The notes: generated by a model not told the origin, from the letters alone. Shown: positions 1 through 32,179, counted from the stretch's first letter. The stretch: DNA of 32,179 nucleotides from Candidatus Yanofskybacteria bacterium RIFCSPHIGHO2_01_FULL_44_17 (GCA_001794195.1 MGJI01000007.1:1-32179), one strand, 5' to 3'. Numbers and translations: made by a program.

Positions 1-2
1 AG

Positions 3-1289
3 TTCGAGGATGATATCGTTGAACAGCTTGAGTGGCTGGGTCTAAAATGGGACGAATTTTATAAGCAGAGCGACCGTACTAAAATTTATTCCAAATACAT
101 TCAGAAAATCTTAGATAGCGGTAAGGTATTTTGGTGTTATCACAGCGAAGACGAGCTAGAAAAAGAACGAGAAGAACTGGCAGATGCCAAGAAGCCGCCG
201 GTGCATTGGTGTGAGCATAAAAAACAAGAAGCATTAAACACGAAGCATGAAGCAAAAAATGGAATCATAAGATTGGCAATTGATCAAAATTCAACGAGAA
301 GAATTAAATTTCAAGATATAATCCGCGGGGAGATTGAATTTGAAGAGAAGCTTCTGGGCGATATAAGTATCGCAAAAAACCTTGAAACACCGCTTTATCA
401 TTTTGCTGTAGTCATTGATGACTATGAAATGGACATTACGCACGTAATCCGTGGCGAGGACCACATCGCCAACACGGCCAAGCACATATTGATACAGGAG
501 GCGTTGGGATTTGATCAGCCGCAATATGCTCACATGCCGATGATACTTGCTCCAGACAGGTCTAAATTATCAAAGCGTCACGGTGCGACAGCTGTTGCTG
601 AATATCGTCAGCTTGGTTATCTGCCCGATGCTCTAGTGAACTATATGGCACTGCTTGGTTGGACTCCCAGAAATAGCCAGCGAGAAATAATGACCGCGAA
701 TGAGATTATCCAGCAGTTTGCTATTGAAGATATACATAAGTCGGGGGCGGTTTTTGATATTAAAAAATTGAATTGGATCAACTCACAATATATAAAAATG
801 GAGAACGATGAAGGCTTATGCAGGCTTGCCCGCCCCTTTATAGAAAAGTATTTTGGTCAGCAGGATAAAGAGCCGATGCTTAAAATTGCGCCGCTTTTGC
901 GTGAACGTCTGGAATATTTTGATCAAGTCAAAGAATTCCACTTTTTTTTCAAAGAGCCCGAGTACGATTCGAGTTTGCTTCGCTGGAAATCCAGAGGCGA
1001 TGATGAAATTCGTGAGTCTTTGCAAAAAGTTAAGAAAATAATAGAAAATTGGGACGGTGAAGACAAGTCAGTATTAAGATCGGAGCTTGATGGCTTGGGT
1101 AAGGGAACAGGAGACCCTTCGACCCGTTCGACGGGCTCAGGGCAGGATAGGGGATTAACCTATTGGCCGCTTCGCGTTGCTTTGAGTGGCGAGAAGGCGT
1201 CTCCCGACCCCGTAGAATTAGCATATATTTTGGGCAAAGAAAAAACCCTGGAGAGGGTTGATGCGGCCGTTGCTAAATTAATGAGCTAG
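3..1289 (+). CDS. gltX: Glutamate--tRNA ligase, 5'-partial (frame open from position 3)
   Basis: Motifs LEWLGLKWDE, HVIRGEDH, KLSKR (KMSKS-like), WPLRVALSG; the frame continues upstream of the track's start at 201. Confidence 0.97.
   Translation, partial: FEDDIVEQLEWLGLKWDEFYKQSDRTKIYSKYIQKILDSGKVFWCYHSEDELEKEREELADAKKPPVHWCEHKKQEALNTKHEAKNGIIRLAIDQNSTRRIKFQDIIRGEIEFEEKLLGDISIAKNLETPLYHFAVVIDDYEMDITHVIRGEDHIANTAKHILIQEALGFDQPQYAHMPMILAPDRSKLSKRHGATAVAEYRQLGYLPDALVNYMALLGWTPRNSQREIMTANEIIQQFAIEDIHKSGAVFDIKKLNWINSQYIKMENDEGLCRLARPFIEKYFGQQDKEPMLKIAPLLRERLEYFDQVKEFHFFFKEPEYDSSLLRWKSRGDDEIRESLQKVKKIIENWDGEDKSVLRSELDGLGKGTGDPSTRSTGSGQDRGLTYWPLRVALSGEKASPDPVELAYILGKEKTLERVDAAVAKLMS
226..260 (+). 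repeat. Degenerate 7-nt tandem tract in gltX
   Basis: aagaagc attaaac acgaagc atgaagc aaaaaat. Confidence 0.65.
1115..1145. repeat. REP-like hairpin inserted in frame in gltX (adds PSTRSTGSGQD)
   Basis: CCCTTCGACCCGTTCGACGGGCTCAGGGCAG flanked by GA/GA, 33 bp added; related to 29928-29949. Confidence 0.8.
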
Positions 1290-1622
1290 AGTATGCATTC
1301 TGTTTAGTTTTTCTACTTCTTCGTGGGCGATCATTCTGGCAAACTCTTGATTTGAGATGGAGTCAGAATGTATGACGTGAATAGTGTCCTTATGCTCTGG
1401 GCGTCTGAAGTCAGATGGTCTAAGTTCCATGCCGATAACCTTGACCTTGAGCGTCTGCTCAATTTCAAATTGAAGATCAATCCAGAATGTTTCAGCTCCC
1501 GGAATTATACCATTGGTAAGATGTCCTATGTTTATTTGTGATCCGTTTTTGCGTGTTTTCATGCTATAATTCAGACCATTAACGACCAGCGGATGAAGCA
1601 AATACTTCTCTTTATCTGACAT
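1278..1622 (-). CDS. Hypothetical protein, 114 aa
   Basis: Fills the intergenic gap; has its own promoter and a GAGGG SD. Confidence 0.7.
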   Translation of the reverse strand: MSDKEKYLLHPLVVNGLNYSMKTRKNGSQINIGHLTNGIIPGAETFWIDLQFEIEQTLKVKVIGMELRPSDFRRPEHKDTIHVIHSDSISNQEFARMIAHEEVEKLNRMHTLAH

Positions 1623-1632
1623 TGTTTCCCTC

Positions 1633-1685
1633 TTTCAAAAAACTAAATGTTATTACATCTTAACAAAAAATTTAACTTAGGTCAA
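1633..1685 (-). promoter_or_regulatory. sigma70 promoter plus boxA-like motif for 1278-1622
   Basis: TTGACC(1685-1680)-N17-TAAGAT(1662-1657); AGTTTTTTGAAA at 1644-1633. Confidence 0.6.
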
Positions 1686-2918
1686 GCCATACTATTTCCC
1701 TTGGTCTTAATTTTTTGTTTTTCATTTTTTGTAAACAATGCTTTTGCTCTCGATGGGACTAGCCAAAAAATCTTAGACCTGCGCAAGCAGATAGAAGAGC
1801 TTACTAAACAGGCAGAACAATACAAGGGGACGATAGCTCAAAAACAAAAACAGGCCGATACTTTAAAGAAACAGATTGATATTTTGAATGGGCAGATTAT
1901 CCAGTTGCAGCTGCGTATTAATATCACTGACCGTCAGGTTGATACCACGAAGCTTGAGATAAATAGTCTTGAGGGTGAGATTTTTGATACTTCTGAAAAA
2001 ATCAGTGAGCAAAAGCGGGCGATAGGCGAGTTGATATCGCTAGCTTATGAGCGTGACAAACTAAGTCTTTTGGCCGTCCTTTTGAAGAGTCAGCGTTTAT
2101 CTGATTTTACAGACCAGGCGCATCAAGCCGAAAGTTTAAACAATAAGCTGACCAGCTTATTGGGCGAGCTTAAAACACAAAAAGAATCTCTTGAGGGGGA
2201 TAGGCAATCGCTGGACGCTAAAAGAGTAGAGCTGGAAACGCTCAATCAAAAACAGATAAACCAAAAGAGCGTATTAAGCGGCAGTAAAACCAGTAAAGAT
2301 AATTTATTGATTCAAACCAAGGGTCAGGAGGCAAAATATCAACAACTACTCAGCGAAGTAGAAAAGAAAAAAGCGCAGTTCTTTAACGAATTGCAGCAGT
2401 TTGAGGCAGAGGCGCTTAAGTCCGGAGCGTTTATTGTTCACGTCAAAGCAGATTCAATCCCACCCAAGGGTACGAAGATTTTCCAATGGCCCTACGATGA
2501 TTATTATCTGACTCAGAGCTATGGCATGACATCTTATGCGCGTAGAGGAGCATATGGCGGCGCGCCACATAATGGCGTGGACATAGCGGCTGGCGCTGGC
2601 TCAGCTATAGGGCCGATCGGTGGCGGTGCGATATTGGCAAGTGGTTTCAACGTCGGATTCGGTAACTGGGTGGCGGTAAGGCATGACCGCAATCTGGTCA
2701 GTGTCTATGCTCATATGCGCTCGCCTTCTGGCCTTGCCAATGGTACGCCAGTGAAAGCGAATTCAATTATAGGCCATGAGGGCTCCACGGGCAACTCCAC
2801 AGGCTCTCACCTCCATCTTAGTCTATATCGCGATTTCTTCACCTACATTAATGAAAAAAATGGACAGCTTTATTTCAACTATTTTGACGGATCATTGAAC
2901 CCGATTGACTATTTATAG
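1647..2918 (+). CDS. Secreted coiled-coil M23 peptidoglycan endopeptidase (EnvC/CwlO-like architecture); start uncertain
   Basis: Signal peptide, long coiled coil, intact HNGVD (HxxxD) and HLH (HxH). Confidence 0.9.
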   Translation: MLLHLNKKFNLGQAILFPLVLIFCFSFFVNNAFALDGTSQKILDLRKQIEELTKQAEQYKGTIAQKQKQADTLKKQIDILNGQIIQLQLRINITDRQVDTTKLEINSLEGEIFDTSEKISEQKRAIGELISLAYERDKLSLLAVLLKSQRLSDFTDQAHQAESLNNKLTSLLGELKTQKESLEGDRQSLDAKRVELETLNQKQINQKSVLSGSKTSKDNLLIQTKGQEAKYQQLLSEVEKKKAQFFNELQQFEAEALKSGAFIVHVKADSIPPKGTKIFQWPYDDYYLTQSYGMTSYARRGAYGGAPHNGVDIAAGAGSAIGPIGGGAILASGFNVGFGNWVAVRHDRNLVSVYAHMRSPSGLANGTPVKANSIIGHEGSTGNSTGSHLHLSLYRDFFTYINEKNGQLYFNYFDGSLNPIDYL

Positions 2919-2951
2919 TGGCGTGTTTATAATTTAAAACAGCTCATTAAG
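2905..2951 (+). promoter_or_regulatory. sigma70 promoter plus boxA-like motif
   Basis: TTGACT(2905-2910)-N17-TATAAT(2928-2933); AGCTCATTAAG at 2941. Confidence 0.7.
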
Positions 2952-2986
2952 TTTAAGCACAAGAAATTGTAAAAGGAGTTTCGGCG

Positions 2987-3067
2987 ATGGATTATTGGTT
3001 GGCCCTGGTGTTTATCTCTGGTCTTTTATACTATCTTATAAAGAGAGACGAGAATGATGATCAATAA
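2987..3067 (+). CDS. 26-aa single-TM peptide MDYWLALVFISGLLYYLIKRDENDDQ (not in ORF track)
   Basis: AGGAG SD at 2974-2978, first ORF after a near-consensus promoter, hydrophobic core with charged tail. Confidence 0.55.
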   Translation: MDYWLALVFISGLLYYLIKRDENDDQ

Positions 3068-3083
3068 GGAGGAGTGAATATCC

Positions 3084-3392
3084 ATGGCTGCCATCGTGAA
3101 ATTAGTCGAAAATCTCACCAGAGAATTTGATGCCGGTGACGAGCGTCTTCTGGCTTCTTACGAAGAATCGCTCGCAATTGTGCCCCTCGAACACAGAAGA
3201 GCATTTCAAATGTTTTTTCTAAGTTTCAGAATGAGCGATGACTTTGAGCGGCGGCTTGAGAGAAGTCCCGAGCTGCAATTGGCAATAAAAAGGGTTTGCG
3301 GAACATTATTGCAGAACGTCTCATCAATGATTCCAGCATTAAGCGAATTGGTCGACGATGGCCATAAAAAGTCGACAAATGTCGTGAATTAG
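3084..3392 (+). CDS. Hypothetical helical protein, 102 aa
   Basis: GGAGGAG SD; terminator follows the stop. Confidence 0.75.
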   Translation: MAAIVKLVENLTREFDAGDERLLASYEESLAIVPLEHRRAFQMFFLSFRMSDDFERRLERSPELQLAIKRVCGTLLQNVSSMIPALSELVDDGHKKSTNVVN

Positions 3393-3420
3393 CCGGCGCA
3401 TATGCCGGTTTTGTTTTTTT
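3393..3420 (+). terminator. Intrinsic terminator
   Basis: CCGGC-gcatat-GCCGG then T-rich run. Confidence 0.75.
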
Positions 3421-3467
3421 AAAACTGAGCACTATGGCTGAGCAGGTTTTTTTGTTAAAATTAAAGC

Positions 3468-4790
3468 ATGATTAAAATACTAATCCTTGGCGGCGGCTTT
3501 GGGGGAGTGAGGGCGGCCTTGGATTTGGAGAAAAAACTGGGTGGCAAAAAAGATATAAAAATTAGTCTACTAGACAAGAGCGACTGCCAAATTTTTACCC
3601 CAGCGCTCTATGAGGTGGCTTCTATTTATGGTGCTGATCATCAGCACCCGTTCCATACCGAGCTTCGCAGTGTTAGCAGCATTCCGTATAGTGAAATTTT
3701 TCGCGGCAAAAAGATTGAATTAATACAGGCAGAAGTGAAAAATATTAACCTTGAGGCCAAGCATGCCCCGTTAGAGACAAGCGTAGAACATCGGCTGCTT
3801 GAGACTGATCAGAAGTCTCTAACGGGGCATGCCGTTACCGGTAATGGCTCGACAATAGACTTTGATTATCTTGTCCTGGCTCTTGGCTCTGCTGCCTCAA
3901 CCCTTGGTGTCACCGGTGCCGAGGAATATGCTTTTAAATTTAAAAATATAGACGATGGCCTTATGGTTGCTGATAAACTCGAGGAGCTTTATGCCGGTGC
4001 CGGCCAAAAGGATAGCCCTCTTCCTATTAAAATATTAATCGGCGGCGCCGGTTTTAATGGAGTGGAGCTGGCTGCGGAGCTCTCCAATTGCACAGTGCAT
4101 ATTGCTCACAAACATGCGATAACAAATAAAAACTGTACTGCCATTACGTTAATAGAGGCCGGGCCGGTAATATTGCCGATGGTTTCTGAAAAAGAGAGGA
4201 CCCTTATTACCGAGCGCTTGCATCAACTCGGTATAAATATAATGACAGGTTCGCCCGTTAAGGAGGTCGGACCGAGTTATATTAAATTAAAAGATGATCA
4301 TATTTTAAAAGGGGATTTGATCGTTTGGTCCGGCGGTCTTAAGTCCTTGGATATCTTTAAATCAACTCCTGGTCTTGACCTTGATGAACGCGGACGTATT
4401 ATTTCCAATGATTTTTTACAAGCCAGAAATCATGCCAACGTTTTCGGAGTAGGGGACAATTTAATTTTTATTGATCCGATTACAAATAATCCGATTCCGC
4501 AGATGGCTTTTGTTGCTATAGAACAGGGGATGGTAGCTGCTAAAAATATTAGGCAATTAATCCTTGGCGGTAAGTTAAAAAAATATAAACCAGGCCGCAA
4601 CAGTGTGTGGATTGCTCCTGTAGGTGGTAAATACGCCGTGGCTCACATTGGGAAGCTTAATTTTTCAGGATTTTTTGGCTACCTCGTAAGAAAGCTGGTC
4701 GATCTTAGATATTTTTTATCAGTTTTGCCGTTTTTTAAGGCTATCTGGTTTTTTTGGAGAGGAGAGAGGGCTTTTGCCAGGAATGATTAA
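3468..4790 (+). CDS. ndh: Type II NADH dehydrogenase-family FAD oxidoreductase
   Basis: GGGFGG and GAGFNGVE Rossmann motifs, FDYLVLALG, GVGD, AxEQG. Confidence 0.88.
   Translation: MIKILILGGGFGGVRAALDLEKKLGGKKDIKISLLDKSDCQIFTPALYEVASIYGADHQHPFHTELRSVSSIPYSEIFRGKKIELIQAEVKNINLEAKHAPLETSVEHRLLETDQKSLTGHAVTGNGSTIDFDYLVLALGSAASTLGVTGAEEYAFKFKNIDDGLMVADKLEELYAGAGQKDSPLPIKILIGGAGFNGVELAAELSNCTVHIAHKHAITNKNCTAITLIEAGPVILPMVSEKERTLITERLHQLGINIMTGSPVKEVGPSYIKLKDDHILKGDLIVWSGGLKSLDIFKSTPGLDLDERGRIISNDFLQARNHANVFGVGDNLIFIDPITNNPIPQMAFVAIEQGMVAAKNIRQLILGGKLKKYKPGRNSVWIAPVGGKYAVAHIGKLNFSGFFGYLVRKLVDLRYFLSVLPFFKAIWFFWRGERAFARND
3767..3826. mobile_element. 60-bp MITE-like element in frame in ndh
   Basis: TIR CCCGTTAGAGAC/GTCTCTAACGGG; GCATGC on both sides (3761-3766, 3827-3832). 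Confidence 0.85.
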
Positions 4791-4793
4791 GGT

Positions 4794-4838
4794 TGTGGAT
4801 AACTTTTTGACTAGTCTTGATCAATGTGGTGTTATAAT
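4794..4838 (+). promoter_or_regulatory. Single DnaA box and extended -10
   Basis: TGTGGATAA (4794-4802, reverse complement TTATCCACA); TGtTATAAT with TATAAT at 4833-4838. Confidence 0.5.
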
Positions 4839-4857
4839 AAATAGGCAGGGAAGGGAG

Positions 4858-5256
4858 GTGTGTAAAATTAAAAAAAATATTTTAGTAATAATTCCGGTAT
4901 TGTTAATTTTAAATATCGTTGTTCCTGGCGGAGCGTTAGCATACGCAGATGATTCACCTGCAGTAAGGCCAATGCCATCCTTAATCAACCCCCTAGAGTA
5001 TCTAAATGAAAATTTGTTGTCCAAGCTGCCGGGGATCAAGAGCGAAGGCTCTGGAGCACTGCCATCGGGTCTCGGAGGCCTTCTTTCAGAGGGTGGTGGC
5101 TTGGGAGGAATAAAGTTATTAAATACATCTAGTTTGTCGACTAATGATATTCCAGGAGCTCTTAAATCAATAGCTGTTTTAGCAATCAACCTATTCCTTA
5201 TCGTAATACAAACTGTAGCCGGCGTACTCAAGGCACTATTGCCGTTCTTGCAGTGA
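4858..5256 (+). CDS. Secreted/membrane hypothetical protein with Gly-rich linker and C-terminal TM
   Basis: Signal peptide KKNILVII...ALAYA; the promoter lies inside the track's longer ORF, so the start is moved to GTG 4858 (uncertain). Confidence 0.7.
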   Translation: MCKIKKNILVIIPVLLILNIVVPGGALAYADDSPAVRPMPSLINPLEYLNENLLSKLPGIKSEGSGALPSGLGGLLSEGGGLGGIKLLNTSSLSTNDIPGALKSIAVLAINLFLIVIQTVAGVLKALLPFLQ

Positions 5257-5273
5257 TATTAGACACTAGTTAG

Positions 5274-5351
5274 GTCGCACAACCTACATTGTGCGACTCA
5301 TCATAAATATAAAACCGCTATCTCTCCCCTGGCGGTTTTATATTTATGATG
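5274..5351. repeat. Two adjacent hairpins with perfect 9-bp and 20-bp stems
   Basis: GTCGCACAA/TTGTGCGAC (5274-5297); CATCATAAATATAAAACCGC/GCGGTTTTATATTTATGATG (5299-5351). Confidence 0.85.
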
Positions 5352-5364
5352 TAAAATTAATTCA

Positions 5365-6123
5365 ATGTATTATTCTAACGCAGAAAGTTTTAAAAAGGCT
5401 ACTGGATACGAAATCGATGGCGTTTGGTATCCTCGAGTTACCTCCATTGTTTCCATTAAGGCCAAGCCGGCGCTTTATCATTTTTACGCTGGCCAAGCGA
5501 GTTTTGCTGCCGGTGAAGCCGTCAAGGCTAAGTCTGCTGAAGAGGGTACGCTATTGCATGAGACCGTTGAGGCGATACTAAAAGGCGAAGACTCCCCTAT
5601 TCCAGACTCTGTGGCACCCGCGGTCAGCGCATTTTTAGATTTCAAAAAACAAAACGAAATTATTCCGCAGCAAATCGAGGCCCGCATAATAAGCAAGAAA
5701 CATCACTACGCTGGAACCTTGGACTGTCTTGCCGAATTGAACGGTCAGCTGGGCGTACTAGATATTAAGACTTCCTATGCGATTTATCGCGACTATGGCA
5801 TACAGACGGCAGCTTATGTTGAGGCTCTGAGTGAGGCCCCTTCAATGCCTTCCTTAAAACGATGGATATTGAGGCTGGATCAGGCGAGGCATTGCATCAA
5901 GGGCTGCGGATCCAAGATGCGTGAGAAGGGCGGCAACATCAAAATACGCCCAGCCAAGGGTGTGGCGGCAGCCAGGTGCCCGCATGTTTGGGGCGACCTA
6001 CTCGGCGAAGTCGAACTTAAAGAATTACCGGGCCAAGAGCAAGACATCAAAGCCTTTCTGGCCTCTAAGGCTCTCTGGGAGTGGGAGAATGATTATTGGC
6101 TTAGACAGATTTTTAGGAAATGA
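5365..6123 (+). CDS. PD-(D/E)XK RecB-like exonuclease-family protein
   Basis: YPRVTSI, GTLLH, E...YAGTLD...LDIKTS, QTAAY; C-terminal CxxxC...CxH. Confidence 0.85.
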   Translation: MYYSNAESFKKATGYEIDGVWYPRVTSIVSIKAKPALYHFYAGQASFAAGEAVKAKSAEEGTLLHETVEAILKGEDSPIPDSVAPAVSAFLDFKKQNEIIPQQIEARIISKKHHYAGTLDCLAELNGQLGVLDIKTSYAIYRDYGIQTAAYVEALSEAPSMPSLKRWILRLDQARHCIKGCGSKMREKGGNIKIRPAKGVAAARCPHVWGDLLGEVELKELPGQEQDIKAFLASKALWEWENDYWLRQIFRK

Positions 6124-6135
6124 CTTGTTGTTATT

Positions 6136-6495
6136 CTACTTCTGGCAGTTTCCCGCAAGGGTGTAGCCGGCCGAGATAGCAGCGGCTTCGGTGGCGAAGG
6201 TGATTTTGTTTTTTTCTGAAATCTTGGAACCGCTGGCGCACCATAAAAAGTGATAGACTTTAGAAGTACTGTTTTTGGAAGCGATGACCTGACTATTTTG
6301 TGTTTGCGTTTCAGAGTGGCCTTCGCTCAGATTGTCCGTGCTAGCTGTTTGCGGTTGGGTTATCGTGATTGGTGTTTTTTGTTGCTTGATTGCTGATATT
6401 TTACCCAGATTAAAAGCTGTAACCGAAATTAGTATTATGGCCAAGGCCAAGACTACATCTGCTTGATAAGTTTTAAGGAATTTGATAAGATTCAT
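6136..6495 (-). CDS. Membrane-anchored protein with Ada metal-binding-like C-terminal domain
   Basis: N-terminal TM; ASKNSTSKVYH..WC...F.T...A...GY....C. Confidence 0.75.
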   Translation of the reverse strand: MNLIKFLKTYQADVVLALAIILISVTAFNLGKISAIKQQKTPITITQPQTASTDNLSEGHSETQTQNSQVIASKNSTSKVYHFLWCASGSKISEKNKITFATEAAAISAGYTLAGNCQK

Positions 6496-6499
6496 ATTT

Positions 6500-6772
6500 A
6501 TGGCGCATACAAAGGCTAAATCTACGACAAAATTAGGTCGGGACTCTGAATCTAAGCGTTTGGGCGTGAAGCTTTCTAACGGTCAAACTGCCATTCCAGG
6601 CAACATTATCATACGCCAGCGCGGCAGTAAATACTGGCCCGGCAGTGGTGTCCGCATGGGCAGTGACGATACGATATACTCTATTACAAATGGAAAAGTT
6701 CACTTCTCTACCCGTAAAAAGGGTAACTACGATGGCACCCGTCGGGTAGTTAAGATAGTCAATGTGGTGTAG
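6500..6772 (+). CDS. rpmA: 50S ribosomal protein L27
   Basis: MAHTKA..GRDSESKRLGVK, IIIRQRG; ATG at 6500. Confidence 0.97.
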   Translation: MAHTKAKSTTKLGRDSESKRLGVKLSNGQTAIPGNIIIRQRGSKYWPGSGVRMGSDDTIYSITNGKVHFSTRKKGNYDGTRRVVKIVNVV

Positions 6773-6799
6773 GCCAGTCCTTTCTAAAAAATCCAACAT

Positions 6800-6830
6800 A
6801 AAACCGAGCCTTGCTCGGTTTTGTTTTTTT
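6800..6830. terminator. Probably bidirectional intrinsic terminator
   Basis: AAAACCGAGC-ctt-GCTCGGTTTT between convergent genes. Confidence 0.8.
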
Positions 6831-6831
6831 A

Positions 6832-7086
6832 CTAGTTATCGATCCCACCATATGGATTAATGCCAAGCCTAGCAAGAATTTTTTCTAACTCTTCTGGGAA
6901 TGAATCCTTTTTGGGCGGTTCTTCTTTATAACTGGACCATCCAGCCGGTACGGGGATGTTGAAGCGAAGGCCAGTTTTACATGAGGGGCAGGTTATTATG
7001 ACGGTTTTGCCGAAACTTTTTTCAGTAACCCTAATTTTTATTTTTTGTTTGCAATCAAGGCACAGCAGGTGTCGATATTCGCCCAT
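6832..7086 (-). CDS. Small zinc-ribbon protein, 84 aa
   Basis: CLDC and CPSC pairs; promoter TTGGTA(7152-7147)-N17-TATTAT(7129-7124). Confidence 0.75.
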   Translation of the reverse strand: MGEYRHLLCLDCKQKIKIRVTEKSFGKTVIITCPSCKTGLRFNIPVPAGWSSYKEEPPKKDSFPEELEKILARLGINPYGGIDN

Positions 7087-7174
7087 CTACTATCCGTTCA
7101 TTGATTTTTAATTTTCTGAGAACATAATAACACGAATATTGCTACGTACCAATTAGATTATTGCGGGCGAGCGC

Positions 7175-7621
7175 TTATTTGTTGCCCAAAACAATCACAC
7201 TGATTTTGGCTTTAACCTCTGGGTGCAGTTCTATTTCAACTTCGTGTTCGCCCAGCGTCTTTAGGTGCTGCGGCAAGCTAATATATTCTTCTTTCAGATT
7301 AATCCCTCGCTCTTTTAAAGCGTGGGCTATTTTCTTCTCATTCACTGAACCATAAAGATGCCCTTCGTCATTTGCGTCCTCCTTTATATCGACGGCTAGT
7401 CCTTCGAGTTTTTTCGCTAGTTCGAGGGCCCCCTCTTTATCTGTTTCATATTGTTTCTCGCGTTTTGACCTCAACGATTCGGCAAGTTTAACCGTATCGC
7501 CTGTGGCTGCCTGAGCAAGCTTTTTGGGAAGCAAAAAGTTTCGAGCATAGCCGTCCGATACATTCTTAATGTCCCCTATCTGTGCAACACCTTTTATATT
7601 TTGTAGAAATATTACACGCAT
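7175..7621 (-). CDS. rplI: 50S ribosomal protein L9
   Basis: MRVIFLQ..GYARNFLLP, LYGSV; 148 aa from ATG 7621. Confidence 0.97.
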   Translation of the reverse strand: MRVIFLQNIKGVAQIGDIKNVSDGYARNFLLPKKLAQAATGDTVKLAESLRSKREKQYETDKEGALELAKKLEGLAVDIKEDANDEGHLYGSVNEKKIAHALKERGINLKEEYISLPQHLKTLGEHEVEIELHPEVKAKISVIVLGNK

Positions 7622-7632
7622 GTTTTTATTTG

Positions 7633-7800
7633 GAAAATGCGAGCCGCTTTGCCTTATGGCACCGTCAAAAGGGTGGATTGCATGGTCATCGAGCAGTATA
7701 ATTTTATTCACTGCGAGATGAACCCACGCTTTTGACGGAGTGCTGAATTATCGCTGGTAATTCGAATGGTGATAGAAGGCGTAGCGGCGAGCTAATTTTC
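7633..7800. repeat. 168-bp branched palindromic element with tandem GA mismatches
   Basis: Nested stems GC-GA-GCCGCT..GCCTT/AAGGC..AGCGGC-GA-GC, CCGTCAAAAG/CTTTTGACGG, TCATC-GA-GCAGT/ACTGC-GA-GATGA, GAATTATC-gct-GGTAATTC. Confidence 0.75.
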
Positions 7801-7821
7801 TAAGTTTTTAAAAGATAGTAG

Positions 7822-9024
7822 CTAGCGTAAATTTTTTATTAATTCCCTTGCCTTATCCAATTGTGTATCCTTCTCGTTCTTGGTATCTTCCTCGCTTATC
7901 ACAACTTCGACATCCGGCTTGATGCCATTTTCATGTATCGAAGCTCCTTTGGGCGTGAACCACTTAGCAATCGTGATTTTAACTGAGGCCTTTTTGGGCA
8001 GGTCATCTACTTCTTGGACTGAGCCTTTGCCGAAGCTGGTTTCTCCTACAACCAATATGCCCCTGTTGTCTTTGAGCGCACCAGCCAGAATCTCAGAAGC
8101 CGAAGCCGAACCCTTGTTGATTAAAACAATTAATGGATAGTTTTTCAATAGGCCGTTGGGCTGGGTGCGAAATTCGTTTTCTTTTCCGTCTCCGAACCTT
8201 TCTATCGTTACAACCTTATCAGAATCCAAAAAGTACCCCGCTATATTAACCGCTGAATCCAGCAGGCCGCCAGGATTATTACGCACATCTAATATTATTT
8301 TGGTAGCTTTGGATTTTAGTATCTCCTCGGCGGCCTTTTTGAACTCGTCATCAACATTTTTGTTAAACACGAACATTTCAATGTAGGCTATGTTTTCATC
8401 TAGCATTTTCCAGTCTATGGCCGGTATCTTGATGGTATCGCGGGTCATGGTAATCTCTTTAGCTTTTTCGAGACCGTCACGAGCTATGGTGAGAGTAACG
8501 TTAGTTCCCCTGGGTCCGCGGATGGTGCCGACAGCCTCGTCTATCTTCATTCCCTCAGTCGATTTGTCATCGATTTTTAAAATTTTATCTCCGGCAAGGA
8601 GTCCGGCACGGGCGGCAGGCGTGTCTTTGATCGGTGCAATCACCGTCAGAATATTTTTGCGAAGACCTATCTCAATACCGATTCCACCGAATGAGCCGTT
8701 AATTTGCTGCTGAAACTCTTCGCTCTCTTTGGGCTTAAAGAAAACCGTATACGGATCGCCGGCTGCGTTAACCATTCCATTTATGGCGCCGTAAACTAAT
8801 TCTTGGGTATTTAGTGTGTTCCTCTCAACGTATCGGTCGTGTAATAACTCCCAGACATTCCAAAATAATGAAAAATCAACGCCATTAGGCTGGCTGGCCT
8901 CCCTGTTTATCAGATTACTTAGTACCGGCTCAGGTACTCTATAGTCCCGATAATAAAAACCTCCGGTAAAGCCCACCGCTAACATGAGGACTATTAAAAT
9001 TGGAATAAATCTTTTTTGATTCAT
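7822..9024 (-). CDS. ctpA: C-terminal processing protease S41A
   Basis: DPYT, PDZ GIG, LDVRNNPGG, SASASE, SFGKGSVQ, GIKPD. Confidence 0.95.
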   Translation of the reverse strand: MNQKRFIPILIVLMLAVGFTGGFYYRDYRVPEPVLSNLINREASQPNGVDFSLFWNVWELLHDRYVERNTLNTQELVYGAINGMVNAAGDPYTVFFKPKESEEFQQQINGSFGGIGIEIGLRKNILTVIAPIKDTPAARAGLLAGDKILKIDDKSTEGMKIDEAVGTIRGPRGTNVTLTIARDGLEKAKEITMTRDTIKIPAIDWKMLDENIAYIEMFVFNKNVDDEFKKAAEEILKSKATKIILDVRNNPGGLLDSAVNIAGYFLDSDKVVTIERFGDGKENEFRTQPNGLLKNYPLIVLINKGSASASEILAGALKDNRGILVVGETSFGKGSVQEVDDLPKKASVKITIAKWFTPKGASIHENGIKPDVEVVISEEDTKNEKDTQLDKARELIKNLR

Positions 9025-9836
9025 GGCGAGAGCTCTATTTTACGCAAGTCTCTATATTTCCAGAAAAATTTAATTGCGCTAGAAATATGCCAGCGCGTTT
9101 TTTTATTAAAAATTGTGTCTAATATGCCCAAGCCTGAATTAGATTCACGCTGATGGTAGTGATACATAACCGCCTCAGGATAGTAGACAACCTTGTAGTC
9201 ATTATGCCAGAAGCGTCTAGCCCAATCAACATCTTCAAAATACATAAAAAAGCGTTCATCCATTCCACCTATCCTACGGATAGCATTACGGCTTAACATA
9301 ATCGCTGAGCCCATAAGCCAGTCGGGGGTTTGTATTTTTGTGGGGTCGACATCGGCCATAAGAAACTCGTTCAGCTCTTTTTTAAACCAACCGAATTTTC
9401 CAAGAAAACTTCGCCGTGCCAATATTGTTACTGGCTTGTAATAGCTGAAGAATGTTTTTTGTTGTGTGCTGTTGAGGTTTAGCATGCGAGGCCCAAGCAT
9501 GCCGACATCTTCATGCTTTTTTATGTAATTGAACATTTTGCTAATTGCGCCGTCGGTGGCTATAATATCCGGATTCAGTATAAGAATATAATCACCCTGC
9601 GAATTTTTGATGCCGATGTTTACACCCTTGGAATAGCCAAGATTTTCTTTGAAAGGAAGATATTTAATTTCAGGGTATTGCTCGCGGATTAAATCTCGCG
9701 CCCCTCTGGATATGGTCGAATCAACGACCACAACCTCATAGTTCAAATTAATCGAGGTTTCTCGTATTGATTTTAAACAAAGCTTCAGAAGCTCGGGTGT
9801 CTGATGGTGAACGATTATGATTGACAAACTTTTCAT
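9021..9836 (-). CDS. GT2 glycosyltransferase (WbbL-like)
   Basis: VVVVD, ENLGYSKGVN, ILNPD, FFMYFEDVD. Confidence 0.92.
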   Translation of the reverse strand: MKSLSIIIVHHQTPELLKLCLKSIRETSINLNYEVVVVDSTISRGARDLIREQYPEIKYLPFKENLGYSKGVNIGIKNSQGDYILILNPDIIATDGAISKMFNYIKKHEDVGMLGPRMLNLNSTQQKTFFSYYKPVTILARRSFLGKFGWFKKELNEFLMADVDPTKIQTPDWLMGSAIMLSRNAIRRIGGMDERFFMYFEDVDWARRFWHNDYKVVYYPEAVMYHYHQRESNSGLGILDTIFNKKTRWHISSAIKFFWKYRDLRKIELSP

Positions 9837-9879
9837 AAAGTGATAGTATAAGTAAAGATTTATTAACCTTGCCTGGAGG
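9821..9879 (+). promoter_or_regulatory. Promoter and SD for the antisense ORFan; -10 overlaps that of the divergent GT2
   Basis: TTGACA(9821-9826)-N17-TAGTAT(9844-9849); minus-strand TATACT 9850-9845; GGAGG 9875-9879. Confidence 0.65.
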
Positions 9880-9883
9880 TTGT

Positions 9884-10282
9884 GTGATTGCTAGTTTTTT
9901 AACATTTTTTATCGGCTGCGGAATATTTTTTCTCGGTAGTTTTAAGATTGTACATGCCAAACTAAATAAAGATGGCCATACCCATACATATTGGCCGCTA
10001 TGGCTAGTAAATTCTCTAAGTGGCGCTGGCTTAGGAAGCATTATCTATTCGTCTGTTCTTTTTGTAGTTAGCCGCATAGACACTGATCCTAGCATATATT
10101 TGTTCATATATTTTTTTTCCAGCAGCGTTTTTATTTATACTCTCTTTTGCTGCAGGGCATTTGTATGTAATTTGGCAGGGTATCTTAATCAAAAAAAGGG
10201 CATACTCACTCACGCTGTTCCTTCAATGTTTTTCGGCTACATTTGTATTCGGCCCGATAAAAGACCGCTGCCCCCAGGATAG
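9884..10282 (+). CDS. Hypothetical membrane protein, 3-4 TM
   Basis: GTG after GGAGG; hydrophobic segments; CCCCC/GGGGG hairpin plus Ts at the stop. Confidence 0.65.
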   Translation: MIASFLTFFIGCGIFFLGSFKIVHAKLNKDGHTHTYWPLWLVNSLSGAGLGSIIYSSVLFVVSRIDTDPSIYLFIYFFSSSVFIYTLFCCRAFVCNLAGYLNQKKGILTHAVPSMFFGYICIRPDKRPLPPG

Positions 10283-10329
10283 GGGGTTTTAATTTACCAC
10301 GGCCCAAGCAACGAATATTTTACGAAGCA

Positions 10330-11406
10330 CTATGGTGAAGCTAAAATATTACTAAATAAATTTTTAATACCCTGATAATTTGCCTCTTTGGATAATAATA
10401 TATACTCCCCCTTTTCAGTTTTAGTTTCATATACCAAATTTTCCGTGGTAATCACATAATTTTTAATTGAAGTTTTAGTTCCGAAGTTGTTCGTTAGTGC
10501 CAGCAAGTCTTTAATGTCCCAGATTTGAAAATCAGTTCGTATATTTTCTTTCAGGCTAGACAGCAGAGATGTTATTTTGGAGGGGCTGGATAGGAGCCCC
10601 AGGGAGAGGGCCTTATTTTTTATTATAGCTATGACGTCTTGCTGTCTGCGGGCTCTGTCAAAATCGTTTGTTGAGTAGCGCGAGCGAACATAATACAACG
10701 CCTGATCTCCATTGAGGTGATTATCCCCTGCCGGCAGATAGAACTCATAGCCCCACTGATTCTTTTCTTCAAACGCTTTGGCAAGGTGTATGTCTATTCC
10801 GCCGATACTATTTACTACTTCACGGAAAGCATTAAAGTCCACTACTAAGGCATTGTCAATATAGATTCCGGTAATTCGAGAGAAAACATGTTTGGCCAAG
10901 GCTGTGCCGCCGCCGTTAGCAAGCCCGCGCTCATAGACTTCATTTACCTTCCCCTTTATTTTCAGCCCCTTATTATTAGCGGCGACCACATCCATTTCTA
11001 TATATAAATCTCGTGGCACGGAGATCAGGGCAGATTTTTTGGTAGTTTGATCCAGACTCATAATTAGTATGGTATCTGTGAGCAGGCCGCCCTCTTTTTC
11101 AACGGATGCCATATCTTCGCCGCGTATGCCCAGCAAAAGCACATCTAACCTAGCGGGCTCCATTTCAGGCATTGGATTTGTATCAGACTTGTTTAGTGGA
11201 TCCTCATTCGTATTGAATACACCAGCAACATTTTTAAACCATGAGCCATTATTTACGGAGATCGTGCTGTAGGCCATGGCGAACTGATAGGCATAGTAGA
11301 CTACGCCTAAAAACAAAAATAGAAAAATATAAAATAACGGCCTCTTGTGCCAAGGCCTTTTAGAGTTAGTGGCTAGCGGTTTGTAGTTAGTATTTAGCGG
11401 ATCCAT
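10330..11406 (-). CDS. LytR-CpsA-Psr (LCP) family phosphotransferase
   Basis: TM; LLLG, TDTI, SVPRD, ALYYVRSR, DFDRARRQQ. Confidence 0.95.
   Translation of the reverse strand: MDPLNTNYKPLATNSKRPWHKRPLFYIFLFLFLGVVYYAYQFAMAYSTISVNNGSWFKNVAGVFNTNEDPLNKSDTNPMPEMEPARLDVLLLGIRGEDMASVEKEGGLLTDTILIMSLDQTTKKSALISVPRDLYIEMDVVAANNKGLKIKGKVNEVYERGLANGGGTALAKHVFSRITGIYIDNALVVDFNAFREVVNSIGGIDIHLAKAFEEKNQWGYEFYLPAGDNHLNGDQALYYVRSRYSTNDFDRARRQQDVIAIIKNKALSLGLLSSPSKITSLLSSLKENIRTDFQIWDIKDLLALTNNFGTKTSIKNYVITTENLVYETKTEKGEYILLSKEANYQGIKNLFSNILASP
11360..11401. repeat. Degenerate 7-nt tandem tract
   Basis: ttagagt tagtggc tagcggt ttgtagt tagtatt tagcgga. Confidence 0.65.
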
Positions 11407-12437
11407 TGTCGAAAATCTTTAGCTGTAATTCGAGCTTTTTGCATAATCTCTTTCCTCCTTTTTAACATAGTTGGCAGCATTTTGGCAACCTTAAAAATTT
11501 CAAGAAACATGGGCGGTTCAAATAGTAAGAAGTAAGCCCAGAGTCTAATTTGACGCCAAAAAATATAAGGCCAATCACGCCATAAATTGACAGCGAAATC
11601 ATTTTTGATAATGGTAATTGTAGTGTTGCGCCAGTCCAGGCGGCGTTTAAACATAGGAACGGCTTTCCTAATTTTAATAAACTTTTTCCAGCCGCCAGCG
11701 ACCCCCTTAGTCGTCTTGCGGTCGTGATAGGCAATGACGCTGGGCGCGTAAACTTGTTTCCAACCGAATATCCTCATGCGCCACGGAAGATCAAGATCGT
11801 CGCCGTACCAGAAGTAGTCATGATCAACAATTTTATTGTTTTGATTTTTTAGACGGCAATCTTCGAGCGCACTTCTTCTGTAAATTGGCACCGCTCCCTC
11901 CGTCGCAAAGATTTCGCGCTGAGAATTATATTGTCCGCGATCTATCTCGCCATGCGCTATGTTCACTATTCTACGCGAGCGAAAAATCTCAAAACCTATC
12001 GTGTCCAGTGTCTCGTACTTAGTATTTTGTATAAAAGGAAATTCGTATTTATAAACCTTCGCCTGAAGTCCGCCTATAGTTTCATCTTGTTCCATAATCT
12101 CAACGGCGTTTTTGATGAAATCTTTATCCAGAACAACGTCAACCGATAAGGCCACAACATATTCACCGTGACTATATTTGAGCAGCTCTTCCTGCCCCGG
12201 CCACATGCCTAAATTTTTTTTTGATTGAATAAAATTAAACTTGAATTTCCGATTTACAATTTCCAATTTCCAGTTGTTTATTTTTTGAACGGTGTCGTCA
12301 GTCGAGGCGTTGTCCAAAATATTTACCTCGATTAATTCATGCGGGTGCGTTTGCGCTAAAACCGAATCCAGGCACTGACGAATGTCTTTTCCGCCATTAT
12401 AGACGACTAAGTTAATTGTAACTATTGAATTTGACAT
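11394..12437 (-). CDS. GT2 glycosyltransferase
   Basis: VYNG, ILDNASTD, SVDV, YFWYGDDLD. Confidence 0.92.
   Translation of the reverse strand: MSNSIVTINLVVYNGGKDIRQCLDSVLAQTHPHELIEVNILDNASTDDTVQKINNWKLEIVNRKFKFNFIQSKKNLGMWPGQEELLKYSHGEYVVALSVDVVLDKDFIKNAVEIMEQDETIGGLQAKVYKYEFPFIQNTKYETLDTIGFEIFRSRRIVNIAHGEIDRGQYNSQREIFATEGAVPIYRRSALEDCRLKNQNNKIVDHDYFWYGDDLDLPWRMRIFGWKQVYAPSVIAYHDRKTTKGVAGGWKKFIKIRKAVPMFKRRLDWRNTTITIIKNDFAVNLWRDWPYIFWRQIRLWAYFLLFEPPMFLEIFKVAKMLPTMLKRRKEIMQKARITAKDFRQWIR
12003..12030. repeat. Degenerate 7-nt tandem tract
   Basis: gtccagt gtctcgt acttagt attttgt. Confidence 0.5.
12244..12278. repeat. 7-nt tandem tract
   Basis: aatttcc gatttac aatttcc aatttcc agttgtt. Confidence 0.7.
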
Positions 12438-12472
12438 TCTGACTTAAATAAAGTTCTAAGTTCACATGTGGC

Positions 12473-14047
12473 CTACTCGCCGTTTTCTTTTTGAGAAAAT
12501 ATGAGGGCGACTGTCGTCACAAACAACAAAAATGCCCTCTCGTCAAAAATCGCAACATCAGTCAAAGAATAAATTAAAACCCAAGGAATAAAAAGCAGGG
12601 CTCCAGCGAAATAAATAGTTTGTAGCTTATGGTTCGTAGTTTGTAGAAAATTATTATAAACCTTTTGCAGGAGAAGCCATAAAAACCAAAGGGCAAAAAC
12701 AAGTGCGGGAATACCCATCTCAGCGGCTATGTGTAAGTAAAGATTGTGGGCAGACGATCCTGCCTTTGCACGTGCCAGATCCTCCCCCACCACGACCGGA
12801 AAATTACCAATGCCGACACCCAGTAATGGGTGTTTTTTTATTGAGCGAAGCGAGTCCTTCCAAATCTCAATTCGGCGGGCATTTGAAGTTTCCGATATAT
12901 CTATCAACGAGCGTACGCGAGCTCCTAGCAGTGCCGTATCCCCTTTTGCCATCTGGAATTGATCTGTAGCCAATATGTAATATGCTGGTCCAAAGAGTAA
13001 AAAGAATATAGTCAAATACGAAGCTAAATAGGAAAAAATATATCGACATCGCAAGTCCTTATTTAATGGCTTGCGATGTCGATATATTAAAAAACCGGCC
13101 CAGATTGTAGAGGTCGCACCCGCTGCCCAGATACCCCTGGTGCCACTCAGAATCGCCGCCAAGAAGATTATGGGTACGAAAACGACCAAGATATTAGCCC
13201 TGGTTTTTAGTATTACCTTAAGATTGTCCGAGTTTTTTTTGAAAACTCTTTCTAGGGCCAGTGCCAGAACCGTCGGTAGACCCAAAAGTAGAAATATTGG
13301 GAATGAGTGCGAGTCTGGAAAAATTGAAAACATGCGCAGGGATAGTTGGTCACCGAAATATGCAAACCACGTATTGGCTCTAATAGCGGTATCAGCCCAG
13401 GCGTTACCAAATAAATTGCGCTGAACCACTCCACCCCAGAAATCTACGAACTGAAAAATATCCATATAATAAGTCGAAATTTGTTGGAGTATTCCGATGA
13501 GGGCAACGATTATCGTGGGAATGGCAATGTTTTTAATTAATCTTTGGCTGAAATCCTGGTTTTTTTTAACTAAATCATAAATTATGACTCCAATCAGGGA
13601 TAAATTGATGAAATATACTATTCGCTTAACCGCTAGTACGGTACTATCTGCCTGAGTCGCAGAAAGGATGGCCAGTATCAAGATGCCCAAAAGTAGAATA
13701 GTAGCCTTATGATTTCGCCAGACAATCTGTAGTTTTAAAATACGATCGTATTTAAAGGCGACACGTGATAAACCCAAAAACCATTTAATGAAAATCAGGC
13801 AAGAGAGAATACGCCACATATTGAGTGAATCAAAGCCGCCTGTAATTGGTATCGCGATGAAAAACGGAATTGAACGCACAAAAAAAGCCGTCGAATCTTC
13901 AAGTGACGCCAATAACACATAGGCTGTCAGTGCCAGTGTCCAGTATGGCACAACTGTCCGCGGCAAAATCCCGGCTATAAGCAAAAAGAAAATTGCTATA
14001 TGACAAAAAAACATGGTATTGACATTTAAATTCACTTTTGTTATCAT
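12473..14047 (-). CDS. O-antigen ligase/polymerase-like membrane protein (Wzy_C)
   Basis: Many TMs; SGTRG, R..IW, PLLGVG.GNF, AHNLYL..AAEMGI. Confidence 0.9.
   Translation of the reverse strand: MITKVNLNVNTMFFCHIAIFFLLIAGILPRTVVPYWTLALTAYVLLASLEDSTAFFVRSIPFFIAIPITGGFDSLNMWRILSCLIFIKWFLGLSRVAFKYDRILKLQIVWRNHKATILLLGILILAILSATQADSTVLAVKRIVYFINLSLIGVIIYDLVKKNQDFSQRLIKNIAIPTIIVALIGILQQISTYYMDIFQFVDFWGGVVQRNLFGNAWADTAIRANTWFAYFGDQLSLRMFSIFPDSHSFPIFLLLGLPTVLALALERVFKKNSDNLKVILKTRANILVVFVPIIFLAAILSGTRGIWAAGATSTIWAGFLIYRHRKPLNKDLRCRYIFSYLASYLTIFFLLFGPAYYILATDQFQMAKGDTALLGARVRSLIDISETSNARRIEIWKDSLRSIKKHPLLGVGIGNFPVVVGEDLARAKAGSSAHNLYLHIAAEMGIPALVFALWFLWLLLQKVYNNFLQTTNHKLQTIYFAGALLFIPWVLIYSLTDVAIFDERAFLLFVTTVALIFSQKENGE
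12616..12646. repeat. 7-nt tandem tract
   Basis: tagtttg tagctta tggttcg tagtttg tag. Confidence 0.7.
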
Positions 14048-14080
14048 ATGCTAAGCATAATTTAAAACGAGGAGATTAGC

Positions 14081-14290
14081 ATGTTTGGATTGGCGATGTT
14101 TCTGCTTTGTTTGTCTAACTTGCTTTATCTAGAGGCAATATATGTAGGGCTTAATAATCTACCAAAGTCTTCTAACCTTCCTTTCTTTATAGCTGTAATG
14201 GTTGGTATATTTTCAGAAATCGGACTCCGCATAGCCACAAGGGCCGCCTGTAAAAATTTTATTAAAGACAAGCCAAATGACAAAGGTTAA
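14081..14290 (+). CDS. Hypothetical 2-TM protein, 69 aa
   Basis: GAGGAG SD; TTGACA(14019-14024)-N17-TATCAT(14042-14047). Confidence 0.65.
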   Translation: MFGLAMFLLCLSNLLYLEAIYVGLNNLPKSSNLPFFIAVMVGIFSEIGLRIATRAACKNFIKDKPNDKG

Positions 14291-14301
14291 GTCCCAGCCG
14301 C

Positions 14302-15405
14302 TCAAAGAGCGGCTTTTAAAATTACTAAAAATCTATCTGTGGTTTTGGCCCAGGTGTATTTTTCAAGAATGATCTTGCTGGCGTTTTTTATTTTTTGTTG
14401 TTTTTGTTCGTTGGCCAGGGCATTTTTTATTGTAACGGCAATAGAGTTTGAGGTAAATTTATCTGTAAAAAAAGCATTATTGCCGTAAATTTCATGATTT
14501 AACTTAGACTCTGCTACCACCGCCGGTACGCCGTAGCCCAGCGCTTCAAGCGGTGGCAAGCCGAAGGCTTCTTTTGATGAAACATATAGCAGCAATTTAG
14601 CTCCGGCAAAAAGTTGATTAAGTTCTTCTTCCGGCACGTATTCCTTATAAATTATAGCCTCTCGCCCAAGTCTTTCGTTAACTTCATTTGCCAGATTTTT
14701 TAAAATTGGCGGATTGTATTTGTCCTTACCAACGGCTACGAGATTTAAATCAGGATATTGAGGTGCTAAAATTTCAAAAGCTAATATAGTTTCCCTTAGG
14801 TGACGGCGCGAAAATGCTTGGCCGACATATAATAAGTAGTTCGTAGCCGATGGCTCATAGCTAATAGCTTTCGGCGGATCAATGCCCAAGGTATTAACTT
14901 TAATACGATCGGGGCTTATTTTAAATAATTTGACCAGTTCTTGCTTGGAGGTTTCTGAGATCGCCATGATTTTGGTTGCGTGTTTGGCTGCCCACCAACC
15001 GGCAAATATTTTATAAGCAAGCTTATAGCGTAATGGGAGCGTGCCCTCGTTGATTTCATAATAAATGTCCTCTGTCAGCATCACTAGCGATTTTCCACGA
15101 AAAAGCGGTGAAAGCATGTAGTTTGGGAAAAAAACTAAATCTACTTTTTCAAACCATAATTTTATCGGCAGCCAAAAATAATAGTAAAGACTGAACGAGT
15201 TCGTACCTATGACTTTTTTTACAAAGATGGTATTGTTTAGGAACGGCAAGTCTGGAATCCGTGATTTAAAGTACAGAAAAAGTCTGAACTCATTGGTGAG
15301 TTTAGGTCTTGCCGAAATATTTTCAAGAAGTTTTTTTACGATTCTGCCGACACCCCAAGATTCGGAGCCCTCGATAGACTCACATTCGATACCTATATTA
15401 ATCAT
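14302..15405 (-). CDS. GT4 glycosyltransferase
   Basis: EAFGLPPLEA, LLYVG, AISE. Confidence 0.92.
   Translation of the reverse strand: MINIGIECESIEGSESWGVGRIVKKLLENISARPKLTNEFRLFLYFKSRIPDLPFLNNTIFVKKVIGTNSFSLYYYFWLPIKLWFEKVDLVFFPNYMLSPLFRGKSLVMLTEDIYYEINEGTLPLRYKLAYKIFAGWWAAKHATKIMAISETSKQELVKLFKISPDRIKVNTLGIDPPKAISYEPSATNYLLYVGQAFSRRHLRETILAFEILAPQYPDLNLVAVGKDKYNPPILKNLANEVNERLGREAIIYKEYVPEEELNQLFAGAKLLLYVSSKEAFGLPPLEALGYGVPAVVAESKLNHEIYGNNAFFTDKFTSNSIAVTIKNALANEQKQQKIKNASKIILEKYTWAKTTDRFLVILKAAL
14837..14871. repeat. 7-nt tandem tract
   Basis: tagttcg tagccga tggctca tagctaa tagcttt. Confidence 0.7.
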
Positions 15406-16297
15406 TGATTTTGCCGAACTTTTCTCTATAAAAATCCACTACTCCGACCGTTATTGTTCTTGATATTTCTCGTCTCTGCGCCCAGAAAATTATCTTGACG
15501 AGTTGTTTCATTATAATAAAAAGCGACCAAAACGGCAAGGCAAACTTAATCAATAGGGGGCCGTTTTTCCAATTAAATAGATGCGCGTTGCGATAGTGGT
15601 AGCGAAGTAATAATGCTGACCCGAGAGATCCGGTTGAGGCGGAGCCGACATGCGTAACTTTAGCCTGAGGCACTATCGCTAAATTGAATCCTGCCCTACT
15701 TGCTCGCAAACAGTAGTCCGCATCTTCAAAATAAAGAAAATAGCTTTCATCTAGCAGCCCTATTTTTTCAATAACTTCTCGCTTAATGAGAATGGCGGCG
15801 CCGGTGATGTAGCGGTCAGTATCGAGTATTGAGTATTTGTTACTGGGGGTGACAACAAATGAGTGCGTTAATTCTGATTTTAGCCAGCTAATTTTACTGC
15901 CATAAATTGTGCGATTGCCCTCGTTTATCGCCGGTCCAATAATGCCAATTTTTGGATCAGACTCGGCCGCTTCAATCAGCTTGGATAGAGAACCTTTTTC
16001 AATTGCAGTATCCGGATTTAATATAAAAACATAATCTGCCCCATGCTCCAGCGCGTACTTGATTCCAACGTTGTTGCCGCCGGAATAGCCCAGATTTTTA
16101 GCGTTGGCCAGTAATTTTAAACCGGTTCTTGCCTCAATCAATGAAGATAAATTTTCAACTTTTGGACTTTTGGAATTATTGTCCACTATGACTATTTCTC
16201 GGTTTTGATAATCCAAGCCCGCAACAGAATCAAGACACTTGACAGTGTCTAACGATTTGTTATAATTAAGGATAATAAGAAAGACCCTAGGAGGCAT
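15398..16297 (-). CDS. GT2 glycosyltransferase
   Basis: ILNYN, VDNNS, NLGYSGGNN, LNPD, YFEDAD. Confidence 0.92.
   Translation of the reverse strand: MPPRVFLIILNYNKSLDTVKCLDSVAGLDYQNREIVIVDNNSKSPKVENLSSLIEARTGLKLLANAKNLGYSGGNNVGIKYALEHGADYVFILNPDTAIEKGSLSKLIEAAESDPKIGIIGPAINEGNRTIYGSKISWLKSELTHSFVVTPSNKYSILDTDRYITGAAILIKREVIEKIGLLDESYFLYFEDADYCLRASRAGFNLAIVPQAKVTHVGSASTGSLGSALLLRYHYRNAHLFNWKNGPLLIKFALPFWSLFIIMKQLVKIIFWAQRREISRTITVGVVDFYREKFGKIND
15811..15838. repeat. 7-nt tandem tract
   Basis: agcggtc agtatcg agtattg agtattt. Confidence 0.65.
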
Positions 16298-16298
16298 T

Positions 16299-16577
16299 AT
16301 GGTTTGGTTTCTTGAAAATTGGTATTTTTTCTATATACCAGTTCATTTTGTAATCGGAGCGCTGAGTTGGGCATGGTTTAATTATAGCGTGTATAAAGCT
16401 CTTGAAGAAGAATACGGCATTGTTTCTAATATGGAGATGAATTCTTTTATCTGCAAATGTAATTTATTTATTGGCTTGATTGGCGGGCCGATTTCATTAT
16501 TTACTACGTTGATCGCTAGTGTTACGCCATATAGAACATATAGAATCAGACTGAGATACGGTCTTAAATTTTTATAA
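16299..16577 (+). CDS. Hypothetical 2-TM protein, 92 aa
   Basis: TTGACA(16239-16244)-N16-TATAAT(16261-16266) and AGGAGG(16289-16294), all within the antisense GT2 CDS. Confidence 0.7.
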   Translation: MVWFLENWYFFYIPVHFVIGALSWAWFNYSVYKALEEEYGIVSNMEMNSFICKCNLFIGLIGGPISLFTTLIASVTPYRTYRIRLRYGLKFL

Positions 16578-17708
16578 TTTTTCTACAAATTCAGCGATTT
16601 GTTGTTTAAATCTTTTTGCCGAGAATTTCTCGGCTGTTTTTTTTATAATTTCCGGATTATAGTTTTGCAGATTTTGTTTTAATATTCTTGCTCCATTTGC
16701 AAGTACCTCCTCAAGCGGGTCCTCAAAGAATTCTCCATTTACGCCCGCCTGTATATATTCTAGCGCTCCGCCGCGCGCTAAAGCCAGCACTGGCTTGCCG
16801 TAGCTCATGGCTTCGATGGGTGTAATGCCAAAATCTTCTTCCTGGGGCATAATAAATGCCATGCAATTAGCATAAAATTGCCGAACTACCTCGTCAGATT
16901 GATGGCCTAATAATTTTACATTTGCTCCGGCAAGTTTTTTTAGTTTTTTAAACTCCGGCCCTCCGCCTATTATTACCAGTGGCCAGCCAAGTTTATTGAA
17001 TGCCCGAATTGCGATGTCTATATTTTTATGCTTATATAGGCGGCTAACTATAAGGAAGTAATTGTTAGGTTTTTGACTATAGATTTTAGGTAGAACTACG
17101 GGTTGATGAGTAGCGACTGACGCCAATTCTACCGGCGGATAAATAATCGTAGATTCTCGGCCGTAATATTTTTTAATGCGCTGGTGGACGTTTTCTGAAA
17201 TCGCAATAAAATGATCAACTCTAGTCGAGGCGTTACGATCCCAGATGCGCAGTAGGTGCTGCAGTATTGCGGTTAGTATTCGCGGAGTATGGCCTGACTC
17301 TTTTTTATATTCAGCGTGCCAATCCCAGAGCTGCCTGGTCGGGCTATAACAATAACAAATGTGTTTGGTTCGCGGTTTAAGTATTAAACCCTTAGAGAAA
17401 GCAACTGAAGATGAAATAACCAGATCAAACTCACTTAAGTTAATCGATTCTATGGCCATCGGCATGAGCGGTGTAAGCAATTTATGACTGCCTAAAAATT
17501 TATAAAGTCTTTGCAAATTACTCGGCCTGATAACAGCTCTCGGTAAAAACCCGTCAGTGAATTTTCTGTTGTGAAAAAGAGTATAGATCGGTGCTTCCGG
17601 GAATAGCTCATGCAACGACTTAAGAGTATTTTCCGCCCCGCCCACGCCCAAAAGCCAATCATGGACAAGAGCGATTCTGGATCGCGGGCGAGCAAATGTA
17701 TTTGACAT
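16572..17708 (-). CDS. GT4 glycosyltransferase (WbaZ/mannosyltransferase-like)
   Basis: ALVHDWL..GGAE, EDFGITPIEAM. Confidence 0.93.
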   Translation of the reverse strand: MSNTFARPRSRIALVHDWLLGVGGAENTLKSLHELFPEAPIYTLFHNRKFTDGFLPRAVIRPSNLQRLYKFLGSHKLLTPLMPMAIESINLSEFDLVISSSVAFSKGLILKPRTKHICYCYSPTRQLWDWHAEYKKESGHTPRILTAILQHLLRIWDRNASTRVDHFIAISENVHQRIKKYYGRESTIIYPPVELASVATHQPVVLPKIYSQKPNNYFLIVSRLYKHKNIDIAIRAFNKLGWPLVIIGGGPEFKKLKKLAGANVKLLGHQSDEVVRQFYANCMAFIMPQEEDFGITPIEAMSYGKPVLALARGGALEYIQAGVNGEFFEDPLEEVLANGARILKQNLQNYNPEIIKKTAEKFSAKRFKQQIAEFVEKL

Positions 17709-17749
17709 CTATTCGATTTTAATATAGTATACTAATTGTGTTCTTTGAC
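17702..17749 (+). promoter_or_regulatory. sigma70 promoter plus boxA-like motif
   Basis: TTGACA(17702-17707)-N17-TAGTAT(17725-17730); TGTTCTTTGAC 17739-17749. Confidence 0.7.
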
Positions 17750-17770
17750 GAGTCTAATTAAGGGGTTGAC

Positions 17771-18085
17771 ATGGCTACAAAAAGAAGTAGTATGCTATTT
17801 AACGATTTCAACGAAGAGATTTTGGGTGCATTGTATTCGTGTAAAAATATAAATACGGCCCACATAATAGATATCGAGAAAGCTTGGGCGGTCATTACCG
17901 ATTATTTAAATACAAAAGAAATAATATTTTCCCGATCAGACTTGCAATCATCTCTGAAGTATTTAATTAACAACGGACCCGTACCTATTAGACTACTTTA
18001 CAATAACCCCTCGGATATCACGGTTTATCTGGACCTCGCGGCGCTGGAGTATAAAATAGGCTACCCGCACCTAGGTTCGGCCTAA
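17771..18085 (+). CDS. Hypothetical protein, 104 aa
   Basis: Promoter, AGGGG SD and downstream terminator. Confidence 0.7.
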   Translation: MATKRSSMLFNDFNEEILGALYSCKNINTAHIIDIEKAWAVITDYLNTKEIIFSRSDLQSSLKYLINNGPVPIRLLYNNPSDITVYLDLAALEYKIGYPHLGSA

Positions 18086-18107
18086 AATTTAACTGATAGC
18101 CATCTTC

Positions 18108-18132
18108 AAAGCGCATAAGCGCTTTTTGTTTT
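18108..18132 (+). terminator. Intrinsic terminator
   Basis: AAAGCGC-ataa-GCGCTTT then Ts. Confidence 0.65.
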
Positions 18133-18159
18133 ACGGCCGCCCGCTTAAGAGATAAACTT

Positions 18160-18354
18160 TAGTGAGCCCATTATCATTTCGAGAGTTCTGTCGAAGCCGA
18201 GCGGGCACGGTGTTGTGGTTTAATTTACGCAGAGCGAATGAAGTGAGCGGGTGGTAAATTATGCCACAACGAGCGAGGCGAGACAAAAAGTGCAGTGAAG
18301 CTTGCATCCCCGCTGGGGATGCTAAACAGAACGTCTCGAGAAATGATGAGGGGC
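18160..18354. repeat. ~190-bp branched palindromic repeat, copy 1 (after mreB stop)
   Basis: Core 18174-18349 matches 22354-22521 except 3 substitutions and one loop differing by 8 nt. Confidence 0.95.
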
Positions 18355-18367
18355 AGACAAACAAAGT

Positions 18368-19375
18368 TTATCTTTTAGCCAGAATATTCTTTTTATAAAC
18401 CTCCAAATTATCCAGCACAATGCCCGTTCCCTTGGCTACGCAAAGCAGCGGATCGTCGGCAATCCTGGCCGCTACGCCAGTAATCCTGGTAATTAAGACA
18501 TCTATATTTTTAAGAAGTGCTCCGCCGCCGGATATGACGATGCCGCGGTCCATTATATCAGAGCAAAGCTCAGGAGGTGTTTCCTGCAAGACATTTTTAA
18601 CAGTTTGTACTATCTCGCGAAGCTGTTCCTGCATGGCTTCGGTTATTTCATTTGATGACAGCTCTATTGTCTTAGGATAACCAGTTGTCAGGTCGCGTCC
18701 TCGGACATTTATTTTTTCTTCATTAGTCTGTTTAACGGCATTGGCTATGGCTATTTTAATTAACTCCGCCGTCCTTTCCCCTATTGCTAGACCGTGTTTC
18801 TTTTTAACATATTCAACAATTGCCTGATCAATTTTATTGCCTCCGACCCTAGCCGAATCCCAGCTGACTATTCCCCCAAGGCTTATAACCGCGACATCAG
18901 AGGTGCCGCCTCCAATATTTAATATAAGGTTGCCCACCGGGCTATTGATGGGCACCTTGGCCCCTATAGCCGCTAAAACGGGCTCTTTAACCAGATAGGC
19001 AGCCTTAGCCCCGGCATTTATCGTTGCCTCTATTACGGCACGACGTTCGGTGGATGTAATACCTGCCGGTACAGAAACCAAAATTTCAGGCTTGTAAAAC
19101 CCGAATCGCCCGACGGCCTTATTAATAAAATACTTGAGCATCGCCTCAGTAATACGATAATCGGCAATAACCCCGTCGCGCAGAGGTCGGGAGACCACAA
19201 TGCTGTCCGGGGCACGACCGAGCATTTCTTTGGCGTAATTACCAACGGCGATAATTTTATTGTCCAGGATTGATATGGCGACAACCGAAGGCTCATTTAT
19301 TACAAGTCCCTTGCCGGGCACAAAAACAAGCGTATTGGTTGTTCCTAGATCAATGCCGATTTTTTTTACAAACAT
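18368..19375 (-). CDS. mreB: Rod shape-determining protein MreB/Mbl
   Basis: IGIDLGT, NEPSVVA, RPLRDGVIAD, IGGGTS, SGGGALL. Confidence 0.97.
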   Translation of the reverse strand: MFVKKIGIDLGTTNTLVFVPGKGLVINEPSVVAISILDNKIIAVGNYAKEMLGRAPDSIVVSRPLRDGVIADYRITEAMLKYFINKAVGRFGFYKPEILVSVPAGITSTERRAVIEATINAGAKAAYLVKEPVLAAIGAKVPINSPVGNLILNIGGGTSDVAVISLGGIVSWDSARVGGNKIDQAIVEYVKKKHGLAIGERTAELIKIAIANAVKQTNEEKINVRGRDLTTGYPKTIELSSNEITEAMQEQLREIVQTVKNVLQETPPELCSDIMDRGIVISGGGALLKNIDVLITRITGVAARIADDPLLCVAKGTGIVLDNLEVYKKNILAKR

Positions 19376-19473
19376 AGATTTGTTAATATTTTTTACTCCG
19401 AATTCGTATATTGGCGACTTATAACAGCTTTGACAATATTTACAAAGTGATTAGATTAGTGCACAATAACGAG

Positions 19474-20361
19474 ATGAGGAAGAAAACAAGGCGCCTATTA
19501 TTTTTTACGGCAGTTCTACTGTTTGTTGTAATCGGTTGCGGAGCCGTGCTTTTTGCATTGGGCTATAAATATGATTTTGTTCATAATAAATTTTTAAAAA
19601 TTGGTTCTTTTGAACTTAAAACTAACGTGGCCGCAGAGGTTTATGTAAATGATGTGCTTGCCGGCGAGACTTCATTTTTATCCAATTCATTTTCAAAAAG
19701 TCGTTTGTTGCCCAGAACTTACACGGTAAGAGTTCAAAATGAAAATTATCAGTCATGGCAGAAGCTGGTAAAAGTAGAAGCCGGCTTTTTCATATATTTT
19801 CCAAGGGTTGTTCTGGTGCCTAAAAATTTCAACGAAGAAATTATCGCATCCAGCTCCATCTCGCTTATTTCTGTTAAGAGGTTTGAAACCGAAAGTGGGC
19901 TGGCAATTATCGGTAATAAGCAAAAGCTTGAATCAATAGACCTGAAGACTGGGGAAGTAAAGCCTTTCAAAGAAATCGTAAAAAAAGAGACAGCGCCACT
20001 CGTTGATTCGGACGGTTCTATTATTTCACCGGATAACACAAAAACAGCTTGGGCCAACGATCACGAGGTTTGGGTCAAGTGGCTTAAGGATTCTGATTAC
20101 CAGCCGTTTAAAAAGACGGGAGAAACTGAATTCGTAATACGTTTTTCACAAAAAGCAGACGATATGCAGTGGTACAAAGACTCAAGCCATTTGATTGTAA
20201 GCTCGGGTAGTATTTTAAAGTTTGTAGAGATTGACAAGCGTGGTGGAGTTAATATCAATGATATTTCTGCCATAAGCGGTCCGTTCTACTACGACCACGG
20301 CATCGATGCGATATTTAAGTTCGAAGGTAATAGGGTGGTCAGGATTGGCCTATCTTATTAG
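19474..20361 (+). CDS. Membrane-anchored PEGA-domain protein with beta-propeller-like C-terminus
   Basis: Basic N-terminus plus TM; A.VYVN..., LLP..Y.V.V....Y.SW.K; start moved to ATG 19474. Confidence 0.8.
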   Translation: MRKKTRRLLFFTAVLLFVVIGCGAVLFALGYKYDFVHNKFLKIGSFELKTNVAAEVYVNDVLAGETSFLSNSFSKSRLLPRTYTVRVQNENYQSWQKLVKVEAGFFIYFPRVVLVPKNFNEEIIASSSISLISVKRFETESGLAIIGNKQKLESIDLKTGEVKPFKEIVKKETAPLVDSDGSIISPDNTKTAWANDHEVWVKWLKDSDYQPFKKTGETEFVIRFSQKADDMQWYKDSSHLIVSSGSILKFVEIDKRGGVNINDISAISGPFYYDHGIDAIFKFEGNRVVRIGLSY

Positions 20362-20436
20362 TTAGCGTTCAAAGGTTTTAAAACCATACGCCAAGTCTGC
20401 GCATCTTATATTATTATACCTTAACAAGGAGTTGCC

Positions 20437-21123
20437 ATGAAACCCAGAAGCATCATATTTGTCCGCCACGCTCAATCTATAGGTAATATAATGACACAAG
20501 ATGAACGGGCTAATTATGAAATTCCAAACCATGCCTATCCGCTTACTGACATAGGTAGGCAGCAGGCCATCCTTACTGGAAAATATCTTAAAGATGAACT
20601 AAGTCCCAAACTCCCAGATATATTTTTGACCTCCACCTTCCTCAGGACTCAGATGACGATGGATCTAATACTTAAAGAGCTGCGAGCGCCAGTAAATTTA
20701 ACCCCGATTATTGACTCGCGCCTAGATGAAAAATGGGACGGAATTTTTCACGAACTTTCCAGGGCTGACGTAGAGAGATTATACCCCGAACAGATAAAGC
20801 TGAGGAAGCTTGTGGGATATTATCACCACCGAGCGCCTGGCGGTGAGAGCTGTCCAGACGTTGAGATTAAGATAAGAAACCTTCTCTCAGATCCAATTAT
20901 CGCTGGCAAGAGGCTTTTGGCTGTTGGTCATGGCAGGTGGTTCGTTATATTCCAAAAAGTCATTCACAATTTGAGTGTTGACGAGTTTTTGCAACTCAAA
21001 GATCAGGGTTCTGAAAACTGTTCTGTCACGGAATATTTATTTGAAAATATACCCAAGTCACCAAGTGAAAGCTTTGTTCCCTGGAAGGGATATTTGGAAG
21101 AGCAAAAAACTGAACTAGCCTAA
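20437..21123 (+). CDS. Histidine phosphatase (phosphoglycerate mutase family)
   Basis: FVRHAQS, LT..G..QA, RL.E, GGES, VGHG. Confidence 0.92.
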   Translation: MKPRSIIFVRHAQSIGNIMTQDERANYEIPNHAYPLTDIGRQQAILTGKYLKDELSPKLPDIFLTSTFLRTQMTMDLILKELRAPVNLTPIIDSRLDEKWDGIFHELSRADVERLYPEQIKLRKLVGYYHHRAPGGESCPDVEIKIRNLLSDPIIAGKRLLAVGHGRWFVIFQKVIHNLSVDEFLQLKDQGSENCSVTEYLFENIPKSPSESFVPWKGYLEEQKTELA

Positions 21124-21130
21124 ATTTTTT

Positions 21131-21152
21131 GCCGACTAATAATCGGCTTTTT
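21131..21152 (+). terminator. Intrinsic terminator
   Basis: GCCGA-ctaataa-TCGGC then Ts. Confidence 0.65.
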
Positions 21153-21154
21153 AG

Positions 21155-21212
21155 TTGACAGTTAATTTAAAAAATGCTAATCTTTTGTTGATCTTTGACA
21201 AGAATTTGGAGG
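21155..21212 (+). promoter_or_regulatory. sigma70 promoter, boxA-like motif and SD
   Basis: TTGACA(21155-21160)-N17-TAATCT(21178-21183); TGATCTTTGACAA 21189-21201; GGAGG 21208-21212. Confidence 0.72.
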
Positions 21213-21217
21213 ATTGG

Positions 21218-21628
21218 ATGTCGGCAAATGTGGTTTATATAATCACGGTAAGCATTGTTCTGATTATCGGTATTGCCTCGGCCTATCATTTTTTGCAAGC
21301 ATCACGTACAAAAAAAGAAATTGAAGAGCTTTACTCAATTCTGCGCGAACGTTCAGAAGAAATTGGAACAAAATTGTGCCAACTCCTGGTTGTTAATGGA
21401 TTGCAGTTTGAAAGATCGCAGCCAGAACCAGCCGTACATTCAATTATTGTAAGTAAAAACGGTTCTCCTGCGGCACGAGTATTGATAAATGTTGATCGAG
21501 GTTATACACCATTGGAAATTAGCTTTCCAAGTGGCCAAAATTATTACCGAGGCGTGTCGTTTGATAATTTGCCGCAAGCAGCTCTTGATTCAATTCTCGG
21601 TACTCTTAAAGAAGGAGGAAGAGCATGA
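21218..21628 (+). CDS. Hypothetical protein with N-terminal TM
   Basis: ATG 21218 after GGAGG; ATGA overlap with the next gene. Confidence 0.75.
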   Translation: MSANVVYIITVSIVLIIGIASAYHFLQASRTKKEIEELYSILRERSEEIGTKLCQLLVVNGLQFERSQPEPAVHSIIVSKNGSPAARVLINVDRGYTPLEISFPSGQNYYRGVSFDNLPQAALDSILGTLKEGGRA

Positions 21629-22104
21629 AAATGGAAACCTTGGGATCTGGCGAGACTATACTATTAATCCCAAAACACAGCCAAGAAGAATATCCAAACG
21701 AAACCGTTCCCGTCGTTGTTTTAAAAGGCTATTCAGACAGATATAATTCCGAAGTAAAAGAGATATACAGGGGCCCGCTATTTGGTGGGAATGTTGCAAG
21801 AGTAACTGGCTGCGCCTCTGCTGGCTATCTTGCTATGGCTGTCAGAGACACGACGCCTGGAAATGTATATTCTTGGTTAACCAAAGCCATCAAATCTCAA
21901 GACCACGACGGTTTAGCCGCAAAAGCCGAAGCCATAAAAACATGTGGCTTCCAAGATGTTCACGAGGATTTAAGAAATATTTGTCAGATAGTCTTACGCA
22001 GTGGCGTTATCGCTAAGGTAAGATATAACTTTATAGATAAAATAGGGTTAAAAAGATTGGAATACTGCCTTATGACGATTGCTACTGAAGGGAGACGAGC
22101 ATGA
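21625..22104 (+). CDS. Hypothetical protein, 159 aa
   Basis: AGGAGG SD; ATGA-coupled on both sides. Confidence 0.75.
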   Translation: MKMETLGSGETILLIPKHSQEEYPNETVPVVVLKGYSDRYNSEVKEIYRGPLFGGNVARVTGCASAGYLAMAVRDTTPGNVYSWLTKAIKSQDHDGLAAKAEAIKTCGFQDVHEDLRNICQIVLRSGVIAKVRYNFIDKIGLKRLEYCLMTIATEGRRA

Positions 22105-22268
22105 CAGAAAAAACAAAAAGGCACACACTGAGGACTCTAAAACCGAGAAAGGCTAAAAAGAACATAATGGACGATGAGCCAATTATAATAGTAGTCGGCA
22201 GTCAACCAACTCTATTGGCGGTTGATAAAGAAGGCAAAACCCACCGAATTACAAAAAGATTTGTTTAA
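22101..22268 (+). CDS. Basic 55-aa protein MTEKTKRH...RITKRFV (not in ORF track)
   Basis: ATGA overlap, GGGAG SD, ends just before the terminator. Confidence 0.55.
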   Translation: MTEKTKRHTLRTLKPRKAKKNIMDDEPIIIVVGSQPTLLAVDKEGKTHRITKRFV

Positions 22269-22283
22269 TAAACAAATCCTGAC

Positions 22284-22307
22284 GCCGAGGAAACTCGGCT
22301 TTTTTTT
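22284..22307 (+). terminator. Intrinsic terminator
   Basis: GCCGAG-gaaa-CTCGGC then 8 T. Confidence 0.85.
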
Positions 22308-22339
22308 ATGTTTTTTAATCGCAATGAGCAAAAAGATGC

Positions 22340-22526
22340 TAGTGAGCCCCTTGTCATTTCGAGAGTTCTGTCGAAGCCGAGCGGGCACGGTGTTGTGGTT
22401 TAATTTACGCAGAGCAAAACGGGTGGTAAATTATGCCACAACGAGCGAGGCGAGACAAAAAGTGCAGTGATGCTTGCATCCCCGCTGGGGATGCCAAACG
22501 GAACGTCTCGAGAAATGATGAATGGC
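22340..22526. repeat. ~190-bp branched palindromic repeat, copy 2 (after rpsI stop)
   Basis: Direct copy of 18160-18354. Confidence 0.95.
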
Positions 22527-22529
22527 GAG

Positions 22530-23135
22530 CTATCTTTTGGCCCACTGCGGAGCCTTTCTGGCTTTTTTGAGACCGTATTTGCGTCTTTCCTTTTCTCGCG
22601 AATCACGAGTAAGATAGCCCGCCTTACGAAGTTTTTTTGAAAAATTAATGTCGAAAAGAGTTAATGCTCGGCTTAAACCAAGTCTAACTGCATCTGCCTG
22701 TCCATGCGCTCCCCCTCCGCTCACCTTAACCGTAGCCTTGAAACGATTAAGCGACTTTAATTTTTTTAGAGGAGCTTCGATAATGTTTTGCAACGGTATG
22801 GCCTTGAAGTATTCATAATAAGGCTTACTGTTTATAGTGATTATCGCCTTTTCTTCGGAAGGCTCTGGATCTGTTGATTTTTTGGTGTAGACACGAACTC
22901 TTGCCGTCGCTTCCTTGCGCCTGCCGACGGCTTCAAAGTACTTTTCAACCGCATCGCTAGATGCTTTTATTTCTACCGCTTGACTCGTTTCTGTTAACTC
23001 CTGAGACACTAACTCCTCCGCTGGGGTAACGGCTTGTATTATTTCTTTTGTGTCTTCAAGTTTTTTCTTAGGCTTAACTTTAGTAATCGTTGAAGCCCTC
23101 GGCTTTTTAGTTGTAGTTTTTTTTGTAACCATCAT
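22530..23135 (-). CDS. rpsI: 30S ribosomal protein S9 with N-terminal extension
   Basis: GRRKEATARV, GGG.HGQADA, LTRDSR.KERRKYG. Confidence 0.97.
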   Translation of the reverse strand: MMVTKKTTTKKPRASTITKVKPKKKLEDTKEIIQAVTPAEELVSQELTETSQAVEIKASSDAVEKYFEAVGRRKEATARVRVYTKKSTDPEPSEEKAIITINSKPYYEYFKAIPLQNIIEAPLKKLKSLNRFKATVKVSGGGAHGQADAVRLGLSRALTLFDINFSKKLRKAGYLTRDSREKERRKYGLKKARKAPQWAKR

Positions 23136-23482
23136 TGTAGGAATTCGATAGTCGCCATTTTTGACCCGTCGCTTATACGAGACGGCAAATTAATTATTCT
23201 TGTATAGCCACCGTGTCGCTCCGGGAATCTTTCAACGATCTCATTGTGCAACTTTTTAGCATATGGGCGTCCAAGTTCCGCGGAAAGAAGTTTGAATGAT
23301 GCCAAGTTTTTATCTTTAGCCTTGGTTACTAACTTCTCAATATATGGACGAAGACTTTTGGCCTTGGCTTGGGTAGTATTTATTTTAGTGTTCAAAATTA
23401 AAGCACGCGCAAGATCACGCAATAATTCTTTGCGCTGCTTAGTTTCTCTTCCGAATTTTCTATTTTTTTTACCGTGCCTCAT
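23132..23482 (-). CDS. rplQ: 50S ribosomal protein L17
   Basis: MRHG, TT.AKAK, GGYTRI. Confidence 0.97.
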   Translation of the reverse strand: MRHGKKNRKFGRETKQRKELLRDLARALILNTKINTTQAKAKSLRPYIEKLVTKAKDKNLASFKLLSAELGRPYAKKLHNEIVERFPERHGGYTRIINLPSRISDGSKMATIEFLQ

Positions 23483-23821
23483 CTATTTGATTTCTAAGTT
23501 TTTTATTATCTTACTTCTAAGCTTATTCGGAGCTAGCATGCGATAAACGGCCAATAAAAGAATTTTCTTGGGGTTTTTCTCAAATTCAATTCCAAGTTTT
23601 CTTGCTTTCATACCACTGGGATAGCCGGAGTAATGATAATATATCTTTTGCTCCGCCTTCTTGCCAGTGAAGCGAAGCTTGCCTATATTACTGACTATTA
23701 CTTTTTCTTGAGGCATAACGCTGGGATTATAGCTGGGATTAGTTTTGCCACGCAAAATTACGGCAATGTTACTCGCTAATCTTCCCAAGGCTTTATCTGT
23801 TGCGTCAATTTCATGTAGCAT
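23483..23821 (-). CDS. rplM: 50S ribosomal protein L13 (short, 112 aa)
   Basis: IDA..LGRLAS..A..LRGK, YYHYSGYPSG, RML. Confidence 0.96.
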   Translation of the reverse strand: MLHEIDATDKALGRLASNIAVILRGKTNPSYNPSVMPQEKVIVSNIGKLRFTGKKAEQKIYYHYSGYPSGMKARKLGIEFEKNPKKILLLAVYRMLAPNKLRSKIIKNLEIK

Positions 23822-23835
23822 GTTTATTTTTTAAA

Positions 23836-24582
23836 TTAGTCTTCTTTTTTTTTGCGAGCTTTTTTGATCTTTACCGCACTCTTTTTGTCTTGTTCTGGTA
23901 TCTGGAGTTTGTTAATTATTGAAAAATGATCAATAAGAATCTGTGAGGCATCTCGAATAGCCTCTTCCGGACTAACGCTGCCATCTGTTTCTATATCTAA
24001 TATAATCTTGTTATAATCGGTTCGCTGGCCAACTCTGATATTCTCAACATTAAAATTAACATTTTTAATCGGCGTAAAAATGCCGTCTATGGCAATTTTG
24101 CCGACGCCTAATTTTTCTTTCTGTCGTTGTTCTACGGGAACATAGCCCACCCCCTTCTCTATTGTAATCTCCATCTGCAGCTCGGTCTTTTTGGTAGTTA
24201 TCGTGGCAATATGCTGATCCGGATTAACTATCTCTGCGTCTGCGGTTACCTCGATGCTCCCTGCCGTAACGGCGCCTTCTCCCTTGGCGTTAAGAATTAA
24301 TGTAACCGGCTCATCTTTAAAGACCTTGAACCTTATTTTTTTAAGGTTAAGAATTATTTCAATCACGTCTTCAAGCACGCCACTAACTGATGAGAACTCG
24401 TGATCGACTCCGGTAATTTTGACCGAAGTAACTGCGGCTCCGCTGAGAGAAGATATTAAAACTCTTCTGAGCGTGTTACCAATAGTAACGCCATAGCCCG
24501 GATAAAGTGGGCTAATTTCAAAAACAGCCTTATTGTTATCGGTTTTTGATATGACCTTCGGTTCTGAGGGTAGCTGTATCAT
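23836..24582 (-). CDS. rpoA: RNA polymerase alpha subunit, N-terminal domain only
   Basis: PLYPGYGVTIGNTLRRVL, HEFS, GYVP, RVGQRTDY; ends at 248 aa. Confidence 0.97.
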   Translation of the reverse strand: MIQLPSEPKVISKTDNNKAVFEISPLYPGYGVTIGNTLRRVLISSLSGAAVTSVKITGVDHEFSSVSGVLEDVIEIILNLKKIRFKVFKDEPVTLILNAKGEGAVTAGSIEVTADAEIVNPDQHIATITTKKTELQMEITIEKGVGYVPVEQRQKEKLGVGKIAIDGIFTPIKNVNFNVENIRVGQRTDYNKIILDIETDGSVSPEEAIRDASQILIDHFSIINKLQIPEQDKKSAVKIKKARKKKED

Positions 24583-24587
24583 TTGCG

Positions 24588-24653
24588 TAGGTCTTAGGTT
24601 TTAGGTCTTAGGTTTTAGAAATGATCTAACACCTATTACCCAGCACCTGACAC
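24588..24653. repeat. Two opposed 7-nt tandem tracts between rpsD and rpoA
   Basis: taggtct taggttt taggtct taggttt, then ctaacac ctattac ccagcac ctgacac. Confidence 0.85.
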
Positions 24654-24659
24654 TTCATT

Positions 24660-25295
24660 TTATCGTGAATAATATTCAATTAAGGAACGAATATCCTTGG
24701 CCTCCAGGCCGCTTTCTTCAATTGATGGTTGGCCAGATATTTTTATGGTAAGCAAATCTTTATCTACCTCCAGCCACTTGGGTGGAACATGGGCCTTTAT
24801 CCATTGTGGAACGGAGATTGAAAAATACGGCGACTTCATGCTGCCCTCTCTTACTTTTAGTGTATCGCCCGCTCTTACTTCGCTCGAAGGAATGTTGACC
24901 CTCTTGCCGTTTACTAATATGTGGCCGTGATTGACTACTTGTCTAGCTTGATCTCGTGATTGGGCAAGTCCTGATCTATAGATCACGTTATCCAGTCTTT
25001 TTTCCAGTTTTCTTACGAGCGTCTCGCTGGTTTCATGTTTCGATTCAACGGCGTCTTTAACCCAATTCTTAAATTGCTTCTCCATCATGCGGTAGGTGTG
25101 CCTGACCTTTTGTTTTGATTGAAGCTGTTGTCCGAATTCAGAAAGCCTTCTTTTAAATGTTTTACCGTGCACTCCTGGCGGATACATGCGCTTAACTGTG
25201 GCTGACTTAGGAGAAAGCGAACGTTCGCCCTTTAGAAAAAGCTTAACGCCTAATCGTCTCTCTATTTTTTCTTTTGGACCTCTATATCTTGCCAT
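24660..25295 (-). CDS. rpsD: 30S ribosomal protein S4 (no Zn cysteines)
   Basis: MARYRGP, LEKRLDNV, ARQ.V.HGH, EYYSR; ATG 25295. Confidence 0.97.
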   Translation of the reverse strand: MARYRGPKEKIERRLGVKLFLKGERSLSPKSATVKRMYPPGVHGKTFKRRLSEFGQQLQSKQKVRHTYRMMEKQFKNWVKDAVESKHETSETLVRKLEKRLDNVIYRSGLAQSRDQARQVVNHGHILVNGKRVNIPSSEVRAGDTLKVREGSMKSPYFSISVPQWIKAHVPPKWLEVDKDLLTIKISGQPSIEESGLEAKDIRSLIEYYSR

Positions 25296-25299
25296 ATTG

Positions 25300-25737
25300 T
25301 TAGACCCTTCTTGGCTTTTTCGGCCGTACTCCATTATGAGCCACGGGGGTGGCATCTATTATCGCTGTTATGTTAATTCCTGTGCTTGCGATTCCACGGA
25401 TTGCTGCTTCACGCCCTGGGCCGATGCCTCGTATTGATACTTTTGCTTCCTGGAAACCAAGCTTCTTTGCTTTTTCAACGGCATCCTTACCCACTAAGGT
25501 GGCTGCATATGGCGTGGATTTACGTGCGCCTTTGAATCCCATAATACCTGCTGAAGAATAGGCGAACACATTACCATTGGAATCAGCTACGGAAACAATC
25601 GTATTGTTATAGGAGGATGAAATATAAACAACGCCCTTGAATACCTGCTTTCTTGAAGATTTCTTCGTGCTAACGGGGGCTACCTTATCTGTAGCAGTTT
25701 CTTGACTCGGATTTGTTAGTATGCGCTTTTTACCCAT
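25300..25737 (-). CDS. rpsK: 30S ribosomal protein S11
   Basis: GFKGARKSTPYAA, TPVAHNGVRP. Confidence 0.98.
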   Translation of the reverse strand: MGKKRILTNPSQETATDKVAPVSTKKSSRKQVFKGVVYISSSYNNTIVSVADSNGNVFAYSSAGIMGFKGARKSTPYAATLVGKDAVEKAKKLGFQEAKVSIRGIGPGREAAIRGIASTGINITAIIDATPVAHNGVRPKKPRRV

Positions 25738-26123
25738 TATGTTTTTTGTGACGAGGGTTTCCTACCTGAGCCCATCGTTTTTCTTACATTACCTCGCGTA
25801 GTTCTTGAATTTGTTTTAGTGCGGCCATGAATCGGCAAGCGCCTTGCATGTCGAGTCCCCTTCCAAGAACCAACCTCTTTTAGGCGCTTAATATTCTCGC
25901 CCACTTCTCTTCGTAAATCGCCTTCTACTTTATAATTCCTGGAAATGATGCTTTGTATCCGGTTTATTTCATCAGTGGTCAAATCTTTCGCTCTTTTATC
26001 TTTTGGGACGTTAGCGGATTTTAAGATTATCCTGCTATTTGCAGGCCCTACGCCATAAAGATACCCGAGAGCAAACTCTATTTTTTTATTGTCTGGAATA
26101 TTTATTCCTGAAATTCGTGCCAT
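25737..26123 (-). CDS. rpsM: 30S ribosomal protein S13
   Basis: MARISGINIP, EGDLRR, TKTNSRT. Confidence 0.98.
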   Translation of the reverse strand: MARISGINIPDNKKIEFALGYLYGVGPANSRIILKSANVPKDKRAKDLTTDEINRIQSIISRNYKVEGDLRREVGENIKRLKEVGSWKGTRHARRLPIHGRTKTNSRTTRGNVRKTMGSGRKPSSQKT

Positions 26124-26134
26124 ATCTTTAGATT

Positions 26135-26248
26135 TTAACCTTGTCTCTGTTTGTGTTTAGGATTACTGCAAATACAATACAGCTTACCCTTACGGCGCAC
26201 AAGCTTGCATTTGTTACATATTTTTTTGACAGAAGCGCGAACTTTCAT
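26135..26248 (-). CDS. rpmJ: 50S ribosomal protein L36 (not in ORF track)
   Basis: [37 protein letters not shown]. Confidence 0.98.
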
Positions 26249-26360
26249 CCCGTTAGAAGTCGCTGCTGCGCAGTTTTACTCATAGGTTACAACTGCACAA
26301 TAAGACCTCAGATTATTTACTAGCCATGACCACGAACCCGTCAGGGCGACTTCTAACGGG
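26249..26360. mobile_element. 112-bp MITE-like element between infA and rpmJ
   Basis: Perfect 15-bp TIR CCCGTTAGAAGTCGC/GCGACTTCTAACGGG; flanks TTTCAT/ATTCAT; same terminal 9 bp as the ndh insert. Confidence 0.85.
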
Positions 26361-26362
26361 AT

Positions 26363-26572
26363 TCATTTTCTAAAAATTATCCTGCCCTTTGTTCCATCTG
26401 GACTTAATTCAAGCGTCACCTTGTCGCCTATCATTACCTTAATATAGTTAATTCTCATTTTGCCAGCCAAATATGCCAAAATCTCTCTGCCATCGTTCAG
26501 CTTAACCTTGAATTTCGTATCAGGCAGGGCGTCTATAATCGTTCCGTCCTCTTTTTGTTTTTGGTCTGACAA
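26363..26572 (-). CDS. infA: Translation initiation factor IF-1 (TTG start)
   Basis: ALP.T.F.V.L, AYLAGKMR.NYI, GD.V..E.SP, KGRII. Confidence 0.96.
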   Translation of the reverse strand: MSDQKQKEDGTIIDALPDTKFKVKLNDGREILAYLAGKMRINYIKVMIGDKVTLELSPDGTKGRIIFRK

Positions 26573-26685
26573 CCGTTAGTTATATGGAATGATAAAGAAA
26601 AAAACCAGATCTCGCTTGGAAATCAGGCCTATTCTAACCTTATTCCATTGTTCTAAAGTTTAGCAAAGGTAACTTGCAATGTCAA
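26573..26685 (-). promoter_or_regulatory. infA operon promoter and structured leader
   Basis: TTGACA(26685-26680)-N17-TAAACT(26662-26657); leader hairpin followed by a U-run. Confidence 0.65.
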
Positions 26686-26695
26686 ATCCGGCCCC

Positions 26696-28426
26696 CTATT
26701 CATTGTCTATAATGAGTTTAATTTTAGAGACATTTCTAGGAACGCTATTGACCCAAATTGGTGAGAATTTAACTCTGGTAGATTTAATTTCTTTGATATT
26801 TTTGAAGTATTCGCGGATGGCGTCGCTATTCATACCAGGAACATCTTTCAGAATTTTTTCTTGGTTAATTTTAGCCGCTGACTGGCCGGTTACTTTAATA
26901 TCAAATGACATCGCTGAGCCATCAGAGTTATTTTGCGGGTTAAGATAGGCTATCGTCAGATTCTTTTCCAATAACTCTGAATCGCCATTTTCGGTAACAT
27001 ACTTTTTTACTAGCTCAAGGATGTCCGTCTCGCGAAAAGCCATGGTGCTGGCCGTGCCTTTAATTTTTATTTCCAAAGCTTCTGCGGCCTCACCGACCCC
27101 GGCATTAGTTACCGGTGCATCAAATTTTATCTCCGTTGAGTCAAGTATTTTCAGATCGCCTGCCTGATCCTTGAGAGAGCGCAATATGTTTTCTTTCAAT
27201 TTTATCCTTAGCTCTTCTTGAGCTTTTGTGAGGTCTTCCTCCGTAATTACCTTGGAGGGACCGATTATACCGCCAGACATTGGCTCGTTTGATTTTGCAT
27301 AAAATTCATCAAACTTTGAGCTTCCCTCAAATCCAGGGATTGTAAATGTGGCCGGATCGATATTGTACTCTGCTCCGGCCTTGTCGGCGTAAATTACTGA
27401 TTCTCTACTACCTTCTTTTAAGTTTACACCTACACCCGTGGCTGGCGGAAGTTCTATGGTTTCCGGAATTCTATAAATTAACCCCGAAGGAGATTTAAAG
27501 CGAGTAGTTGCCACCAATCTTTGAGATGACGAACTCTTATTATAGATAGTAATTCTGCCTCTAGCTTTTTGTACAACTTCTTTTGTCCCGCTGGCTGTAA
27601 AAGTTCCTGACACCTCGTCCTTAAAGCCAAATCTTTGACCGGGGATGCGGTTAAAATCAAAATTAATTTCTGTTACCGAACTTAGCGCCGAGGCTTTAAT
27701 CTGAAAGCTAAGCTCTTTCTTTTGCGGCGTTATAATAATCTGAGCGCTGCCCAAGGTGGCATATAGTATCAAGATCAGAACCATACTTGCTCCGGCTACA
27801 AAAAACATCGGTGCTCTTTTTGTTATGCCGCCGCTGCGAGTTTTTAAGATATTGCGATTTCCATTTAAACCCTTAGCGTCTGAAGATTTTTGTGAGGCCC
27901 AGACTTGGGTTATATCGTCGGCAACATCGTGCCCTTGCTCCGGTTCTCGTCTCAACTCGATACTAAATGGTTTTATCTTAGAATCTTTTATCTTGATTTG
28001 ATGTTCTGTTTCTGGCCTGAAAATATCCTTGATTACTCTTAGTTGGCCAGGCTTTTTAGTGGCAGTAAGCATCGCCCTTTCTTCATTTCCTTCTTCGCTT
28101 ATACCAATTAGCTCGCTTGCAATAACTTTGGTTATTTGTTCTGGGCTCTCCGATTGCCTTTTTTTATTTTCAGGAGCTTCCAACAATTCAAGATCGTTTT
28201 GAGCGGCGAAGCCTATTATAACCGGATCGGCCGTCATAATACTCACGCGCTTGCTAGAAGAATCGGCCTCTCGCTTGATAGCGGTGAAATACTTCTCCTG
28301 TTTGGCGAATTTTGAACCCTTAGGAAAAACAAATATTACCTCGCTGGCATCAGTATTTTTGAATAAATCAAAAACTTCATCGAAGCCGTCTGATTTCAGT
28401 ACGTGTATTATTTTAGTTGAGCCCAT
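26696..28426 (-). CDS. Bitopic membrane protein with baseplate J/gp47-like external domain
   Basis: Central TM; KARG.ITIYN, TRF....GL, A...G.EYNI, F.IPG, M.GG recalled from a common CPR family. Confidence 0.7.
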   Translation of the reverse strand: MGSTKIIHVLKSDGFDEVFDLFKNTDASEVIFVFPKGSKFAKQEKYFTAIKREADSSSKRVSIMTADPVIIGFAAQNDLELLEAPENKKRQSESPEQITKVIASELIGISEEGNEERAMLTATKKPGQLRVIKDIFRPETEHQIKIKDSKIKPFSIELRREPEQGHDVADDITQVWASQKSSDAKGLNGNRNILKTRSGGITKRAPMFFVAGASMVLILILYATLGSAQIIITPQKKELSFQIKASALSSVTEINFDFNRIPGQRFGFKDEVSGTFTASGTKEVVQKARGRITIYNKSSSSQRLVATTRFKSPSGLIYRIPETIELPPATGVGVNLKEGSRESVIYADKAGAEYNIDPATFTIPGFEGSSKFDEFYAKSNEPMSGGIIGPSKVITEEDLTKAQEELRIKLKENILRSLKDQAGDLKILDSTEIKFDAPVTNAGVGEAAEALEIKIKGTASTMAFRETDILELVKKYVTENGDSELLEKNLTIAYLNPQNNSDGSAMSFDIKVTGQSAAKINQEKILKDVPGMNSDAIREYFKNIKEIKSTRVKFSPIWVNSVPRNVSKIKLIIDNE

Positions 28427-28494
28427 GCCTGACTTTATTATACCACAAAAGCCAGGTATTTAATCAACATGGCTCACCTGTTAACTGCCGGAGA

Positions 28495-30240
28495 CTAGTC
28501 AATGGTTGCGCGTATGCGCCTTGTGCCGGCAGAAACGGCTTCTTCTTTGGTTATTTTTAACTGACCGATTGCGCCAGTATTGGTTACATGCGGGCCGCCG
28601 CAAAGTTCGCGTGAGAACGGTACTTCGGCGGGCTCAGTGCCACCAATTGTAAATATATTCACAGTTGGTGGATATTTTAATTTGAAAAATGCCAGTGCAC
28701 CTGATTTGATCGCCTCCTCATATGACATCTCTTTTTTGGTAACTGTGTAATCTTCTTTGATGGCTCCGTTCACCATGTCCTCAACTTGTTTAATTTCTTC
28801 TGGAGTCATCTTGCGCGGAAATGTAAAATCAAACCTAAGCCTCTCGGCGGTAATGTCCGACCCTGCCTGATGGACTTCTTCGCCAAGTACCTTGCGCAGT
28901 GAGGCGTGCAGCAGGTGCGTGGCTGTATGCAGTCGAGTAACTTTGGCCAGTTCTTCTTCGTTGCCAGCCTTGAGCTCGCCAGTATCCAATATTAACCCAT
29001 GTCCACCGAATTTTTTTTTCGAACCTTCTCGAGATTTGGCTTGGTGTTTTTTAAACTCTTCGTCAAAAGATTCTCTCGTCAATTCGGTAGCTTTTTTCCC
29101 AGCAATTTCTTTGACTACTTCATATGGTAAGCCGAAACTTTCATACAGTCTAAAGGCTTCTGCTGCACCTACGCTGTCCATAATATCCAGCTCCTTTAAT
29201 CCCTGCTGAAGCGTTTTTTCAAATCTTTCTCTTTCACGGTCAAATTCATAAATTATTTCATTGGCATTTAGTTTCGGATAATATTGTCCATAAATCTCAA
29301 CAATCTTAGCAAAAATGTCATGCATCAACGTTTGATCCGACTTGGACATGTAATTAATGACTCGCCGCATTAATCGTCGTAGGACATAACCCTGATCCTT
29401 GTTTGACGGCCTTACGCCGTCAGAAATTAAAAATGAGATAGATCTGGCGTGATCAGCTACTATTCTTTTTGTTCGTATATCTAATTCGAGTGGCGCGAGC
29501 TTTATTATCGGTTCGAATAGGTCAGTTTCAAAAATATTATTTTTTTTCTGCATAACCATCGCCAGGCGTTCAAGGCCCATGCCGGTATCAATACCTGGCG
29601 ATTTCAACGGCTCAACGGCTTTTGCCGTTGAGCCGTTTAGGCAATAGTACTGATTAAACACCAAGTTCCAAACTTCAACCCCATTTACGTAAATTTCCGT
29701 TGTTGGTCCGCATGGGCCTTCGTCGCCAGTCGGTCCCCAAAAGTTATCTGACCTGCCCATTATCCTGACCCCAATATTTGAATTAAGTGATTTCCATATC
29801 TTTTCTGATTCTTCGTCGGCCGGTACTTCATTTTCTCCGGCGAATACCGAAACATAATCAATTTTTAGCCCTACTTCTTTAACTATAAAATCGTGGGCGT
29901 ATTCAATGGCTTCTTTCTTCCAATAACTTGTCCTGAGCATAGTTGAAGGACCTCCGAATGAAAAATTACCCAACATTTCAAAAAAAGTCAGATGAGATTC
30001 GTCCCCTACCTCATCTATGTCTGAGGTGCGTATGCATTTTTGAATTGAAGCGACATTCAATGAACCAAAATCTTTCATGGGGTCGGCTTCGCCGGTATAG
30101 TATGGCTTGAATTGCTGCATGCCGGCGGTAGTAAAGAGCACCGACGGATCAGTCGGCAAAAGTGAAGAGGATGGAACAATCTTGTGTCCTCTGCTCTCAA
30201 AAAACTTGAGAAATTTGTCACGAGTTTCAGCGTGGGTCAT
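28495..30240 (-). CDS. alaS: Alanine--tRNA ligase, compact form
   Basis: LFTTAGMQ, HLTFFEMLGNFSFG, GPCGP, DTGMGLER, HTATH, ELCGGPH. Confidence 0.97.
   Translation of the reverse strand: MTHAETRDKFLKFFESRGHKIVPSSSLLPTDPSVLFTTAGMQQFKPYYTGEADPMKDFGSLNVASIQKCIRTSDIDEVGDESHLTFFEMLGNFSFGGPSTMLRTSYWKKEAIEYAHDFIVKEVGLKIDYVSVFAGENEVPADEESEKIWKSLNSNIGVRIMGRSDNFWGPTGDEGPCGPTTEIYVNGVEVWNLVFNQYYCLNGSTAKAVEPLKSPGIDTGMGLERLAMVMQKKNNIFETDLFEPIIKLAPLELDIRTKRIVADHARSISFLISDGVRPSNKDQGYVLRRLMRRVINYMSKSDQTLMHDIFAKIVEIYGQYYPKLNANEIIYEFDRERERFEKTLQQGLKELDIMDSVGAAEAFRLYESFGLPYEVVKEIAGKKATELTRESFDEEFKKHQAKSREGSKKKFGGHGLILDTGELKAGNEEELAKVTRLHTATHLLHASLRKVLGEEVHQAGSDITAERLRFDFTFPRKMTPEEIKQVEDMVNGAIKEDYTVTKKEMSYEEAIKSGALAFFKLKYPPTVNIFTIGGTEPAEVPFSRELCGGPHVTNTGAIGQLKITKEEAVSAGTRRIRATID
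29928..29949. repeat. REP-like hairpin inserted in frame in alaS (adds PSTMLRTS)
   Basis: Sense strand GT-CCTTCAACTATGCTCAGGACAA-GT, 24 bp added inside the FSFGxY motif. Confidence 0.85.
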
Positions 30241-30242
30241 AT

Positions 30243-30404
30243 TTAAGAGCGTAGCTTTTTAATGACTCGGCGAATGAATTTAATAATAAAAAGTATGACA
30301 GCCAAAATCAAAAACAGCCACATAAGCCAGAGCGTGAGGCTTATGATTAGCCCAGCCACAAACAGTACCAAAAAAATTATAATTAATATTTCGAGTATTC
30401 CCAT
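30243..30404 (-). CDS. 53-aa very hydrophobic protein with basic tail (not in ORF track)
   Basis: MGILEILIIIFLVLFVAGLIISLTLWLMWLFLILAVILFIIKFIRRVIKKLRS; spans the gap from tRNA-His to alaS. Confidence 0.55.
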   Translation of the reverse strand: MGILEILIIIFLVLFVAGLIISLTLWLMWLFLILAVILFIIKFIRRVIKKLRS

Positions 30405-30478
30405 GGGGTGGCTAGAGAGAATCGAACTCTCGATACCAGGTCCACAACCTGGAGTTTTACCACTAAACTATAGCCACC
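30404..30478 (-). tRNA. tRNA-His (GUG), with G-1, C73 and CCA encoded
   Basis: Acceptor GTGGCTA/TAGCCAC, anticodon loop TTGTGGA, TTCGATT T-loop. Confidence 0.96.
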
Positions 30479-30486
30479 ATGTAATT

Positions 30487-30538
30487 ATTTTAACAAAATT
30501 TTGGTTTTAGGTCAAAAAAAGCCGCCTTTTACGGCGGC
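30487..30538 (-). terminator. murA terminator overlapping the tRNA-His promoter
   Basis: GCCGCC-gtaaaa-GGCGGC then 7 T; TTGACC(30515-30510)-N17-TAAAAT(30492-30487). Confidence 0.7.
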
Positions 30539-31905
30539 GGAAATTGTTTGGCCTCTACTTCAATTTTAGCGCCGATGGCGGCTAATTTTTCCGGAATATT
30601 TGCATATCCCCTCTCTAAATATTCAATACCGGAGATACAACTAGTTCCTTCGGCAATTAATGCCGCAATAATGTAAGCGAACCCGGCTCTAAGGTCAGGA
30701 ATGTGGATTTTTGATCCTGAAAGTTTGCTGGGGCCGCTAATCACACAACTGTGAAAATAATTTTTATCGTGGAAACGGCACGAAGCCCCCAAACAGAATG
30801 GCAGTAAATCTGTTTTAGCCCCCATCGTGTTGAGATCAGAAGTATAATCAAAACGTTTTTCGTAAACAGTCTCATGTATTACCGAAGTACCATTTGCTTG
30901 AGTGAGGGCAACCGCCAAGGGCTGTTGCCAATCTGTCATAAATCCAGGATGAACATCAGTTTCAATATGCACCGGCTGTATATTTTGTTTACTCTGGAAG
31001 AACATCATTCCGTCCGCACAGCATTCATATCCACCTCCGGCTAAACTAAATTTATCCAAAAAAGATGCCATATGCTCATCCGAGGCGTTTCTTATAAAAA
31101 TGCGGCCATTTGTAGCAAGCGCTAAGCTTGCAAAAGACGCTGCCTCTATTCTGTCTGGTATGGTATGGTGACTTGCTCCGTTCAAGCCCTCGACCCCGTT
31201 TATGGTAATGCATCGGTCGCCGTCTTTTCTGATTTTGGCGCCCATTTTTTGTAAAAAAATTATCGTGTCCCAAACTTCCGGTTCGATTGCCGCATTAAAT
31301 ATCGAGGTCACGCCTTTGGCTAAAACAGCGGCCAAGATTATATTTTCAGTCGCACCAACACTGGGATAGGGCAATACTATGTTAATTATCCCCTGTCCAG
31401 GTATGGAACTCGGCAGTACTAAACCTTTGCCAGTGGGCCCATTACCCATAGCGTCATAATCCTTATTGTCAGGAGAGCTTATTCTGGCTCCCATTGATTC
31501 GAGGGCGAGAAGGTGGAAATCTACCGGCCGGGAGCCAATTTTACAGCCACCTGGAATTGGTACGCTAGCCCGGCCGACTCTGTGCAGCAGCGGTCCAAGA
31601 AGTAAAATCGGTATTCGATTATAGCGTTGGAACCTCGGATTAACTCTTGCATATTTTATTTCCAACGTCTGGATTTTTAGGGTGTGCTCATCTAGCCACT
31701 CATAGACGCTGCCTAGCTCTCCTAGCATTTCTAGAACTTTGTCTATTTCCTTAATTTTGGGCACGTTGTTGAAAATACACGGTTCCGTAGTCAGAAGCGA
31801 TGCCACGAGCTGCTTGGTTATGGCGTTCTTGGCTCCAGTTACGCTTACTTCACCAGATAATGGAGCTTTGCCTGTTATTTTATAATATCTTCTGTCTGGA
31901 AGCAT
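30529..31905 (-). CDS. murA: UDP-N-acetylglucosamine 1-carboxyvinyltransferase
   Basis: GAKNA, PGGCKIGSRPVDFH, PSVGATEN, PDRIEA, HPGFMTD, DLRAG, ERGY. Confidence 0.96.
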   Translation of the reverse strand: MLPDRRYYKITGKAPLSGEVSVTGAKNAITKQLVASLLTTEPCIFNNVPKIKEIDKVLEMLGELGSVYEWLDEHTLKIQTLEIKYARVNPRFQRYNRIPILLLGPLLHRVGRASVPIPGGCKIGSRPVDFHLLALESMGARISSPDNKDYDAMGNGPTGKGLVLPSSIPGQGIINIVLPYPSVGATENIILAAVLAKGVTSIFNAAIEPEVWDTIIFLQKMGAKIRKDGDRCITINGVEGLNGASHHTIPDRIEAASFASLALATNGRIFIRNASDEHMASFLDKFSLAGGGYECCADGMMFFQSKQNIQPVHIETDVHPGFMTDWQQPLAVALTQANGTSVIHETVYEKRFDYTSDLNTMGAKTDLLPFCLGASCRFHDKNYFHSCVISGPSKLSGSKIHIPDLRAGFAYIIAALIAEGTSCISGIEYLERGYANIPEKLAAIGAKIEVEAKQFPPP

Positions 31906-32004
31906 TTTTGCGCCCCTCTATTTTTTAATGTTCAAATTTACTGAATAATATAGCTATTCCAATTTACTTTCAATGGCAAAAGGGTTATAATGAGGGCTTA
32001 TATT

Positions 32005-32076
32005 CCCCTCGTAGCTTAATGGATAAAGCAGGACTCTTCTAAGGTCTTGATGGGGGTTCGATTCCCTCCGAGGGGA
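32005..32076 (+). tRNA. tRNA-Arg (UCU), CCA not encoded
   Basis: Acceptor CCCCTCG/CGAGGGG, loop CTTCTAA, A20, GGTTCGATT. Confidence 0.94.
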
Positions 32077-32089
32077 CACTTTATAAAAG

Positions 32090-32160
32090 CGGGCCGTGGT
32101 GTAACGGTAGCACGAGACGTTTGGGACGTTTTAGTCCGAGTTCGAATCTCGGCGGCCCGA
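32090..32160 (+). tRNA. tRNA-Pro (UGG), CCA not encoded
   Basis: Acceptor CGGGCCG/CGGCCCG, loop TTTGGGA, GTTCGAATC. Confidence 0.95.
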
Positions 32161-32179
32161 CTGACGAACGAAGGTGAGG

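Follow-up and report, generated by a model that had tools for sequence, protein, structure and literature searches.

A mobile hairpin family behind housekeeping stop codons of Patescibacteria, flanked at most sites by inverted copies of the gene ends

The locus

The window, a stretch of 32,179 nucleotides from Candidatus Yanofskybacteria bacterium RIFCSPHIGHO2_01_FULL_44_17, carries two copies of a repeat, here termed type A, both of them 3' of minus-strand genes. The host of copy 1 is mreB (18368-19375, minus strand; Pfam PF06723, E = 1.5e-131, 438 bits), which ends ..NILAKR-TAA, and that of copy 2 is rpsI, encoding ribosomal protein S9 (22530-23135, minus strand; PF00380, E = 7e-37). MreB and S9 both end AKR-stop, and this is their native end in relatives that do not carry type A. 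Copy 1 occupies 18160-18358 (minus strand; delimited by repeat alignment and the consensus fold) and on the gene strand runs from ..GTCTGCCCCTCATCATTTCTCGAG to CTCTCGAAATGATAATGGGCTCACTA. Copy 2 (22340-22529, minus strand; repeat alignment) has the gene-side end TAGCTCGCC, which overlaps the rpsI stop codon TAG. A preliminary description of this DNA had reported two near-identical copies in the same orientation after the mreB and rpsI stops, differing mainly in a loop, and the repeat search bears this out: 18160-18238 aligns with 22340-22418 at 96% and 18248-18354 with 22420-22526 at 95%, the only large difference being an 8-nt indel in the apical loop.

Each copy lies between a gene end, F, and an inverted copy of that end, F', on the side away from the gene. 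At mreB, F (18363-18377, minus strand) consists of the last codons, the stop and 5 nt beyond and pairs with F' as judged by duplex energy; F' (18146-18160, minus strand), which reads TAAGAGATAAACTTT on the plus strand, matches the gene end at 14 of 15 positions. The outer stem formed by AGATAAACTTT (18150-18160) with AAAGTTTATCT (18363-18373) comprises 11 perfect base pairs and spans the stop codon (18368-18370). At rpsI the outer stem joins AAAAGATGCT (22331-22340) to AGCtATCTTTT (22528-22538). Copy-specific outer stems over the gene ends had been described at these coordinates and are found there, and the rpsI pairing reaches further, to 18 nt with 15 matches between F' (22320-22337, minus strand), the inverted last six codons of the gene, and F (22532-22549, minus strand), in which the sequence gives those codons as P Q W A K R. 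A terminator-like hairpin common to a convergent open reading frame (18108-18125, plus strand) stands beyond F' of copy 1, and the sequence places an intrinsic-terminator-like hairpin of the convergent upstream gene (22284-22299, plus strand) just outside F' of copy 2.

Family, hosts and mobility

Type A is a family of non-coding DNA hairpins of about 190 bases (range about 187-223 nt) with 24 distinct copies in a narrow clade of Patescibacteria; the hosts are ultra-small groundwater bacteria. Orthologous copies are not independent, and the distinct sites number some 13-14. Matches were obtained in six of 61 related genomes and a few metagenome contigs, and the end motif places the element in five of the 26 family genomes, a patchy spread. 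The 674-kb window genome (G000) holds three copies and the congener G003 at least nine, many of them at contig ends. There is no conserved open reading frame, and the copies are short, non-coding, multi-copy and bounded by terminal inverted repeats, as is usual for a MITE.

The element is mobile, as is evident from its patchy distribution over genomes, near-identical copies at unrelated loci and empty orthologous sites. Three pairs of copies at non-homologous loci, each pair within one genome or lineage, share 98.2% (dnaB and dnaK), 99.4% (L068 and L064) and 98% identity (L066 and pnp), and in congeners the mreB, rpsI, dnaB and gyrA sites occur without a type A copy. The two window copies are each other's nearest relatives within the family (91.6%). 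The searches yielded no near-identical strain with a polymorphic empty site, no enzyme, no intermediate and no match to a phage or plasmid. Of the Rfam hits in the window, only RMST_8 overlaps a type A copy, and its 18.3 bits (E = 5.3) fall below the gathering score of 80.

Type A takes one position and one orientation relative to housekeeping genes, just after the stop codon. Of 22 copies, 20 are preceded by an open frame (60-711 codons) on the same strand whose stop falls some 0-32 nt, or in a single case 70 nt, short of one particular end of the element; the remaining two are a copy in reversed context and a copy truncated at a contig end. Pfam searches confirm seven of the hosts (MreB, S9, DnaB, GyrA, DnaK, PNPase and the pyrophosphatase ppa), to which an R3H protein can be added. 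The idea that AAAAGATA is the target is not supported, since elsewhere the element comes after gene ends of quite another sequence, among them ..TATCTGATTTT (dnaB), ..GGTGGTCTGA (gyrA), ..GAAAAATAA (dnaK) and ..GAAATAG (pnp).

Fold of the core

In the type A alignment 97.6% of the cells are paired in the consensus fold, and 13 pairs have changed on both sides, compared with 4.8 +/- 1.2 in shuffled alignments (none of 500 shuffles scored as high). The ends GCTCGCCCCTCATCATTTC and GAAATGA.AAGGGGCTCGC pair with one another. A terminal helix, GC-TC-GCCCC...GGGGC-TC-GC, is conserved, and its shell GCTCGCCCC...GGGGCTCGC is common to a 42-nt hairpin family of the window genome. The GCTCG/CTCGC end motifs are present in all copies; in three of them C-G has become T-A with pairing kept (alignment read by eye). 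The internal loops are 100% conserved, and the apical loop varies in length, not in multiples of three. The internal stems proposed earlier hold in that they belong to the consensus fold and show compensatory changes, with the exception of the GCC-GA-GC/GC-GA-GGC pairing, which does not appear in the RNAalifold prediction and, being invariant, is beyond the reach of a covariation test. Of the two strands, the one antisense to the host genes gives the core a somewhat better fold, with 65 G-U and 9 A-C cells as against 40 and 16 on the gene strand.

Pairing of the flanks

At most sites the copy has a far flank of its own that repeats the host gene end in inverted form. Over the 19 complete copies, drawn from several genomes, the cognate flanks have a mean duplex energy of -16.8 kcal/mol, compared with -9.3 (sd 4.0) for 320 non-cognate pairs (Mann-Whitney p = 1.3e-4). 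Pairing is strong in 12 copies and weak, with at most about 8 bp, in the other seven. The flanks of window copies 1 and 2 give -17.8 and -23.8 kcal/mol, respectively, and no non-cognate pair was as low (0 of 32 and 0 of 34). Stem length differs between copies, from some 4 nt to some 38 nt; A and T predominate, and the pairing extends 6-12 codons into the coding sequence. At gyrA the pairing is imperfect end to end; its duplex energy is the lowest of all copies, and the alignment of F with F' scores 20, compared with a 95th percentile of 19 and a maximum of 27 after shuffling.

The two arms co-vary. Each of the dnaB ends GGCATATAAT, TATTTGATTTT, TATCTGATTTT and GAATATCTGATTTTT is mirrored by the F' of its own genome at the orthologous position. 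At dnaB, non-coding DNA beyond the stop is also matched, over 22-28 nt.

Sites without the element

Congener sites that carry no hairpin element at mreB, dnaB, gyrA or rpsI keep the gene end, and the inverted copy is absent. The terminator that stands beyond F' at mreB of the window comes immediately after the mreB stop in G005 and G006; in G005 the dnaB stop overlaps the recR start; at gyrA five congeners have the same gene end. The inverted copy is therefore new DNA. The preliminary description had called for a comparison with empty mreB and rpsI sites, and relatives without the element indeed retain the AKR-stop end alone. Its central claim, that each copy is matched by an inverted copy of the adjoining gene end, is borne out both by this absence and by the far greater stability of cognate flanks.

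Search for a mobilizing enzyme

A recombinase (HUH, IS110-type or other) bounded by type A ends, for which a search had been advised, was not found, either with the left-end pattern in the 26 family genomes or at the GIY-YIG and Y1_Tnp loci. The left-end pattern matches known type A copies only, at 16 places in five of these 26 genomes (incomplete MAGs), and so gives no parent insertion sequence; nor did the 26 genomes contain a larger form of the element. Y1_Tnp occurs in 15 of the 26 and is absent from the type A carriers G002 and G016, and neither its presence nor that of RVT_1 tracks type A, the observation that bears on a kinship with IS200/IS605-derived elements or group II introns. RAYT-like genes lie in nine of 11 stretches examined (in G000, G001, G003, G005, G006, G014 and G024), flanked by different hairpins of their own; in the other two no RAYT-like gene was picked out, and none of the stretches holds a cognate RAYT gene flanked by type A. 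Each of the five type A genomes searched for GIY-YIG genes has small ones, and none of 23 GIY-YIG loci has type A ends beside the nuclease gene.

Origin of the inverted copy

The explanation that we rate best, and to which we give about an even chance, is that type A is a REPIN- or MITE-like palindromic mobile element and that template-switch (fold-back) synthesis, copying the gene end, extends its hairpin outward. A non-autonomous, hairpin-forming element would lodge one way round directly behind housekeeping stop codons. Given the conserved terminal helix, the 3' end of the folded hairpin on the gene strand would adjoin the last codons of the gene, and a template switch at the hairpin, by fold-back or snap-back priming, would copy the gene end, inverted, onto the far side of the element. 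The palindrome would lengthen outward, with recurrent switching keeping both arms alike; only extensions that add to or overwrite the non-coding side would survive, which would explain why the copy is always on the side that faces away from the gene. On this view the stem that closes over the stop codon would not have been selected for but would be a side effect of events in the DNA.

We infer this mechanism, its timing (at insertion or later) and the existence of an enzyme that moves the element. As to timing, the dnaK copy of G003 is young (98% identical to the dnaB copy) and has flank pairing of only about 6 bp, so the inverted copy is not always made at insertion. We count the variable stem length in favour of fold-back copying, as it is unlike a duplication made by a transposase. 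Template switching between imperfect inverted-repeat arms is reported both to homogenize and to expand the arms (PMC8604942, PMC13100816, PMC7202029, PMC3820800). We count against fold-back copying the seven weak flanks among the 19 and the gyrA alignment, which the shuffle control shows to be weak. Several copies have unpaired bases separating the element end from F', which is unexpected under simple priming from the base of the hairpin. The dependence among orthologous copies, and the failure of the searches to yield an enzyme, an intermediate or a polymorphic empty site, weigh on the same side.

The main rival is that gene-end hairpins were there beforehand, as suggested by dnaB, where species differ in the element that lies within one and the same closing stem. 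Hairpins overlapping the stop, either terminators or older footprints, would have come first; type A and other families would have inserted into their loops, so that the flanks were inverted repeats from the start, and selection would then have kept the stems as terminator or 3'-end stems. We consider this rather unlikely. In its favour, the dnaB stem, which encloses type A in three lineages and other nested hairpin elements in G000, G004 and G006, is common, with its downstream DNA, to G003 and G004, whose interiors are unrelated, only one of them being type A; the nesting goes further in G000 and G006, in a 'Russian doll' of hairpins. At mreB, rpsI and dnaK, too, the hairpin family that fills the site differs from congener to congener, and unoccupied gene-end hairpins occur, with a 20-bp stem and the stop codon in its loop at rpsI of G006 and 7 bp at mreB of L065. 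Terminators overlapping stop codons are enriched about threefold in the window genome (29 of 600 gene ends compared with 8-11 of 600 intragenic controls), a T-rich run follows about five of 11 strong F' arms (sequences read by eye), and some REPs are reported to lie inside palindromes that are never found unoccupied (Di Nocera et al., 2013; PMC3733652). Set against this are the element-free sites, which show no such hairpin at mreB of G005 and G006, at dnaB of G005 and at five gyrA genes; the composition and reach of the stems, AT-rich and 6-12 codons into coding sequence, which is unlike the listed terminators of the genome; and the stem mismatches, which have no wobble bias (five G-U on one strand, five on the other and 14 transversions).

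Less likely again is an undescribed mode of transposition, in which a single-stranded DNA hairpin would be joined behind the gene and its own 3' end would prime the fold-back, leaving as signature an inverted and not a direct target duplication. A strand-specific single-stranded DNA nuclease acting at the GC-TC-GCCCC / GGGGC-TC-GC shell might start the event, the invariant internal loops might be the binding site of a partner, and sister families might behave in the same way.

A functional mRNA 3' end or antisense RNA, selected to sequester the stop codon, stabilize the 3' end or terminate transcription, is in our opinion improbable. The fixed orientation to highly expressed housekeeping genes, the covarying stems with their 100% conserved internal loops and the compensatory changes in the outer stem between orthologues would all suit such a role, and REPs located 3' of genes are reported to work, probably, at the RNA level (PMC3733652). 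The distribution does not suit it: only five of the 26 family genomes carry type A, congeners do without it at the same genes, and copies at unrelated loci are 98-99% identical. Nor do the strands, since the G-U excess of the core lies antisense to the host gene, the flank stems lack wobble bias and a terminator-like T run on the gene strand was not found in the window copies. Of the two alternatives first offered, then, a non-coding, multi-copy, patchy element belonging to no Rfam family stands, whereas a stop-hiding RNA structure finds little support.

That the variable far flank travels with the element and picks targets by base pairing, making the complementarity the cause of site choice (programmable homing), is very improbable: the nearest-relative window copies do lie behind two genes sharing AAAAGATA and some pairs, such as gyrA, are imperfect end to end, but the 98% identical dnaB and dnaK copies of G003 have unrelated far flanks, a carried guide cannot account for the 22-28 nt of match with the non-coding stretch behind the dnaB stop, and F' keeps its orthologous position while changing with the gene end of each species.

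Comparison with known systems

REP and REPIN elements are associated with RAYT (Y1 HUH) transposases. Type A, as an extragenic palindrome downstream of genes that can fold as one long hairpin, fits the same description, and its ends, often (G/C/T)TAG...CTA(C/G/A), resemble a head-to-head REP doublet. REPs are likewise non-coding palindromes, found for the most part 3' of coding regions where the neighbouring genes run in the same direction or converge, and the terminus of GTAG-tagged REPs can supply a TAG stop (PMC3733652). The type A terminus does this for rpsI of the window, mreB of G004 and the L073 gene. Type A differs from REPs in its length of about 190 nt, with a conserved branched interior of 130 nt, and in an enclosing palindrome that follows no family consensus but is peculiar to each copy, its sequence coming from the host gene end.

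Correia/NEMIS MITEs are short, non-autonomous and multi-copy, have terminal inverted repeats and form long hairpins near genes, probably co-transcribed with them, and type A shares all of these features. Unlike a MITE, it has no consistent direct target duplication (TA...TA in about four of 20 copies; alignment read by eye); its flanks are inverted and of variable length, its orientation to the upstream gene is fixed and no parent insertion sequence was found in the 26 family genomes. The integron attC site is also an imperfect palindrome directly after a stop codon, in fixed orientation and with its structured strand complementary to the coding strand, as in type A. An attC site has conserved outer boxes and a variable centre, however, and type A shows the opposite and has chromosomal housekeeping genes as hosts.

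Fold-back copying, our preferred reading, has its closest parallel in quasi-palindrome mutagenesis, in which template switching within one molecule makes the arms of an imperfect inverted repeat alike and longer; one abstract among these reports links the process with highly transcribed DNA (PMC7202029, PMC8604942, PMC13100816, PMC3820800). Those papers treat point or short multi-nucleotide changes at fixed quasi-palindromes, whereas here the process would operate systematically around a hairpin that moves, taking in as much as some 38 nt of the host gene end. The Ssn GIY-YIG single-stranded DNA nucleases have NTS/SRM repeats (Chenal et al., 2025; PMC11893778), which like type A are strand-specific hairpins that recur many times in the neighbourhood of genes; unlike those repeats, type A has its ends at the nuclease gene in none of the 23 GIY-YIG loci.

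Implications

A far flank that is an inverted copy of the adjoining gene end is an unusual signature, most probably due to fold-back DNA copying. If our reading is correct, the part played by mobile hairpins in the smallest bacterial genomes goes beyond occupying intergenic DNA: time and again they remodel essential operons (mreB, rpsI, dnaB, gyrA and dnaK) at the 3' end, creating long palindromes that include the stop codon, and such sites would be hotspots where element families replace one another or nest in one another. It would also carry a warning for annotation, in that 'structured 3' UTR RNAs' with copy-specific closing stems could arise without selection. Were the insertion chemistry itself to make the inverted copy, this would be a new signature of transposition; under fold-back copying, the family would offer a natural case of palindrome growth by template switching over evolutionary time.

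The repeat family and its hosts

Type A, the non-coding hairpin element of ~190 nt considered here, was located twice in the window by repeat comparison: at 18160–18358, beyond the stop codon of mreB (18368–19375; Pfam MreB_Mbl, E = 1.5e-131), and at 22340–22529, beyond that of rpsI (22530–23135; Pfam Ribosomal_S9). The preliminary description of two near-identical repeats directly behind these stops is borne out, with both genes on the minus strand. The copies share 95–96% identity except for an 8-nt indel in the apical loop. MreB and S9 do both terminate in AKR-stop, as had been noted, and the copy-specific outer stems lie exactly where they had been placed; the rpsI stem proved longer than described, with 15 of 18 positions paired over the last six codons.

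Contig 21 of the window's genome (674 kb in 31 contigs) carries a third copy, and contig 6 a 20-nt fragment. A search with the core of the repeat, suggested earlier for this genome and its relatives, revealed a multi-copy family of 24 distinct copies after removal of duplicates. Matches occur in only six of 61 related genomes, all of one family, and the congener G003 holds at least nine copies, many at contig ends. The 20-nt invariant core was found in 13 stretches when one genome per species was searched, nearly all in a recurring handful of Patescibacteria assemblies, and in 14 metagenome stretches; collections of phage records, plasmid records and viral contigs gave zero matches. The repeat had not been recognised as a named family, and an Rfam search of 17900–22800 on both strands, judged by E-value, returned chance-level matches only.

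The closest relative of a copy is a copy in the same genome (91.6% for the window pair, 98.2% for the dnaB and dnaK copies of G003 and 98–99% for two further pairs), which shows recent copying. In four DNA sequencing runs assessed over 17500–23200 the contigs end at the repeats, and neither a junction bypassing the element nor a near-isogenic empty site was seen.

Placement is highly regular. For 20 of the 22 copies, an open frame of 60–711 codons on the same strand terminates ~0–32 nt ahead of one and the same element end, the distance being 70 nt in one copy that bears a secondary insertion. Two copies depart from this: the contig-21 copy of the window's genome, which adjoins a gene start in reversed context, and one truncated by a contig end. 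With orthologous sites collapsed there are ~14 sites, 13 in the usual arrangement. Hosts named by Pfam are MreB, S9, DnaB, GyrA, DnaK, PNPase, inorganic pyrophosphatase and an R3H protein; one more looks, on inspection, like a candidate transketolase.

Structure of the element

The 20 complete copies align to give a long branched hairpin. The consensus fold has an energy of −60.0 kcal/mol and 13 compensatory pairs on the + strand of the window, and −48.2 kcal/mol and seven such pairs on the gene strand. In the + strand structure 97.6% of cells are paired (33–51% in slid controls) and 13 pairs are altered on both sides, compared with 4.8 ± 1.2 after shuffling (no shuffle out of 500 reached 13). 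This strand has 65 G-U cells to 9 A-C cells, and the gene strand's own structure 40 to 16, which somewhat favours the strand that is antisense relative to the host genes; folding of both strands is what a DNA palindrome would be expected to show. The apical loop is variable in length, with compensating hairpins of its own, and two internal loops are invariant throughout the 20 copies.

A promoter-like site, TTGTCT-17-(TG)CATAAT, directed away from the host gene, is located within the most conserved segment of the core (minus strand, 18258–18286 and 22430–22458). We rejected TTGTCT-17-CATAAT as a conserved feature of type A since the −10 hexamer deviates in nine of 20 copies.

At the termini lies a conserved shell, GC-TC-GCCCC ... 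GGGGC-TC-GC, common to other hairpin families in these genomes. A target-site duplication was considered for the GCTCG/CTCGC ends and discarded, as departures at one end have no direct-sense counterpart at the other. Shells of the form GCTCGCCCC...GGGGCTCGC also terminate other hairpin families in the window's genome (contig 27, 3494–3535; contig 17, 38429–38505) and at L012 on contig 4 of the related genome G016, where a divergent type A variant is itself nested in a shell of this kind.

Complementarity of the flanks

Complementarity between the two flanks of each copy, observed initially in the window, was assessed for 19 complete copies by the energy of the duplex formed between the 35-nt flanks once the conserved termini had been removed. 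Duplex energies were preferred to local or anchored alignments, which are a poor measure, their non-cognate scores being raised by internal loops and by orthologous copies. Cognate flanks average −16.8 kcal/mol and 320 non-cognate pairs, drawn from different copies with orthologous copies left out, −9.3 kcal/mol (s.d. 4.0; Mann–Whitney p = 1.3e-4). The pairing is thus general, though not universal: it is clear in 12 copies, for eight of which no non-cognate pair is equally stable, and weak (at most ~8 bp) in seven. Stem length ranges between about 6 and about 38 nt, the stop codon being included; those at dnaB span 22–28 nt and take in non-coding bases past the stop.

Across the window's genome it is rare for a gene end to have a near-exact or exact inverted copy of its last 12 nt in the next 450 nt (4 of 593, versus 0–1 in controls). 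When gene ends were compared with the following 500 nt, the window mreB and rpsI and the G003 gyrA did not exceed the shuffled maximum, a comparison of low power in AT-rich DNA.

Origin of the inverted copy

Comparison with element-free mreB sites, as the preliminary description had proposed, was informative. In the congeners G005 and G006 a terminator hairpin comes straight after the mreB stop, with no inverted copy; the same terminator is found in the window past the element and the inverted copy. The gyrA end of G003 is common to five congeners that have neither element nor inverted copy. The inverted copy is absent at dnaB of G001, and G005 has the start of recR overlapping the dnaB stop. 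MreB ends in AKR or AKK and S9 in QWAKR in all congeners examined, so the shared AKR-stop was not supplied by type A. It is the inverted copy that is new DNA; the gene end is native. G001, G002 and G006 offer no clean empty counterpart to the young dnaK copy of G003, which has flank pairing of only ~6 bp: other elements occupy the site in the first two, and the gene end differs in the third.

We excluded the possibility that the host gene ends inside an arm of type A. A contrasting family in the window's genome, with arms ATGAATCCCGTACGAAGTAG...CTACTTCGTACGGGATGAA (contig 6, minus strand, stop at 31147; contig 8, 5571), has one copy whose arm contains the last codons and TAG stop of a gene.

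Downstream of dnaB the far arm occupies an orthologous position in the window's genome, G002, G003, G004, G006 and a metagenome lineage, and each matches the dnaB end of its own genome (GGCATATAAT, TATTTGATTTT, TATCTGATTTT or GAATATCTGATTTTT), with synonymous codon differences and differences in the stop codon mirrored in the arm. The interior of this stem holds type A in three lineages and other nested hairpin elements in the window's genome, G004 and G006. Insertion of type A into already existing hairpins would account for the shared dnaB stem and the nesting; it is contradicted by the element-free sites and we consider it unlikely.

The flank stems of 12 copies comprise 229 matches, 14 transversions and 32 gap columns, with five G-U-type mismatches on the gene strand and five on the other. 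With no wobble bias, these counts speak against selection acting on an RNA helix and for templated copying at the DNA level. That type A and its closing stem form a functional RNA element has little support and is improbable. The suggestion that the far flank picks targets by base pairing has little support and is very improbable indeed.

In the window's genome the dnaB nest ends, ~115 nt downstream of the gene, in a 42-nt perfect hairpin with the type A-like GCTCGCCCC...GGGGCTCGC shell. A pattern search with its arm through 105 genomes of this taxonomic order found it in only two, one being the window's genome, with no nuclease cassette.

Gene ends as hotspots

The ends of mreB, rpsI and dnaK are hotspots, carrying different hairpin families in different congeners. 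Behind the dnaK stop in G001 and G002 (loci L146 and L149) lie large composite palindromic elements that have no relation to type A. A third family (ends ..CTCGCCTTCTAATTTTC / GAAAATCA..GGCAAG, core ATGAATGACGAAAATCA) lies behind both mreB and rpsI of G002 (L031, L039); it also occurs in the window's genome (L004, contig 6, about 11800–12100), adjoining a 20-nt type A end fragment. At rpsI of G006 (L041) and mreB of L065 (~1000–1080) the functional gene end is followed immediately by its own inverted copy, then small hairpins and then a decayed direct copy of the old end; an insertion immediately upstream of the old stop seems to have duplicated the last codons. Four copies of a further repeat, GCTCGCCATATTACCTTTTGAGAACTTCGCCTTGCCCCAG, are present in the window's genome (contig 1, 1270; contig 9, 7633; contig 26, 5267; contig 31, 14835); in G002 (L046) the left part of this repeat is joined to a type A copy.

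Gene-end hairpins with no element inside do occur. Perfect hairpins overlap the stop codon in 29 of 600 long ORFs, compared with 8–11 of 600 intragenic control positions, and most look like ordinary terminators.

Candidate partner enzymes

A left-end pattern search for an autonomous or larger form of type A in 26 family genomes returned known copies only. No HUH/Y1 recombinase gene bounded by the same ends, as suggested for a search in the preliminary description, was found in the genomes searched: Y1_Tnp genes show no association and the RAYT-like genes carry other hairpins. Neither GIY-YIG nor reverse transcriptase (RVT_1) genes are associated with type A in the genomes searched. The RAYT-like Y1 genes (220–310 aa) occur in most congeners (contig 6, 24365–24583 in the window's genome; L136–L143, L114), each with a short perfect hairpin of its own on either side; this hairpin varies from genome to genome. 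Small GIY-YIG nuclease genes (88–110 aa; L070, L071, L075, L080; in the window's genome and G002) lie beside tRNA genes with their own hairpins on both sides.

Comparison with known elements and a model

The closest kinds of element are REP/REPIN elements and MITEs. Type A lacks the direct target duplication that, with a parent IS, defines MITEs; neither a parent IS nor the cognate RAYT that defines REP/REPIN elements was found in the genomes searched. GTAG-type REPs are, like type A, placed behind genes; the published account describes them as able to donate a TAG stop and places some inside palindromes never found empty (PMC3733652). The enclosing palindrome of type A differs in being copy-specific and derived from the host gene, a case for which we found no counterpart in the literature searched; nor did that literature describe the type A family or inverted target copies around bacterial palindromic elements.

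The best-supported reading, to which we attach middling confidence, is of a REPIN/MITE-like palindromic mobile element with its hairpin extended outward by intramolecular template switching, in an order of events that we infer. Published accounts describe how the arms of inverted repeats are homogenised and expanded by template switching (PMC8604942, PMC13100816, PMC7202029, PMC3820800). For type A, the 3' end of the folded element abuts the gene end on the gene strand; the gene end could then act as template for synthesis from the folded element, yielding the inverted copy, and repeated template switching would homogenise the arms.
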